From an uncultured Candidatus Saccharibacteria bacterium (GTDB taxonomy: Bacteria; Patescibacteriota; Saccharimonadia; Saccharimonadales; 2-12-FULL-41-12), in assembly GCA_964444225.1 (NCBI GenBank), contig CAYUFM010000004.1:1-62526 (forward strand): a stretch of DNA of 62,526 nucleotides, in the 5' to 3' direction. Every line of letters starts with the position of its first letter. The stretch's first letter is position 1. Below the pieces are notes generated by a model. It made no database searches, had not been told where the DNA came from, and worked only from the letters and a program-made list of their open reading frames with translations. Shown piece by piece: positions 1 to 62,526 of this stretch. Both the position numbers and the translations under genes were made by a program.

Positions 1-157
1 ATTTTTTCGCCTCCACAAACTTCAACTAATCCTAGCTTTTTTAAAACAGTTTCAAGTCCTGTATGGGGCTCGGCTCGACGAGCTAATATACATGTTTCAC
101 ATGGCAGATTCTTCTTGGCATTTTGGAATCTCCGATTAATTTAAAGTTAATCTATCA

Positions 158-400
158 TTAATTTTCAGGGAGTTCAACTGCTTCTGGATCAGTAGCTAAT
201 GCCCCCAGAGCTTGAAGTACACCTTCTCTAAATGGATCTTCAGGTACAAGACTAGAAGCATGCTCAAAAAGGGCCGAGGCTGCCAAGGCTCTTTGAAAGA
301 AAAGCCTTACCTCAGCCCTGTAAAAGTCAGGTGGCAATTCTCTCCTGCTTCTATAGGGGGGAGTTGTTCTAGGTAAACTAACACCTGGACGTAAACCCAT
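158..400 (-). CDS. hypothetical protein (80 aa)
   Basis: ATG-started ORF beginning 6 nt after the rpoC stop on the same strand; no recognisable motif. Confidence 0.5.
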   Translation of the reverse strand: MGLRPGVSLPRTTPPYRSRRELPPDFYRAEVRLFFQRALAASALFEHASSLVPEDPFREGVLQALGALATDPEAVELPEN

Positions 401-406
401 AGCTTT

Positions 407-3400
407 TTAACCTTCTCTGGAGTCAAATCTACGATCGCGAGAATTGTTTTCTTGTTCTAGGGCTTGTTTTTCAGCGAGTTCGTCAGCAAGTTCTTCTTCT
501 GTGCGATAGCCAGTACCGACTGGGATACGTCGACCCAAGATTACGTTTTCTTTTAGACCAAACAAGTGGTCAACTTTACCAGAAGTTGCGGCGGCGATTA
601 GTACGCGAGTCGTGTCTTGGAAAGATGCTGCACTTAGGAATGAGTCAGTAGAAAGTGAAGCTTTGGTGATACCAAGAAGCAGTTGGTTAACTACAGCTGG
701 CTCTTTGCCTTGTGCCACCAATTTTTCGTTGGCCTTAACAACGGCAAGTTTGCTAACAATATCACCTGTTACAAATTCGCTATCACCAGCGTCTTCGATC
801 TGAACACGACTAAACATCTGTCGCACAATGATCTCGAGGTGCTTGTCGGCAATGTACTGACCTTGTGACGCAAAGATACGTAGGATTTCATTCATGATAT
901 AGCGCTGAGTGCTTTCTACACCTTGGAGTCGCATTAGGTCATGAATGTTGATAGAACCGTTAGTTAGCCTCTGACCTGGCACAACAGTGTCACCGTCAGA
1001 TACTGTAAGCATCTTGTAAGCAGGAATGTCGTACTTGATAGAACTTTGTCCTGCAGGAGTGATAGTTATTAGCTTTTTAGTTAGTGCTACTTTACCAGAG
1101 ATTGGAGCGATAAGAGGATGTTCGCCCGCTTCATCGGCAGCCACAACGTCACCGACGTTGACTTCGCTACCGTGTGCGACGCGTGGAATACGGTCGCCAA
1201 TAGTTAATGCGCTCGCTTCTATAGTTTCGCCAGTTACCTGGATGACGTAATGTTCGCCTTCTTCCCAGACGCTGACTTCACCATGAATGTCGGCTAGGTA
1301 TGCTCGACCTTTAGGTATACGAGTCTCGAACAACTCTTCAACACGAGGTAGACCCTGAGTAATGTCATCAGCAACCGCCGCACCACCGGAGTGGAAAGTC
1401 TTTAGAGTTAGCTGAGTACCAGGCTCACCAATAGATTGGGCTGCAATAACACCAACTGGACTGTGGTCAGTTACAAGCTCACCAGTGGCTGGGTCGATAC
1501 CGTAGCTCTTGCGGTTGACACCATGGACTGAGCTACAACTAAGCACGCTCATGATCTTGATCATCTCGATTTTTTCATCAGCATCAATAGCTTCGGCAAT
1601 CTCTGTAGTAATTAACTCACCCTGTTTTACGTAACCTTTTAGTTCTTCTGCAGCATAACGACCACGCAGTCTTGAGGCGTAAGTTACGCCGATTTCAGCA
1701 GCATCGGTGCGATACATTGGAAATCCTGGATCATCGATCTCGTCATCGATAGTAAAGACGTCTTGAGCAACATCAACCAAACGACGAGTTAGATAACCAG
1801 AGTCGGCGGTCTTAAGCGCAGTATCGATAAGACCCTTACGTTGACCACGAGTAGAAGTAAAGTACTCTAGCGGGCTTAGACCATCACGGTAGTTACTCTT
1901 GATAGGTAGCTCCATTGCGCGACCAGTCGCGTCAGAAAGAATACCCACAGATCCAATAACCTGCTTAACCTGGACGATAGAACCACGAGCTCCAGAGACA
2001 ACCGCCATAGACATAGCGTTGTCTTCGCCGGCAAACTGCTCTGCAAGGGCTTTTTGGACGGCTGTATCAGAGTCTGTCCAAGTTTCGATAGTTAGTCGGT
2101 ATCGCTCGTCTTCTGTAATGAAACCTTCGTCAAACTGGCCAGAGATAGCTTTGGCGCGCACTTCTGCAGCATCCAAAATTGGGCCTAGTTCTTTAATGTC
2201 GACGAAGTCACTCATACCTAGTGAGATTCCGGCGCGTGTAGCGTACTCAAAACCAAGATTTTTTAGCTCGTCGGCGATCTCGGCACTAACTTCTTGGCCG
2301 TATTTTTCATAAATGGCTGACATAACACTGGCAAGTTTCTTCTTAGTCATTGCGTCATCTTGGAAGGCAAAATCTTCTGGGAAGAGCTCGTTAAACAAGA
2401 ATCTACCAAGTGTAGAAGTCCGGCGCTCACCACGGAAATCGATAGTAACAGGATCTTGAAGTTTCAACTGACCTTCATCGTGCGCCATTAAGGCTTCATT
2501 TAGGGTACTAAGTTCGCGGTTTTTGGCTTTGTTGCCAGGACGCTCATATGTAAGGTAGTAACAGCCTAACACAATGTCTTGCTCAATATGCAAAATTGGT
2601 GTTCCGTCAGCAGGTTTTAGTAAGTTCTTATTAGCAGCCATAATGTTCTTGGCTTCATCTTGGGCTTTGTCGCTCAACGGTAAGTGAACAGCCATTTGGT
2701 CACCGTCGAAGTCAGCGTTAAAGCCCTTACAAACAAGTGGGTGAAGCTGGATAGCCTTACCTTCGATCAATACAGGCTGGAAAGCTTGGATAGACAGACG
2801 GTGAAGTGACGGCGCACGGTTAAGAAGCACGTACTTACCTTTAATCACTTCGTCTAGCGCATCCCATACAGCTATCTCGCCGGTTTCGATCATACGAGTA
2901 GCTGAACGAATGTTGTGAGCTAACTCTGCTTGGATCAAATGACCCATCACGAAAGGCTTGAAAAGCTCTAGAGCCATCATTTTTGGAAGACCACATTGGT
3001 GCATTTTTAACTCTGGACCAGCCACAATTACTGAACGACCGGAGTAGTCAACACGCTTACCTAGAAGGTTCTGACGGAATCGCCCCTGCTTACCTTTTAG
3101 CATATCGCTAAGCGATTTTAGACGGCGACGTTGGCCAGTTGCAGCAACTGCACGACCAGAACGGGCTGAGCTATTATCGATAAGTGCATCGACTGCTTCT
3201 TGCAACATACGTTGTTCGTTGCGACGAATTACTTCTGGAGCATTAAGGTCGATAAGTTTCTTTAGACGGTTGTTACGGTTGATAACACGACGGTAAAGGT
3301 CGTTAAGGTCGCTGGTAGCAAAACGTCCACCAGTAAGCTGAACCATTGGCCTTAGATCCGGAGGGATCACGGGTAGAACTGATAGGCACATACTACTTGG

Positions 3401-4270
3401 AAGAATTCCCGCATTTAGCATAGACTCAAGCAAGCGAAGTCGCTTCATAATTTTCTTACGTCGTTGACCCTTAGCTTCTGAGGCTTCAGCATCAAGTTCG
3501 GCGATTAATTTAGCAAGGTCAATTTCTTCTAGTAGTTCTTTTATGCATGAACCACCCATACCAACTTTGATTAAGTCGCGCACGTCGTCTGGTAGATCTC
3601 GGTAGTCGTTTTCGCTAAGCAAGCGAAGTTTCTCTAGGTTTTTAAGTTGTTCTTTGACTGTTTCGAATTCTAGAGTTAACTCTTCGATTTCTTTGGTTTG
3701 AGCTTCTGCAAGTGCTTTGACATTGGCCTTTTCATCTTTAGATGCCTCGGCTTCGTATCGAGATTTGATAGCAACCTGAGCAGCCTCAAACTGTGCTTCT
3801 TTGTCTAGAAGCATTTGATCACGTTTTTCAGTATTCACGCTTTTTATAATGTAGCTAGCAAAGTAAACAACTCGTTCTAGGTTTTTAACAGTCATTCCTA
3901 GAAGTAGTCCAACAGCGCTAGGTGTTCCACGCAAAAACCAAATGTGCGCAACAGGGCTGGCTAGTTGAATGTGGCCCATACGCTCACGTCGGACGATTGA
4001 GCGAGTTACAAGTTCACCGTTTTTGTCTACGGCAGCTTCACGAGAACGCACACCCTTATATTTAGCATCATGTGGATTGATATCTTTTACAGGCCCGAAG
4101 ATTCTTTCACAAAACAGACCATCGCGCTCAGGCTTTTGGGTCCTATAGTTAATGGTTTCTGGCTTAGTGATTTCACCGTGGCTCCAATCCATTATGTCGG
4201 TTGGGCTAGCAACAGCTAATCTTACAGCATCAAAATCTGCAATATTTGTACCGGAGTTATAGCGTCTCAT
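407..4270 (-). CDS. rpoC: DNA-directed RNA polymerase subunit beta'
   Basis: NADFDGD catalytic motif, GRFRQNLLGKRVDYSGRS, QSIGEPGTQLT; follows rpoB with a TAATG overlap. Confidence 0.99.
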   Translation of the reverse strand: MRRYNSGTNIADFDAVRLAVASPTDIMDWSHGEITKPETINYRTQKPERDGLFCERIFGPVKDINPHDAKYKGVRSREAAVDKNGELVTRSIVRRERMGHIQLASPVAHIWFLRGTPSAVGLLLGMTVKNLERVVYFASYIIKSVNTEKRDQMLLDKEAQFEAAQVAIKSRYEAEASKDEKANVKALAEAQTKEIEELTLEFETVKEQLKNLEKLRLLSENDYRDLPDDVRDLIKVGMGGSCIKELLEEIDLAKLIAELDAEASEAKGQRRKKIMKRLRLLESMLNAGILPSSMCLSVLPVIPPDLRPMVQLTGGRFATSDLNDLYRRVINRNNRLKKLIDLNAPEVIRRNEQRMLQEAVDALIDNSSARSGRAVAATGQRRRLKSLSDMLKGKQGRFRQNLLGKRVDYSGRSVIVAGPELKMHQCGLPKMMALELFKPFVMGHLIQAELAHNIRSATRMIETGEIAVWDALDEVIKGKYVLLNRAPSLHRLSIQAFQPVLIEGKAIQLHPLVCKGFNADFDGDQMAVHLPLSDKAQDEAKNIMAANKNLLKPADGTPILHIEQDIVLGCYYLTYERPGNKAKNRELSTLNEALMAHDEGQLKLQDPVTIDFRGERRTSTLGRFLFNELFPEDFAFQDDAMTKKKLASVMSAIYEKYGQEVSAEIADELKNLGFEYATRAGISLGMSDFVDIKELGPILDAAEVRAKAISGQFDEGFITEDERYRLTIETWTDSDTAVQKALAEQFAGEDNAMSMAVVSGARGSIVQVKQVIGSVGILSDATGRAMELPIKSNYRDGLSPLEYFTSTRGQRKGLIDTALKTADSGYLTRRLVDVAQDVFTIDDEIDDPGFPMYRTDAAEIGVTYASRLRGRYAAEELKGYVKQGELITTEIAEAIDADEKIEMIKIMSVLSCSSVHGVNRKSYGIDPATGELVTDHSPVGVIAAQSIGEPGTQLTLKTFHSGGAAVADDITQGLPRVEELFETRIPKGRAYLADIHGEVSVWEEGEHYVIQVTGETIEASALTIGDRIPRVAHGSEVNVGDVVAADEAGEHPLIAPISGKVALTKKLITITPAGQSSIKYDIPAYKMLTVSDGDTVVPGQRLTNGSINIHDLMRLQGVESTQRYIMNEILRIFASQGQYIADKHLEIIVRQMFSRVQIEDAGDSEFVTGDIVSKLAVVKANEKLVAQGKEPAVVNQLLLGITKASLSTDSFLSAASFQDTTRVLIAAATSGKVDHLFGLKENVILGRRIPVGTGYRTEEELADELAEKQALEQENNSRDRRFDSREG

Positions 4271-7200
4271 TATTTTTCCTCCTCTTCATTTAAGTCTGTT
4301 GCGATTGCCAGATCGTCTGAATCGTCATCATCGTCAGTTGAGCTTGCACCTGCTGCAGCGATGTCGCCGTCTAGTTCTATAGACATAAACTCGTCAACCA
4401 CCGCATCTTCAGTAACATCAACATCACTGGCAATTGGCTGAGGTACTTCTACGTCAGGCTGGTGTGTGGCTTCGTCTTTAATGTTCTCGGCCAAAACTTC
4501 TTCGGCATCAATAACTTTATCGCTCTGAATCAGGTCGACTTTAAGTCCTAGACCTTGGAGTTCTTTTACAAGAACGTTGAAGCTCTCTGGTACTTTCGGA
4601 CCGACAATTTCAGTTTGCTTAATGATGGATTCGTAAGCTTTGCTTCGTCCGTAAACATCGTCAGACTTGATAGTAAGCATTTCTTGCAAAGTGTTGCTGG
4701 CGCCATATGCTTCTAGCGCCCATACTTCCATTTCTCCGAATCTTTGGCCACCATTTTGTGCCTTACCGCCAAGTGGTTGTTGGGTAACCATAGTGTACGG
4801 ACCTGTTGAACGGGCGTGGATTTTATCGGTAACCATGTGAGTAAGTTTAAAGATGTACATGTTTCCGACTACAGTTCGTTCCTTGAAGGCTTCACCGGTT
4901 CGGCCATCATATAGTTGCTGTTTACCGTCTTCTGGGAAGCCGGCTTTTTTAAGCATTTCACCTATGTCTTCAGATGACATTCCCTGGAATGAAGGAGCGG
5001 CGACTCTTATACCTAAAGCACGGGCAGCCATACCAAGGTGAGCCTCAAAAAGTTGTCCAAGGTTCATACGAGAAGGCACACCCATCGGGTTAAGAATGAT
5101 GTCTACAGGTGTTCCATCTTCCATAAATGGCATGTCCTCAGCAGGCAAAATTTTAGCGATAACACCTTTGTTACCGTGACGACCAGCTAGCTTGTCGCCA
5201 ACTGCTACTTTGCGCATTTGAGCCACAAAAACTTGAATTTGCATGATAACGCCAGCTTTTAGCTCGTGGCCGTTCTCTCGTGAGAAAATCTTCACGCCCA
5301 CAACTTTACCGTGTTTACCGTTACTCATACGCTGTGAGGTATCACGGACTTCTTTAGCTTTTTCGCCAAAGATCGCACGCAATAATCTTTCTTCGCTAGA
5401 AAGTTCTTGCTCACCCTTTGGAGTAATTTTTCCTACCAAAATGTCGCCAGGGTGAACTTCAGCACCTATTCGGACAATTCCATTTTCATCTAAGTGACGC
5501 AAGGCATCTTCGGACACATTAGGAATATCGCCAGTTACAATTTCTGGACCAAGTTTGGTTTCACGGACTTCTGTCATGTAGTCAACAATATGTACGCTCG
5601 TTAGCGTGTCGTCTTCTACAAGTCTACGAGACAAGACCATGGCGTCTTCAAAGTTATAACCGTTCCATGGCATAAACGCTACAACCAAGTCTTTACCTAG
5701 AGCTAGCTCACCGTTCTCTACAGACATACCTTCTATAAGTACATCGCCTTTTTCTACTTCATCACCAGTATCAACAACAACTTTTTGGTTAATACATGTG
5801 CCTTCGTTACTTCGAGCAAAGTGCACTGGTCTGTAGGTTTTCTTAACTTTTGAATACTCAACAACTACTTCATCTGCTGTTGCTTTTACAACAGTACCTT
5901 TGTCTTCAGCATAAACCACCTGGCCACTGTTCATTGCAACGGCTTCTTCTAGACCAGTTCCAACGATAGGTGCAAGTGGGCTGATTAGCGGCACAGCTTG
6001 TTTTTGCTGGTTAGAACCCACCAAAGCACGGTCTACACGGTCTCGCTCCACAAAAGGCACAAGCCCTGCGATTGATCCAATTATCTGATTATTCGCGGCA
6101 TCCATATGAGTTACATCGTTTGCGTCGATTTCACCAACGCTTAGACGAGCTCTAGCACTAACACGATCAGACTTAAAGTAGCCATCACTGTCAACTTCGT
6201 TACCAGCACCGGCTACAACGGTGTTTTCTTCATCGTGTGCACCAAGGTACACAATTTCGTCTGTAACTTTAGCTTTTACTGGCCAAGTAACTCTTTTTAC
6301 TTTGGCAAGTTTTTCGGCGTCAGCCTTGGTGATAGTTGCACCTTTTTTAACGATTGCTGTACCTTTTTCATCTTCTAGGTCTACGGCCGCAATATGACCA
6401 ACAGCGTCCTTTGGAGTTACGGCGTTGATTACTTTGCGGTAAGGAGTCTCTATAAAGCCATAGTCGTTAACACGAGCATAGTTAGCTAGGTTAAGCACCA
6501 AACCAATGTTGGCACCTTCAGGAGTTTCTACGGCACAAATACGACCGTAGTGCGTAGCGTGTGCGTCACGTACCTCAAACCCTGCACGCTCACGGGATAG
6601 ACCACCAGGACCCATAGAGCTTAGACGACGTTTGTGCGCTAACTCTGCCAGTGGATTAATTTGGTCCATAAATTGTGACAACTGCGAACTTGCAAAAAAT
6701 TCACGTACAGCGGCCACAACTGGGCGCGCGTTGATCAGTTGCGAAGGAGTCACAGTCTCGATCTCGCTCATACTCATACGGTCTTTGGTGTTGCGCTCCA
6801 TACGCAAAAGTCCAATTCTGAACTGTCGCTGAACAAGCTCACCTACTAGCTTCACACGTCGGTTAGCAAGACTGTCGATGTCATCGGCTGGATCTTGAGT
6901 GTTATTTAGACGAATAATTTCGCTAATGATGGCTACTAGGTCTTCCAGGCGCATCACACGGTTTTCGGCGGTGTTAGGAACGTCTAGATCTAGTCGCTTA
7001 TTGATTTTGTAACGTCCAACTCGACTAAAGTCGAAGCGTTTGAAGTTATAAAACATGTTTTCTAGCAAGCTTCGGGCGTTGTCTACAGTAGCAAGATCAC
7101 CCGGGCGAAGTCGTCTATAAACTTCAATCAAGGCTTCGCTTGATGATTTACTTGGGTCTTTAGCAAGAGTTGTCTCTAGGAAGTTAATTGCACCTTGGTC

Positions 7201-7839
7201 TACGTGCTTAAAGGCTTCTTTCATGGCGGTTTCGCTCATACCAAGTGCACGTAGTAGCGTAGTAACAGGAATTTTACGCTTGCGGTCAATTTTTACGAAC
7301 AAAGCTCGGTTGGCGGCAGTTTCAAATTCTAGCCATGCACCACGGCCAGGGATCACCTTGGCACCATAAACATTTCCGGTAGCTGTGGAGTCGGCCGTAA
7401 AGAACACACCAGCAGATCTGATTAGCTGGCTTACAACCACACGTTCAGCGCCGTTGATGACAAATGTCCCGCGACCAGTCATCCACGGGAAATCACCTAG
7501 ATAAATCTCGTGTTCCTTTACTTCACCTGTGACTTTGTTAGTTAGAACAACATTTGCTTTAAGTGGCGCCTCGTAGCTAGTGTTGTTCTCGCGAGCTTCT
7601 TGCTCGGTCATTTTGGGTTCTTCAAAGTGATAATCCTTGAAACTAAGTGTTAGCTTAGTACCTGTGTAGTCGTCTATTGGACTTATCTCTGCCAGTAGCT
7701 CACCAAGACCTTCCTCGACAAACCATTGCCACGAACGGTTCTGATGATCTACCAAATTTGGCAGATCCAATACTTTATTAATTTCTGAAAAGAACGTGCG
7801 CTTCATCTTTTTAACAGCGCTTGTAGACGTTTTTGCCAT
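4270..7839 (-). CDS. rpoB: DNA-directed RNA polymerase subunit beta
   Basis: GDKLAGRHGNKG, GGQRFGEMEVWALEAYGA and rifampicin-region SQLSQFMDQ motifs. Confidence 0.99.
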   Translation of the reverse strand: MAKTSTSAVKKMKRTFFSEINKVLDLPNLVDHQNRSWQWFVEEGLGELLAEISPIDDYTGTKLTLSFKDYHFEEPKMTEQEARENNTSYEAPLKANVVLTNKVTGEVKEHEIYLGDFPWMTGRGTFVINGAERVVVSQLIRSAGVFFTADSTATGNVYGAKVIPGRGAWLEFETAANRALFVKIDRKRKIPVTTLLRALGMSETAMKEAFKHVDQGAINFLETTLAKDPSKSSSEALIEVYRRLRPGDLATVDNARSLLENMFYNFKRFDFSRVGRYKINKRLDLDVPNTAENRVMRLEDLVAIISEIIRLNNTQDPADDIDSLANRRVKLVGELVQRQFRIGLLRMERNTKDRMSMSEIETVTPSQLINARPVVAAVREFFASSQLSQFMDQINPLAELAHKRRLSSMGPGGLSRERAGFEVRDAHATHYGRICAVETPEGANIGLVLNLANYARVNDYGFIETPYRKVINAVTPKDAVGHIAAVDLEDEKGTAIVKKGATITKADAEKLAKVKRVTWPVKAKVTDEIVYLGAHDEENTVVAGAGNEVDSDGYFKSDRVSARARLSVGEIDANDVTHMDAANNQIIGSIAGLVPFVERDRVDRALVGSNQQKQAVPLISPLAPIVGTGLEEAVAMNSGQVVYAEDKGTVVKATADEVVVEYSKVKKTYRPVHFARSNEGTCINQKVVVDTGDEVEKGDVLIEGMSVENGELALGKDLVVAFMPWNGYNFEDAMVLSRRLVEDDTLTSVHIVDYMTEVRETKLGPEIVTGDIPNVSEDALRHLDENGIVRIGAEVHPGDILVGKITPKGEQELSSEERLLRAIFGEKAKEVRDTSQRMSNGKHGKVVGVKIFSRENGHELKAGVIMQIQVFVAQMRKVAVGDKLAGRHGNKGVIAKILPAEDMPFMEDGTPVDIILNPMGVPSRMNLGQLFEAHLGMAARALGIRVAAPSFQGMSSEDIGEMLKKAGFPEDGKQQLYDGRTGEAFKERTVVGNMYIFKLTHMVTDKIHARSTGPYTMVTQQPLGGKAQNGGQRFGEMEVWALEAYGASNTLQEMLTIKSDDVYGRSKAYESIIKQTEIVGPKVPESFNVLVKELQGLGLKVDLIQSDKVIDAEEVLAENIKDEATHQPDVEVPQPIASDVDVTEDAVVDEFMSIELDGDIAAAGASSTDDDDDSDDLAIATDLNEEEEK

Positions 7840-7881
7840 AGACCTTGTGCTCCCTTAATAAATTATTTGACTGATTGATAG

Positions 7882-7929
7882 ACTAATACAACACCCAAAA
7901 AATGCCCATATTCAGAGTGTTGTATTAGT
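7882..7929 (-). promoter_or_regulatory. 13-bp perfect inverted repeat in the rpoB 5' leader
   Basis: ACTAATACAACAC (7882-7894) and GTGTTGTATTAGT (7917-7929) with a 22-nt loop. Confidence 0.6.
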
Positions 7930-8042
7930 GTTTGTAGTTGTTTCTTTTGTTTGGCGCCGAAGAAAACTGCTGAGTTTCAGCTTGGGTTTGGTCTTGAATT
8001 TTGAGACCATATCAAACTGCTCGCTACTACTTCTTACAAGCA

Positions 8043-8071
8043 ATTATGCTCGAACGGTTAAATTATGTCAA
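8043..8071 (-). promoter_or_regulatory. sigma70-type promoter for rpoB-rpoC
   Basis: Minus strand TTGACA (8071-8066), 17-nt spacer, CATAAT (8048-8043). Confidence 0.75.
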
Positions 8072-8079
8072 CAGCAAAC

Positions 8080-8685
8080 CTACTTTTTTGGAACAGTAGT
8101 TATGACGTTGTCGGCTAAACCATATTTTTTGGCTTCTTCAGCAGTTAGCCATTTGTCGCGCTCCATGTCTTCATGGATTTTTTCGGCTTTTTGGCCAGTG
8201 TTTTTAGCCATAATTTCTTCTAGCAACTTTTTGACTCTTAGCGATTCGCGTAAATCAATCTCTTGGTCGGTTACCTTACCACGCGTCCCACTTGATGGCT
8301 GATGTATCATCACTGTCGAGTGTTGAAGTAGGTTTCTCTTGCCTTTAGCACCACTGCTTAGCAAGAACGCAGCAGCACTAGCTTGTACGCCAATACCAAA
8401 CGTAGCCACATCTGGTGCAATAAACTGCATTGTGTCATAAATCGCAAGCGCATCATAGACACTTCCGCCAGGACTGTTGATGTATAAGCTGATGTCTTTT
8501 TTAGAGTCTTCGTTAGCTAAAAACAAAAGTTGTGCAACGATTAGATTGGCGCTATGCTCGTTTACGTCGGAGCCCAGGAAAATAATGCGGTCTTTTAGGA
8601 GGCGCGAATAGATATCATAGGCTCGCTCCATCCGACCGTCTGATTCAATAACAGTTGGAATTAATAGATTCTTTGGTTTACTCAT
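8080..8685 (-). CDS. clpP: ATP-dependent Clp protease proteolytic subunit
   Basis: [23 protein letters not shown], catalytic Ser (QASAAA), MIHQP, DMERD. Confidence 0.98.
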
Positions 8686-8706
8686 AAATCCATTTTATGC
8701 CCAAAA

Positions 8707-8733
8707 TTAGCACTCGTCAATAGGGAGTGCTAA
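8707..8733. promoter_or_regulatory. CIRCE element (HrcA operator) overlapping the clpP -35
   Basis: Perfect TTAGCACTC-N9-GAGTGCTAA; minus-strand TTGACG (8720-8715), 17 nt, TAAAAT (8697-8692). Confidence 0.93.
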
Positions 8734-9467
8734 TCTTTCATGTATATGTATCTTAGGTCTTCGGGTGGATCTTCACCCAACTCTTCTTTGAGTCTATCGA
8801 TATGGGTTTGTGCACCTAACGGCATCATAAGCCCTCCAACATCACAGTGACCCCTTGCGTTCCATCGAGGATCATTATCGCTAACCAGTACCCATTCACC
8901 ATCACAAGCTAATATGCCAGAAATCGTACCTTCATACTGGAAACGGTCATTAACTTCATCTGCTGGATATTTATACTCTTTATTTCTATATGAATCGATT
9001 ATTTCAGAAGTAGCACCAGGGTTTGTGCCAATTTCTGGTAGAGTAACCCTCTCCATGAATTTCCAATTATGCCCCACTCCTAAATGACGCCATTTTCTAA
9101 CCACCAAAAGTTCTCTTTGGGTCCTGGCGTATTCTACTTTTAGGTCTACTCCAGCAAAAGCTTCTTCTGCCTTTGTCTCGGGGAGCACAAAAGCACTTGT
9201 TGTGACAAAATGGGGCCTTGTGAGCACTCCCATGCGTTCTGTGTATTTCGGAACAAAGACTTCACTACTAAGTTGTGTGAACAAGCCCTCCTTAAGAGTT
9301 CTCGCAACACCCTTAAGGCATATTTCATCAATCTCCTCTTGCGTAAAGCTAACAAAACCTGTTTCTTGTGACTCGTGACCTAAACCAGGTAATTGAACAA
9401 TAACCCGGTTGTCGCCTTCAGCAGGAGACCCAGTAGAAAACTCTCCAATTTCTTTAAAACTTGGCAT
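8730..9467 (-). CDS. hypothetical protein (245 aa) between tig and clpP
   Basis: Long ORF filling the gap; no recognised motif. Confidence 0.75.
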   Translation of the reverse strand: MPSFKEIGEFSTGSPAEGDNRVIVQLPGLGHESQETGFVSFTQEEIDEICLKGVARTLKEGLFTQLSSEVFVPKYTERMGVLTRPHFVTTSAFVLPETKAEEAFAGVDLKVEYARTQRELLVVRKWRHLGVGHNWKFMERVTLPEIGTNPGATSEIIDSYRNKEYKYPADEVNDRFQYEGTISGILACDGEWVLVSDNDPRWNARGHCDVGGLMMPLGAQTHIDRLKEELGEDPPEDLRYIYMKD

Positions 9468-9487
9468 TATTCTAAATATTAAAACAA

Positions 9488-10768
9488 TTAATTTGCGTTT
9501 TCAACAATAAAATTCACGACTTTTTGGCTGAGGATTCGGCTGGCAATATCACGGCGAGCTTCTTCTTTCTCTAATTCTGCCTGCATCGCCGGGTCGGTAT
9601 ACTGACCTTTTAGCATTTGCATCTGGATCTCTAGCTCTTCTGGAGTAACATTTATATCCTCTACTTCAGCGACTTCGCTTAGTAATATCGCAGTCTTTAC
9701 TTGCATTGTGGCCCGCGGCACAAGCACATCTTTTTTGTAATCTTCGTCAGTTTTACCTTCAAGTGCCAAGAATTCTTCATAAGTTTGGCCGCGATAATTA
9801 AGGTTGCGCCTAGTTTCTTCTAGCTCAAACTGAACTTGTTGGTCTATTAGCACCTGTGGCAAGGCAACTTCGCTATCATCTACAAACTGTCCAACAAGAT
9901 CGTTTTGCTTAAGGCGCAGAGACTCTTGCTCAGCTTCGTGAGTAAGTTGTTTCTTTATGTCTTCTTCTAGCTCTTTAAGCGTTTTAAAAGGCCCGACCGT
10001 GGTTGCAAATTCATCGCTAAGCTCTGGTTTGGTCATTTCATTAATGGTCTTTACGCTGACGCTAAACGTGACTTTCTTACCTGCCAAAGCCTTGACGCCA
10101 TATTCTTTAGGGAAAGTTAGGCCTAGGTCTTTATTTTCATCAGCTTTCATGCCAATGATTCCAGACTCAAAACCTGGAATAAATGAGTCACTTCCGAGAG
10201 TCAAGGGGTAATCGGCGCCTTCACCACCGCTTATAGGTGCACCTTTTTCGTCTACACCTTTAAAATCAATGATTGCTTCATCGCCATCTTTAGCAGAGCG
10301 CTCTACAGCAGTACGCTGGCTCATGCGTACGCGCAAGTTTTCTAGAACGCTTTTTATGTCACTATCCAGTACTTTTTTAGTAGAAACATCAGTCTTGAGA
10401 CCTTTGTATTTACCAAGTTTAACTGGCCCTAGAACACTTGTTGTTACATCGAATTCTAATGTAGTAAACGGCACAAACTTTTTAACATCTACTTTAGGCT
10501 GGGTCACTGGTCGAACGTCCTCAATCTGGGTAGCGCTGGCGTAAAGCTGTGTCATTGCCTCGTCCAGAAATTCCGTCTGTAGAGTCGTAGGATCGATATT
10601 TTTCTCGGCCACCTGCAATGGCACTTTGCCATCACGAAATCCCGCTACCTTAACATTTCTTGCTAGTACTTTTAGTACTTTTTGCTTAATCGGCTCCAAA
10701 TCTTCGGCTACTGCCGTGATATGTAGAGTTACTTCAGTTTTACTATTATCGGTCTTTGTTACATGCAT
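9488..10768 (-). CDS. tig: trigger factor
   Basis: GFRDGKVP ribosome-binding motif, FKBP domain (FIPGFE, FPKEYG); near clpP. Confidence 0.97.
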   Translation of the reverse strand: MHVTKTDNSKTEVTLHITAVAEDLEPIKQKVLKVLARNVKVAGFRDGKVPLQVAEKNIDPTTLQTEFLDEAMTQLYASATQIEDVRPVTQPKVDVKKFVPFTTLEFDVTTSVLGPVKLGKYKGLKTDVSTKKVLDSDIKSVLENLRVRMSQRTAVERSAKDGDEAIIDFKGVDEKGAPISGGEGADYPLTLGSDSFIPGFESGIIGMKADENKDLGLTFPKEYGVKALAGKKVTFSVSVKTINEMTKPELSDEFATTVGPFKTLKELEEDIKKQLTHEAEQESLRLKQNDLVGQFVDDSEVALPQVLIDQQVQFELEETRRNLNYRGQTYEEFLALEGKTDEDYKKDVLVPRATMQVKTAILLSEVAEVEDINVTPEELEIQMQMLKGQYTDPAMQAELEKEEARRDIASRILSQKVVNFIVENAN

Positions 10769-10878
10769 AGTTGGATATATTAACAGATTAGGCTTAGTCT
10801 GTCATTTATAATTATATTAGAATCTCACTTTCGCTGTTTCCAGCTCATCAGCATAAATACACATTTATGGAGTGAGTA

Positions 10879-11523
10879 GACAGATGAAGGAGTTTGAGAA
10901 AAGTGGGAGAAAGGGGTCGTGAGTGCGCGGGAGGCAGCTCGAGAAACTTTGACCAAACCTTAGTTCGCCAACTATTTCTCAAACGCCAACATCCGTCGAC
11001 TCACTTTGAAACCTTACCGCCGGAGATGTGGTGCAGAACGCACCGGGCGCCGGCCGGAAGACACAAGTACGGGCGCAGGGATGCGCTTTTGGACCGAGCT
11101 TTGCAGCTCCCGATCCAGGTTATTAAACCTGATGACAACCAACGTCATCAGTTCCGAGGCGATCGCCTTTGACCGCCGATAGCCGGCCTGGGTCTTGAGT
11201 GAGAAACGATCCGCTCCGAGATGCTTCACTGAGCCGATGACGGTGCAACTGTCGCCGGAAATTGCCCTTACAACCAGAGAGGGAGTGAGCTGAAAGCCCT
11301 TCCTCTTCCGTGGCCGGATCGTCAAAATCCACGTGCCGGATTCAGTCTCAGACTCGCCGAGTCTGATCCAGAACTTGTTGTTCCCGATCGACATTACCGT
11401 TTCCGGTGCTTTTCTGGGTGGCATTGTTTGCCTTTCCTGGTTTGCTTTTCTCGCTGTGCGAGAAACAATAGACTTAATTAAAATCTACTTTTTCTCACAC
11501 AGCCTAAACTCAATTCATCTGTC
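10879..11523 (-). other. long-range complementary flanks enclosing a GC-rich ORF (putative structured mRNA or cassette)
   Basis: GACAGATGAA 10879-10888 / TTCATCTGTC 11514-11523; GAGTTT 10890-10895 / AAACTC 11506-11511; GTGGGAGAAA 10903-10912 / TTTCTCACAC 11491-11500. Confidence 0.6.
11014..11424 (-). CDS. GC-rich basic hypothetical protein (136 aa)
   Basis: ATG with AGGAAAGG 6 nt upstream; G/C-ending codons predominate; about 57% GC by hand count over 11041-11400. Confidence 0.75.
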   Translation of the reverse strand: MPPRKAPETVMSIGNNKFWIRLGESETESGTWILTIRPRKRKGFQLTPSLVVRAISGDSCTVIGSVKHLGADRFSLKTQAGYRRSKAIASELMTLVVIRFNNLDRELQSSVQKRIPAPVLVSSGRRPVRSAPHLRR

Positions 11524-11588
11524 AATGTACCAGTTTGGAGTCAACTCAAACCAAATATATCAGTGAGGCCTCAACAAACTTAAGGTAC

Positions 11589-11616
11589 ATTATACAACTT
11601 ATGTCAACATTTTCAA
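11589..11616 (-). promoter_or_regulatory. putative sigma70 promoter for the GC-rich ORF
   Basis: TTGAAA (11616-11611), 16 nt, TATAAT (11594-11589). Confidence 0.55.
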
Positions 11617-12917
11617 CGACGAAAGTCTTTTATTATGCTGACAAGCCGTTCTGCGCCATGTTTTTCTTCGTTTCCTGACTTCAGATCTTTTAGCGGGTAT
11701 TGTTGTTGTTCTAGCTCATTTTCGCCAACAAATATTACGTAACGTATGTCTTTTTTATCTGCGTGCCTTAGCTTAAGATCAATTTTGCGATCTGTAGCAT
11801 CTACGGCTAAATTCAATCCCATTCCTCGTAAATCGGATAAAAACTTCTGGATTTTTTCGTAAACATCACCTACTACTATGACCAAAGCATCGGTTCCTGG
11901 ATGTAATACTGGCAATAAATGATGTGACTCCAAAAAATTTTGAAGCGTAACGTCACCCATCCCAAACCCAACAACCGGCAAAGGATCGACGCCAAACATT
12001 TCTACCAAGCCGTCATATCGACCTCCGCCAAACATTGCCCGATTATTCTCTGGATCAGTATCAAAAACTTCAAAAACTATCCCATTATAATAGTCCAGCC
12101 CCCGAATAACAGTGATATCAAATCGAGCATTCTCTACTCCAGATTTTTGTAAAATTTCTAAAATATCTCTAATTGTTTTAACACTATCGTGCTCTTGCAG
12201 GTCTGCCGGCAAATCATTAAGCGATGCAACAGAAAGAACATTCAGAATTTTATCGCTTAGACCATCTGACTTTTGGCTAGGAGAACACATAGCGTCAATC
12301 TCAGCCTCAAACACATGACGCTCTATCTTGTGCATTTTATCCACCAGTTTATACATAGTTGTTGTTTGAGTTGGATTAAGCCCAAAATAATCAACCATTA
12401 AGTGATTCATAAATTGGCGATTATTTATCCTAATCTCATACATTTCTGGTTTAGCCCCAAAAGATTTCATAATGTTATTTGCCACAAGAATAACCTCATG
12501 ATCAGCTGATAATCCTTCTTCGCCAAAGATGTCTACGTTTAATTGCCAGTGCTCGCGTAGCCTGCCACGCTGAGGCCGTTCGTATCGCCAGAGATTAGGG
12601 ATAGAAAACCACCTCAAAGGATAGCCAAGCTCTTGACGTCTAGCTGCCACCATCCTGGCAACCGTTGGAGTCATCTCGGGCCGGAGTGTAACTTCACGAC
12701 CGCCCCTGTCTATAAAGCTGTAAGTTTCTTCATTTACTAAAGCTTCGCCCGATTTTGCTGCATATAGTTCTAATGGCTCTAAAATAGGCGCGTCATATTC
12801 AGCATAACCGAACTTTTTAACAGTATTTCTTAGCACGCCAAAAATATAGTCCTGAACTCTCTTGTCCTCAGGATAAAAATCACGAGCTCCCTTATATGGT
12901 TTTACGGAAAGTGCCAT
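11613..12917 (-). CDS. hisS: histidine--tRNA ligase
   Basis: LRPEMT, RYERPQRGRLREHWQ, RGLDYYNG, GGGRYDGL. Confidence 0.98.
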   Translation of the reverse strand: MALSVKPYKGARDFYPEDKRVQDYIFGVLRNTVKKFGYAEYDAPILEPLELYAAKSGEALVNEETYSFIDRGGREVTLRPEMTPTVARMVAARRQELGYPLRWFSIPNLWRYERPQRGRLREHWQLNVDIFGEEGLSADHEVILVANNIMKSFGAKPEMYEIRINNRQFMNHLMVDYFGLNPTQTTTMYKLVDKMHKIERHVFEAEIDAMCSPSQKSDGLSDKILNVLSVASLNDLPADLQEHDSVKTIRDILEILQKSGVENARFDITVIRGLDYYNGIVFEVFDTDPENNRAMFGGGRYDGLVEMFGVDPLPVVGFGMGDVTLQNFLESHHLLPVLHPGTDALVIVVGDVYEKIQKFLSDLRGMGLNLAVDATDRKIDLKLRHADKKDIRYVIFVGENELEQQQYPLKDLKSGNEEKHGAERLVSIIKDFRR

Positions 12918-12982
12918 TTACTATAGATTTTACCTTATTTTTAAGCATTGGAGTACAAATTAGTCGTAAATTCAGATGAATT

Positions 12983-13071
12983 ACAGTTATATTTAAAATT
13001 TTGATAATACCGCACCGAAGTATAGGTGCTTCAGAGGACGAGCATAGAAAACTCAAACAGTTATTGGCTGT
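12983..13071. repeat. degenerate palindromic (ERIC/RPE-like) element
   Basis: Imperfect outer stem ACAGTTAT/ATTGGCTGT; central hairpin GAAGTA-TAGG-TGCTTC followed by AGAGG; abuts the aspS stop. Confidence 0.4.
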
Positions 13072-13072
13072 T

Positions 13073-14482
13073 TTATGTAAGCCCAAGCTCTTTCTTTGAT
13101 TTTGAAGATATATTGGCTGGTGCGTGCATCATTAGATCTTTTCCATCTCCAGTTTTTGCGAACGGTATCACTTCGCGAATGTTTGGTTCGTTCTCCAGTA
13201 GCATGATCAACCTATCAAACCCCCACGCAATACCACCATGTGGTGGTGCGCCAAAATCAAGTGCCTTAAGCATATGGCCAAAATTTTCTTCAATCCGCTC
13301 TGTATCGTAGCCCATAATCTCAAAGGTCTTTCGTTGGGCGGAAGATTCGTGATTTCGAATACTACCACCACCAATCTCAAAGCCATTCAGCGTAATATCG
13401 TACTGGGTTGAAAAAATGTTACCGATATTTTCGCCAAGAAGAAAATCTTTTTCATGCTGATCCTGAGGTTTTGAGAATGGATTGTGGGTGAATGTCCATT
13501 CGCCAGTATCGTCATAGTTATCATCACCTGTTTTTTCAAACATCGGAAAATCAATAACCCACAAAAATGCTAAGAGATTAGGGTCATTTTTATCTTCGCG
13601 AATGTCTGGGCGATCACTACCATACTTCTCTATAGCTTCACTATATGTCATCCGAGGGAATGGCACTTGCTGAATCTTCTTGTCCGGATATTGTTCCTTC
13701 ACTAATGCAATAAGCAATTCTTCGTTTAGCGCCATAACATCTTCTTGAGAAACAAATGACATCTCCATATCAAGCTGGGTAAATTCTGGCTGACGATCTC
13801 CTCGCGTGTCTTCGTCGCGCATACATCGCGCAAATTGGAAGTATTTTTCCAAACCACCAACCATAAGAAGTTGTTTATACTGTTGTGGCGACTGAGGGAG
13901 TGAGTAGAAGCCACCTTTACTTAGACGACTAGGGACAACAAATGAACGAGCACCTTCTGGGGTTGGAGCCGATAAAAGTGGCGTCTCTACCTCGACGAAT
14001 CCACGCTCAGCCAAACTATTTCTAATAAAATTCTGCACCTTAAAGCGGTTTACTATATTTTTTTTGAGTCGAGCGTTACGCATATCAAGATAACGATGCT
14101 CAAGTCGTATCGACTCATCCACCACTCGGGCGTCATCATGAATTGGAAAGGGCGGAACATTGCTGGTGTTCAGTACATCAATTGTTGTAATTTCTAACTC
14201 GATATCTCCATTAAGAACGCCCTCTTTTTTATTTTGTTCTGGACGCTCACGAACAAAACCGCTCACGCGTACCACGTACTCTTCTCTTATATTTTTTGCA
14301 TCTTCTAATACAGTACTCTTTGGAAGTACAATCGACTGTACAATCCCAGACGTGTCTCTAAGTTCAAAAAATATCATCTTTCCTTGATCTCGTCGCACAT
14401 GCACCCAGCCGCTTATAGACGCCTCTTTCCCGATGTGTTTTGATAGTTCACTTATATATATTCGTTTTAAATTCATAATCAT
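13073..14482 (-). CDS. aspS: aspartate--tRNA ligase, short form lacking the GAD insertion (start may be 14476)
   Basis: LPQSPQQYKQLLM, RDED..RQPEFTQLD, GAPPHGGIAWGFDRL. Confidence 0.97.
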   Translation of the reverse strand: MIMNLKRIYISELSKHIGKEASISGWVHVRRDQGKMIFFELRDTSGIVQSIVLPKSTVLEDAKNIREEYVVRVSGFVRERPEQNKKEGVLNGDIELEITTIDVLNTSNVPPFPIHDDARVVDESIRLEHRYLDMRNARLKKNIVNRFKVQNFIRNSLAERGFVEVETPLLSAPTPEGARSFVVPSRLSKGGFYSLPQSPQQYKQLLMVGGLEKYFQFARCMRDEDTRGDRQPEFTQLDMEMSFVSQEDVMALNEELLIALVKEQYPDKKIQQVPFPRMTYSEAIEKYGSDRPDIREDKNDPNLLAFLWVIDFPMFEKTGDDNYDDTGEWTFTHNPFSKPQDQHEKDFLLGENIGNIFSTQYDITLNGFEIGGGSIRNHESSAQRKTFEIMGYDTERIEENFGHMLKALDFGAPPHGGIAWGFDRLIMLLENEPNIREVIPFAKTGDGKDLMMHAPANISSKSKKELGLT

Positions 14483-14486
14483 TTTT

Positions 14487-14570
14487 TGGTGCGGATGAAA
14501 GGACTTGAACCTTCACGCATTGCTGCACTAGTTCCTAAGACTAGCGTGTCTACCATTCCACCACATCCGC
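14487..14570 (-). tRNA. tRNA-Leu (anticodon TAG), CCA encoded
   Basis: GCGGATG/CATCCGC acceptor stem, CTAGT-CTTAGGA-ACTAG anticodon arm, long variable arm, GGTTCAAGTCC T-arm, terminal ACCA. Confidence 0.97.
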
Positions 14571-14629
14571 ATAAACGTTTTAACAGATTACATTTTACAC
14601 CCAAGAAAGTAATGAATCAACTAAAGTGA

Positions 14630-15181
14630 TTAGATAACCTCTATTTCAGCACCTCTTAGAGCTACGCTACTACCGCAGAAGTACCTGTCCAACTCTTCTT
14701 TTATTGGCTCAACAGGGAGTCCTGCTCTTACAGCAACAATTCCAAAAGGGAAGGTTCGTTTTGGTTTAAAAAAATTTCTAGCGTCAAATTCTTCATAGAA
14801 TCTACGGAGTTCGTCGTCAAAGTATGGCAAAACATGATCATCGAGTCCTACGCGTACATAATTGAAAACCGAGCTTCTTGCTACGACTTTTACTTTATCT
14901 ACTGGCACCTTATCGAGACCACCGAGAGAGTTGTGTGCAAAATCATTAATCTCAGCTAAGAGGGCGTCTGGACCATTTGGAAATCTACTCTTAACTACTG
15001 AGATATCTTTGCTACTTATGACACGAACACCATAAGTCTCTGGGCTACCAAGTAAGAAATTTCCAGTTCGGTGAGCCATTTCTTCCAGCGCATCTAAATT
15101 TACTTCGCCTGGATGACGAACGCAAACTCTATCTAGCTCTACATTGCTACCGCCTAAGTCTGAACCTGAAGAAACATACAT
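14630..15181 (-). CDS. hypothetical protein (183 aa)
   Basis: ORF fills the intergenic gap; no motif recognised. Confidence 0.7.
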   Translation of the reverse strand: MYVSSGSDLGGSNVELDRVCVRHPGEVNLDALEEMAHRTGNFLLGSPETYGVRVISSKDISVVKSRFPNGPDALLAEINDFAHNSLGGLDKVPVDKVKVVARSSVFNYVRVGLDDHVLPYFDDELRRFYEEFDARNFFKPKRTFPFGIVAVRAGLPVEPIKEELDRYFCGSSVALRGAEIEVI

Positions 15182-15298
15182 TGCGAGATACTTTCAATTT
15201 ATATATTTATAAATATTTTAGTTTATGTAGCTATAACAATTTTTATTATGAACCTGCGTTTAGATAGATTCCACAGTTTGTGTGATTTTTTACAACGT

Positions 15299-15829
15299 TT
15301 ATTTGTGTTTGTAGTAATACAGAGCACTGTCGCCGTAATCTTTACTCTTTACCATTTCTAGGTCTTTAAAGAAGTAAAAGTCTATCTTTGACGGCCAGGA
15401 AAGTACTAAAATACCATCCTCATTCAAGTGTCTTGGCATTGAGTTAAGATCGCGATAAGGAATGTCGTCATATGGCGGATCAAGTAAAATTATGTCAAAC
15501 ATTTGCACCTGATGTCGGGTTGACCAGGCGTTTGCATAGGCCCGCACAGCCTTCACCCTATCTGCTATACCTAGACTAGTTAAGTTCTTCTTGATTATTT
15601 CATGAGCACCTTTATCTACTTCTACAGCCACAACTTCTTTGGCGCCACGACTAACAGCCTCTATAGCTAATGCGCCACTACCAGAAAAAGCGTCTAAAAC
15701 GCGCAGACCTTTTATATCTCCAAGTGCACTAAATATTGCCCCGCGCATCTTCTCGCTCATTGGATGCGTACGATAACCATGAGGACTCTCAAATATCCGT
15801 CCACCCAAGAAACCAGTTATAACTCTCAT
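15299..15829 (-). CDS. rsmD: 16S rRNA m2G966 methyltransferase (RsmD family)
   Basis: MRVITG..GGR N-terminus, LDAFSGSGAL SAM motif, DPPY. Confidence 0.9.
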   Translation of the reverse strand: MRVITGFLGGRIFESPHGYRTHPMSEKMRGAIFSALGDIKGLRVLDAFSGSGALAIEAVSRGAKEVVAVEVDKGAHEIIKKNLTSLGIADRVKAVRAYANAWSTRHQVQMFDIILLDPPYDDIPYRDLNSMPRHLNEDGILVLSWPSKIDFYFFKDLEMVKSKDYGDSALYYYKHK

Positions 15830-15901
15830 GCAACTCAGTATAGGCTAATCTTTTGCATAAATATAATTGACTATATATAGATTATAGTGTATTATATATT
15901 T

Positions 15902-16285
15902 ATGCATAGAACAGAAACATCAGAGCGCGAACTCGCAAGAACCTCAATTACTCAGTATGTACATGAAGGTACACCCGTAAATGTTGATGCACTAACATTC
16001 TTAACTCACCCGGATGTTCTAGACCAGATTGTCTACGGTGACGACAAGCCAAACAGGTGCCCTCTCGATGAATCTTCAACAGAAAGATATCAAAGATTAG
16101 CCGAATTAGTTAAGAGGTTAGGCCATGTAGAAGATACCGTTCCAGAGCCTCAAGCACATGAGGTACTCATTGAAACCCCTAAGCCTTGGTGCAACCCAAA
16201 CCCTGATAAAAATGACTTAGAACATCTTGTAAAAAGAGCTTTTAAAACACACCCCACCAGAAGCTCCTATTTTTCAAAAAACTAG
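15902..16285 (+). CDS. hypothetical protein (start revised to ATG 15902)
   Basis: TTGACT-17-TATTAT promoter (15867-15895) ends 6 nt before ATG 15902. Confidence 0.7.
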   Translation: MHRTETSERELARTSITQYVHEGTPVNVDALTFLTHPDVLDQIVYGDDKPNRCPLDESSTERYQRLAELVKRLGHVEDTVPEPQAHEVLIETPKPWCNPNPDKNDLEHLVKRAFKTHPTRSSYFSKN

Positions 16286-18321
16286 TTTAGACTTGTAACA
16301 GAACGATATCTTTGGACTCTTTGAGCTAATTCTGAGTATTTTTTTAAATCCTCACTGGAGTCTAAAAAGTCTTGAGCAGATTTGCGTATAGTGGCAATTT
16401 GTCGCAGGTCTGTCAGATTAGCGACACGCAGATCTAGTTGACCAGACTGCATGTGTCCATAAATTGCGCCCGGACCACGAATTTCTAGATCTAACTCTGC
16501 AAGCTTAAAGCCGTCTGTAGTACTTTCTAGAGCTCTGAGTCGTTTCGAGGGCTCGCTACTATCACTCATGACCAAATAACAATAGCCAGGGTCCTTGCCT
16601 CTTCCGACCCGACCCCGCAACTGATGAACTTGCGCTAAGCCAAAACGCTCGACACCCTCCACGATCATCACTGTTGCATTTGGTACGTCAACACCGACCT
16701 CTATCACTGTTGTTGCTACCAAAACATCAATTTTACCAGCCACAAATTGCGCCATCGTGTCTTCTTTGGCATCAGATTTTTGCCTGCCATGAAGCAGTTC
16801 AACCTTATAATTTTTAAAGATTTTTTTCGACAAATCTTCATAAACTTTTTCGGCCGACAAGACCTTCAAGACATCAGACTCCTCGATAAGTGGACAGACT
16901 ACAAAAACTTGCTTGCCGGCCTTTAAGTGTTGCTCGACTTTGGCATACATTTGAGCCTTAGAGTTCGGAGACACTAGGCTAGTTTCTACCGGAGTACGCC
17001 CAGGAGGCATCTCATCTATAATCGATACATCCATCTCGCCATAAAGTGTTAATGCTAGAGAACGCGGAATCGGGGTCGCAGTCATTGATATGACGTGTGG
17101 CATCTTGCTAGCTTTAGCTTGCAGAGTTTTGCGTTGCTCTACCCCAAAACGGTGCTGTTCATCAATTATAACTAGCCCTAAATTGTGCAGATCAACCTTA
17201 TCAGTTATAAGAGCATGGGTTCCGACGATAAGTTTAATCTGGCCTGATTTTATATTGTCGTAAATTAATTTTTTGGATGCTGGCTTTATACTACTCACCA
17301 ACAATGCAACCTGGTCACTAAATTCGGTTTTTTCTAAGAGCTTTGAAATATTTTCAGCATGCTGGCGAGCTAAAAGTTCAGTTGGAGCCATAAATGCAAC
17401 TTGGTATCCGGCCTTCATCGCCATAATGGACGCCATAACAGCAACAATAGTCTTGCCAGACCCAACATCACCTTCGATTAATCTATTGGCTGGAGTTTTT
17501 GCCTCAAAGTCTTTATAAATTTGCCAGATTACTTTGCGCTGAGCGTTAGTCAGCTTATACGGCAAACTGTTCGCAAAATTCTTAGCTGTCGGTTCATGAA
17601 AATCTATTTTCACACCAGATTCCGTTGTAAATTGCTGTTTATTCAACAAACTAGCTAGAGTTACACTAAAAAGTTCTTCAAAACTTAGACGTTTTTTAGC
17701 ATCGTCGATGTCTTTTTGTTTATCCGGAAAATGTATTGCGCTCAAGGCGCTAGCACGTGTCATAAGTTTATTAGCCTTGACTATTTTTTCTGGTAAAACT
17801 TCTGGAAGACTATCAATTTGAGGCTTAATCGACGCCAAAATTTTACGTACTACACCGGACTTAAGTCCTTTAGTTTGCTTATATATCGGTACTATCCTGG
17901 CTGTATTGATCGGAAAGTCACTCACAAGTTCCATATTAGGATTCATGACAGTAAGTCTACCCCGAGAAAGCTCAAAACTACCTGTGATGTAATACTCGAC
18001 CCCAGATTTAATGCCTCCAGCGCGGTAGGGCTGATTAAACCAAACAAGTCTGATTGAGCCACTTTGATCGCTAGCGACGGCCTCAGTTATATGCATACCA
18101 CGTCGGACATAACGGCCAGTTGCTTGTTTTATAACGGCTTTTATACTGACAACGCTACCAGGTCTCAGCTCCATTATTGGTGTTATCTTAGAGTAGTCGT
18201 CGTAGCGTCTTGGGTAAAAATCTATTAGATCGGCTACTGTTTTTAAGCCAAGAATCTTCAGCTTTGCAGCAACGCTAGGCCCTACGCCCTTCAAACTTTC
18301 CAGGCTTGGATCCAGATTCAT
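16282..18321 (-). CDS. recG: ATP-dependent DNA helicase RecG
   Basis: GDVGSGKT, DEQHRFG, MTATPIPR, ERFGLAQVHQLRGRVGRG. Confidence 0.98.
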   Translation of the reverse strand: MNLDPSLESLKGVGPSVAAKLKILGLKTVADLIDFYPRRYDDYSKITPIMELRPGSVVSIKAVIKQATGRYVRRGMHITEAVASDQSGSIRLVWFNQPYRAGGIKSGVEYYITGSFELSRGRLTVMNPNMELVSDFPINTARIVPIYKQTKGLKSGVVRKILASIKPQIDSLPEVLPEKIVKANKLMTRASALSAIHFPDKQKDIDDAKKRLSFEELFSVTLASLLNKQQFTTESGVKIDFHEPTAKNFANSLPYKLTNAQRKVIWQIYKDFEAKTPANRLIEGDVGSGKTIVAVMASIMAMKAGYQVAFMAPTELLARQHAENISKLLEKTEFSDQVALLVSSIKPASKKLIYDNIKSGQIKLIVGTHALITDKVDLHNLGLVIIDEQHRFGVEQRKTLQAKASKMPHVISMTATPIPRSLALTLYGEMDVSIIDEMPPGRTPVETSLVSPNSKAQMYAKVEQHLKAGKQVFVVCPLIEESDVLKVLSAEKVYEDLSKKIFKNYKVELLHGRQKSDAKEDTMAQFVAGKIDVLVATTVIEVGVDVPNATVMIVEGVERFGLAQVHQLRGRVGRGKDPGYCYLVMSDSSEPSKRLRALESTTDGFKLAELDLEIRGPGAIYGHMQSGQLDLRVANLTDLRQIATIRKSAQDFLDSSEDLKKYSELAQRVQRYRSVTSLN

Positions 18322-18330
18322 AATATATTA

Positions 18331-18454
18331 AGAACTTTCATAAAATAGTGCAGTCTGAGACGAAAACCGAGCACATGAGTAAAGACGTAGTCAAAATATG
18401 TTGAGGCTTCTTGTAGCAGATTTTCACTCTGAATGTACATTTTGGGAAAGTTCT
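18331..18454. repeat. palindromic ERIC/RPE-like element
   Basis: Terminal AGAACTTTC/GAAAGTTCT with nested imperfect stems; 31/40 identity to the copy at 20534-20573; ends at the methyltransferase stop. Confidence 0.7.
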
Positions 18455-19220
18455 ACTTTTTCTTTAGAAGCAGAAAGACACTAGGACCAAAATAAGTTCG
18501 AGCAAAAGTTGGCTGCATAAGCGATTCTACACTTAGCATCAGGGGTTTTGGCACAAATTTCTTTAGACTAGGTGAGCGCAAGTTAGACACAGACAAAGCC
18601 TTTACTACCTTAAAGCCAGCATCATTGAGCTGTTTTATAACCATTTTTGGATTGTGATTAACAAAGGCAACTTCATCATCTCGCTTGTTTTCTTCCGACC
18701 TGATGTCTATCGGCTCATCCGGTACTTTTTTACCCTTTACTGCATATTTAACTCGGTTTTTAAAGTGAGCGTTGTTGGCGATTTCTAGAACTAAGAAACC
18801 ATCTTTTGCGAGACATCTATTAAGCTCTGCAAATTCTTTTGTAGGGTCAGGTAAATGATGCATTACGCGAATCATTGTAAATAGATCAACACTGTCATCT
18901 TTAAATTGCAATTCGTCTGCTTGCATCAATTTTTGGTCAATATTTGGATAGTCCTTTAAGTAATCTTTGGCGATTTTGAGTTGGCTTTTCGCCGGTTCTG
19001 CCAAAGTAACTTTGTCGGAGTAATCATTCAGTAAAACGCAAAGGCGACCATAGCCACCACCAATGTCCACAGCATGTTTGAACTTTTTACCCTTAATAAG
19101 GCGTTTGATAGCAATTTCTTCAGCAGCATGCTCGTAATCTCGGCCGTCCCAATATTTTAAATAGTTATAGTCACCATTATCATACTGGTCGGCAACTTTT
19201 TTGGTTTTTTTATCAGTCAT
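18453..19220 (-). CDS. class I SAM-dependent methyltransferase
   Basis: VDIGGGYGRL motif I; FKDDSVDL..RVMHHL. Confidence 0.9.
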   Translation of the reverse strand: MTDKKTKKVADQYDNGDYNYLKYWDGRDYEHAAEEIAIKRLIKGKKFKHAVDIGGGYGRLCVLLNDYSDKVTLAEPAKSQLKIAKDYLKDYPNIDQKLMQADELQFKDDSVDLFTMIRVMHHLPDPTKEFAELNRCLAKDGFLVLEIANNAHFKNRVKYAVKGKKVPDEPIDIRSEENKRDDEVAFVNHNPKMVIKQLNDAGFKVVKALSVSNLRSPSLKKFVPKPLMLSVESLMQPTFARTYFGPSVFLLLKKK

Positions 19221-19240
19221 AGTTGAAGATTATACCATTC

Positions 19241-20461
19241 TTATTTATTAACAATTACAAAGTTATTTTTGCCACGTTTTACCAAGTTAGGGCCCGGTAC
19301 AAATAGATCAAGGTTTTGCGGGCCGGCTTTTTGGCCATTTACGGATATTGCTCCAGAATTTAGAAAATTGCGGGCTTCTGTTTTGGATGATGCAAGTTCT
19401 CCAACAACCAAAACTTCGGCAAAGTCTACGCTGTAGTCAACCGTACCTAGCTCATCGGCCAGGATTTTCTTCTCTGATCTGTCTAGTTCTATAAAATTAC
19501 CTTCGCCAAACAGTACCTCAGAAACTTTTCTTACTTCATCGGCGCGCTTCTGGCCATGAACAAGTCTAGTCACTTCATAAGCTAGGGTTTTTTGAGCCAA
19601 ACGAGCACCCTTATTGGCATTAAACTCGCTCATAACACTATCAACAGATGGTTTGTCTAGCTCTGTATAAATTTTTATGTAATTTTCTACGCCTGCATCG
19701 TTGATATTAAGCCAAAATTGATAAAATGCAAAAACACTGGTTTTTTCTTGATCTAACCAGATGGCGCCATCCTCGCTTTTACCAAATTTTTTGCCTGTAG
19801 ATATATCAATAACTAGCGGGAGTGTCATGGCGTGCACCTCTACGGAGCGGGCTTTACGAACAAGCTCTACTCCACTTAGGCAATTTCCCCACTGATCAGA
19901 ACCGCCTAGCTGAAGCGTCGCCCCGTATTTATCGTAAAGATGTAGATAGTCCATACCTTGAAGGATTGTGTAGCTAAACTCTGTATAGCTAATGCCCTCA
20001 CCACCAATTCGTTTGGCAATATAGTCGCGTTGAACTAAATTAGTCATACTAAAGTGCTTGCCAATATCACGCAGAAATGGCAAAAGTTTAACTTCTTTAG
20101 TCCAATCCAGATTATTAACTAAACGAAAGTTATATCCGTCAAAAATTTTTTTAATCTGAGCTTCGGCACAGTCAACATTGTGCTTGATTGTTTCTTCGTC
20201 TTGGGTCGGTCGTTCACTGTCTTTTCCACCCGGGTCGCCAACCAAACTAGTAGCACCACCGGCCAAGATAATAGCCGAATGCCCATGTCTCATAAACAAC
20301 CTGTCAGCCATCATAGCTGCCAGATTGCCAATGGTCTGGGAGTCTGCAGAAGCATCATAACCGTGGTAAAAAGTCAGTTTATTTTGGTCTAAGACTTTGA
20401 GCTCAGCAAAAGTGCTGTCCTGCACAAAACCACGCCATACTAGTTCTTCGGATAATGTCAT
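19241..20461 (-). CDS. tyrS: tyrosine--tRNA ligase
   Basis: QLGGSDQWGN, KFGKS (KMSKS-type), C-terminal S4 domain; the HIGH motif reads TIGN. Confidence 0.97.
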   Translation of the reverse strand: MTLSEELVWRGFVQDSTFAELKVLDQNKLTFYHGYDASADSQTIGNLAAMMADRLFMRHGHSAIILAGGATSLVGDPGGKDSERPTQDEETIKHNVDCAEAQIKKIFDGYNFRLVNNLDWTKEVKLLPFLRDIGKHFSMTNLVQRDYIAKRIGGEGISYTEFSYTILQGMDYLHLYDKYGATLQLGGSDQWGNCLSGVELVRKARSVEVHAMTLPLVIDISTGKKFGKSEDGAIWLDQEKTSVFAFYQFWLNINDAGVENYIKIYTELDKPSVDSVMSEFNANKGARLAQKTLAYEVTRLVHGQKRADEVRKVSEVLFGEGNFIELDRSEKKILADELGTVDYSVDFAEVLVVGELASSKTEARNFLNSGAISVNGQKAGPQNLDLFVPGPNLVKRGKNNFVIVNK

Positions 20462-20497
20462 ATGTATATATAGTATAGGGATAAAGCTTCAAAAATT

Positions 20498-20600
20498 AAA
20501 CTTTCCACAAAATATAATATTTGCATCTTTAGAGCAGTCTGAGATGAAAATCAAACACATAACTAGAGGTGTACATCAGCGTACGGCGACAGATACTGTC
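20498..20600. repeat. partial copy of the same palindromic element
   Basis: AAACTTTCCACAAAATA and GCAGTCTGAGATGAAAATCAAACACAT match the 18331 copy; central GTAC..GTAC hairpin; right boundary uncertain. Confidence 0.55.
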
Positions 20601-20733
20601 ACAGTTTTTTGCTGATAATGCGCAAGACATATAGACGGGACTAAACTCTACCGAAATGCTCAAAAGTCCTATATAATACGTACATTGCTGGAAGATTAGT
20701 AACAGAGACGCCAAGGAGTAATTACTACGTTTT

Positions 20734-23724
20734 ATGAAAAAACCTAAGAACATTGCGCGCCCCCGAAAAGGTAGCCCGATAAAACAAAATCCAAAGACCC
20801 ATCACGTTACTAAAAATGGTAACAAGATTAAACTTAACCATAATTTAGTTAACAAGATGAAAGCCAAGCGTGATGCTCGCCTACGTGAAAAGGCGGCTTA
20901 CCTTGCAACACTTCCAAAAGGTCGTATAAAGCGAACTATATATAGAATGCACCCCAAAAGAGTGGCTAAATATTGGTTTAGCAAAAAGGGTGGGATTATG
21001 GCCCTTAAGCTTACAGGTATTGGTGCCTTAGCAATGTTTTTACTAATAATTGGTGTATTTGCCTACTTCAGAAAAGACCTACCAAACCTTCGCGATATCT
21101 CTGGTAACAACATTGGCGGATCGATCCGCTACTATGACCGTACCGGAGGCACACTACTCTGGGAAGATTACGATGCAGTAAAACGTAACCCAGTTCAAGG
21201 TAAAGACGTCTCTAAAGCCATATCAGATGCCACTGTAGCGGTTGAGGACCAGAACTTTTATGACCATGGAGGATTCGACTTAAAAGGCATCTCCCGCGCA
21301 GGAGTTAACAACATCCTAGGCAAAAGTGGGACTACCCAGGGTGGATCTACTATTACACAGCAGTTAGTTAAACTTACCCAAAACTGGAGCCGTGAACAAA
21401 CTTACACCAGAAAGGTTAAGGAACTTATTCTGGCAGTAGAGCTAGAGCGTACCTACACTAAGGCTGAGATCTTAGCGGGGTATCTGGACACCGCACCATA
21501 CAGTGACATTACCTACGGTGTAGAAGCTGCTATGCAAGATTATTTTAACAAGTCTTCAAAAGACATAACTCTTGATGAAGCTGCCTTTTTAGCCGCAATA
21601 CCAAAATCTCCTTCGTTCTATTCACCTTACGGCGCTAGCTACAATAAGGAAGCCTTAGAGGGCCGTCAAGACTACATCTTAGACATAATGGCAGACCAAG
21701 GAAAGATCACTAATCAGCAACGCGACGAAGCCAAAAAAGTGGATACTCTATCCAAGATCAAGCCTCGCCAGCCTAAGTATGCCGGCATCCAAGCTCCATG
21801 GTTTGTGCTAACAGCTAAAGAAAAACTAACCCAGATGCGTGGCGCTAACGCCGTTTCATTAGGCGGACTAAAAGTAATAACTACATTGGATCTAGAAAAA
21901 CAAAAGATTGCCGAAGAAGAAGTCGCCAAGGGTATGGCCCAAGTACAAAGACAACGCGGTGATGTCGCAGCTTTTGTAGCCGAGGACGTTAAGACCGGCC
22001 AAGTAGTTGCGCTGGTTGGTGGTACAGATTTTTCTAACCCAGTTTATGGCCAAAACAACTATGCCCGGGCAAAACTACCTCCAGGATCTAGCTTCAAACC
22101 TTATGATTATTTAGCAGCAATAGAACATACCGAGAATTTTGGTGCAGGCACAGTACTCTATGACGTCCAAGAGCCTGTTGATGGATATCCTTGCACGATA
22201 AAAGCTCGCCCGCCTGCCGGTAACTGTCTCTGGGACTATGACTTCCGCTATCCTGGACCTATGACGATACGCTACGCGCTCGGTGGGTCACGTAACGTCC
22301 CAGCCATCAAATCAATGGCTATAGCAGGTGTAGATAAAACAATTGATACAGCCGAGAAGTTAGGCTTAAAGGACACTGGCGATGACCGAATAGAAGGCCA
22401 GGGATACAAATGTTACGAGGACGATCAACTAACCGTCGAGTCACAATGCTACACCTCTTCAGCCATTGGAGACGGTGCCTATCTCAAACTTGACGAGCAT
22501 GTTCATGCTTACAGCACTATTTCTCGAAATGGCAGATTGATACCCCAGACATTTATCTTAAAAGTCGAGGACTCTGGCGGTAAAACCATCGAAGAGTGGA
22601 AAGCTACAGAAGGCAAACAAGTAGTCCGTGACGAATCTGCATATATAGTTGCCGATATGATGGAAGACCCTAACGCCAGCTACTTCCCTAGAAAACCACA
22701 CAGATATAATGGTCATAAGTTTGCGGTAAAAACAGGAACAACCAATGACTCTAAGGATGGATGGCTAATGGGCTACTCTACCCAATATGCTGCCGGGGTA
22801 TGGGTTGGTTATCACAACCGACAGGTAGAGTTGAGTGGCTTCATGGAAGTTATGACCGAGCCAATTTGGGGTGGTTGGATGCGTCGTGTTCACGACAATC
22901 TACAGCCAGAGGAGCGTGCGCGACCAGCTGGAGTTAAAACACTTCCAGCGTATATTGTACGCACCCATGTAGGAGTTGGCTCAAAGGAGCCCAGCCCTAC
23001 AAATGATCTATATCCTTCATGGTACAAATCCAGGACTCGCGGAACAAAAGAAGTTATTGATAAAGTATCCAACAAAATAGCGACAGATTGTACTCCAGAA
23101 CTCGCTAAAGAGACCGTCGGCAACGCCAGCGCTAATCAGTTCTCTGCCGACAAGTTCCACGATGGGGCCCGGTCTGCTGGTACTTCCGAAAAAGACGACG
23201 TTCATAAATGTGAAGATGCCAAGCCAGCTATTACTCTCACTGTTAGCGGTAATGTAATAACTGCAACGGCATCAGCCGGAACGCACCCCATATCTAGTGA
23301 CAAATTTAAGGGCACAATCAACATTAAGATCGGTGGCCAAACCGTCCAGTCATTTGAAGCTGGATCAAGTCCAGCAACAGTTAACTACACAGCAACAGTA
23401 ACTGGTGAACAAACAGTGACAGCAGAAGTCATTGATAGCGTACTATACAACAACAGTGATAGCTTGACGGTTACATTTTCTAGCCCTGTAGTGTTAAGCG
23501 TCACCCGAGCTAAAGTTGTAGGGCCAAAAGCTGAGTTTGATTGGAATGGTAACAGTGGCGTGACTTCAATCTACACTGTAGTTGGCGATATCCTCGTTTG
23601 CTCCGGCAGTAGCGCTAGCGATAATGACTGCGACAAAAATAATAACCCTCAGTGGGCAGTCGGAAAATCAGTTTACGCTAAAGACACTTCTGGCAATATA
23701 TCACCTTCTGTTACGATTAATTAG
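20734..23724 (+). CDS. class A penicillin-binding protein (transglycosylase/transpeptidase) with C-terminal beta-rich extension
   Basis: EDQNFYDHGG and GGSTITQQLVK (GT51); SSFK, SRN and KTGT transpeptidase motifs; single TM helix. Confidence 0.95.
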   Translation: MKKPKNIARPRKGSPIKQNPKTHHVTKNGNKIKLNHNLVNKMKAKRDARLREKAAYLATLPKGRIKRTIYRMHPKRVAKYWFSKKGGIMALKLTGIGALAMFLLIIGVFAYFRKDLPNLRDISGNNIGGSIRYYDRTGGTLLWEDYDAVKRNPVQGKDVSKAISDATVAVEDQNFYDHGGFDLKGISRAGVNNILGKSGTTQGGSTITQQLVKLTQNWSREQTYTRKVKELILAVELERTYTKAEILAGYLDTAPYSDITYGVEAAMQDYFNKSSKDITLDEAAFLAAIPKSPSFYSPYGASYNKEALEGRQDYILDIMADQGKITNQQRDEAKKVDTLSKIKPRQPKYAGIQAPWFVLTAKEKLTQMRGANAVSLGGLKVITTLDLEKQKIAEEEVAKGMAQVQRQRGDVAAFVAEDVKTGQVVALVGGTDFSNPVYGQNNYARAKLPPGSSFKPYDYLAAIEHTENFGAGTVLYDVQEPVDGYPCTIKARPPAGNCLWDYDFRYPGPMTIRYALGGSRNVPAIKSMAIAGVDKTIDTAEKLGLKDTGDDRIEGQGYKCYEDDQLTVESQCYTSSAIGDGAYLKLDEHVHAYSTISRNGRLIPQTFILKVEDSGGKTIEEWKATEGKQVVRDESAYIVADMMEDPNASYFPRKPHRYNGHKFAVKTGTTNDSKDGWLMGYSTQYAAGVWVGYHNRQVELSGFMEVMTEPIWGGWMRRVHDNLQPEERARPAGVKTLPAYIVRTHVGVGSKEPSPTNDLYPSWYKSRTRGTKEVIDKVSNKIATDCTPELAKETVGNASANQFSADKFHDGARSAGTSEKDDVHKCEDAKPAITLTVSGNVITATASAGTHPISSDKFKGTINIKIGGQTVQSFEAGSSPATVNYTATVTGEQTVTAEVIDSVLYNNSDSLTVTFSSPVVLSVTRAKVVGPKAEFDWNGNSGVTSIYTVVGDILVCSGSSASDNDCDKNNNPQWAVGKSVYAKDTSGNISPSVTIN

Positions 23725-23726
23725 AT

Positions 23727-24422
23727 TCACTTTTTTTGGGCGCCAGTAATTTTCCGGGCAAACATCATTTTACCTGCCTCTGTTTGAAGCATTCTAGTTA
23801 CCGCAACATCTACACTCTTGCCTATCATATTGCCCGCCCCACTAACAACAACCATTGTGCCATCCTCTAGATATCCAACACCTTGGTCTTTATTGCTACC
23901 TTTTTGAACAATTTTTACAGTGTGGCTCTCGCCCGGCAAGGCAACTGGCCTTACAGCTTGAGCTAACTCATTAACATTGAGTACCCTCACGCCTTCTGTA
24001 ACAGCGACTTTATTAAGGTTAAAGTCGTTGGTGCATAGATAGGCTTTAATATCGACAGCAAGTTGAACAAGTTTATCGTCTGTGGCATTTTTATCCGTAA
24101 AATCAGTCTGCTCAACCCGGACCTGGTCTGGCAACTCTGTTTGCAGGCGCACAATCACGTCTAATCCAAATCTGGCGCGTTCTCGCTTGTGTGAATCATT
24201 GCCGTCGGCCAAAAGTTGCAGTTCTCGTACGATAAACTGTGGCACCACCATTTGGCCTGGCATAAAGCCAGCTTGGGCTATCTCTACAATGCGTCCATCA
24301 ATTATCGCGCTAGAATCTAGAATAACGCCACCCTTAGATTTTTGAGTAGTTTTTTTGGTCTGCTGAGACAAAAACAAAAATATTATTGCAAGTAACGCGA
24401 CCGATTGAATAATCTCTATCAT
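23727..24422 (-). CDS. PIN/TRAM domain protein (YacL-like)
   Basis: ILDSSAIIDGRI, TNDFNLNKVA, GVGYLEDGTMVVV; directly downstream of radA. Confidence 0.92.
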   Translation of the reverse strand: MIEIIQSVALLAIIFLFLSQQTKKTTQKSKGGVILDSSAIIDGRIVEIAQAGFMPGQMVVPQFIVRELQLLADGNDSHKRERARFGLDVIVRLQTELPDQVRVEQTDFTDKNATDDKLVQLAVDIKAYLCTNDFNLNKVAVTEGVRVLNVNELAQAVRPVALPGESHTVKIVQKGSNKDQGVGYLEDGTMVVVSGAGNMIGKSVDVAVTRMLQTEAGKMMFARKITGAQKK

Positions 24423-24429
24423 TTGACCT

Positions 24430-25782
24430 CTATATCTTTAAATAATTATTTAACGCTGTGCGCACATCCGGCACTGGCTTTAATATTGTAGATTTATTAC
24501 TATTTCTGAGTTTTGGACCAATAGCTTCAGTGAATCCTAGTTTTTTTGCCTCCGCAAGGCGTTTTTCAACAAAAGGCACATGCCGAACTTCACCAGATAG
24601 CCCAACCTCGCCATATACTACTACGTTTTCTTTTAGTTTTAAGCCTTTAGCGGCTGAACCTATAGCCATACAGATAGCCAGGTCTATTCCGGGATCATTA
24701 ATCTTTATACCACCGACAATATTTATATATATGTCTTGATCAGATAAATTCAGTTTAGTACGACGCTCCAGCATAGCAATAAGAAGATTAACTCTGTTGA
24801 GTTCAACGCCACTAGAAGCGCGCTTTGGGTAGCCGTAGGAAGTTTTATTCACCAAAGCTTGCACCTCAACCAGCACAGGCCTACTACCCTCCATGGTTGC
24901 TAGGACAATTGATCCGTCGGTAATTTGACGCTCGCTCAGTAATGCTTCTGATGCATTTTCTACCTGAATTAGGCCATTTTCTGCCATCTCAAATATTCCC
25001 GCCTCGTCCGTTGAGCCAAACCGATTTTTTACACTACGCAAAATTTTAAACCCACCATATCTGTCACCTTCTAGCTGAAGAACTGTATCGACTACATGCT
25101 CCAGCACCTTAGGGCCAGCGATTGAGCCTTCTTTGGTAACATGACCAACCAAGACAACCGCCGTATTCACTTCTTTAGCTACATTGATAATAAGATGAGC
25201 GCAGTTGGTGATTTGCGACACACTTCCGGCAACCGATGCCACAGACTCTGATGTAAGAGTTTGTATAGAATCTATGACAACAAAATCAAAGTTACCAGAA
25301 GAGATTGTACGGGCGATATCCTCAGCATTAGTAGCAGACCCAAGTTGGATATTTTTATCTGCAACACTAAGTCTTTCTGCCCGAAGTCCAACTTGATGCC
25401 CCGACTCTTCTCCACTGATATATAAAACATTATTTTTATCTGACAAACCAGCCACAATCTGCAGTAACAGTGTGCTCTTGCCTATCCCAGGCTGGCCGGC
25501 CATAAGAGTAATACTACCCTTCACAAATCCACCGCCTAAAACCGTATCAACATCCCCAATACCGCACTGCATTCGATTTTTGTCATCGGTTTTAGAAAAA
25601 TCCTTAATTATTGAAGTTTTTAATGCTGAGCCTTTTTTACTAACAGTTCCCTTGGCAGTTACTAGTACTGCTTCTTCGGCTAGAGTATTCCACTCTCCAC
25701 AAGAGTTACATTTGCCCGACCAAGTACCATATTCTGCCCCACAATTGTTGCATACGTAGCGAAGCGAGTCTTTTTTACCCAC
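24430..25782 (-). CDS. radA: DNA repair protein RadA
   Basis: N-terminal C4 zinc finger, GQPGIGKST, KNRFG, Lon-like C-terminus. Confidence 0.98.
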   Translation of the reverse strand: MGKKDSLRYVCNNCGAEYGTWSGKCNSCGEWNTLAEEAVLVTAKGTVSKKGSALKTSIIKDFSKTDDKNRMQCGIGDVDTVLGGGFVKGSITLMAGQPGIGKSTLLLQIVAGLSDKNNVLYISGEESGHQVGLRAERLSVADKNIQLGSATNAEDIARTISSGNFDFVVIDSIQTLTSESVASVAGSVSQITNCAHLIINVAKEVNTAVVLVGHVTKEGSIAGPKVLEHVVDTVLQLEGDRYGGFKILRSVKNRFGSTDEAGIFEMAENGLIQVENASEALLSERQITDGSIVLATMEGSRPVLVEVQALVNKTSYGYPKRASSGVELNRVNLLIAMLERRTKLNLSDQDIYINIVGGIKINDPGIDLAICMAIGSAAKGLKLKENVVVYGEVGLSGEVRHVPFVEKRLAEAKKLGFTEAIGPKLRNSNKSTILKPVPDVRTALNNYLKI

Positions 25783-26759
25783 TACTGCACACCACCTATT
25801 GGTTTAATATCATCGGTTTGTAGCGCTTGAATTAGTTCTGATTCTATAGTGGCAAGTTTGTTATACTCCTCAACAATTTGATTGTAGCGCTGAGCTTTCT
25901 CCTGACGAGTCTTTATGAGGTTATTGTAACGATTAACCAGGGCATTAAATCCTTCGACTCCTTCGTTATATTCAGCGATTTTTCTTTGATTAATTAATAT
26001 GTCCAGGCGCGCTTTCTGAGAATCGACTTCTGCTCCAAGTTGCTCAATCTGTTTTTCTTCGGCTTGTATCTCGGGCTTTAACGCTGTTAATTCTTCATCG
26101 TAGGCTTTAACTTTATTTTCGATATCTATAAAGGTTTGTTCATACTTCTCTGACAGATCTATGATAGCACTTCTGTTTTTGAAGTATTTAGAATAATACG
26201 CTTCGAGCTCCGGTGATAAATTTCGGACTTCAGAAGCCAGAATAGAATGAAGCTCATTAGGAACAACCGATGCGTCTTTTTTGCGATAGTTTTCTATATT
26301 TTCCTTAATTCTAGGGTTATTTAGTGTAGCAAAAAACTCACCAGTCATCTTATCTACCTTTTTTCGCTCATCACCACTAAGCCGTTCATAAAAAGCATGC
26401 AATACTTCATGCGCGGCAGTCACCTCAATCACCCCCTGAAGTCGAGGGTCGTCGACTTCAAGCAAGAAAATTCCTTTATTGTTAATAAAACATCCTAGAA
26501 CTATCGTTTCTTCCTGGTTCTTACAAGAATTTTTAAATTCCTGCTTTGTTTGAAGCTGGGGATGATTAACATAAAAAACATCTCTAGTTTTATCGGTCAT
26601 TGTTGCTTTATTAGCTAATTCTACAATTTTCGACGGTGGATTATAGTCTCTTAGAGCAACGTAATCCAGGATCTGTCTTGTGTGTGTTACGACATAGATA
26701 CTTAGGCCAAGCAAAACTAATAGCAAGCCAATATTAAAAAACTTAAACGATTTCTTCAT
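25782..26759 (-). CDS. membrane-anchored protein with HExxH motif and coiled coil
   Basis: N-terminal TM, AAHEVLHA and a later ELHS, heptad-rich C-terminus. Confidence 0.85.
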   Translation of the reverse strand: MKKSFKFFNIGLLLVLLGLSIYVVTHTRQILDYVALRDYNPPSKIVELANKATMTDKTRDVFYVNHPQLQTKQEFKNSCKNQEETIVLGCFINNKGIFLLEVDDPRLQGVIEVTAAHEVLHAFYERLSGDERKKVDKMTGEFFATLNNPRIKENIENYRKKDASVVPNELHSILASEVRNLSPELEAYYSKYFKNRSAIIDLSEKYEQTFIDIENKVKAYDEELTALKPEIQAEEKQIEQLGAEVDSQKARLDILINQRKIAEYNEGVEGFNALVNRYNNLIKTRQEKAQRYNQIVEEYNKLATIESELIQALQTDDIKPIGGVQ

Positions 26760-26785
26760 ACTATATTAGTAGTATATCTGACTTT

Positions 26786-29254
26786 TTACTCACGAACTAT
26801 AGAGTAGATCAGTTCGCCATTTTTTGTTGACACACTAACGAAATCGCCTTTGTTGTAGCGCCCATCTAGCAAGCCATTCGAAATTTCGTCTTCTAACGTA
26901 TCCTGCAGAAGTCTTCTCAGGGGTCGCACACCATACTTAGAGTCATAGCCCTTTTCGCAAAGATATTTTTTAGCTACTGGCGAAAGTTTTACACCTATCC
27001 CGCTGTGTACTAGCCTTTTTTCGAGCTGTTTAAGCTGAATTTCTAATATTTCAGCGATCTCTGGTTTAGTTAAGGACCTAAAGACTATGACATTGTCTAT
27101 GCGATTCAGAAGTTCTGGACGCATAGTCTTGTGTAATGATTCTAGGACCGCTGATTTGTTTTGCTCGTGCAGACTGTCGAGATCATCTCGGTCTTGCTTG
27201 GTACGAACTTCAAATCCTAGACGCGCTTCTTTCTGAAGTTTTTCTGCGCCAATATTGCTGGTCATAATTATGATCGTGTTACTGAAGTCGATAACTCGGC
27301 CTTTTCCATCTGTTAAACGCCCATCCTCTAAAATTTGGAGCATAAGGTTAAAAACATCTGGGTGTGCTTTTTCTATCTCATCAAAAAGCACCAAGCTGTA
27401 TGGCTGTCGCCTAATTTTATCTGTTAGCTGACCACCGTCATCATATCCAACGTAACCGGCAGACGTACCGACTAACCTAGAGGCATTGTGACGCTCACCA
27501 AACTCACTCATATCTATCTTTACTAAGTTTTCTTCGCTTCCAAAGAATTCACGAGCAAGCACCCTGGCAAGTTCAGTCTTACCAACACCAGTAGGTCCGA
27601 GGAAAATAAACGAGCCGATCGGTCGTTTGCTATCAGAAATTCCACTTCTGCTTCTACGAACCGCACGAGCTACGGCTTTGATAGCCTCTTTTTGACCAAT
27701 CACATGGCTAGCCAGGGTCTTTTCTAGGTTTAATAGATACTTTGCTTCTGATCTAATAACCTTCGTTACTGGCACACCGGTAATTCTAGCCACGACAGCA
27801 GCTACGTCGTCGCTGGTTAAGGTCAGTCGTTTAATGTCTTTGTGTTTAGTCTGAAGTTCAGAGATTTCACGCGACAGTTTACTGGCCTGTGTTTTGTATT
27901 GAGCGGCTGTTTCGTAATCTTCTGCAGCTGCTGCGTCCTCGATCTTAACTTGCAAAAGTCTTAATTCTTTTTGAGCCTTACGCAGTTCTGGTGGGGTTTT
28001 GCCTTTATCTACCCGCAAATGCGCACTAGCTTCGTCCATGAGGTCGATAGCTTTGTCGGGCATAAATCTGTCATTTATATATCGCTTTGCGAACCTAGCT
28101 GTGTCTTCTAGAACCTCATCGCTTATCGATACATTATGGTAACTTTCATAGTGCTTTTTTAGACCTTTTAATATCTGAACTGTTTCATTCTCTGTAGCTT
28201 CGGGCACAATTACGGGCTGGAACCGTCTTTCAAGCGCAGCGTCTTTTTCTATATATTTTGCATATTCATCAGTTGTGGTAGCGCCAATCATCCGCATTTT
28301 GCCACGGGCTAGAGCCGGTTTTAGCATATTTGCAGCATCAAGCGCTCCTTCAGCCGCACCAGCACCAACAAGCAAGTGTAGCTCATCAACAAATATTATG
28401 GTTTTTTTATCGCTCTCTAACTCGCTCATCACTTTTTTAAGTCGCTCTTCGAATTCTCCACGATATTTTGTACCAGCAATCATTGCGGCTAGGTCCAGCA
28501 TAATTATTCGCTTATCTAGCAGGCTGTCTGGCACATCTTCGGCCACTATTCTAGCGGCCAGTCCTTCGACTATAGCTGTCTTACCAACTCCGGGCTCACC
28601 TATAAGCACAGGGTTGTTTTTGTTTCTCCTACTTAGGATTGTAATGACGCGCCTAATCTGTGCCTCTCGTCCGATTACTGGGTCTAGTTTATTTCGCCTA
28701 GCTTGAGCTGTGAGGTCGGTTCCAAAAAACTCCAGCGCTGTCTTTTTTTGACGTTTGTCTTTTTTTAGCGCCTCATAACCCCCGCCACTCTCATGTTGGC
28801 GACGCAAAAACTGCTCAATCTCAGTAGTTAATACATTTGTATTCACGCTCATTTCACGCAGTAGCTCTACTGCGCGGGAGTTTTTTTGGCTAAGTAGGCT
28901 ATACAGTATGTGCTCTGTACCACAAAAGTCTTGGCCATAATCTTGTGAGATTTCATAGGCCATCTTTAATGTTAATTTTGCAACTTCACTCAGGCCCTTA
29001 GCTTCATAAGGGCTTTGCGGGTTGGGGTCAGTACTAAGCGAAAGTCGCGCTTTAGAAAGAGTTACTCCAACACCATCCAGAATTTTTGCTCCCATTGAAC
29101 TATCTTGGGCTAAAAGCCCCATAAGCAGATGCTCTGTGCCAACATAAGCATTGCCGGTACCGCGTGCAATCGCATCAGCGTTACGCAAGGCGCCCATGGC
29201 ATTGTCGGTTAAATGATTTAAAAATTCTTGAAAATCTGGTGAGCTTGGAATCAT
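26786..29254 (-). CDS. clpC: ATP-dependent Clp protease ATP-binding subunit (ClpC-type)
   Basis: Clp N repeats, two AAA+ modules ([16 protein letters not shown]), UVR-type linker, ClpP-binding loop LGF. Confidence 0.93.
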
Positions 29255-29359
29255 ACGAGAATCCCTCCCTTAATAATAGTTTCGGGCTTAAATTATTACG
29301 AAAGTGATTCAACCCACTTTCTAGCATCGATAATAGATACTACTCCCAGAATATCAAGA

Positions 29360-29386
29360 TTAGCACTCTCGTGTCAAGAGTGCTAA
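29360..29386. promoter_or_regulatory. CIRCE element overlapping the clpC -35
   Basis: Perfect TTAGCACTC-N9-GAGTGCTAA; its spacer holds minus-strand TTGACA (29377-29372), with TGaTATTCT -10 at 29353-29348. Confidence 0.93.
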
Positions 29387-29425
29387 AATGAGCCGTTATT
29401 GGTAGTTATTGGTTTTGGATAATTT

Positions 29426-30277
29426 TTATGTTTCGGGGTAAAGTTTTGCTAATAAATCATCCCTAAAACCTATACTGCAGAGTCCTCCAACACTTCTAGC
29501 TACCTCATATTCAGACTCATCAGCATCTCTTTCGATAAGCGTATCGTATCGATAAAACTTTTTCGATGCCCTATTAGCAGAACCTATGCCATATCCCACA
29601 ATAACAGCAGATAACAGCATGCTTTTGACGAGAGGGAAATCATCAATTGCTAACTCCAATATTGGAGAAGAGGCAAGAGCAATAAAACCGACTCCTGCAG
29701 TACTCAAGCCAGAAGCAAGGTTTCTGCGCGCTTTTTGCCGTTTTTGCATATTAATTTCTTGTGATGCATGTTGCTGGTAATGCCGTAGTTCATGACCGAC
29801 TACATCAAGAATTGTATTTGCACAAGATCGTCTAGTAATAGACATATACGAATCATCCATGAAGCGTAAACTGGCTCTTTGTGCATCATGGTCTAAATAA
29901 GGATCTAAATAATACTCAATTACCCTTGGCACATTAATAGTGATAAATGGAGAGTTCTGATTTAGCGAAGGATCACCTGACGTAAGCGAATGAAATATCG
30001 GACTCCGTGCCTCATGATGAAATGTGCCCCAATGATATGTGTGCGCAGGATATAGTTCCTCATCCTTATATACAGTAGGATGAAATTCATCAAACATTTG
30101 TTTATTACAGAAAAAAATAGGAATTGGAGGCATATCATCAGTCACACCTACAGTTCTGGCAGCATCTCTTATGGTCTTTTCACCTAAAGAAAAATCTGTA
30201 AGCAAATCACCAAGGCTAGCGTCAACAATTACCCAAGGATAAAACTCTGCTTTTTGCTCTGGAGATGGATTTGCCAT
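29426..30277 (-). CDS. hypothetical membrane protein with HExxH motif
   Basis: GHELRHYQQH, two hydrophobic segments, later E (IERDA). Confidence 0.75.
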   Translation of the reverse strand: MANPSPEQKAEFYPWVIVDASLGDLLTDFSLGEKTIRDAARTVGVTDDMPPIPIFFCNKQMFDEFHPTVYKDEELYPAHTYHWGTFHHEARSPIFHSLTSGDPSLNQNSPFITINVPRVIEYYLDPYLDHDAQRASLRFMDDSYMSITRRSCANTILDVVGHELRHYQQHASQEINMQKRQKARRNLASGLSTAGVGFIALASSPILELAIDDFPLVKSMLLSAVIVGYGIGSANRASKKFYRYDTLIERDADESEYEVARSVGGLCSIGFRDDLLAKLYPET

Positions 30278-30295
30278 TGCAATTCTACTTAAGTT

Positions 30296-31462
30296 TTATT
30301 CGCCGTGTTCTTCGATTGCCTCTAGTAGAGAGCTCTCTAGTTGCTCTTTCTTCTTCAACTTTTGACCACCAAGAGGCTTAGCAATCTTAACTTCAGCGGA
30401 TTCTGGCACTTCAACTTCAGGAGTTGTGTCGGACACTATGTCTATCTCAAAGCCGGTAAGTTTGCTAGCCAAACGTACGTTCTGACCACTCTTACCTATA
30501 GCAATACTCAGCTGGTCTTCTGGCACGTTAACAATCGCTTTTTTAGTTTTTTCGTCTAAATGTACTTTTGTAACTTTAGTTGGACTTAGGGCATTTGTCA
30601 GGAATTTCACAGGGTCATCGTCCCATACGATTATGTCGATCTTTTCTTGCTCGCCTACTTCGCTCATCACGGCGTTAACACGAGTCCCATGACCACCAAC
30701 AAAAGTACCTACAGGGTCAACACCTGGCACAGTACTAGTTACGGCTATTTTGCTCCTAACACCAGCTTCACGGGCGATAGCCTTAATAGCGACAGAGCCA
30801 CTTTCCATCTCAGGAACTTCTCCACGGAAAAGCCATTCCATAAAATCTGCTGACCCACGTGAGACAACCAGTTGTGGGCCACGAAAACCACGCTCTACGT
30901 CTTTTAAAAACACTTTTAGACGCTGGCCTGGGTGGTAGTGCTCATTCTGAATTTGCTCACTCATAGGCATAATGGCCTGAGCCTTACCTAGGTCGAACCG
31001 TACCATACGGCCTTCCACTCGCGAGACTACACCGTTAACCACGGTGCCAATTTTGTCCTGGAACTCATTCATAATAATTTCGCGCTCCGCTTCACGTAGC
31101 CTTTGCAAGATAACTTGCTTAGCAGTCTGAGCAGCCACACGGCCAAAGCTATCAGCTTTTTGATGAAATTCTAGGATATCGCCAATTACAGCGTCTTTTT
31201 TAACCTTTTTGGCATCTTCTAGATTGATCTCAAACCTTTCGTCACCAACTTTCTCGACAACTTCTCTGCCAACATATACATCTAGATCACCATTTTTCAT
31301 ATTGATCTCTACGCGTACTTCTTGTTCGCGGTCACCAAAGTCACGCCGATATGCAGCGGCCAATGCTTGCTCTACCACCTCTTTAACAGATTCTTCTGGT
31401 AAGTTTTTCTCGTTAGCGATTGCTACAATTACCGAGTTGAGTTGTTTAATATCTAATTCCAT
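30296..31462 (-). CDS. nusA: transcription termination factor NusA
   Basis: FGRVAAQTAKQVILQ, AREAGVRSKIAV, AIGKSGQNVRLA. Confidence 0.98.
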   Translation of the reverse strand: MELDIKQLNSVIVAIANEKNLPEESVKEVVEQALAAAYRRDFGDREQEVRVEINMKNGDLDVYVGREVVEKVGDERFEINLEDAKKVKKDAVIGDILEFHQKADSFGRVAAQTAKQVILQRLREAEREIIMNEFQDKIGTVVNGVVSRVEGRMVRFDLGKAQAIMPMSEQIQNEHYHPGQRLKVFLKDVERGFRGPQLVVSRGSADFMEWLFRGEVPEMESGSVAIKAIAREAGVRSKIAVTSTVPGVDPVGTFVGGHGTRVNAVMSEVGEQEKIDIIVWDDDPVKFLTNALSPTKVTKVHLDEKTKKAIVNVPEDQLSIAIGKSGQNVRLASKLTGFEIDIVSDTTPEVEVPESAEVKIAKPLGGQKLKKKEQLESSLLEAIEEHGE

Positions 31463-31504
31463 TTTATTCCTTTCGGTTTTAAGTTAAAACATGCCCCATT
31501 CATG

Positions 31505-31529
31505 AAAAAAGTCGACCAATTCGGCCGAC
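31505..31529 (-). terminator. terminator-like hairpin in the nusA 5' leader
   Basis: Minus strand GTCGGCC-GAATT-GGTCGAC followed by TTTTTT, between the promoter (TTTACT-17-TACTAT) and the nusA SD. Confidence 0.65.
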
Positions 31530-31627
31530 ATCCATCTAATAGTACCAAAATTATAACCTAAAGTAAAGTTTAGGGATTATCTTGCTTTTGCTTAGATGAA
31601 TATTTAGTGATTAAATCTACGTTAGTT

Positions 31628-32356
31628 ATGAGTAAATTCGAGCGCGGTAAAATCCCTGGGAGTTCGGTACCAAATACTGGATCGTACGCAAGGTGGCAGT
31701 TTTTTACAATGCTTCTAGGCTATCGATTACCTATGAAAAAATTGGTAATTGAAGGTCAAGAAAATATACCAAAAGACGAGCCTCTTTTGATTTTGCCTAA
31801 TCATCGAGGGCATGGCGACATTGCCGTTACTAACCATGCTATTCATCCGCTTAAGGCTCGGTACATGGCTAAGGGTAAGGTCTTTGGATACCCTTTTATC
31901 GGCAGAAAAATGGAGACAGACTGGAACACTATCCGTATCAATGAAGGCATGCCTTCTGAGGATATACTTTTAGCATGCCTGGAGACTTTTGAGCATGAAA
32001 AAAACCCAAACCTGGTGATGTTCGGAGAAGCTACCAGGGTAGAAGAAAACATCACAAGAGTTAGGGGTTTACCGGCATTTGCCGGCAGAGTTGCTTGCTT
32101 CTCAGGAGTTCGAGTTCTGCCAATAGGAATCTGGGGAACCCACGTGCACCGTAACCTACCAGGCATGAGCGATACTTATGTACATGTTGGCGAACCGTTA
32201 GGGCCTTACGTATTTGAAGCTGGCTATGATACTGCAGATCGAACAATCGACAAAATAGGTCAACCGGACCGCCAACTTCTGCGAACTGCTCAAGCCGAAA
32301 TCACATCAGGCATACAAGATAGCTTAGACAAAGCGATCTTGCTTTCCCAAAAATAG
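31628..32356 (+). CDS. lysophospholipid acyltransferase (PlsC family); start probably ATG 31628
   Basis: NHRGHGD (HX4D), YMAKG..F, FGEATR (EGTR-like), VLPIGI. Confidence 0.85.
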   Translation: MSKFERGKIPGSSVPNTGSYARWQFFTMLLGYRLPMKKLVIEGQENIPKDEPLLILPNHRGHGDIAVTNHAIHPLKARYMAKGKVFGYPFIGRKMETDWNTIRINEGMPSEDILLACLETFEHEKNPNLVMFGEATRVEENITRVRGLPAFAGRVACFSGVRVLPIGIWGTHVHRNLPGMSDTYVHVGEPLGPYVFEAGYDTADRTIDKIGQPDRQLLRTAQAEITSGIQDSLDKAILLSQK

Positions 32357-32380
32357 ATTTATCGTCTAGAATAGAAACAA

Positions 32381-34936
32381 ATGGGAAAATTAGTAAAGCG
32401 ACTTTATGGTCAATTTGTGCCAGAAAATTATGATCTGAACATAGAAATTGATTCAGATAAAATGACTTTTTCTGGCAAAGTTATTATTAAAGGCAAAAAA
32501 TCTGGCCGTCCAAGCAAACGAATTACCCTACATCAAAAAGACTTAAAAATTACTAACGCTAAAATCACCCATCACAGCAAAGAAAAAAAAGAACTTAACC
32601 TCGACCGGATCAACTGCCACAAGGCCTACGACGAAGTTCGCCTTCACAGTCCAGATATGATCTATCCTGGGAGTTATGAGTTATATCTAGAATTTAATGG
32701 AAAAATCACCCCCGAAATGCATGGCCTATACCCCTGCTTTTTTGAACATAAGGTCAAAAAGCAAAAAATTTTTGCTACACAATTTGAGTCACACCACGCT
32801 CGTGAAGTCTTCCCTTGCATAGACGAACCGGAAGCCAAAGCAACCTTCGACCTGACACTCACAACAGAAGTTGGCGTAGATGTCTTGGCTAACACTGAGG
32901 TAAAATCGCAGAAAACTGACTCTAATAAACTAATTACAAAGTTTGAAACAACCCCAATAATGAGCTCTTACCTACTAGCACTTGCCTTTGGCCAAATCCA
33001 CTGCGTAGAGGGCAAGACCAAGTCAGGTATAGCCGTGCGCTCATGGGCTAGTGTTGCTCAGGACAAAAAAACCCTAAAATATGCCAATGCCGAGGCCATC
33101 GACGTACTAGATTTCTTTGAAGAATACTTTGGTGTCGCCTTCCCACTCAAAAAACTTGATCAAATCGCCTTACCAGATTTTGAAAGTGGCGCCATGGAAA
33201 ACTGGGGATTAATAACCTACCGAGAAATCGCTCTACTGACAGACCCAGATAACCGATCCGTACCTACAGAACAATATGTTTCTATGGTTATCGCACACGA
33301 GGTTTCTCACCAGTGGTTTGGCAACTTAGTAACCATGAAATGGTGGGATGATTTGTGGCTAAACGAAAGTTTTGCCAGTCTGATGGAACACCTGGTTCTT
33401 GACAAGCTCCACCCAAGCTGGCACCAGTGGGAGCAATACGCCTCGGCAGATATAATTGCTTGCTCTAACAGAGATATATACAGCGATGTCCAAGCCGTCG
33501 GTGTTGATGTAAGACACCCAGATGAAATAGGGTCGTTGTTTGACCCAGCAATAGTTTATGCCAAGGGTGGACGGTTATTAAAAATGATGCGCGAATACAT
33601 CGGCGACGAAGCCTTCCGGAAGGGACTCAAAAGTTATTTTCAAAAGCATGCCTTTAAAAATACGGTTCGTGAAGATCTATGGACAGAAATGTCAGCTGCC
33701 AGCGGAGAAGATATCAATGCGCTGATGACACCATGGCTAGAACAATCTGGCATGCCAGTTGTAAAAATTACTTCTGAGGGCAACCAGAGATCCCTTACCC
33801 AATCTAGGTTCTTACTCGACAAGGACGACGACCCTAGCATCTGGCCGATTCCCTTGCTTGGCGAAGAGACATCAGTGAAAGTCTTAAACAAAAAATCAGT
33901 CTCTCTAGACTCAGAGTCGGTCCCTTTCCTTAACCCTTACGGAAGTGGCCACTACATAGTTCACTACGCAGACGATAAAGATCTGACGACAATAATCTCT
34001 AAAGTAAAAAAAGATCAATCACTATCAGAAAGCCGAATCAACATATTGAATGATTTAATATTGCTGGCTCGCCGTGGTGACGATAGCATTGTAGATGCTC
34101 TGAAGTTAGTTCAAGAACTAGAAGAAGAACCACGTGATGCTGTTTGGTCAATTATGGCTCGAGTTTTGGGGCTAAGCGCAAACCTTGGTGAAGATAACGT
34201 TGCTGTAGAAGAAGGGTTAAAAAAACTTCGGTACAACCTCGGCCACAAAAATTATCAAAAGTTAGGCTGGGATGATGCAGAAGACGAAGATCCTAACACC
34301 AAGATGCTTCGAGCAACGGCAATTAGTTTAATGCTCGGTTCAGAAGACGCATCGGTTATTAAAAAAGCCAAAGATATCTTTTCAAGCTCTAAAAAAATTG
34401 AAGATATTGAGTCCGACAGGCGCGGAATAGTCTTTAGTGCAGTAGTAAAATTTGCAGATGACGAGAAAGTTATAGATGAACTAATAAAAAAATATAAAAG
34501 CACAGTTGACCCCGACCTTCAAAACTCTATTTGCGGCGGGCTATGTGCTACAAAATCAGAAAAAGTAGCGAAACTATTAATAGCCGAGGGTCTGGGAAAA
34601 GATGGTTTTGTACGACAACAAGATATTTTCCGCTGGTACGCATATTTAATGCGCAACAAACACACGCGGGATCTGGCATGGGACTGGCTAATAAATTCTT
34701 GGTCGCGGCTAGAAAAAATGTATGGTGGCGGGAAATCTATGGATCATTTTGTGGTTTATTCATCTGCACCAATGCAAACAAAAAGTTGGCAAAAGAAATT
34801 TGACGACTTCTTTGATCCCAAGATCAACGACATTTCCCTCTCTCGCAACATAAAAGTAGCCAAATCAGAAATTCAAGCTCGAATAGACTGGCGCACCCGT
34901 GAACTAAAACCACTTGAAACGTACTTTAAGAAGTGA
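32381..34936 (+). CDS. pepN: M1 family aminopeptidase N
   Basis: GAMENWG, HEVSH-X18-E (WLNES), YAKG. Confidence 0.95.
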   Translation: MGKLVKRLYGQFVPENYDLNIEIDSDKMTFSGKVIIKGKKSGRPSKRITLHQKDLKITNAKITHHSKEKKELNLDRINCHKAYDEVRLHSPDMIYPGSYELYLEFNGKITPEMHGLYPCFFEHKVKKQKIFATQFESHHAREVFPCIDEPEAKATFDLTLTTEVGVDVLANTEVKSQKTDSNKLITKFETTPIMSSYLLALAFGQIHCVEGKTKSGIAVRSWASVAQDKKTLKYANAEAIDVLDFFEEYFGVAFPLKKLDQIALPDFESGAMENWGLITYREIALLTDPDNRSVPTEQYVSMVIAHEVSHQWFGNLVTMKWWDDLWLNESFASLMEHLVLDKLHPSWHQWEQYASADIIACSNRDIYSDVQAVGVDVRHPDEIGSLFDPAIVYAKGGRLLKMMREYIGDEAFRKGLKSYFQKHAFKNTVREDLWTEMSAASGEDINALMTPWLEQSGMPVVKITSEGNQRSLTQSRFLLDKDDDPSIWPIPLLGEETSVKVLNKKSVSLDSESVPFLNPYGSGHYIVHYADDKDLTTIISKVKKDQSLSESRINILNDLILLARRGDDSIVDALKLVQELEEEPRDAVWSIMARVLGLSANLGEDNVAVEEGLKKLRYNLGHKNYQKLGWDDAEDEDPNTKMLRATAISLMLGSEDASVIKKAKDIFSSSKKIEDIESDRRGIVFSAVVKFADDEKVIDELIKKYKSTVDPDLQNSICGGLCATKSEKVAKLLIAEGLGKDGFVRQQDIFRWYAYLMRNKHTRDLAWDWLINSWSRLEKMYGGGKSMDHFVVYSSAPMQTKSWQKKFDDFFDPKINDISLSRNIKVAKSEIQARIDWRTRELKPLETYFKK

Positions 34937-36110
34937 TTACTGGTCTCTGTTTGGTAACTCTAACAATGTCTACCACACCCAAAGTAATCAGTGGAGCAGC
35001 ACTAATTGCTATTGAGCCACTGACCCCTAATTCCTCAACAACAAAATAGAACAATACTGCTAATAATAAGAATAAAATTTGACCAAACGAATTAGCGGTA
35101 GATAATATACTAGCTCGTCTTGACGATTCAATTCTTTCTTGGATGTGCAGATTCAAATATGAATCAATATACTTAATCGCAGCATACATTACAAAAAGAT
35201 TAGCAAATATTGCAATTGCGCCACCAAAAATTAACCCAATTGACGAACTTAATATGAGACCGATCCATGCAACAACCGTTGATATCCGAGTTAAATTAAA
35301 CCTCCCAAAAATATAAGAACTAATCGCCATACCAATCAAAATAACTGGAAACAATAAAGCGACCGATTCAATGCTCAGCCCTTTGCTTGTAGAAAAAATC
35401 TGGTAATACTCATACATTACCGATTTAAATGCAACTAAAACAACAACCAGAAGTATTAGCCACCTTAATAAGTCACTTTTTAAAATGACCATTACTTCTT
35501 TGAGGTGTCTATACCAGCTTAAGTTTGCGTGAGTCGCTGGAGTTATTTTAGGTTCAAACATCCTAGAAACTAGCCATATTGCATATAAAAGCCCTGGCAA
35601 AGTAAAGAAAAATGCCATGCGAAGATTGCCGAACAAGGAAATCAAATAAGCCACAATGCCTGCCAGTGTCATACTCCAAAGAAATAAGCTATCGGCTATA
35701 CCTTTAACATTTTGATAATGCTCTTTTAGGCCTCTATCCTTTAAGCTGTCGTAGATTAGTGCCTCATAAGTACCGGAATACATCGCAGTCCCTAGCGCCC
35801 ATACAGTCGCTCCAATGGCAAATACTAAAAAAGTACTTCCTAGCCCGATTATAATTGTACTTGCTGCTAATAAAATCAAACTTATTACTAGTACTTTTTT
35901 TCTACTCCATTTATCTGCCAAAACACTTGATGGTATTTCGAACAGCAACTGTGGCGCCCAAGCTAAAGCACCTAGTATGATGATTTGCTGCAAACTCATC
36001 CCAATTTGCTCGTAAAAAACTTTATCAATTGCATACCAAACAAAAAAACCATTGAAAAAAGCAATCAAATAGAAGCTTCTCTTGATCGACCTAAGGTTGG
36101 GCGGGTGCAT
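34926..36110 (-). CDS. MFS transporter
   Basis: About 12 TM segments, EIPSSVLADKWSRKK, SGTYEALIYD. Confidence 0.9.
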   Translation of the reverse strand: MHPPNLRSIKRSFYLIAFFNGFFVWYAIDKVFYEQIGMSLQQIIILGALAWAPQLLFEIPSSVLADKWSRKKVLVISLILLAASTIIIGLGSTFLVFAIGATVWALGTAMYSGTYEALIYDSLKDRGLKEHYQNVKGIADSLFLWSMTLAGIVAYLISLFGNLRMAFFFTLPGLLYAIWLVSRMFEPKITPATHANLSWYRHLKEVMVILKSDLLRWLILLVVVLVAFKSVMYEYYQIFSTSKGLSIESVALLFPVILIGMAISSYIFGRFNLTRISTVVAWIGLILSSSIGLIFGGAIAIFANLFVMYAAIKYIDSYLNLHIQERIESSRRASILSTANSFGQILFLLLAVLFYFVVEELGVSGSIAISAAPLITLGVVDIVRVTKQRPVITS

Positions 36111-36143
36111 TTACGATGAATTATACAGCAGAATATTACACAC

Positions 36144-36482
36144 TTATATAATTTCAATAAATTCTACTTCGTAGTCTTCGCCTGAAACGCTGGCAGCAGA
36201 CAGGCAATACTCGCCTTCCCATTTGTTTTGGGCAATCCAATACTCGGCCGCGAAGCTCATTTGTCTTAACTTTGCTGGAGTTATATACTCAAACCCTTCG
36301 CCCTGCCTGGAGCTAAAACGATATTTAACTTCGACAAAGTAAACACACCTGTTTTTTTTGGCAATAATATCTATCTCACACTGTTTGGTCTTCCAATTTC
36401 TGTCCAGTATTTTAAAACCTTTGAACTCTAGGTATTTTTCTGCAGCATTTTCACCGTATTTTCCACTGTCGTTATGCTTCAT
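36144..36482 (-). CDS. YraN/UPF0102 family nuclease-like protein
   Basis: GENAA, EIDIIA, FVEVK; overlaps rnhB. Confidence 0.9.
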   Translation of the reverse strand: MKHNDSGKYGENAAEKYLEFKGFKILDRNWKTKQCEIDIIAKKNRCVYFVEVKYRFSSRQGEGFEYITPAKLRQMSFAAEYWIAQNKWEGEYCLSAASVSGEDYEVEFIEII

Positions 36483-37050
36483 ACGTATCCATGATATCTT
36501 TGATAGGTTTGAAGGACCATCTGTGCAGTGGTGTTAGTCCTTTCTCCCTTATGGACGCTAGATGCTGCGAAGTGCCATAGCCCACATTTTTTTCAAATCC
36601 GTAGTTTGGATACAACTTACCCTGGTTGCTCATATATTCATCTCTTGCAACTTTGGCTACTATGCTAGCAGCAGAAATTTCTGCCACGCCGGCATCACCG
36701 TTAACCACACACTCAACTTGTTGATGAATTTTATCTCCCGATAAGTAGTTAAAGTTACCATCAATCAGTATTTTTATACCTTTTGGAGCCTTCTTCAAGG
36801 CTCTTTGGCAAGCTAAAGTTGTCGCCTTAGTTAAGCCCAAATCATCGACTTCACTAGCGCTTACCCAGCCCAAACCCACAAATTCGGCAGTAGAATTAAT
36901 GATTTTTGCCAAATCTTCTCTCTGAGATTTTGTCAGTTTTTTAGAATCTTTAAGTCCATGAATCTTTTGTCCCAGCAATACGGCCCCTACCACCAACGGC
37001 CCGGCCCATGCACCACGCCCAACTTCATCAACCCCAATGACTTTTTGCAT
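36472..37050 (-). CDS. rnhB: ribonuclease HII
   Basis: GVDEVGRG, DSKKL, AASIVAKVARD, HRWSF. Confidence 0.97.
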   Translation of the reverse strand: MQKVIGVDEVGRGAWAGPLVVGAVLLGQKIHGLKDSKKLTKSQREDLAKIINSTAEFVGLGWVSASEVDDLGLTKATTLACQRALKKAPKGIKILIDGNFNYLSGDKIHQQVECVVNGDAGVAEISAASIVAKVARDEYMSNQGKLYPNYGFEKNVGYGTSQHLASIREKGLTPLHRWSFKPIKDIMDTYEA

Positions 37051-37064
37051 TAAATTAAGTATAT

Positions 37065-37091
37065 AAAAAAAGCGCCGATTTGGCGCTTTTT
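37065..37091 (-). terminator. intrinsic terminator after rplS
   Basis: AAAAAAA-GCGCC-GATTT-GGCGC-TTTTT symmetrical hairpin. Confidence 0.85.
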
Positions 37092-37104
37092 ATTAAGCAA
37101 AAAC

Positions 37105-37578
37105 TTATTTTTCTTCTTTTGCTTTGGGAGTTTCTTCTGCAGGCTTTTCAGTTTCTGGTGCTTTTTCCTCAACAGCCTCGGCTGGCTCAGGTTTTGGCGC
37201 CTCTTTTATAGTATTGACCTCATCACGGTTAAAATCCATACCGGATAGTCTAGCTGATTTACCTGTACGCTCACGCATATAGGTTAGGTAATTACGGCGA
37301 ACCTTGCTTCGCTTCGTTACTTCAATTTTTTCTACAAGCGGGCTGTGAAGAAGGTAGGATTTTTCTACTCCAATTCCGCTAGCAACTCGCCTAACGGTGA
37401 TACTACTCGTGTGACTACCCTTACGGTCAGTGCGAATAACTAGCCCTTCAAAAACCTGAATACGCTCTTTATTACCTTCACGGATTTTTTGGTGAACTTT
37501 AACAGTGTCGCCAGACTTAACGTCGACAACATCGTGTTTACGATACTTTGCTTCAATAGCTGAAATAACTGATGACAT
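37105..37578 (-). CDS. rplS: 50S ribosomal protein L19
   Basis: GDTVKVH..IREGNKERIQVFEG, KVRR..L.YMRER.GKSAR. Confidence 0.97.
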   Translation of the reverse strand: MSSVISAIEAKYRKHDVVDVKSGDTVKVHQKIREGNKERIQVFEGLVIRTDRKGSHTSSITVRRVASGIGVEKSYLLHSPLVEKIEVTKRSKVRRNYLTYMRERTGKSARLSGMDFNRDEVNTIKEAPKPEPAEAVEEKAPETEKPAEETPKAKEEK

Positions 37579-37680
37579 TACTAATTAACCTTTTTCTTCA
37601 CAAATTGTTTTATACATTCTACCACATCTGTTGTGATAATAAAATACCCTGATTTAGAAAATAAGCGTAAACTACCTAGT

Positions 37681-38820
37681 ATGGATTATAATCAACGAGC
37701 TTTGGACGAACACAAAAGATTAAAAGGTAAGATTTCTGTTGAATTAAAGGCAGATCTAGCCACAAAAGATGACTTAAGTACATTCTACAGCCCCGGCGTC
37801 GGTGCCGTCAGTAGCCACCTAGCCGAACACCCCGAAGAACTCAGGGATTATACCTGGACCAACAATACAGTAGCTGTCATATCTGACGGATCAGCTGTTT
37901 TGGGGCTCGGTAATATCGGTCCAGAAGGCGCACTACCGGTAATGGAAGGTAAATGTATGCTGTTTAAACATTTTGCCGGGATAGACGCTGTACCAGTTGT
38001 ACTTAATGTCCATACAGCAGATGAAATCATCGCCGTTGTTAAAGCCCTAGCCCCAACTTACGGCGGGATTAACCTCGAAGATATCGGTGCACCACTTTGT
38101 TTTGAAGTAGAAGAAAAACTAAAAGCCGAACTAAATATCCCCGTTTTTCATGATGATCAACATGGCACGGCTGTCGTGGTGTTAGCCGGACTAATAAATT
38201 CTATGAAAATAACTGGCAAAGACCTTAATACTTGTCGAGCGGTAGTTAGCGGAGTTGGTGCTGCCGGAGTAGCTATAATGAAACTACTTAAAAAATACGC
38301 TCCCGGACTAGAAATCATCGGGCTAGATAGTCAAGGAATTATTAGTTCTAACCGCGCAGATTTGAATGTTGTCAAACAAAACTTACTACACCTGGGCGTA
38401 CTCAGTGGAGCGATAGAAGGCGATTTAACAGAGGCCGTAAAAGGCGCTAATATATTCATCGGTGTTAGTAAGGCTGGCCTGCTAACAGCTGATCATATAA
38501 AATTAATGGCCAAAGACCCAATCATTTTTGGCCTGGCTAACCCCGTACCAGAAATAATGCCTGATGAAGCCAAGTCTGCCGGAGCATTAATAGTAGCCAC
38601 TGGTCGCAGTGACTTCCCTAACCAAGTTAACAACGCTGTTGCCTTCCCGGGCATTTTCCGCGGAGCGCTAGATAACCGAGTCACCAAAATTACAGATGAC
38701 CACAAATTAGCTGCCGCAAAGGTCATAGCAGGGCTGGTCCAGAACCCAACTCCAGATGAAATAATCCCATCAGTCCTAGACCCACGCCTAGTCCCAGAAA
38801 TCTCTAAAGTTATCGTCTAG
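37681..38820 (+). CDS. NAD(P)-dependent malic enzyme (start revised to ATG 37681)
   Basis: YSPGVG, DGSAVLGLGNIG, NLEDI, FHDDQHGTA, ATGRSDFPNQVNN; TAAACT -10 lies 7 nt upstream. Confidence 0.95.
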   Translation: MDYNQRALDEHKRLKGKISVELKADLATKDDLSTFYSPGVGAVSSHLAEHPEELRDYTWTNNTVAVISDGSAVLGLGNIGPEGALPVMEGKCMLFKHFAGIDAVPVVLNVHTADEIIAVVKALAPTYGGINLEDIGAPLCFEVEEKLKAELNIPVFHDDQHGTAVVVLAGLINSMKITGKDLNTCRAVVSGVGAAGVAIMKLLKKYAPGLEIIGLDSQGIISSNRADLNVVKQNLLHLGVLSGAIEGDLTEAVKGANIFIGVSKAGLLTADHIKLMAKDPIIFGLANPVPEIMPDEAKSAGALIVATGRSDFPNQVNNAVAFPGIFRGALDNRVTKITDDHKLAAAKVIAGLVQNPTPDEIIPSVLDPRLVPEISKVIV

Positions 38821-39502
38821 TTACGGTTTGAACACTGCCTAAACCACTGTTCGCTACGGCTAGATCGAAGTCATCCAGATACTCTATTTCACTGGCTCTT
38901 AGTTCTTCCTCGACTGCTCTTCGACCAATGGCTACGGTCGAGGTAATTACCTGACCTTTAGTATATTCACGCTTTGTATAAGGATCAAAAATACCACCTC
39001 TATACACATAGCTACCAACAGGAACTTCTTGCTTTTTAAGCTCTGGTTCTTCGCCTAATCTTTTAGGTACAAGTAGCTCAAAAACAATACTGTACATTTG
39101 GCCAGCTCTACCGTAACCTACATTGCCTGACGGACCCTCCCAAATACGTGGAGTACTTGATCTAATACTAAAGCGCTCATCATAGTCGGTGCCCAAACCA
39201 GATGCCGGTAAAACGCCCAGGATTGGTCTTGGGTCTTCAGGCTTCCTAACGCATACAATTTCAGCACCTCTAGCTGCTTGCTGGGCAAGATTAATTACGT
39301 TTTGGCGAAATCTTTCATGATTATCGTCGGGCTGTCTGCGAAGAGTTAACCAACTACCATCAGCGTCTAATAAACCACCCGATAAAATATTAAACTCATC
39401 AAAAGAAATAACACCATATTTATTCCCTTTACCTACAATCTCTTTTTCTATTTGATGCAACTCAGCCATTTTTTCAAAATACTCAGCAGCAAGATCGCTC
39501 AT
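38810..39502 (-). CDS. hypothetical protein (230 aa)
   Basis: ATG with GGAGG SD; no motif recognised. Confidence 0.8.
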   Translation of the reverse strand: MSDLAAEYFEKMAELHQIEKEIVGKGNKYGVISFDEFNILSGGLLDADGSWLTLRRQPDDNHERFRQNVINLAQQAARGAEIVCVRKPEDPRPILGVLPASGLGTDYDERFSIRSSTPRIWEGPSGNVGYGRAGQMYSIVFELLVPKRLGEEPELKKQEVPVGSYVYRGGIFDPYTKREYTKGQVITSTVAIGRRAVEEELRASEIEYLDDFDLAVANSGLGSVQTVTRR

Positions 39503-39661
39503 AACAAACCTCCATAATTTTATTGTATTTTACTAAACTTTATACTTTTGTACAAAATTATACTGATCTGTTCATAAAGCATCGACATATTAAAAGTAAA
39601 TAACAAACTTTATTCTACGACAACGATCGCTAATCCCGTGCCGCTTGCCTAAAGAATATAA

Positions 39662-40078
39662 CTAAAAATCTTCTGGAAGGACATGTTCTAAAGTATTTAC
39701 AAATTTAGATATTTCTTCATCCATCAATAATCTGGAATATCTGCCAAGCTCAACCACTAATTCAGCGGTAACTTCATCATTATGGTCATCAAAATGCGAA
39801 ACAACTTCATCTGTCAAAAATGCCGAAATTCTAATCTCGCAACACGGACACCGAAACCTCGCATCAGACACACCTCCATTTTGATCGCCACTCAATGCGT
39901 AGATATATAAAAAATCTCCACCGCAGGACCGAGGGCATACCCATGGTTCACTAAGCACTCCCATTTTCTGCTCATCGGTAAGTGTAATTTCTTGGCCGTT
40001 TATGCCGTCAATTGCTCTATATACACCAACACGGGGACCTGGCTCTTGCTTCTTTTCTTGAGTTTCATGATTTGCCAT
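39662..40078 (-). CDS. zinc-ribbon hypothetical protein (start revised to ATG 40078)
   Basis: CPRSC...RCPCCE and acidic helical tail ending LPEDF; TTGTGT-17-TATAAT promoter ends 6 nt before the ATG. Confidence 0.8.
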   Translation of the reverse strand: MANHETQEKKQEPGPRVGVYRAIDGINGQEITLTDEQKMGVLSEPWVCPRSCGGDFLYIYALSGDQNGGVSDARFRCPCCEIRISAFLTDEVVSHFDDHNDEVTAELVVELGRYSRLLMDEEISKFVNTLEHVLPEDF

Positions 40079-40183
40079 ATATATATTATATAAGTTAATG
40101 GCAAATAACACAATAATCTTATTTTTGGTTACTGTAGAGTTCTTAAGTAGTAACCCCTAAATGGATGCTACAGGCTAACTTAC

Positions 40184-41791
40184 TTAACCTACTACTCTGT
40201 AAACTTCTTCAAGAGTAGTTTCGCCAGCCAGAACCTTGATGATGCCGTCTTGAAGCATTGTTACCATGCCATCAGCTATAGCTTGGTCCTCTAGCATTTT
40301 GGTGGTGACCTGTTTGCCGGCAACGCCTCGCAAAAGGTCTTGCACACCATCACTCATCTTGAATTGCTCACGTAAAGCTAGCTGACCTTTGTATCCAAAT
40401 GGATTTTCCTCTGAACTGCCTGGCTTATAAAGAGTAATGTTATCCAAATTTGGTCGCTCAACCGACGGAGGCAAGGTCTCTATCACCTTCCAGATTTGTT
40501 GCTTTAATGTATCATCTGGCTGAAATCCAACTTTTGTCTCGTCATCAAGATGCCTGACCAGTCTCTGTGCCATCACTAAATGTACAGCGTTTACAAACAA
40601 AGGGTTAGTGCCGATCGCATCAAGCATGCGTGTAAGAGCTGCTGCTGATGAACTAGCATGATAAGTAGACAAGACTAGGTGCCCGGTAAGCGCGGCCTGA
40701 AGCGCTGTTTTGGCAGTATCTTGGTCACGAATCTCACCAACCATCACTACATCGGGGTCTAGACGCAGGACAGCTCGCAATTTTTCGGCAAAACCTTGCT
40801 CGTTTTGGTCACCGTTAACAGGAATTTGTACAACTCCAGGTATAAAATATTCGACCGGGTCTTCTAGAGTAATAATCTTGCGCTCAGTAGTATTAAGAGT
40901 GTTGATTATCGAATATAGCGTCGTAGTCTTACCAGAACCGGTTGGACCCACAACCAAAACCAACCCTGACGGGTGAGAGATCACCTCGTCAACCGCTGCA
41001 CGCTCCTCGGTATCGAGGCCAAGGTTATCTAACTGCAAATATTGTAGCTCAAAATTAAACAGCCTCATCACTATGTCGATTCCGTAAACCGTCGGTACTG
41101 TCTCGACACGCAAGTTCACCGTAACTTCCTCGCCTGTTGCTAATCTGTAATTCTGATTGATGTGACCAGTTTGAGCATCTGGACTACCTGTACTAACATT
41201 TGCCGCGATGGCTATGGTTGAAATAACTTGACGATATTTTTCGTAACTAATTCCGGCAACCGGATGAAGAACGCCATCTACCCGAATACGGACCCGCACT
41301 TCATGTTCCTGACATTCTAGATGAATGTCCGAGCCTTTCAACTGGTAACATTGCTTTACTAAATAAGCCACAACATCATCAGAAAGAACTTGGTCCAAAG
41401 TTGCAGTAACTCGCTGGTATAAATCACCTGTGTCTTCTTTAGAAATATTTACGTCTTCGTATGTGACTTGTTTTGGTGGATCATAAAGTTTTATATAGTC
41501 AGAAAAACCAGTGTCTGATATAAGAGAAAAGCTGATTTGGTGGTCCAAAAAACGCTTGCGCAAGCCGTCCATGTTCTGTTGTGAAGTCATGTTGGTAACG
41601 CCAAAAGAAATATTATGCGCATCCGCATAGAGAGGAATCACTCTAAGATGTTTAAGCTCATCAACACTGAGTACTTCGTGAAATAAAGATTTGTCAGGTC
41701 CCGACGTGTCTGAATAGTTCATGCCCAGAATCTGGGAACGTCTTTGAGTTGACTGCTCTTCAGTCTGTCGTGGATCTTGGCTCATATACAT
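40184..41791 (-). CDS. type IV pilus / T2SS assembly ATPase (PilB/GspE family); start may be 41785
   Basis: SDIHLE, RIRVDGVL, GPTGSGKT, LEDPVE, LRLDPDVVMVGEIRD, TGHLVLSTYH. Confidence 0.93.
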   Translation of the reverse strand: MYMSQDPRQTEEQSTQRRSQILGMNYSDTSGPDKSLFHEVLSVDELKHLRVIPLYADAHNISFGVTNMTSQQNMDGLRKRFLDHQISFSLISDTGFSDYIKLYDPPKQVTYEDVNISKEDTGDLYQRVTATLDQVLSDDVVAYLVKQCYQLKGSDIHLECQEHEVRVRIRVDGVLHPVAGISYEKYRQVISTIAIAANVSTGSPDAQTGHINQNYRLATGEEVTVNLRVETVPTVYGIDIVMRLFNFELQYLQLDNLGLDTEERAAVDEVISHPSGLVLVVGPTGSGKTTTLYSIINTLNTTERKIITLEDPVEYFIPGVVQIPVNGDQNEQGFAEKLRAVLRLDPDVVMVGEIRDQDTAKTALQAALTGHLVLSTYHASSSAAALTRMLDAIGTNPLFVNAVHLVMAQRLVRHLDDETKVGFQPDDTLKQQIWKVIETLPPSVERPNLDNITLYKPGSSEENPFGYKGQLALREQFKMSDGVQDLLRGVAGKQVTTKMLEDQAIADGMVTMLQDGIIKVLAGETTLEEVYRVVG

Positions 41792-41823
41792 TAATTAAAA
41801 CATAAGTGTTATGACCTTGTATA

Positions 41824-42007
41824 CTACCTAGATGAACACGCATTCTGCACTTAGCTCAGTTTTGGTGCGACCAGGAAGCACGCAACGAGCCGTACATGAG
41901 GTACGGTGAGTGAGTACTGAACTAGACAAACCAGAAATGAGCAAGAGGCCAGCGGTGTCTCAGGCTACGCCTGAGAGCAGACTGGCTGGTGCAGAAGACG
42001 TGGGTAG
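41824..42007 (+). repeat. structured ERIC/RPE-like element at the 5' end of the TrmH-family gene
   Basis: CACG..TTCTGCAC / GTGCAGAA..CGTG closing stem, GCTCAGTTTTGGT / ACCAGAAATGAGC stem, GAGCCGTAC-ATGAG-GTACGGTGA core, TCTCAGGC-TAC-GCCTGAGA hairpin. Confidence 0.75.
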
Positions 42008-42497
42008 AAACATTGTGGTGGTAGCGCACAATATCAGAAGCACCCATAACGTTGGGTCGATTCTGCGCACCTGCGATGGGTTTGGTGTCAATAAAGTTTA
42101 CTTTACCGGCTATACACCATACCCAAAATCAGACAATGACGACCGCTTGCCATATTTAGCAGAAAAAATTAATAGCCAAATTCACAAAACTGCTCTAGGA
42201 GCCGAAAAATCTGTAAAATGGCAAAAAGCCGAGATAAGCGAAATTATCAAAGTACTAAGGGACACTGGTTTTGCCATACTCGGCTTAGAGCAACAACCAG
42301 AGAGTATCCCCCTAAACGAATATGACTCACCAGTAAAAGTAGCTCTTATACTAGGCGAAGAAGTTGACGGGATTCCGGAAAATATTACTAATCTGTGTGA
42401 TGAATTTGTGGAGATTACTATGGTTGGTAGCAAGGAATCCTTTAACGTATCCGTTGCTACGGGCATAGCACTATACCAACTGCGTTTTGGAAAATAG
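42000..42497 (+). CDS. TrmH/SpoU family RNA 2'-O-methyltransferase (start uncertain: GTG 42000 or 41910)
   Basis: HNIRSTHNVGSILRT, ALILGEEVDGI, ESFNVSVA SPOUT motifs. Confidence 0.88.
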   Translation: MGRNIVVVAHNIRSTHNVGSILRTCDGFGVNKVYFTGYTPYPKSDNDDRLPYLAEKINSQIHKTALGAEKSVKWQKAEISEIIKVLRDTGFAILGLEQQPESIPLNEYDSPVKVALILGEEVDGIPENITNLCDEFVEITMVGSKESFNVSVATGIALYQLRFGK

Positions 42498-42523
42498 CTT
42501 AAATATGATATAAACATAAGCAG

Positions 42524-43429
42524 ATGCCATCAAAACAAAAAAAAGTTCATCACAAAGGCAAGCACAACGAAAGACACACTAAAGGTTTTTTGAAAGCTTA
42601 CGCCCCATACCTGCCCCTTCTAGTAATTGTGGGCTTTGGTTTGTTTATTTCTACGACTAGCACATTCCGAAAAAGTGGCGACGTACTTTCGTACGCTACC
42701 AATACATCAGACCCAGGGCTTCTTGAAGCCACCAATAAAGCCAGGGCAGAAAACGGCCTTTCTGCTCTTAAATATAACGTTACACTAGACCAAGCAGCAC
42801 AAGAAAAGGCCAAAGATATGGCTACGCGAAATTATTGGTCCCACAACACACCTGACGGGAAAGAGCCTTGGGTTTTCTTTGAATCTGCTGGATATAAATA
42901 TTACAAAGCAGCCGAAAATCTTGCATATGGATTTTCCGATAGTGATTCAACAGTGGTCGGCTGGATGAACAGTCCGTCGCACCGGGCAAACGTGCTAGAT
43001 AAAGAACTTGCGGAAGTAGGTTTTGGCATAATAAACGTAGAAAATTATCAAAATAAAGGCCAAGAAACCATCGTGGTCGCAATGTACGGAACACCCGCCA
43101 ACTCAAATGTAGCCGCAGCTCCAGAAATAAAAATTGGAGGAGGAGAACCAAATGCCGTATTTGCATCTAGCAATACTAACCTTGAGTCTAAAAAAATTAG
43201 CTACGCTCAAATGCTGACGGGGGGTTCTGCGCCATGGATAACCTTCGCCGTTGGTTTAATGATAGGATTAATTGTTATGTATCTTGTCCTAAAACATACT
43301 CGTAACTTGGTGCGGGCTATCCGAAATGGAGAAAAGTTTATTTTGCATCACCCGCTACTGGATGCTACGGTTGTTGCGCTATTGGCGCTTGCTACTGTCG
43401 TAGCGCAAACTGCCGGCGTAATCCATTAA
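42524..43429 (+). CDS. CAP/SCP domain membrane protein
   Basis: NKARAENGL..L, YWSH, AENLA, GWMNSPSHRANVL; N- and C-terminal TMs. Confidence 0.92.
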   Translation: MPSKQKKVHHKGKHNERHTKGFLKAYAPYLPLLVIVGFGLFISTTSTFRKSGDVLSYATNTSDPGLLEATNKARAENGLSALKYNVTLDQAAQEKAKDMATRNYWSHNTPDGKEPWVFFESAGYKYYKAAENLAYGFSDSDSTVVGWMNSPSHRANVLDKELAEVGFGIINVENYQNKGQETIVVAMYGTPANSNVAAAPEIKIGGGEPNAVFASSNTNLESKKISYAQMLTGGSAPWITFAVGLMIGLIVMYLVLKHTRNLVRAIRNGEKFILHHPLLDATVVALLALATVVAQTAGVIH

Positions 43430-43444
43430 ATCATTCCACACCAA

Positions 43445-46400
43445 CTAGCTGAGCTTGACTTTATCTTTGCCAAAAATGTCTGAAAGATCGTTTTGCAAAG
43501 ATTGATTCGAGTCAACATGAGTTGGCAGTTTAACTAACTGCTTTTTCTCGTCTGGACCAATGACCAAAACCACTTCTGTTTCGCCAGGAGAGGCATCCAG
43601 CCTAGTTTTTAATGATTCTAGTTTAGAAGCATCAGATGTGTCTAGCATACGTATATAAAGTCGTATTTTTTTAGCTAACTCAGGTTCTGATTGTGGATTC
43701 ACAACTTCTGCTTTTTTTATAGTTTTTTTGACCGTAGGTTTTGGAACCTTAACTTTTTTACCGGTTGGCTGGTAGGCTTTAGCTTGTTCTATACTAACCT
43801 CGCGCGCATCATCGACCATAATCTTTATCTCATCACTCGGATTACCTTCACGATCTTTGGTATTAACTTTGCCACTTACTGCAACAACATTGTCTCTGTC
43901 CCATATACCAACTGTTTGTTGGTAGGTATTTGGAAATAAAATAAGCTCTATTTCTTTTGTAAAATCGATAATTTTTACAAAGGCCATTTTTTGACCATTC
44001 TTGGTTGTTATTTCTCTAAATTCAGTAATTGATCCCCCAACTTTTACAGACTTTCCGTCATGATGTACCTCGATCTCTGAGAGTGGAACACATTTTTCAT
44101 TCAAGAATGCCTCGTAGTCACTTAGAGGATGTTGACTAAGATAAAGCCCTAAGAGTTCACGCTCCCAAATAAGTTGTTCTCTGCCACTAAACTCTGGCAA
44201 AGACTCATCTAGAGTAAGCTTTGGGGCAATCGATTGACCAACTTCAAGATTGCCGAATAAATCTGTCTGACCACTGTTTAGATCTTTTTGAATACGGTTC
44301 GCATGGGCTAAAATTGCCTCGATATTATTAAGTAACACACTCCTATTACCAAACCCGTCTAATGCGCCTGCTTTGATAAGACTTTCGAGTCCTTTTTTGT
44401 TGACAATCCTTGGGCTTACTTTGCTCAAAAAATCATCCAATGACTTAAAGCCATTATCGATTTCTCGAGCTCTTAAAATCTCCTCTACAGCTCCACTTCC
44501 TACATTTTTTATAGCGCTCATCCCAAATCTAATTTGCTCGGCTCCAGAGTCGCCGATTACCGCAAATTCTGCAAAAGACTCTCTTACATCTGGCGCAAGC
44601 ACGGTGATACCCATGTTCTTGCATTCACTAATTTCTATTGCCAAACGGTCAATGTCGTCGAAATCACTAGTCATAAGAGCTGCCATAAAAGCACTCGGAT
44701 AGTTTGCTTTCAAATACGCAGTCCAGTAAGAAATCATTCCGTAACAAGCTGAATGTGACTTATTAAAACAGTAATCCGCAAAGCCAATAAGTTTATTCCA
44801 AAAGTCCTGGATTAGTTTACGATCTATACCATTCTCTACCGCACCTTCAATAAAGCGTTTTTCCATTTTCATCATCATGTCACGCTTTTTCTTACCGATG
44901 GCCTTACGTAAAGTATCGGCCTCGCCACCACTAAACCCACAAACATCGCGTGATATCTGCATAAACTGCTCTTGGTAAACCAAAACTCCGTAGGTGCTTT
45001 CTAGGGCAGGCTTCATTTTTGGATGGTCGTAAACAACTTTTTCTAGATTATTTTTTCTACGAATAAAACTATCCGTCAGCCCAGCACTCAGCGGGCCCGG
45101 ACGATAAAGCGCACCCATAGCAACTATGTCACCGAATTCTGTAGGCTTTAGATCTTTTAAATATCGTTTCATTCCTGAAGACTCAAACTGAAATACGCCA
45201 GTTGTGTCGCCTCGTTGCAAAAGCTCGTACGTTTTTTTGTCGTCTAGAGGAAGTGAACCAAGGTCAATATCTACCTCGTAAACTTTTTTTATAATTCTTA
45301 GTGCATTTTTTACGATAGTTAGATTAGACAGGCCTAAAAAGTCCATTTTTAGAAGACCTAAATCTTCAACTGGGCCCATAGAATATTGTGTAGAGATCAC
45401 TCCCTTCTGAGCCATCTCGAGTGGTGTAAATTTGACAATATCATCAGGAGCTATCACAACACCCGCAGCATGAACTCCATGACTACGTATCGTACCTTCT
45501 AGTCTAATTGCAAGGTCAAAAACTTCTTTAGCAGTGTCATTAGTCTCGTATTCTCGCTTTAGGTCTATATTTTCTATTAACGATGTAGCTAGTGGGATGT
45601 GTCTTCCTTGAACTGGGGGAGGTATCATTTTTGCTAAACGATCAGACTCAGCGTAAGGAACCTGCAAAACCCTGGCAACATCACGGACCGCGTTACGAGC
45701 CGCCATACGACCAAAAGTAACGATATTGGCTACCCTTTCTTCGCTATACTTATCGATACAATACTGAATAACTTCGTCACGTCTAGTATCTTGAATATCA
45801 ATATCAACATCAGGCATGCTTATTCGGTCGGGGTTGAGAAACCTTTCAAACAAAAGATCGTACTTGAGAGGATCAAGCTCTGTGATATTCATAGCATAAG
45901 CAATGATAGATCCGGCCGCACTTCCCCTGCCCGGCCCGAAAACAATCCCCTGATCTTTACCCCAATTTATAAAATCTGCGACTATTAAGAAGTAGCCGTT
46001 AAAGCCCATTTTGTCTATAACGGACATTTCATATTGGGCACGTTCCAGTACGTGTTTTGGAATTAGTTTTTTTGCGTCATCTTTAGAAATACTCAACGAA
46101 TCTTTCCGACTAAGCTCACCATACTTCCAAGCAAGTCCGCCGTAGACTAATCTTTTCAAATAACTACTTTCAGTCTCGCCTTTAGGAACCGGAAATTTTG
46201 GGATCAATATTTCACCTAGTTTAATTTCTAGACTGCAACGATCTGCGATTAGTTTTGTGTTTTTTATCGACTCCTGATGTTCGCTACCCCAACGCTCGAT
46301 TATTTCTTCTGGTTTTGCAACATGAAGCTCAAAATCTTTTAGGCTCATCCTATTTTGGTCAGAAAGGAAGGATCCAGTTTGAACACAAAGCAAAATTTCA

Positions 46401-47098
46401 TGCGCTTCTTGGTCTTCAGAATGAAGATAATGCGCATCTCCTGTAATAACGGTTGGAATATCCAGTTCTGATGCAATTTTAAAAGCCTGTTTATTCACTT
46501 CGACTTGATCTTGCCATTTACTTGGATGGTTCGGGTGACCATGATCTTGAATCTCTATATAGTACCTATCACCAAACGTATCTTTATACCATTTTGCAAC
46601 ATCAACGGCCTGGTCGTACTGACCCTGCTTTAATGCGTCACCAAGCTCACCACTTATACAACCAGATAATACTATGAGTCCTTCATTAAATTGCTTGAGC
46701 AAGTCGCGGTCTATTCTTGGTTTGTAATAAAACCCATCCAGATTGGCTATAGTGCTAAGTCGCATTAGATTTTCATAGCCTTTATTATTCATGGCTAGAA
46801 TAATCAAGTGAAAATACTGCTTATCTACACCAGCCTCTTTATTTATGTGCTTACGGGAAGCAATATATGCCTCCATCCCAACAATTGGCTTCACTCCTGC
46901 CGAACGTGCAGTTTGATAAAATTCTATCGCCCCAGAAAGCGTACCGTGGTCGGTCATCGCTACCGCTTCCATACCTGATTTTTTTATCTCTTCAATAAGG
47001 GCGGGGACTTTTGTTAGCCCATCAAGCAAACTGTACTGAGTATGATTGTGCAAATGCACAAAATCAGAAGACTTTAAGTTGGTTTTTTTATCCCCCAT
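43445..47098 (-). CDS. dnaE: DNA polymerase III alpha subunit
   Basis: PHP domain HLHNHTQYSLLDG, GPGRGSAAGS, PDVDID, FNKSHS, C-terminal OB fold. Confidence 0.98.
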   Translation of the reverse strand: MGDKKTNLKSSDFVHLHNHTQYSLLDGLTKVPALIEEIKKSGMEAVAMTDHGTLSGAIEFYQTARSAGVKPIVGMEAYIASRKHINKEAGVDKQYFHLIILAMNNKGYENLMRLSTIANLDGFYYKPRIDRDLLKQFNEGLIVLSGCISGELGDALKQGQYDQAVDVAKWYKDTFGDRYYIEIQDHGHPNHPSKWQDQVEVNKQAFKIASELDIPTVITGDAHYLHSEDQEAHEILLCVQTGSFLSDQNRMSLKDFELHVAKPEEIIERWGSEHQESIKNTKLIADRCSLEIKLGEILIPKFPVPKGETESSYLKRLVYGGLAWKYGELSRKDSLSISKDDAKKLIPKHVLERAQYEMSVIDKMGFNGYFLIVADFINWGKDQGIVFGPGRGSAAGSIIAYAMNITELDPLKYDLLFERFLNPDRISMPDVDIDIQDTRRDEVIQYCIDKYSEERVANIVTFGRMAARNAVRDVARVLQVPYAESDRLAKMIPPPVQGRHIPLATSLIENIDLKREYETNDTAKEVFDLAIRLEGTIRSHGVHAAGVVIAPDDIVKFTPLEMAQKGVISTQYSMGPVEDLGLLKMDFLGLSNLTIVKNALRIIKKVYEVDIDLGSLPLDDKKTYELLQRGDTTGVFQFESSGMKRYLKDLKPTEFGDIVAMGALYRPGPLSAGLTDSFIRRKNNLEKVVYDHPKMKPALESTYGVLVYQEQFMQISRDVCGFSGGEADTLRKAIGKKKRDMMMKMEKRFIEGAVENGIDRKLIQDFWNKLIGFADYCFNKSHSACYGMISYWTAYLKANYPSAFMAALMTSDFDDIDRLAIEISECKNMGITVLAPDVRESFAEFAVIGDSGAEQIRFGMSAIKNVGSGAVEEILRAREIDNGFKSLDDFLSKVSPRIVNKKGLESLIKAGALDGFGNRSVLLNNIEAILAHANRIQKDLNSGQTDLFGNLEVGQSIAPKLTLDESLPEFSGREQLIWERELLGLYLSQHPLSDYEAFLNEKCVPLSEIEVHHDGKSVKVGGSITEFREITTKNGQKMAFVKIIDFTKEIELILFPNTYQQTVGIWDRDNVVAVSGKVNTKDREGNPSDEIKIMVDDAREVSIEQAKAYQPTGKKVKVPKPTVKKTIKKAEVVNPQSEPELAKKIRLYIRMLDTSDASKLESLKTRLDASPGETEVVLVIGPDEKKQLVKLPTHVDSNQSLQNDLSDIFGKDKVKLS

Positions 47099-47156
47099 TA
47101 CATATATTTTAGCCTAGCTACGACTAAATAGTAACAAAGTAAGTGTTGTTAATATT

Positions 47157-47555
47157 TTATTTTTTCTTTAAGTAGGTAATTAGATTTTTCTTAGCTAATT
47201 TAACTTCTTCTATTACTGCGTTAAGGCTAGGGTCGTCTGCCTCACCATTCCTGACGGCACTCAGCATTTCTCGTGTTTTTTCTTTGGCGTCTTTAGCTTT
47301 TTTTAATGTAGGCGCTAACTCAGCTTTAGCTTTTGCTGATAGTTTTTTTCCTTTAGTTTCTGCTTCTTTTATAAGTTCCTTCAATTCACTGTGAGTAGTT
47401 TTTAGGTTCTTTTCTGCCTCAATTCTGGCTTTAGAAACATTATTCATGATGTCTTTTCTGGTTTTTTTACCACTTTTTGGAGCTGTGAGGATCCCTGCAA
47501 GATAGCTGGCACCAGCAATAATCACAGTACCAACGGCGATAGTTTTTTTACGCAC
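47157..47555 (-). CDS. YtxH domain protein
   Basis: AGILTAPKSGKKTRKDI motif after an N-terminal TM. Confidence 0.85.
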   Translation of the reverse strand: MRKKTIAVGTVIIAGASYLAGILTAPKSGKKTRKDIMNNVSKARIEAEKNLKTTHSELKELIKEAETKGKKLSAKAKAELAPTLKKAKDAKEKTREMLSAVRNGEADDPSLNAVIEEVKLAKKNLITYLKKK

Positions 47556-47818
47556 TATTTCTTCTTTCCTTTTTTTGGACTAAATGCATCTGATAAGTTT
47601 GAAACAAGTTTAACCAACGCAACTGGAGTAGCCGTTTTTTCAAAAAAAGAGCTAATATGATCAGCCCTATCTACTAAACTTTCGGCTCGAGTAGTAATTT
47701 TGTTAACGCTTTTACTTACTTTAGCTATTTTAAACAAAATAAAAATTATAATCAGCAGAATTATAATCAAAAGAGATGACATGATAACTACCAATACTTC
47801 AAACCAAGTCTCATTCAT
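47555..47818 (-). CDS. small membrane protein (DUF948/YtxG-like)
   Basis: N-terminal TM plus short coiled coil; coupled to the YtxH gene. Confidence 0.7.
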   Translation of the reverse strand: MNETWFEVLVVIMSSLLIIILLIIIFILFKIAKVSKSVNKITTRAESLVDRADHISSFFEKTATPVALVKLVSNLSDAFSPKKGKKK

Positions 47819-47828
47819 AATGTACTTA

Positions 47829-48725
47829 TTATTGTATCACGTCACGCAAGTGTGCAAGTAAACCGTCTTTAACTTCAGGGTTTTTTAGCCCAAAATCCAC
47901 AACAGTCTTTACGTACTCTAACTTGTTACCAGTATCATAATACTTTCCATTTGAAATCTTTAAAGCAAATATCTCTTTTCCGTCCTGAATCATATCTACC
48001 ATCGCAGGCTGGATCATAAACTCTTGACCTTCAACAACTTTAGACTTGGAGTTTATCAAGTAACCAAAGTAGTCTGGCGTGAATAAGTATGAACTTACAC
48101 TAGCTAAATTACTTGGCGCATTTTCTCTTCCTGGCTTTTCGATTATTGTCGACATTTTTATGATGCTCCCATCAACTTGTTCGCCCGCTACAATACCGTA
48201 TTTATCAAAATCATCATCATTATTTACCTCTATACAAGATAGTACGCTACTGCCAGTTTTTTCATATAGATCAATCATTTGCCTAAATCTTGATGGAGTT
48301 GCTTCGAAAAAATCATCAGCAAAGGCATATATAAAAGGTTCGTCGCCAATTACATGCTCGGCATTTAATAGTGGCGTAGCGTTGCCTAAAAGCCCTTTTT
48401 GGCGAAGATATACAAAATTTGCTAATGTAGAAATTTTTTTTACTTCATCCAAAAGCTCTGTTTTACCTGCGTTTTTTAAGTTTGCCCGAAGTTCGGCACT
48501 TAAATTATCAAAGTGATCTTCAATTGACCTTTTGTGATAGCCAGTTACTATAAATACATCCTCTATCCCGGCTTCAACAAGTTCCTCGACTATGTGCTGG
48601 ATAATTGGCTTGTCTACTAGTGGAAGCATTTCTTTAGGCATGGCTTTGGTTTGAGGTAAAAACCTTGTTCCGAAACCGGCTGCCGCAATTACTGCTTTTC
48701 TAACTTTTTTATTCTCGGTATTCAT
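47829..48725 (-). CDS. galU: UTP--glucose-1-phosphate uridylyltransferase
   Basis: KAVIAAAGFGTRFLPQTKAMPKEMLP, IEKP, YDTG. Confidence 0.93.
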   Translation of the reverse strand: MNTENKKVRKAVIAAAGFGTRFLPQTKAMPKEMLPLVDKPIIQHIVEELVEAGIEDVFIVTGYHKRSIEDHFDNLSAELRANLKNAGKTELLDEVKKISTLANFVYLRQKGLLGNATPLLNAEHVIGDEPFIYAFADDFFEATPSRFRQMIDLYEKTGSSVLSCIEVNNDDDFDKYGIVAGEQVDGSIIKMSTIIEKPGRENAPSNLASVSSYLFTPDYFGYLINSKSKVVEGQEFMIQPAMVDMIQDGKEIFALKISNGKYYDTGNKLEYVKTVVDFGLKNPEVKDGLLAHLRDVIQ

Positions 48726-50129
48726 TTAGCCCAACCTCTCTTTTATCATTTTTTGTACTAATGATGGATTAGCCTTTCCGCCAGACTGCTTCATAACTTG
48801 CCCTATCAGAAACCCTATAGCCTTCATCTCACCGTTTGATACATCATCTGCGGCCTGAGGGTTAGCCTCCAAAACTTCGGTTACAATTTTTTCAAGTTCT
48901 GAACTGTCTGAAATCTGAACAAGGCTCATCTCTTCAGCTAATTTTTTCATGTCTTCATTTGTCTCGGATTTTGCAAGTAAAGATTTTACTGCCGTGGAGT
49001 TGAGTTCGCCTTTTTTTACCATATCATGAACTTGCTCAAACTGCTGAATGCTAGGCAATGTATTACCGTCTTCGGAATTAAAATCATTTGCTATGTAGTT
49101 TGCTATAATTTTAGCTAGGTCTTTATCTTTGTTTTTACTAATATCAAATAGCATGGGGCCATGCATTTCCTCGATAACTGTTTCTATAACAGAATTGTTT
49201 AAGCCTGCACTAGATAGCTCGCTCCTGATTTCGTCCGGAAGTGGGCCCACCTCAGCAACTAGCTGTTCTATGTAACTATCCTCAAGAACTACTGGCGGGA
49301 TGTCAGGATCGGGCATGTAGCGATAGTCGTGAGCATCTTCTTTAGATCTTTGAGAGAATGTTTTTTGTTTTGTATCGTCCCAACCACGAGTTTCTTGAAC
49401 TATTTGTTGGCCATCTTCTAGCAGATCTACCTGCCGTTTTACTTCGTATTCGACTGCTCTTTCGACTGAACGGAAGCTGTTCAAATTCTTAATTTCGGTG
49501 CGATCACCAAGTTCTTCTGTTTTACTAACACTAACATTTACATCAAAACGCATGTTGCCATAATACAAATCTGCTTCTGACACATCAGCATACTTCATAA
49601 GTAAGTACAGTTCTCTTGCATAAGCCTTTGCCTCAGCCGAACTATGCATGTCTGGCTCGCTCACAATTTCAAGTAATGGTGTGCCTGCTCGGTTAAGATC
49701 CACTAAACTAAAGTCTTTACCGTCTGGGTGTGTGTTTTTTCCGGCATCTTCTTCTAGGTGGGCACGTGTAATCCCGATCTGCTTTTTTTGACCATCTACT
49801 GATATGTCTATATGCCCTCCAATAATAATCGGGTAGTATAGCTGAGATATCTGATACCCCTTTGGAAGATCGGGGTAAAAATAATGTTTCCTATCAAACG
49901 CACTAAATTTTTGAGCTTTAGTATTAAGGACTTTTGCAGTCTTAATGGCTAGGTCTACAGCCGTCTTATTTAGCACCGGCAAAGCTCCTGGCATACCTAA
50001 ACATATATGATTTACTAAAGTGTTAGGCGGGGCCTCTCGGGCATCGTTTCCTACAGCTGAGAAAAGTTTGGTTTTTGTCTTTAACTGCACATGACATTCG
50101 ATTCCGATAGTTGGAGTGTAGTCGCTCAT
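48726..50129 (-). CDS. gatB: Asp/Glu-tRNA amidotransferase subunit B
   Basis: IGIECHVQL, FDRKHYFYPDLPKGYQISQ, DYRYMPDPD. Confidence 0.98.
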   Translation of the reverse strand: MSDYTPTIGIECHVQLKTKTKLFSAVGNDAREAPPNTLVNHICLGMPGALPVLNKTAVDLAIKTAKVLNTKAQKFSAFDRKHYFYPDLPKGYQISQLYYPIIIGGHIDISVDGQKKQIGITRAHLEEDAGKNTHPDGKDFSLVDLNRAGTPLLEIVSEPDMHSSAEAKAYARELYLLMKYADVSEADLYYGNMRFDVNVSVSKTEELGDRTEIKNLNSFRSVERAVEYEVKRQVDLLEDGQQIVQETRGWDDTKQKTFSQRSKEDAHDYRYMPDPDIPPVVLEDSYIEQLVAEVGPLPDEIRSELSSAGLNNSVIETVIEEMHGPMLFDISKNKDKDLAKIIANYIANDFNSEDGNTLPSIQQFEQVHDMVKKGELNSTAVKSLLAKSETNEDMKKLAEEMSLVQISDSSELEKIVTEVLEANPQAADDVSNGEMKAIGFLIGQVMKQSGGKANPSLVQKMIKERLG

Positions 50130-50536
50130 TTTAAGGCTCCCAAATCTTTTAAGGCTTGTCCTATGCCTAGTAAGGCTTTTTTTGTGTCATCTTGGGTTAT
50201 TTTCGCATGCGGATTAGCATCAAGTTTGGTGCGGAGCTTATGACCAAACCAAACTCCATCGTTATTAGTAAAGATATTTTGTGCCGCCACCAGTCGTTCG
50301 CCCATCGTTAAGCCTTTGATCTTGCGTTTTTTTAAGGCTTTTTCTAACAAGTCATCGGCTTCGACTATGGCTTTTTGCCAACTTTCTTTTTCTGCACAAT
50401 ACTTCTGGATATTTTTCCAGTTTTCATAAAATTTATCGTGCTTTAACCTCTTTGGTAATTTTTTATAAATAAATAAGGCAGTGGAAATAGACACCAAAAC
50501 AATTGATACTATAAATATTATTTTCTCTGGACTCAT
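50126..50536 (-). CDS. hypothetical membrane-anchored protein within the gat operon
   Basis: N-terminal TM; 4-nt overlaps with gatA and gatB; AIVEAD..L, G.TMGERL. Confidence 0.85.
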   Translation of the reverse strand: MSPEKIIFIVSIVLVSISTALFIYKKLPKRLKHDKFYENWKNIQKYCAEKESWQKAIVEADDLLEKALKKRKIKGLTMGERLVAAQNIFTNNDGVWFGHKLRTKLDANPHAKITQDDTKKALLGIGQALKDLGALK

Positions 50537-51948
50537 TTAACTAACTCCTGAAGACGAAGCGAAAATTCAAGCAAGGCTTTATCTTGATTCTGTGGAGCCA
50601 TTAGCTGGATTCCTACCGGCATATTACTCGCAGATCCTACTGGCAAGCTGATTGCTGGTATACCAACCAAATTAGCCGCTACTGTCATAACGTCCATAAG
50701 GTACATCTGTAGTGGATCGTCTGTATTTTCACCTATTTTGAAGGCTGTGGTAGGCGCCGTTGGACCTATTAAAATATCATATTTTTTAAATGCCTTAGCG
50801 AATTCATTAATAAGCTTAGTCCTAACTAACTGGGCTTTTTGATAATAGGCGTCGTAGTATCCACTACTCAAAACGTACGTTCCCAGCATAATCCTGCGCT
50901 TCGCTTCATCACCAAAACCAATCGAGCGACTATTACTGTAGCTAGCATCTAGATCGCGAGCTGATTCATCAGAAAACCCATACCTTTGGCCGTCATATCG
51001 ACTAAGATTACTACTGACTTCGGCCGGACATAAAACATAATAAACTGGAAGCGCTAGCCCTATAGACGGTATACTAACTTCCTCGACACCCCCCAGCTTA
51101 CTGATTGTGTCCTTGATGACGTTTGCAACGTTATCGTCCAAACCTTCATCAAAAAATTCTTTAATATAGCCCACCCTTAGATCAGTAGATTTTTCAGAAA
51201 CAAGATCGGCATAGCTAGAAGAGTCACGATCTATTGTGGTGCCATCCAGATCATCCTTGCCAGCCATGCATTCTAATACCAGAGCTACATCTTCTACTGA
51301 TTTTGCAATAGGACCAATCACGTCTAAGCTACTAGCCATAGCCACAACTCCACTGCGCGAGACCAAGCCGTAGGTTGGCTTATAGCCAACTACACCACAA
51401 AAGCTTGCCGGCAAGCGGATCGACCCACCAGTATCTGTACCCAGAGAAAAAGGCGCTAAATCCAGAGCAATTGATGCTGCTGATCCGCCCGAACTCCCAC
51501 CAGGTACTCGAGTTTTATCATGAGGATTTAACGTGGTCATAAAATCACTATTTTCGGTACTGCTTCCATGGGCAAACGCATCGAGGTTGGCTTTGGCGAC
51601 ACAAATTGCGCCTTCTGCTTCTAGCCTTTCTATTGCCGTAGATTGGTAAGGAGCGTCAAAGCCTTTCATAATGTTGCTGGCGGCTGTCGTGTCGGTTCCA
51701 AAAACCAAGAAATTATCTTTTGCGATAAAGGGCACACCAGATAATCTGCCGACATTTTCACCTGATGCTATTTTTGCATCTATCTCATCGGCACGCTTTA
51801 GCGAACCATCTTTAATAACCGCTATTATAGATTTAAACTCAGCGTGTGCTTCAATCAGATCTAAGGCTTTTTCTACCTGATCACGGGCAGTATACTTTCC
51901 AGATTTTACAGACTCTGCAATCTGACTGATTGGCTCCCAAACTGACAC
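50533..51948 (-). CDS. gatA: Asp/Glu-tRNA amidotransferase subunit A
   Basis: Amidase signature PGGSSGGSA, GTDTGGSIRLPA, SNLSRYDG. Confidence 0.98.
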   Translation of the reverse strand: MSVWEPISQIAESVKSGKYTARDQVEKALDLIEAHAEFKSIIAVIKDGSLKRADEIDAKIASGENVGRLSGVPFIAKDNFLVFGTDTTAASNIMKGFDAPYQSTAIERLEAEGAICVAKANLDAFAHGSSTENSDFMTTLNPHDKTRVPGGSSGGSAASIALDLAPFSLGTDTGGSIRLPASFCGVVGYKPTYGLVSRSGVVAMASSLDVIGPIAKSVEDVALVLECMAGKDDLDGTTIDRDSSSYADLVSEKSTDLRVGYIKEFFDEGLDDNVANVIKDTISKLGGVEEVSIPSIGLALPVYYVLCPAEVSSNLSRYDGQRYGFSDESARDLDASYSNSRSIGFGDEAKRRIMLGTYVLSSGYYDAYYQKAQLVRTKLINEFAKAFKKYDILIGPTAPTTAFKIGENTDDPLQMYLMDVMTVAANLVGIPAISLPVGSASNMPVGIQLMAPQNQDKALLEFSLRLQELVK

Positions 51949-52238
51949 TACTCTATAATCCTACGTACTTTTATTTGATTGTTCTCTGTGGCAGGCGCGT
52001 TTTTTAGCAATTCTTTTTGTGACACACCTGGTTTAATTTCATCTTCGCGCGTAACATTTGTTAGTCCAGTAACTTGGTTTGTTGGCTCTAGGCCTGTCGT
52101 ATCTACAGACTGCAGTTGGTCAATATAATTTAGCAGGGACTCCAGTTCATTTCTAAACTTCTCCGATTGCTCATCATCTAAGCTAAGCTTGCTTAGTTTT
52201 GCCAATTTTAATACTTCTTCTTTTGTAATTTTGCCCAT
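51948..52238 (-). CDS. gatC: Asp/Glu-tRNA amidotransferase subunit C
   Basis: ITKEEV..LAKLSKL, VDTTGLEPT, RED, LKNAP. Confidence 0.95.
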   Translation of the reverse strand: MGKITKEEVLKLAKLSKLSLDDEQSEKFRNELESLLNYIDQLQSVDTTGLEPTNQVTGLTNVTREDEIKPGVSQKELLKNAPATENNQIKVRRIIE

Positions 52239-52293
52239 ATATAAAGAATATTATAGCCCTTGAGCAGAGGGTTTACTAGCACAAATTTAATAT

Positions 52294-53403
52294 TTATCTA
52301 AGTTCTGTAGGCGTAATTTCTGAATCTAGTGGTGCCTCCAGAGTATCGACTACTGCCGGTTCAGTAACGCCTTTATCTCTCGGCGGAATTGGTTCTGTTG
52401 TAAAAATTCCAGTAACATTTTGCTCAAAGCATTTTTGACCCTTTGGATGATTGTAGAAATCCCCGTTGTATTGAGGATAAATGCTCTTTTCAAGCGCCGG
52501 ATAAACACCAAATTGACCATCTGATTTAGTCAAGAATGTTGCACATAGTTTATATTTATCGTCAGCTAGTTTTTCATAAATATAGCTGTGCTTATTAATC
52601 CGTTCTTTTACTTTATCGTCTAGGCTAAGTTCAGATAAACTTTCTGGCAAAGCCGAATTCTGATAGTGTTTGCTCGTAATCTCGGATTGCATGGTGAATA
52701 AGTCACCAGAGATTTGTGAGTCAACTGCTTGGTTGCGGTTATTCATGAATGGAAAAATCACAAACAGCACACCAGCAACCAGTGAAAGCACTACGATAGA
52801 ATACCTAAATATATGCATCGCTTTTGATGTTTTTGATGAGACAACATTGCGATAGTCTCCAGAAAAAGCCCATACTGCCAATAGTAAAAATGTAGCCTTA
52901 GCTAGGTTTTCTACAGCCTCACGCCAATCAAAACCAGTACCCAAAACGTCGTTTAGGCTAAGGTAATTTAGCCCAGCAGTAATAACAGATACTAAGCTAA
53001 CAATTGCCCAGACGCAAGCAATGGCTAAGAATATGTTTAATATGCCTTTACGCCAAGCTAGGTTTTTTATATCTGCATCAACCCGTTCAGCGGCGGCAGT
53101 ACGCTGTATCAAAACAACTACCGCAGGAAATACCACAATAAATCCAGCTAACAGTCCGACTGTCATGTCACCATATCCATACCCGCCAAAATACGGCAAG
53201 AAAAAACCATTCTGAATAAACGATGCTTGTTTACCTATCAGTTCCTGAAGCATCATCCCCAGTATGTTGATTAGAGCAACTACGAGCGCCAGCAGAAGAC
53301 CGTACTCAAACAAATATGCCCTGCTTTTACCAAAACTTATACTTCGTATACTATAGCCTTTTTTTACAGCGGATTTGTCTTTATCCATCTCCCAAAACCT
53401 CAC
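52294..53403 (-). CDS. multi-pass membrane protein with C-terminal pilin-like extracellular domain (DUF5671-like); start may be ATG 53388
   Basis: Several TMs, then D..I..DL, LPESLSEL, YKLCATF, and a second Cys. Confidence 0.8.
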   Translation of the reverse strand: MRFWEMDKDKSAVKKGYSIRSISFGKSRAYLFEYGLLLALVVALINILGMMLQELIGKQASFIQNGFFLPYFGGYGYGDMTVGLLAGFIVVFPAVVVLIQRTAAAERVDADIKNLAWRKGILNIFLAIACVWAIVSLVSVITAGLNYLSLNDVLGTGFDWREAVENLAKATFLLLAVWAFSGDYRNVVSSKTSKAMHIFRYSIVVLSLVAGVLFVIFPFMNNRNQAVDSQISGDLFTMQSEITSKHYQNSALPESLSELSLDDKVKERINKHSYIYEKLADDKYKLCATFLTKSDGQFGVYPALEKSIYPQYNGDFYNHPKGQKCFEQNVTGIFTTEPIPPRDKGVTEPAVVDTLEAPLDSEITPTELR

Positions 53404-53445
53404 TATTTAGATATTGTTTTTATTGTAGTCCTAGTGCTTAATTTA

Positions 53446-55407
53446 TCATAATTTTTCTTTGATTTCGGCTATCATGTCGCGGAGTTCGGCTGCTTTTTCA
53501 AACTCTAGATTTGCAGACGCCAACTGCATCTGACGGTTTAAGTCACGAATTAGGTGCTGGTACTCATCCTTAGGAACTTTTTTAAGATCTAGGAGTGGCT
53601 TCTGGCTATCAGGCATGTCTGGTCTGATGCCTTTATCTATAGTCTTTAAAATACCCTCAGCTGTAATGCCATGTTTTTTGTTATAGGCCTCCTGGATTTT
53701 ACGCCTGCGATTAGTCTCACTAATTGCACGGTCCATACTGCCAGTTATGCGATCAGCATACATAATGACGCGACCATCAATATGCCTAGCTGCACGCCCT
53801 ATTGTCTGAACAAGCGCTTGCTCACTTCGCAAGAATCCTTCTTTATCGGCATCCAAGATTGCCACCAAGCTAACCTCAGGCAAATCCAGACCTTCTCGCA
53901 GAAGATTTATTCCGACCACAACATCATATATTCCCATACGTAAATCTCTCAGAATGTCAGAACGATCTAGTGTGTCAACTTCACTATGCAAGTAAGTTAC
54001 CTTAATTTTGAGCTCGGCTAAATATTCCGTCAGGTCTTCGCTCATTCTTTTAGTAAGCGTTGTCACCAGAACCCTGTGCCCCTTAGCTATGGTGTCACGA
54101 ATCTCTGCTATCAGATCATCAACCTGACCTTCTACTGGTCGTACTTCTATTTTTGGATCAACTAAGCCTGTCGGCCTGATCACCTGCTGAACTGGAGCCG
54201 GACTTCGGCTAAGCTCATACTCTGCTGGTGTTGCACTTACATAAATTACTTGATTTACATGACGCTCAAATTCTGTAAAGTTAAGTGGCCGGTTATCTAG
54301 CGCACTCGGAAGTCTAAATCCATGCTCTACCAAAACTTCCTTTCGCGCACGATCACCATTGTACATTCCTCTTACTTGCGGTATTGTCATGTGGCTTTCA
54401 TCTATTAATAACAGAAAATCATCGGGAAAATAATCAATCAAGGTTGCCGGCTGTTCACCCGGCTCACGATTAGTCAAATACCGGCTATAATTCTCGATTC
54501 CTTTAACAAAGCCTGTTTCTTCAAGCATCTCAAGGTCATAGTTTGTACGCTGTTCGAGTCTTTGGGCTTCCAGCAATTTACCCTGGCTTTTATATAACTT
54601 TAATCTCTCGGCTAATTCTTCTCGTATTTTCACTATCGCACCTACCAATTTTTCTTTTGGTGTAACATAGTGACTACCTGGATAAATACTAAGGCTACTT
54701 AGTGATTTAAGTATCTCGCCCGTTAAGGGATCGATCTGTGTTATTCGCTCGATCTCGTCACCAAAAAACTCAATCCGATAAGCTAGTTCTTCGCCGGCTG
54801 GGTAGACATCCACAACATCACCTTTTACTCGAAATGTGCTTCGATGAAAGTCAACATCATTTCGTTGATATTGAATATCGCTCAGGTGCCTAAGCAATTT
54901 ATCTCGCTTACGCGTTTCGCCAACTTTTATTTTTACGGCCAAATCTCCGTAATCCTCAACCGAGCCAATGCCGTAAATACAGCTCACACTGGCAATGATG
55001 ATCACATCTTTCCGGCTTAAAAGAGAGGAAGTGGCGGCATGTCGCAGCCTATCGATTTCTTCATTAATCTGACTGTCTTTTTCTATATATGTATCGCTAC
55101 GGGCAATATATGCTTCTGGCTGATAATAATCAAAATAACTAACAAAGTAGTGTACAGCCGCATCCGGAAAAAATTGTTTAAATTCGCTATATAACTGCGC
55201 CGCCAACGTTTTGTTGTGGCACAAAACCAAGGTAGTTTTTTGGGTCTTTTCAATAATATTGGCCATGGTAAAGGTTTTGCCGGAACCTGTTACACCCAGT
55301 AAAGTTTGTTCTTTGACGCCTTTTTTTAAGCCATCAATTAAAGCCTCAATAGCCACCGGCTGATCGCCGGTAGGCTTATACTCAGACTTCAACACGAACT
55401 TACTCAT
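53446..55407 (-). CDS. uvrB: excinuclease ABC subunit B
   Basis: [29 protein letters not shown]-terminal UVR domain. Confidence 0.99.
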
Positions 55408-55436
55408 CCCTACATTGTAGCAACTTATTGAAGAGA

Positions 55437-56639
55437 TTAGTTTTCTAGGAATTTGTCGATGATTTCTTCGGCCACATGGTCATGTGTTAAATAACGCGCC
55501 CAGAGTTCTTCCCATAACCGACTTTTACCAAAACTTTTAGTGCTATGTTGAAAAGCGATTTTATTTGAAGCATTAGTAACTACATCAATTAAGTTCATGG
55601 AGACAACCGGATGATTCTCATTATGAAAAAAGCTGTACTCTAGATCACGCCAAAAGTTAAACCTAGGGTCATGGTCACTAAGTAAACGAAGGGCTGGACT
55701 AACCGAAAATTCTTCGTATGAAATATAGGGCTGTTCTATTCTGTTCATAAAATCTTCGTTACCTACCAAATGTCGATGTATACTATTCCAGCCAATTTCA
55801 GAAATTGCAGATGAAGCACGGATAATTCCTTGGTTTGCCACCTCGCAGAATTGTTGCCCAAAGTCCTTACGAACGCTCAAAGTTCTAAAATAAGCACTGT
55901 GTCGACGCATGTCAGATATGGATTCCAGAAGTGTTGCAGTTATAGCTAAAACATCTAGAGGAAACCGGCTTTTAGGTGGTACGAGGGTTAGATTACCGGT
56001 TTCATAGTTAGGCATTATTACTTTACTGGCATTAAAACCAGCCTTTTCAAGCTTAGGCATACGGCCAGCCTCAACCACCTCGAATGAAACCTTCTTTACG
56101 TCAAAATCACCAACCTTAAATTTTTTATAGTTTTGTTTAAATTTAGCCACCCAGTCTGGTGACTCTATTTCAAAAGCAAGAGTAATAATCTCGGTCACAG
56201 AATTTCGTTTTAATATAGAGTCAATTGACCTAAGACCCAGAGCCTTCATAAGTGTTTTTGGAGGCTGTTTCTTTAAAATATTTTTTATTACTGCAGGTTT
56301 ACAAACCCACACAGTGTTAGACGCTGAGTTTTTCTTAACCCATTTGGTAATTTTCTTCAGCACATCTTCCGGTTTGTCTTTTGGCAAGATTTTTAAATAA
56401 CTTTCCAGCCATTCATTATCAATCCTAGCGCGTTCTTGGAGGGCAAAATATAGCTCACTAGAGATAGTGTCCGTCGGATCAAGCCCAAGAATCTTTACAG
56501 CAGCAACGGCCCTCGCCCGCATGTCAGAATACAGCCTAAGGTCATGTCCATGCTTGCCCGACCTAGCTTCCCAGCCTTCAATTAAATGACTAAACCCTAC
56601 TCTATCGACATCGAGAATATCCGAAATCAACCTTGCCAT
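55437..56639 (-). CDS. hypothetical protein (400 aa)
   Basis: Long ORF with GAGGGTG SD; no motif recognised. Confidence 0.85.
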
Positions 56640-56666
56640 TTATCAAACACCCTCAATTATTGATTC

Positions 56667-56800
56667 GTGAAGACCTGGATTCAATACTGTAGTTTGGATA
56701 AATACCAGAGCACAAAAAATGGGTCGTACGGTATGGTACGTTGGAGTTTTTTGTCCCAGATTTTTATTCAAAATACGCATTTTGTATTTGAGCCGATCAC
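56667..56800. repeat. palindromic ERIC/RPE-like element
   Basis: Nested imperfect stems (GTGA/TCAC, TTCAATAC/GTATTTGA, TTTGGATAAA/TTTATTCAAA) around CGTAC-GGTATG-GTACG; abuts the pfkB-family stop. Confidence 0.65.
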
Positions 56801-57798
56801 TAGATGCGTTCAGGCTTATACCATTCAGGGGCTTTTTTTAACAAATCTACTAATTCTCTTTCGCTCAGTAGGCCGGCCTGCGCACCGACATGTTGCACAA
56901 CATTCATAGAACTAATTGGCGCCCACTGCAATGCACCCTCAATTGTATTACCGCTAATTATCGATGCGACAAAAGTAGAAGTATAGGCATCACCGGCACC
57001 AGTTCGTTCAACCGGAGGCTTAGGATCGGGATAAAGTGGCATTTTAAACCTATTTTCGCCATCACTAGCATAGCTTCCCTTTGGACCGTCACTAATTACA
57101 ACAATTTTACAGCCCATGTCATGAAACCGATTAAATAAATCATGCAGGTCATCGTAGTTACCGCCAGTAATGAAGACTGCTTCTTCTCTGTTGCAAGCCA
57201 TTACATCACTATGAGCATAGATACGTTTAAGTCTCTCGGCTCCAGCCTTCATCTGGAAAGTACCTGGCTGGAAAGCTAGCTTCACTTCTGGATTATCATC
57301 AAGCCAATCAGCTATATCGTCGTGGCAATCTATAGCAGCTTCACCGATTGAACTTAAATATGTCCATTTCGGCACTTCCGATGGTTTAAATTTTGGCCAA
57401 TGATACTCATAGGCTACTTGGTTAACTAATATAGTTCTTTCTTCTTTATACCAAAGTACATAGTGATAATTTGTGGTTTTTTTTGAATTTATACGTATAA
57501 ACCTAGGGTCAACATCCTTTTTTTCAAGTGTTGCAATAATGTCCCGTCCAGCAGAGTCACCTCCGACGTTAGACACAAAGGCCGTGTCAAGACCAAGGCC
57601 GGCAAAGTTAACGGCAGCATTTGCAGAGTTACCTACGCCCTGAATAATTTCAGCATGATCAAATGGTATTTTAGTGCCAAAAGGCATAGACAGGACTAGC
57701 CCATCTTTTGATTCAGAAACACTCGCCTGGTCATCTAGCAATTTTATAAAAGCATCGGTTACGACATCACCTACACACAAAACGTCAATTTGACTCAT
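56800..57798 (-). CDS. PfkB/ribokinase family carbohydrate kinase
   Basis: GNSANAAV..AGLG, NREEA, ERTGAGDAY. Confidence 0.92.
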   Translation of the reverse strand: MSQIDVLCVGDVVTDAFIKLLDDQASVSESKDGLVLSMPFGTKIPFDHAEIIQGVGNSANAAVNFAGLGLDTAFVSNVGGDSAGRDIIATLEKKDVDPRFIRINSKKTTNYHYVLWYKEERTILVNQVAYEYHWPKFKPSEVPKWTYLSSIGEAAIDCHDDIADWLDDNPEVKLAFQPGTFQMKAGAERLKRIYAHSDVMACNREEAVFITGGNYDDLHDLFNRFHDMGCKIVVISDGPKGSYASDGENRFKMPLYPDPKPPVERTGAGDAYTSTFVASIISGNTIEGALQWAPISSMNVVQHVGAQAGLLSERELVDLLKKAPEWYKPERI

Positions 57799-57867
57799 TT
57801 ATCCCACCTTTTCCAAATATTTATACTATAGATTGTAAACGTAAGCATCTTTAATATCAATGCTTTT

Positions 57868-58785
57868 CTAGCCTGGTAGCCTAGCCTTGCCCGCCGATCC
57901 AAAGGCGTCAATTTTAGACTCTACTACCACCTGTACGGCACCTATTACCTCATCCATGAGCTTTATTACTGCAAATTCATCAGGACTTCCTTTAAGCACC
58001 TTTTCTAGAGTGTTGCGAAACGCAACTCGCATGTCTGAATTAATATTTATCTTTGACACACCAATTTTAGCCGCTTTTTCAAAGTAGTGCTCTGGGGTAC
58101 CGCTGCCACCATGTAAGCTAATATTGCAATCTACAGCGTTGCGTAGTTCCTGTAATAAGTCTAGGTCTAGTTTTTTTGGTACTGGGTACTTACCATGAAG
58201 ATTGCCAATTGCAGCAGCAAAGGTATCTATGCCAGTTGCGTCAACAAAAGCCTTTGTGCCTTCTGGTGTACTAAAGGTCTTTTTTATTTCGACGTAGTCG
58301 ATCTTTTCTTTGTGTACATTAGAGCTTCCACCAAAGTAGTGAGGTTCGCTTTCGACCAGTGCGCCGGTTAGCCTGGCGTATTCTACAACCATGCGTGTGT
58401 CGTTGATAATTTGCTCTTCGGATGCGTCATGGTTGGCCTGTGAAACATCGATATGTATAAATTCAAAGCCAGCTTCTATACCAGCGATCGCATCCTCTAC
58501 GCTAGGGCTGTGGTCTAGGTTTATGTAGATCTCAATTCCAAACTCATTTTTATAGTTGTCGACCATGTCACGGATGTTATCCAAACCCAGAGAGTCAACC
58601 TCGCCCTTGCTAACCTCTACTAAAACTGGAGATTTTTTAGAAATAGCAGCACGAACTACTGCTTTTAGCGTTTCTTGATTGTCTAGATTGAATGCACCTA
58701 CTGCAAAGCCTTCTGCTTTAGCCCGCATCATCAAGCCTCTAGCAGCTTGTGTGTTTTCTCTAATTTGTCGCAAAGTTAACGGCAT
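57868..58785 (-). CDS. fba: class II fructose-bisphosphate aldolase
   Basis: AVGAFN, NLDH, AAAIGNLHG, LHGGSG, KININ. Confidence 0.92.
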   Translation of the reverse strand: MPLTLRQIRENTQAARGLMMRAKAEGFAVGAFNLDNQETLKAVVRAAISKKSPVLVEVSKGEVDSLGLDNIRDMVDNYKNEFGIEIYINLDHSPSVEDAIAGIEAGFEFIHIDVSQANHDASEEQIINDTRMVVEYARLTGALVESEPHYFGGSSNVHKEKIDYVEIKKTFSTPEGTKAFVDATGIDTFAAAIGNLHGKYPVPKKLDLDLLQELRNAVDCNISLHGGSGTPEHYFEKAAKIGVSKININSDMRVAFRNTLEKVLKGSPDEFAVIKLMDEVIGAVQVVVESKIDAFGSAGKARLPG

Positions 58786-58860
58786 ATCCCACCTTTTTTA
58801 TTGTTACTTTAATTTTAGCAGTAAAGCACTTGTGCTTACAACTAGAAACTATTAAAATTA

Positions 58861-58898
58861 CAATTATTACAATTGTTTGCAATTATTACAATTGTTTG
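58861..58898. repeat. perfect 19-bp tandem duplication
   Basis: CAATTATTACAATTGTTTG at 58861-58879 and 58880-58898. Confidence 0.9.
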
Positions 58899-58905
58899 AT
58901 ATGAT
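58877..58905 (+). promoter_or_regulatory. sigma70 promoter for the 58929 gene
   Basis: TTGCAA, 17 nt, (TGa)TATGAT; AAGGAG SD downstream. Confidence 0.65.
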
Positions 58906-58928
58906 ATATAAAAATTAAGGAGATTTAT

Positions 58929-59309
58929 ATGTTTGAAAATTTAGGTGAAAGAATAAAAAAGCCTCTCGCTATTACTGGTCTTGTTGCCACATCTTTCGGG
59001 TTTGTTGCATGCGGTCCAAGATTTCAACAACCGACTGATGGGAAAATTGATAGTCAGACGACTGATGATTCATTTTCGGTTACACACGATTACACGCCTG
59101 AAGGAATGAGAATAACCGAATATAGAAATAGAGGAAAATATTTAGCTGTGGACCAAACTTATGCATACTGCGATGGCCCTGACATGGTAGAATTTCCAGC
59201 AGGTGGGGGTAACAAAAAAACTGGTACTACTGTCATAACTCGATCAGCAGGTCACACTGCTTGCGAGGACGGGAAACTCAAACCTGAAGATTTTCTAATA
59301 GCTAATTAA
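58929..59309 (+). CDS. putative lipoprotein / exported protein
   Basis: Basic N-region, hydrophobic stretch, lipobox-like FVAC; strong SD. Confidence 0.8.
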   Translation: MFENLGERIKKPLAITGLVATSFGFVACGPRFQQPTDGKIDSQTTDDSFSVTHDYTPEGMRITEYRNRGKYLAVDQTYAYCDGPDMVEFPAGGGNKKTGTTVITRSAGHTACEDGKLKPEDFLIAN

Positions 59310-59318
59310 ATTACTCAT

Positions 59319-60290
59319 CTAGCCAAGTAGTTGGTGGACGTTGAAGGAAATGTGTTTTGCTGTAAGACCAAAATGCTCTAGTAACTCGTCTGGGTTGCCG
59401 GATTCACCAAAACGATCTTTCATGCCCATGCGCAACATTTTAGTCGGCATACTTTCACCCAAAAGCTCGGCTATGGCTCCACCTAAGCCCCCGGCAACTT
59501 GTGCTTCTTCTACCGTTAAGACTAGCCCTGTCTTTGTAACGCTACCCAGAATAGTTGCAGAATCTAGGGGTTTTATTGTTGGCACGTGCACAACTTCTGC
59601 ATTTATTCCATCTTTTGCCAGCTTTTCCGCGGCCACTAAAGCCTGATAGGTCATTGTACCCGTAGCAAAGATTGAAATATCTTTGCCCTCACGATAAACA
59701 TAAGCCTTGCCTATCTCAAACGGCGCTTCTTCCGTGGTAATAATTGGTGTAGCTTCACGGGCTAGTCGCAAATATGCTGGCCTTGGGTCTTCAGCTAATG
59801 CCAGAGTCGCTTTCTTTGCCTCTAGACTATCTCCGGGGACTATGACTACCATGTTTGGTAACACACGCATTAAAGCAATGTCTTCAAGCATCTGATGTGT
59901 CGCTCCGTCGGGGCCAACACTAACTCCAGCGTGTGAGCCAACAACCTTAACCGGCCTATCATTAAGGCAAATCGTAGTTCTAATTTGCTCCCAGTTACGT
60001 CCCGGACTAAAGGCAGCGTAGCTGGAGACAAAAGGAATTTTGCCAACAGACGCCAGGCCAGAAGCAACCGTCACTAGATTTTGCTCGGCAACTCCAATCT
60101 CTACAAATCTATCCGGATATTGTTCCTTAAAAAAATTCATCTGCGTACTGTCGGTCAGGTCAGCACAAAGTGCAACTATCTGGTCATTTTCTCCACCAGC
60201 CTGAAGTAAACCTATGCCAAAGCCTTTTCGAATTGGCTCTTTGACAATATCTTTATCTAAAATATCTGCAACTAAATAATTTTTACTCAT
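59319..60290 (-). CDS. transketolase, C-terminal subunit
   Basis: GVAEQN, GPDGATHQ, TIKPLD, D.FGESG. Confidence 0.95.
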   Translation of the reverse strand: MSKNYLVADILDKDIVKEPIRKGFGIGLLQAGGENDQIVALCADLTDSTQMNFFKEQYPDRFVEIGVAEQNLVTVASGLASVGKIPFVSSYAAFSPGRNWEQIRTTICLNDRPVKVVGSHAGVSVGPDGATHQMLEDIALMRVLPNMVVIVPGDSLEAKKATLALAEDPRPAYLRLAREATPIITTEEAPFEIGKAYVYREGKDISIFATGTMTYQALVAAEKLAKDGINAEVVHVPTIKPLDSATILGSVTKTGLVLTVEEAQVAGGLGGAIAELLGESMPTKMLRMGMKDRFGESGNPDELLEHFGLTAKHISFNVHQLLG

Positions 60291-61137
60291 GTTCGCCCCT
60301 TATTTTTCCCTGCAGAGTTCGCAGATCATGAAGGGCTTTTTTGGCTTCTTCGTGATTTGGTGGTTTACCATGCCATTTGTAGTCATACTCCATGAAATCT
60401 ATACCCTTGCCTGGAATGGTTTGAGCAATTATCATGACTGGCTTATTAACTATTGCTCTTGCTAGAGCGCAAGCATCTATAAACGCCTGGATGTTGTTGC
60501 CGTCTACTTCTAGAACATGCCAACCAAACGAGTCCCATTTAGCAGCCAAATCGCCCAGGGGCATAACTTCTTCTGTTGGTCCATCAATCTGTATGTTATT
60601 CCGGTCGGTAACTGCTATCAAGTTACCTAGCTTATTTTTGCCCGCAAACATTGCGGCCTCCCATACATTACCCTCGTCTTGCTCGCCATCACCCATAACC
60701 ACATAGACCCATCTGTGCAGATCATTATTAATCCGTAGCCCCATCGCCACACCAGCAGCCTGACTAAGTCCAGACCCTAACGGACCCGACGTATTCTCAA
60801 GACCCGGCAACTTGGTACGCTCAGGATGGCCTTGCAGTCGCGACCCAAACTTACGAAGAGTCTTTAGTTCCTCAATAGGAAAAAACCCTGCGTGAGCCAT
60901 AGTTGCGTACTGAACAGGCACACAGTGGCCATTGCTTAAGAAAAGGTAGTCGCGCTCTTCCCAATCTGGTTTTTTAGGATCATAGTTCAAAATATCAAAA
61001 TAAAAAGCCGTAAATATATCTGCTAGCCCTAACGGCCCAGCGCTATGTCCGCTACCGGCTTCTTCTAGCATTTTTATAATATCCTTGCGGATATCATTAG
61101 CTTTTACTTCAAGTTGTTCTATAGATATTTTTGCCAT
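60283..61137 (-). CDS. transketolase, N-terminal subunit
   Basis: SGH, LQGHP, GDGE..EG..WEA TPP motif, NNIQIDG, KWHG. Confidence 0.95.
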   Translation of the reverse strand: MAKISIEQLEVKANDIRKDIIKMLEEAGSGHSAGPLGLADIFTAFYFDILNYDPKKPDWEERDYLFLSNGHCVPVQYATMAHAGFFPIEELKTLRKFGSRLQGHPERTKLPGLENTSGPLGSGLSQAAGVAMGLRINNDLHRWVYVVMGDGEQDEGNVWEAAMFAGKNKLGNLIAVTDRNNIQIDGPTEEVMPLGDLAAKWDSFGWHVLEVDGNNIQAFIDACALARAIVNKPVMIIAQTIPGKGIDFMEYDYKWHGKPPNHEEAKKALHDLRTLQGKIRGEHE

Positions 61138-61138
61138 C

Positions 61139-61828
61139 TTATAAAAATTTAAATGTTTTAGTTACTAAAGTATCAAGGTCAGCCTTAGCGTCCGGGAAAT
61201 TATTTGCCTGTAGGTCATAGTAATTTATCGTATATGTTTTGCCTCTATAAAACGTCATATACCTTATGATCTTATCGCCCGGTTGTGGCCCAGCAAACGG
61301 CTCCGTACTACTAGTAAAGGTAGCTGAGTACTTTCCAGCTTCTAGCCCGCCGATTTTTACTGTCTCAGATACCGTAGCTTCATACGCTGGAGGCGTTAGA
61401 GCTAGATCTGAGCGCATATCCCCATCAAAGACAACGACTGCCATCTGGCCAGAGAAACCCGATGCACACACACCAGTGGATTCAGTATTTACACCGAACA
61501 ATACTGTCCCCGGATTACAATTCTCTGGAGATTTAGCAAATGTCCAAGTACCAGGATGCTTAAATTCATAGACTCCATCGGGGTCTTTGAAGGTCTTCCA
61601 GTCTGCCGTTGGATCGGGAGTCGACTCAGTTTTTTCAGGCTCATCCTTTTTTGCATCACTAGTTGAAGCTTTGTCGTTTTTCGCCTCAATTGAATTATGG
61701 GCGGTCAGCGCCTTGTCTACATCTTTATTAGCTTTAAAAACATAATAAACAGCGCCACCGATTATCACGAGTATTCCAGCAATTAACAACATTTGTACGG
61801 GCGCAAAACCTTTGTTATTTTTTCTCAT
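61139..61828 (-). CDS. exported protein with prepilin-like (class III) signal
   Basis: MRKNNKG|FAPVQML followed by a TM; WKTF...YEFKHP.TW motif typical of PsbP-like domains. Confidence 0.8.
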   Translation of the reverse strand: MRKNNKGFAPVQMLLIAGILVIIGGAVYYVFKANKDVDKALTAHNSIEAKNDKASTSDAKKDEPEKTESTPDPTADWKTFKDPDGVYEFKHPGTWTFAKSPENCNPGTVLFGVNTESTGVCASGFSGQMAVVVFDGDMRSDLALTPPAYEATVSETVKIGGLEAGKYSATFTSSTEPFAGPQPGDKIIRYMTFYRGKTYTINYYDLQANNFPDAKADLDTLVTKTFKFL

Positions 61829-61861
61829 ATCCCATCCTCATTATATAAATAGTATATACGC

Positions 61862-62491
61862 TTAAGTTAAACTCTCAAGCAATATTTTATAAGCCTGCCC
61901 TGGATCCTCTGCTTTTTGTATAAACCCGCCCGCACAAAGAACATCAACCCCAGCATCGGCAATCTGCCGGGCATTGTCTGAGTTAATTCCGCCGTCCCAG
62001 CCAATTTCAAGATTGGTATGATGCTCTTTGGCTTGCTTAGCTTTAACTAATAAATCCAGGTTGGCTTTGCCCCCAAAATGCCCCAAATCACCACTAAAAA
62101 TAAGTAGATGGTCGAAGCTGTTAATAATTTGCTCAACATTAGACACAGGAGTCTCTGGCAAGATAGCTAGGCCGGCTTTTATACCCTCTTTGTGTAGTTC
62201 AGCTGCAAAGTGCATATGGTGAATCATGGTTTCTACGTGGATAATTACCATATGTGGTTTAAGAAATAATAATTTTTCTAGGTAATCAAAAGGGTTTTTG
62301 TACATCAAATGTATGTCGGCTGTTAAATTATGTGGCCACCAAACATCACTTAGTTCAATGGATTTGTGAGCTGCGAATTCGCCGTCCATAAGATCTATCT
62401 GGATACGATCAGCAAACCTAGTGACCACCTCCATCTGTCGATTATATTCAAGCTCGTCGTCAGCTAAAACCGTAGGACAAATTACAGACAC
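61862..62491 (-). CDS. rpe: ribulose-phosphate 3-epimerase (start probably GTG 62491)
   Basis: IDLMDGEF, DIHLM, GLAILPETP, WDGGIN, AGVDVLCAG. Confidence 0.9.
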   Translation of the reverse strand: MSVICPTVLADDELEYNRQMEVVTRFADRIQIDLMDGEFAAHKSIELSDVWWPHNLTADIHLMYKNPFDYLEKLLFLKPHMVIIHVETMIHHMHFAAELHKEGIKAGLAILPETPVSNVEQIINSFDHLLIFSGDLGHFGGKANLDLLVKAKQAKEHHTNLEIGWDGGINSDNARQIADAGVDVLCAGGFIQKAEDPGQAYKILLESLT

Positions 62492-62495
62492 GGGG

Positions 62496-62526
62496 TTATG
62501 CCCCAAAACCTAGTTCATCTAATTCT
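62496..62526 (-). CDS. C-terminal fragment of an upstream gene truncated by the window edge (possibly RpiB)
   Basis: Open frame ELDELGFGA* ending 4 nt before the rpe GTG; identity inferred only from pathway context. Confidence 0.35.
   Translation of the reverse strand, partial: ELDELGFGA

Follow-up and report, generated by a model that had tools for sequence, protein, structure and literature searches.

A hammerhead-ended RNA cassette with covarying ends and exchangeable cargo at the hisS-tig junction of a saccharibacterial genome

What kind of genetic unit is formed by a GC-rich orphan gene that lies between two genes of native composition and whose untranslated flanks can pair with each other? 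The gene is located in a stretch of 62,526 nucleotides (the window) of the genome G000, which is 845 kb long and has 41.0% GC. The ORF at 11014-11424 on the minus strand encodes 136 amino acids and has 57.2% GC and a GC3 of 0.67, whereas the GC3 mode among the 811 ORFs of G000 is 0.30-0.40. A previous reading made from the sequence alone (the sequence-only reading) had placed the ORF at this position with about 57% GC, above that of its neighbours, and the recount agrees with it. The promoter named there, TTGAAA-16-TATAAT at 11616-11589, is present with 11 of 12 consensus bases, and transcription would start near 11582. The features of the cassette and its flanks are:

11613..12917, minus strand, gene taken to be hisS, upstream flank, native composition
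11589..11616, minus strand, sigma70-type promoter (-35 TTGAAA, -10 TATAAT), which shares bases of its -35 box with the stop codon of hisS
11530..11582, minus strand, 5' leader hairpin region; 11562-11568 duplicates the 5' strand of stem III
11491..11523, minus strand, leader blocks pairing with the 3' tract; the core 11514-11523 is the covarying end helix of the family
11447..11503, minus strand, long leader hairpin (11453-11503) and alternative short hairpin (11447-11465); the cassette of genome G006 is laid out likewise
11431..11438, minus strand, Shine-Dalgarno sequence
11014..11424, minus strand, cargo ORF for a 136-aa orphan; GC3 0.67, actinobacteria-like codon score third of 811
10975..11005, minus strand, 5' arm of the hairpin in the 3' UTR; its first bases repeat the 3' strand of hammerhead stem III
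10871..10912, minus strand, 3' pyrimidine tract, able to pair with either of two partners but not with both; its last bases (10871-10876) are the 5' strand of stem III
10823..10877, minus strand, type III hammerhead; cleavage predicted 3' of CUC, at 10870/10869
10852-10869, 10845-10851, 10833-10844 and 10824-10832, minus strand, hammerhead stem I, core, stem II, and GAAA with stem III, respectively
10777..10805, minus strand, promoter-like site of the downstream tig gene, which marks the downstream boundary of the cassette
9488..10768, minus strand, gene taken to be tig (trigger factor), downstream flank, native composition

The names hisS and tig were assigned from the sequence, and tig, with its start at 10768, is likely leaderless. 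The strong Shine-Dalgarno sequence that the sequence-only reading held to distinguish the gene is present at 11438-11431, but it is less diagnostic than claimed, since 25% of 795 native-composition ORFs have a Shine-Dalgarno interaction of -6 kcal/mol or stronger, compared with 5.5% of random sites. No variants of the cassette interior were seen across DNA contigs. Other native-composition genes are located in the window at 8730-9467, 14630-15181 and 15887-16285, the first two of them without a Pfam match.

The sequence-only reading overlooked the hammerhead and the full 31-nt hairpin at the 3' end. The Rfam hammerhead model (RF00008) matches positions 10823-10877 of the minus strand with 36.7 bits and an E-value of 5.5e-6, below the gathering score of 48.5. 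The element has an intact core (CUGANGA, GAAA), three stems, and the cut-site triplet CUC, which conforms to NUH. Stems I and II are closed by loops and stem III is open, which fits the structural definition of type III. A model built here scores it at 72.1 bits, with this copy included in the training set. By its structure the element is a type III hammerhead, and self-cleavage is predicted.

The hammerhead is not unique to this locus. G000 contains five such elements, each of which closes a GC-rich unit, and the five units have little sequence in common outside the motifs. In an alignment of 29 copies, chosen by a script that required the stems, 94.3% of cells are paired and 14 of 17 pairs have compensatory changes; the pair-count measure was attained in 48 of 500 shuffles. 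Within the order, the model built here has matches in 59 of the 151 genomes, a count to which the training genomes, G000 and the unpublished G062 contribute. The model matches 21 of 151 genomes of the phylum, and 2 of 101, both weakly, in the actinobacterial class of a Glutamicibacter genome. In the closed genome G007, of which 1.15 of 1.19 Mb was read, seven of the eight hammerheads are preceded by 600 nt with at least 52% GC, a value reached by only 6.6% of windows of that genome. Of 94 hammerheads collected, 57 were analysed, namely those whose unit measured 330-1400 nt, contained an ORF and had a promoter call; four loci with doubtful promoter calls had been removed by hand. The median GC3 of the 57 units is 0.65, with 45 at 0.55 or above and 12 below, and 47 have a strong Shine-Dalgarno sequence. 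The sequence-only reading had proposed a search for further GC-outlier ORFs with complementary flanks; a leader-trailer helix covaries across 25 units. The cassette is an instance of an RNA architecture selected across the order, and the 136-aa gene is one of its payloads.

The exchange of the payload can be observed at the hisS-tig junction itself. Among 28 relatives, tig directly follows hisS in 15, one other gene intervenes in 11, one sequence is too short, and one genome, G006, contains a cassette. Within the genus, five of six genomes have an empty site and G006 a filled one. The leader and stem III of the G006 cassette are homologous to those of the unit studied here, its end helix is preserved by compensatory changes, and it has the same competing 3' hairpin; its cargo is unrelated. 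The comparison of the sequences indicates that the frame is conserved and the cargo exchangeable. The distribution of the cargo is patchy (5 of 401 genomes).

The three blocks of long-range pairing reported in the sequence-only reading, 11514-11523 with 10879-10888 (10/10), 11506-11511 with 10890-10895 (6/6) and 11491-11500 with 10903-10912 (9/10), were reproduced, as were its three local alternatives, 11491-11503 with 11453-11465, 11458-11465 with 11447-11454, and 10892-10901 with 10975-10984. The segment 10821-11583 folds with -285.3 kcal/mol (z -5.9), and none of 20 shuffled sequences was as good. This value by itself is not decisive, because two of eight native 650-nt controls, compared with a cruder shuffle, reached z-scores of -3.8 and -6.7. 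In a comparison among the 57 units, uncorrected for their relatedness, the mean score of the 3' tract with its cognate leader is 23.1, against 17.3 for non-cognate leaders, and none of 10,000 permutations was as high. The 95th percentile of non-cognate scores is exceeded by the leader in 25 units, by the 3' hairpin in 24, by both in 11 and by neither in 19. In the 25 units in which both motifs could be anchored, 114 of 150 unanchored positions form Watson-Crick pairs, compared with 74 ± 5.5 expected, and in 24 of them the end helix is positioned at a fixed distance of 8-13 nt from the cut site. Together with the cassette at the same site in G006, these units provide the covariation that the sequence-only reading had suggested looking for, and as judged from the sequences the end pairing is a selected feature.

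The local alternative at the 3' end is a hairpin of 31 nt, 84% complementary, formed by 10871-10901 and 10975-11005. The hairpin sequesters stem III, because the 3' strand of that stem is repeated at the start of the arm 10975-11005. The leader and this arm are mutually exclusive partners that compete for the 3' tract. When the leader is omitted from the predictions, the 3' hairpin is formed at 0.99-1.0 in both this cassette and that of G006, and among 15 units that were chosen for having a 3' hairpin, stem III does not exceed 0.09 in 14. Inclusion of the leader raises stem III in seven of the 15 selected units, leaves it unchanged in seven and lowers it in one; it reaches at least 0.49 in only four, and is 0.08 in the unit studied here. 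The favoured state is reversed between this unit and that of G006. The existence of two exclusive states is thus well supported, whereas their order is not. The sequence-only reading inferred a conformationally gated or stabilised mRNA. The alternative pairings are real, but they bear more on stem III than on the Shine-Dalgarno sequence, the predicted accessibility of which differs little between the states (0.37 vs 0.44). The covariation supports the proposal of a structured mRNA cassette with paired ends and two states, and the product, a 136-aa non-hydrophobic orphan, sets it apart from type I toxin genes.

The architecture suggests a mechanism in which promoter, leader, cargo, hairpin and hammerhead form a unit with swappable cargo, with cleavage by the hammerhead predicted at 10870/10869. 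No intrinsic terminator was found on the strand of the cassette and Rho was found in none of five genomes, so self-cleavage may be what makes the 3' end of the mRNA. In an RNA that lacks the leader, the 3' hairpin would hold stem III and block cutting, and leader pairing would therefore favour the cleavage of complete transcripts. Cleavage would leave a 2',3'-cyclic-phosphate end about 10 nt beyond a helix, and this end would be resistant to exonucleases. The RNA may then reach the host, with a relaxase-free type IV secretion system (T4SS) as a candidate route. These steps differ in how probable they are. The sequences make it likely that self-cleavage and end-sealing produce a long-lived mRNA, wherever it is read; for the dependence of cutting on the leader the chances are about even; and the delivery of the sealed mRNA to an actinobacterial host and its translation there is put forward tentatively, at somewhat less than even. 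What the sequences show directly is the architecture, its recurrence, the covariation of the end helix, the exchange of cargo at one site, and host-like codons in orthologues at synonymous saturation.

The cargo protein itself provides few clues. The 136-aa sequence has no relatives in a search of 5.8 billion sequences, and its three matches among 1.84 billion representatives are all spurious (repeat proteins). No match was found in metagenome contigs, Pfam, NCBIfam or PADLOC. A single-sequence structure model (pLDDT 44) contains a beta-meander and one helix at low confidence; a search of a structure atlas gave TM-scores by query of at most 0.52, and the best structural Z of 6.1 is not distinct. 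The predicted product is a basic, non-hydrophobic orphan. A tentative identity as a levivirus coat protein received no support and is unlikely, because the same frame in G006 carries unrelated cargo. Among cargo proteins in general, 73 of the 80 scanned (95 were extracted) lack a Pfam match.

The codon use of the cargo bears on the question of which ribosomes read it. The 14 cassette genes of G000 avoid ATA, CTA, TTA and GTA, which are used at 0.04, 0.03, 0.01 and 0.08 against comparison values of 0.33, 0.23, 0.23 and 0.31. High expression is ruled out as the cause of the high GC3, because highly expressed native genes have a GC3 of 0.38-0.42, with 0.38-0.40 for DnaK, GroEL, RpoB and RpoC. The 16 of 811 ORFs with the highest actinobacterial codon score comprise 11 from hammerhead units, with the gene studied here in third place, four from GC-rich units without a hammerhead, and one at a contig end. 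The codon shift correlates with Actinobacteria at rho 0.95-0.96 and with two high-GC Verrucomicrobia loci at 0.89-0.94, both values being inflated by a shared denominator. Among A/T-ending codons without TA, rho is 0.72-0.80 with Actinobacteria vs 0.30-0.60 with Verrucomicrobia.

A block common to G000 and L058 allows the age of the bias to be judged. It contains a set of lipoprotein, GSP synthase, DUF350, hammerhead and channel, beside which are two genes outside the cassette that are presumably for polyamine synthesis. The four cargo genes are 32-49% identical, with GC3 values of 0.62-0.70 and 0.64-0.86 in the two genomes, and the two outside genes are 47-56% identical, with 0.31 and 0.37-0.47. 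Four-fold sites differ by 63-74% in cargo and outside genes alike, which is near saturation. The high GC3 was kept though the synonymous sites look saturated, which argues that the codon use is maintained and not left over from transfer, unless G000 and L058 acquired the set independently. The host-like codon use of the cargo thus appears to be maintained. A tree of the GSP synthase was tried as evidence for a donor; it contained three wrong-frame rows and the saccharibacterial branches were unresolved, so no donor was inferred.

The same sealed RNA could instead serve the cell that makes it, as a long-lived message for the ribosomes of the epibiont, stored for example through a host-free stage, with high GC3 and the avoidance of UpA reflecting selection for RNA stability. 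The cargo ORFs fold better than their synonymous shuffles (median z of -1.7 for 29 cargo ORFs, -0.3 for 40 native ORFs; p 7e-5), and TA across codon junctions is depleted in them (0.52 vs 0.99). The shift is thus due at least in part to selection at the RNA level, and selection for RNA stability alone could raise GC3. All 15 relatives examined retain the anti-Shine-Dalgarno sequence of 16S rRNA (the 16S gene of G000 is absent from its assembly), and native genes use Shine-Dalgarno sequences, so the epibiont can read the messages of the cassettes; a loss of the anti-Shine-Dalgarno sequence was considered and rejected on this basis. PNPase is present, tRNAs exist for most codons, and no new transport route is required. 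However, the highly expressed native genes did not acquire a comparable GC3, the shift keeps the actinobacterial rank order even in the A/T-ending codons without TA, and host-type families and a partial pathway are found among the cargo. Use within the producing cell is a real possibility, slightly less probable than translation in the host.

The speculation of the sequence-only reading, an mRNA or effector tuned to the host, is supported indirectly at best. The proposed translation in the host is favoured by the actinobacterial affinities of cargo relatives. The best named matches of one cargo gene are Saccharibacteria with the same gene order, which makes G000 a probable saccharibacterium. 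The partial pathway is a cassette at L253:6231-9660 with purE (so named from its sequence), purC and purH in a 95%-complete genome in which PurM and PurL domains were not found. This is one case; G007 has PurM and PurL domains, and its purC is written in native codons. All known Saccharimonadales hosts are Actinobacteriota according to the relevant part of PMC12592800, and most Patescibacteria T4SS clusters lack a relaxase according to that of PMC12102498. Lgt was above the cut-off in none of 121 genomes and LspA was found in none of five, but native-composition genes carry lipoboxes too (about five plausible among nine regex matches in 1167 ORFs), and for that reason the lipobox test does not favour the host. 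TatC was found in 10 of 41 relatives and was consequently not used as an argument. No genome with TGA read as glycine was evident in the phylum sample. Classic lipobox signals in native-composition genes are present at 58929-59309 of the window and at L197, L207, L233 and L234 in G007. An invariant stretch follows the anti-Shine-Dalgarno sequence in the 15 relatives (L037-L051) and could fold back on it.

If the RNAs are delivered, Saccharibacteria may possess a second class of genes, written for the ribosomes of the host, transcribed from promoters of the epibiont, cut and sealed by a 3' hammerhead and an end helix, and passed as mRNA into the actinobacterial host. Such mRNAs would make channels, conjugation-type apparatus, metabolic enzymes and orphan effectors like the 136-aa protein. 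Taken jointly, these two proposals are suggested by the sequences with some hesitation, a little short of an even chance. To our knowledge, there is no established delivery of mRNA from one bacterium to another.

A mobility device similar to a retrozyme or a gene cassette, with a transcript that is cleaved, reverse-transcribed by an enzyme acting in trans and reinserted, and with the GC content inherited from recent donors, would explain why the hisS-tig site is filled in one genome of the genus and empty in others, the different cargo at the same site and the patchy distribution of cargo. However, the unit has a single hammerhead and no terminal direct repeat, no flanking or other long direct repeat was found around the cassette, neither a reverse transcriptase nor RtcB was found in G000 (99% complete), though a host or a phage may supply a reverse transcriptase, and viral contigs had no match with two exact patterns. 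The five units of G000 share little beyond the motifs, and the codon bias persists at synonymous saturation. The small mobile cassette that the sequence-only reading offered as its alternative thus did not gain support, and an origin of this kind is unlikely. Alternatively, the gene may have arrived by ordinary transfer, the hammerhead doing no more than replace a terminator or act as an insulator in a Rho-less cell, and the long-range pairing being incidental. The failure to find Rho or a terminator fits this explanation, and prophages are known to carry hammerheads on the flanks of genes (PMC3088659). An incidental pairing is at odds with an end helix that covaries at 8-13 nt from the cut site, and the association of hammerheads with GC-rich units and the maintained codon bias also make the explanation improbable. 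A type I toxin-antitoxin locus like hok or aapA, to which the long-distance 5'-3' pairing and the alternative local folds are similar, is scarcely credible for a 136-aa non-hydrophobic orphan in a frame whose other cargo ranges from enzymes to 8-kb operons, without a plus-strand promoter for an antisense RNA within 10600-11800.

The cassette resembles several known systems in part. The mRNAs of hok/aapA type I toxins are processed at the 3' end, and their long-distance 5'-3' pairing competes with local folds. The cassette has the pairing and the exclusive folds; its 3' end would be made by a ribozyme, it can carry any cargo instead of a small toxin, an antitoxin was not seen, and the predictions give no clear switch of the Shine-Dalgarno sequence. 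Retrozymes and viroid-like circular RNAs are highly structured, several hundred bases long, and have type III hammerheads and paired ends. A retrozyme has two LTRs, each with a hammerhead, whereas the cassette has one hammerhead, no LTRs, protein cargo and a sigma70 promoter, in a genome in which reverse transcriptase and RtcB were not found. Phage morons are self-contained genes with their own promoter that are present or absent between conserved genes. The cassette is like them in its promoter and its variable presence at hisS-tig, and unlike them in its chromosomal location, the ribozyme in place of an intrinsic terminator, and the shift to high GC.

Bacterial and prophage hammerheads have been described as multiple, flanking variable genes and unclear in function (Perreault et al. 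2011, PMC3088659, in the sections concerned). With those members of RF00008, as these sections present them, the cassette shares the core, the stems, the cut-site triplet and the variable adjoining genes. It differs from the prophage hammerheads of the same sections in having a single 3' hammerhead at a chromosomal site (hisS/tig), a promoter to itself, a leader-trailer helix that covaries, a 3' hairpin in competition with that helix and cargo with host-like codons, and no prophage or integrase context was seen at this unit. The RAGATH-10 model (RF03147), which spans only one leader hairpin, has no match in G000 at E ≤ 10; among 20 related loci, three have leaders that score 32-40 bits, below the cut-off of 41.2. 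Term searches of PMC6107228 and PMC5737381 gave no passages of relevance, and RAGATH is not mentioned in the main text of the latter. In the literature outside subscription journals and bioRxiv supplements, no paper on hammerheads in Saccharibacteria, Patescibacteria or the candidate phyla radiation, on ribozymes in Saccharibacteria, or on effectors, mRNA and codon usage appeared to describe such units. The relaxase-free T4SS of Patescibacteria and the effector clusters of Saccharimonadales have been proposed to deliver effectors to actinobacterial hosts; the parts of PMC12102498 and PMC12592800 that deal with them name genes or proteins as effectors and do not suggest that mRNA is delivered.

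On a conservative reading, bacterial hammerheads, whose role was left open in the 2011 survey, gain a testable job in making and sealing the 3' ends of one delimited group of mRNAs within a large lineage. The frame also serves as a sequence tag for candidate host-interaction genes in Patescibacteria, most of which are orphans. If the RNAs are read in the host, they would be mRNA effectors that act between bacteria, which bears on the exploitation of hosts by epibionts and on the cargo of the relaxase-free T4SS.

Some units depart from the common pattern. Structured units that end in a hammerhead and have no ORF or a tiny one are located at C8:25110-25700 in G000 and at L008, L010 and L023, and the frame may carry non-coding cargo too. 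Four GC-rich units of G000 have no hammerhead (C1:17000-18500, C6:44950-46150, C6:46290-48140 and C10:11560-12140). Three of the four end in a common GAG/CUC bulged hairpin and share a leader motif, and the cargo of the four includes DUF11, Ig-like and potassium-channel proteins. A GAG/CUC bulged-stem motif is also present in the leader hairpin region of the cassette described here, at 11534-11555, and recurs in the leaders of other units. As an export signal the motif is a lead only, with five occurrences in G000 and one to four in shuffled sequences.

Several cargo genes are of interest in their own right. L052 (C9:23560-32300 in G000) is a GC-rich operon of 8 kb with VirB4-like and SCO6880-family genes, both below the cut-off, and phage-lysozyme genes; it ends in a hammerhead with the core variant CCGAUGA. 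The cassette operons at L185 and L027/L254 contain a ThiF/E1 gene (PADLOC matches to BilD and E1-E2) and small neighbours, resembling ubiquitin-like anti-phage modules. The cargo at L009:1019-1411 has an RNA polymerase alpha-CTD domain. A family of small proteins, found at L022, L158 and L016, apparently recurs in three families, and the named relatives of its member at L022, the only one searched, are Acidimicrobiales.
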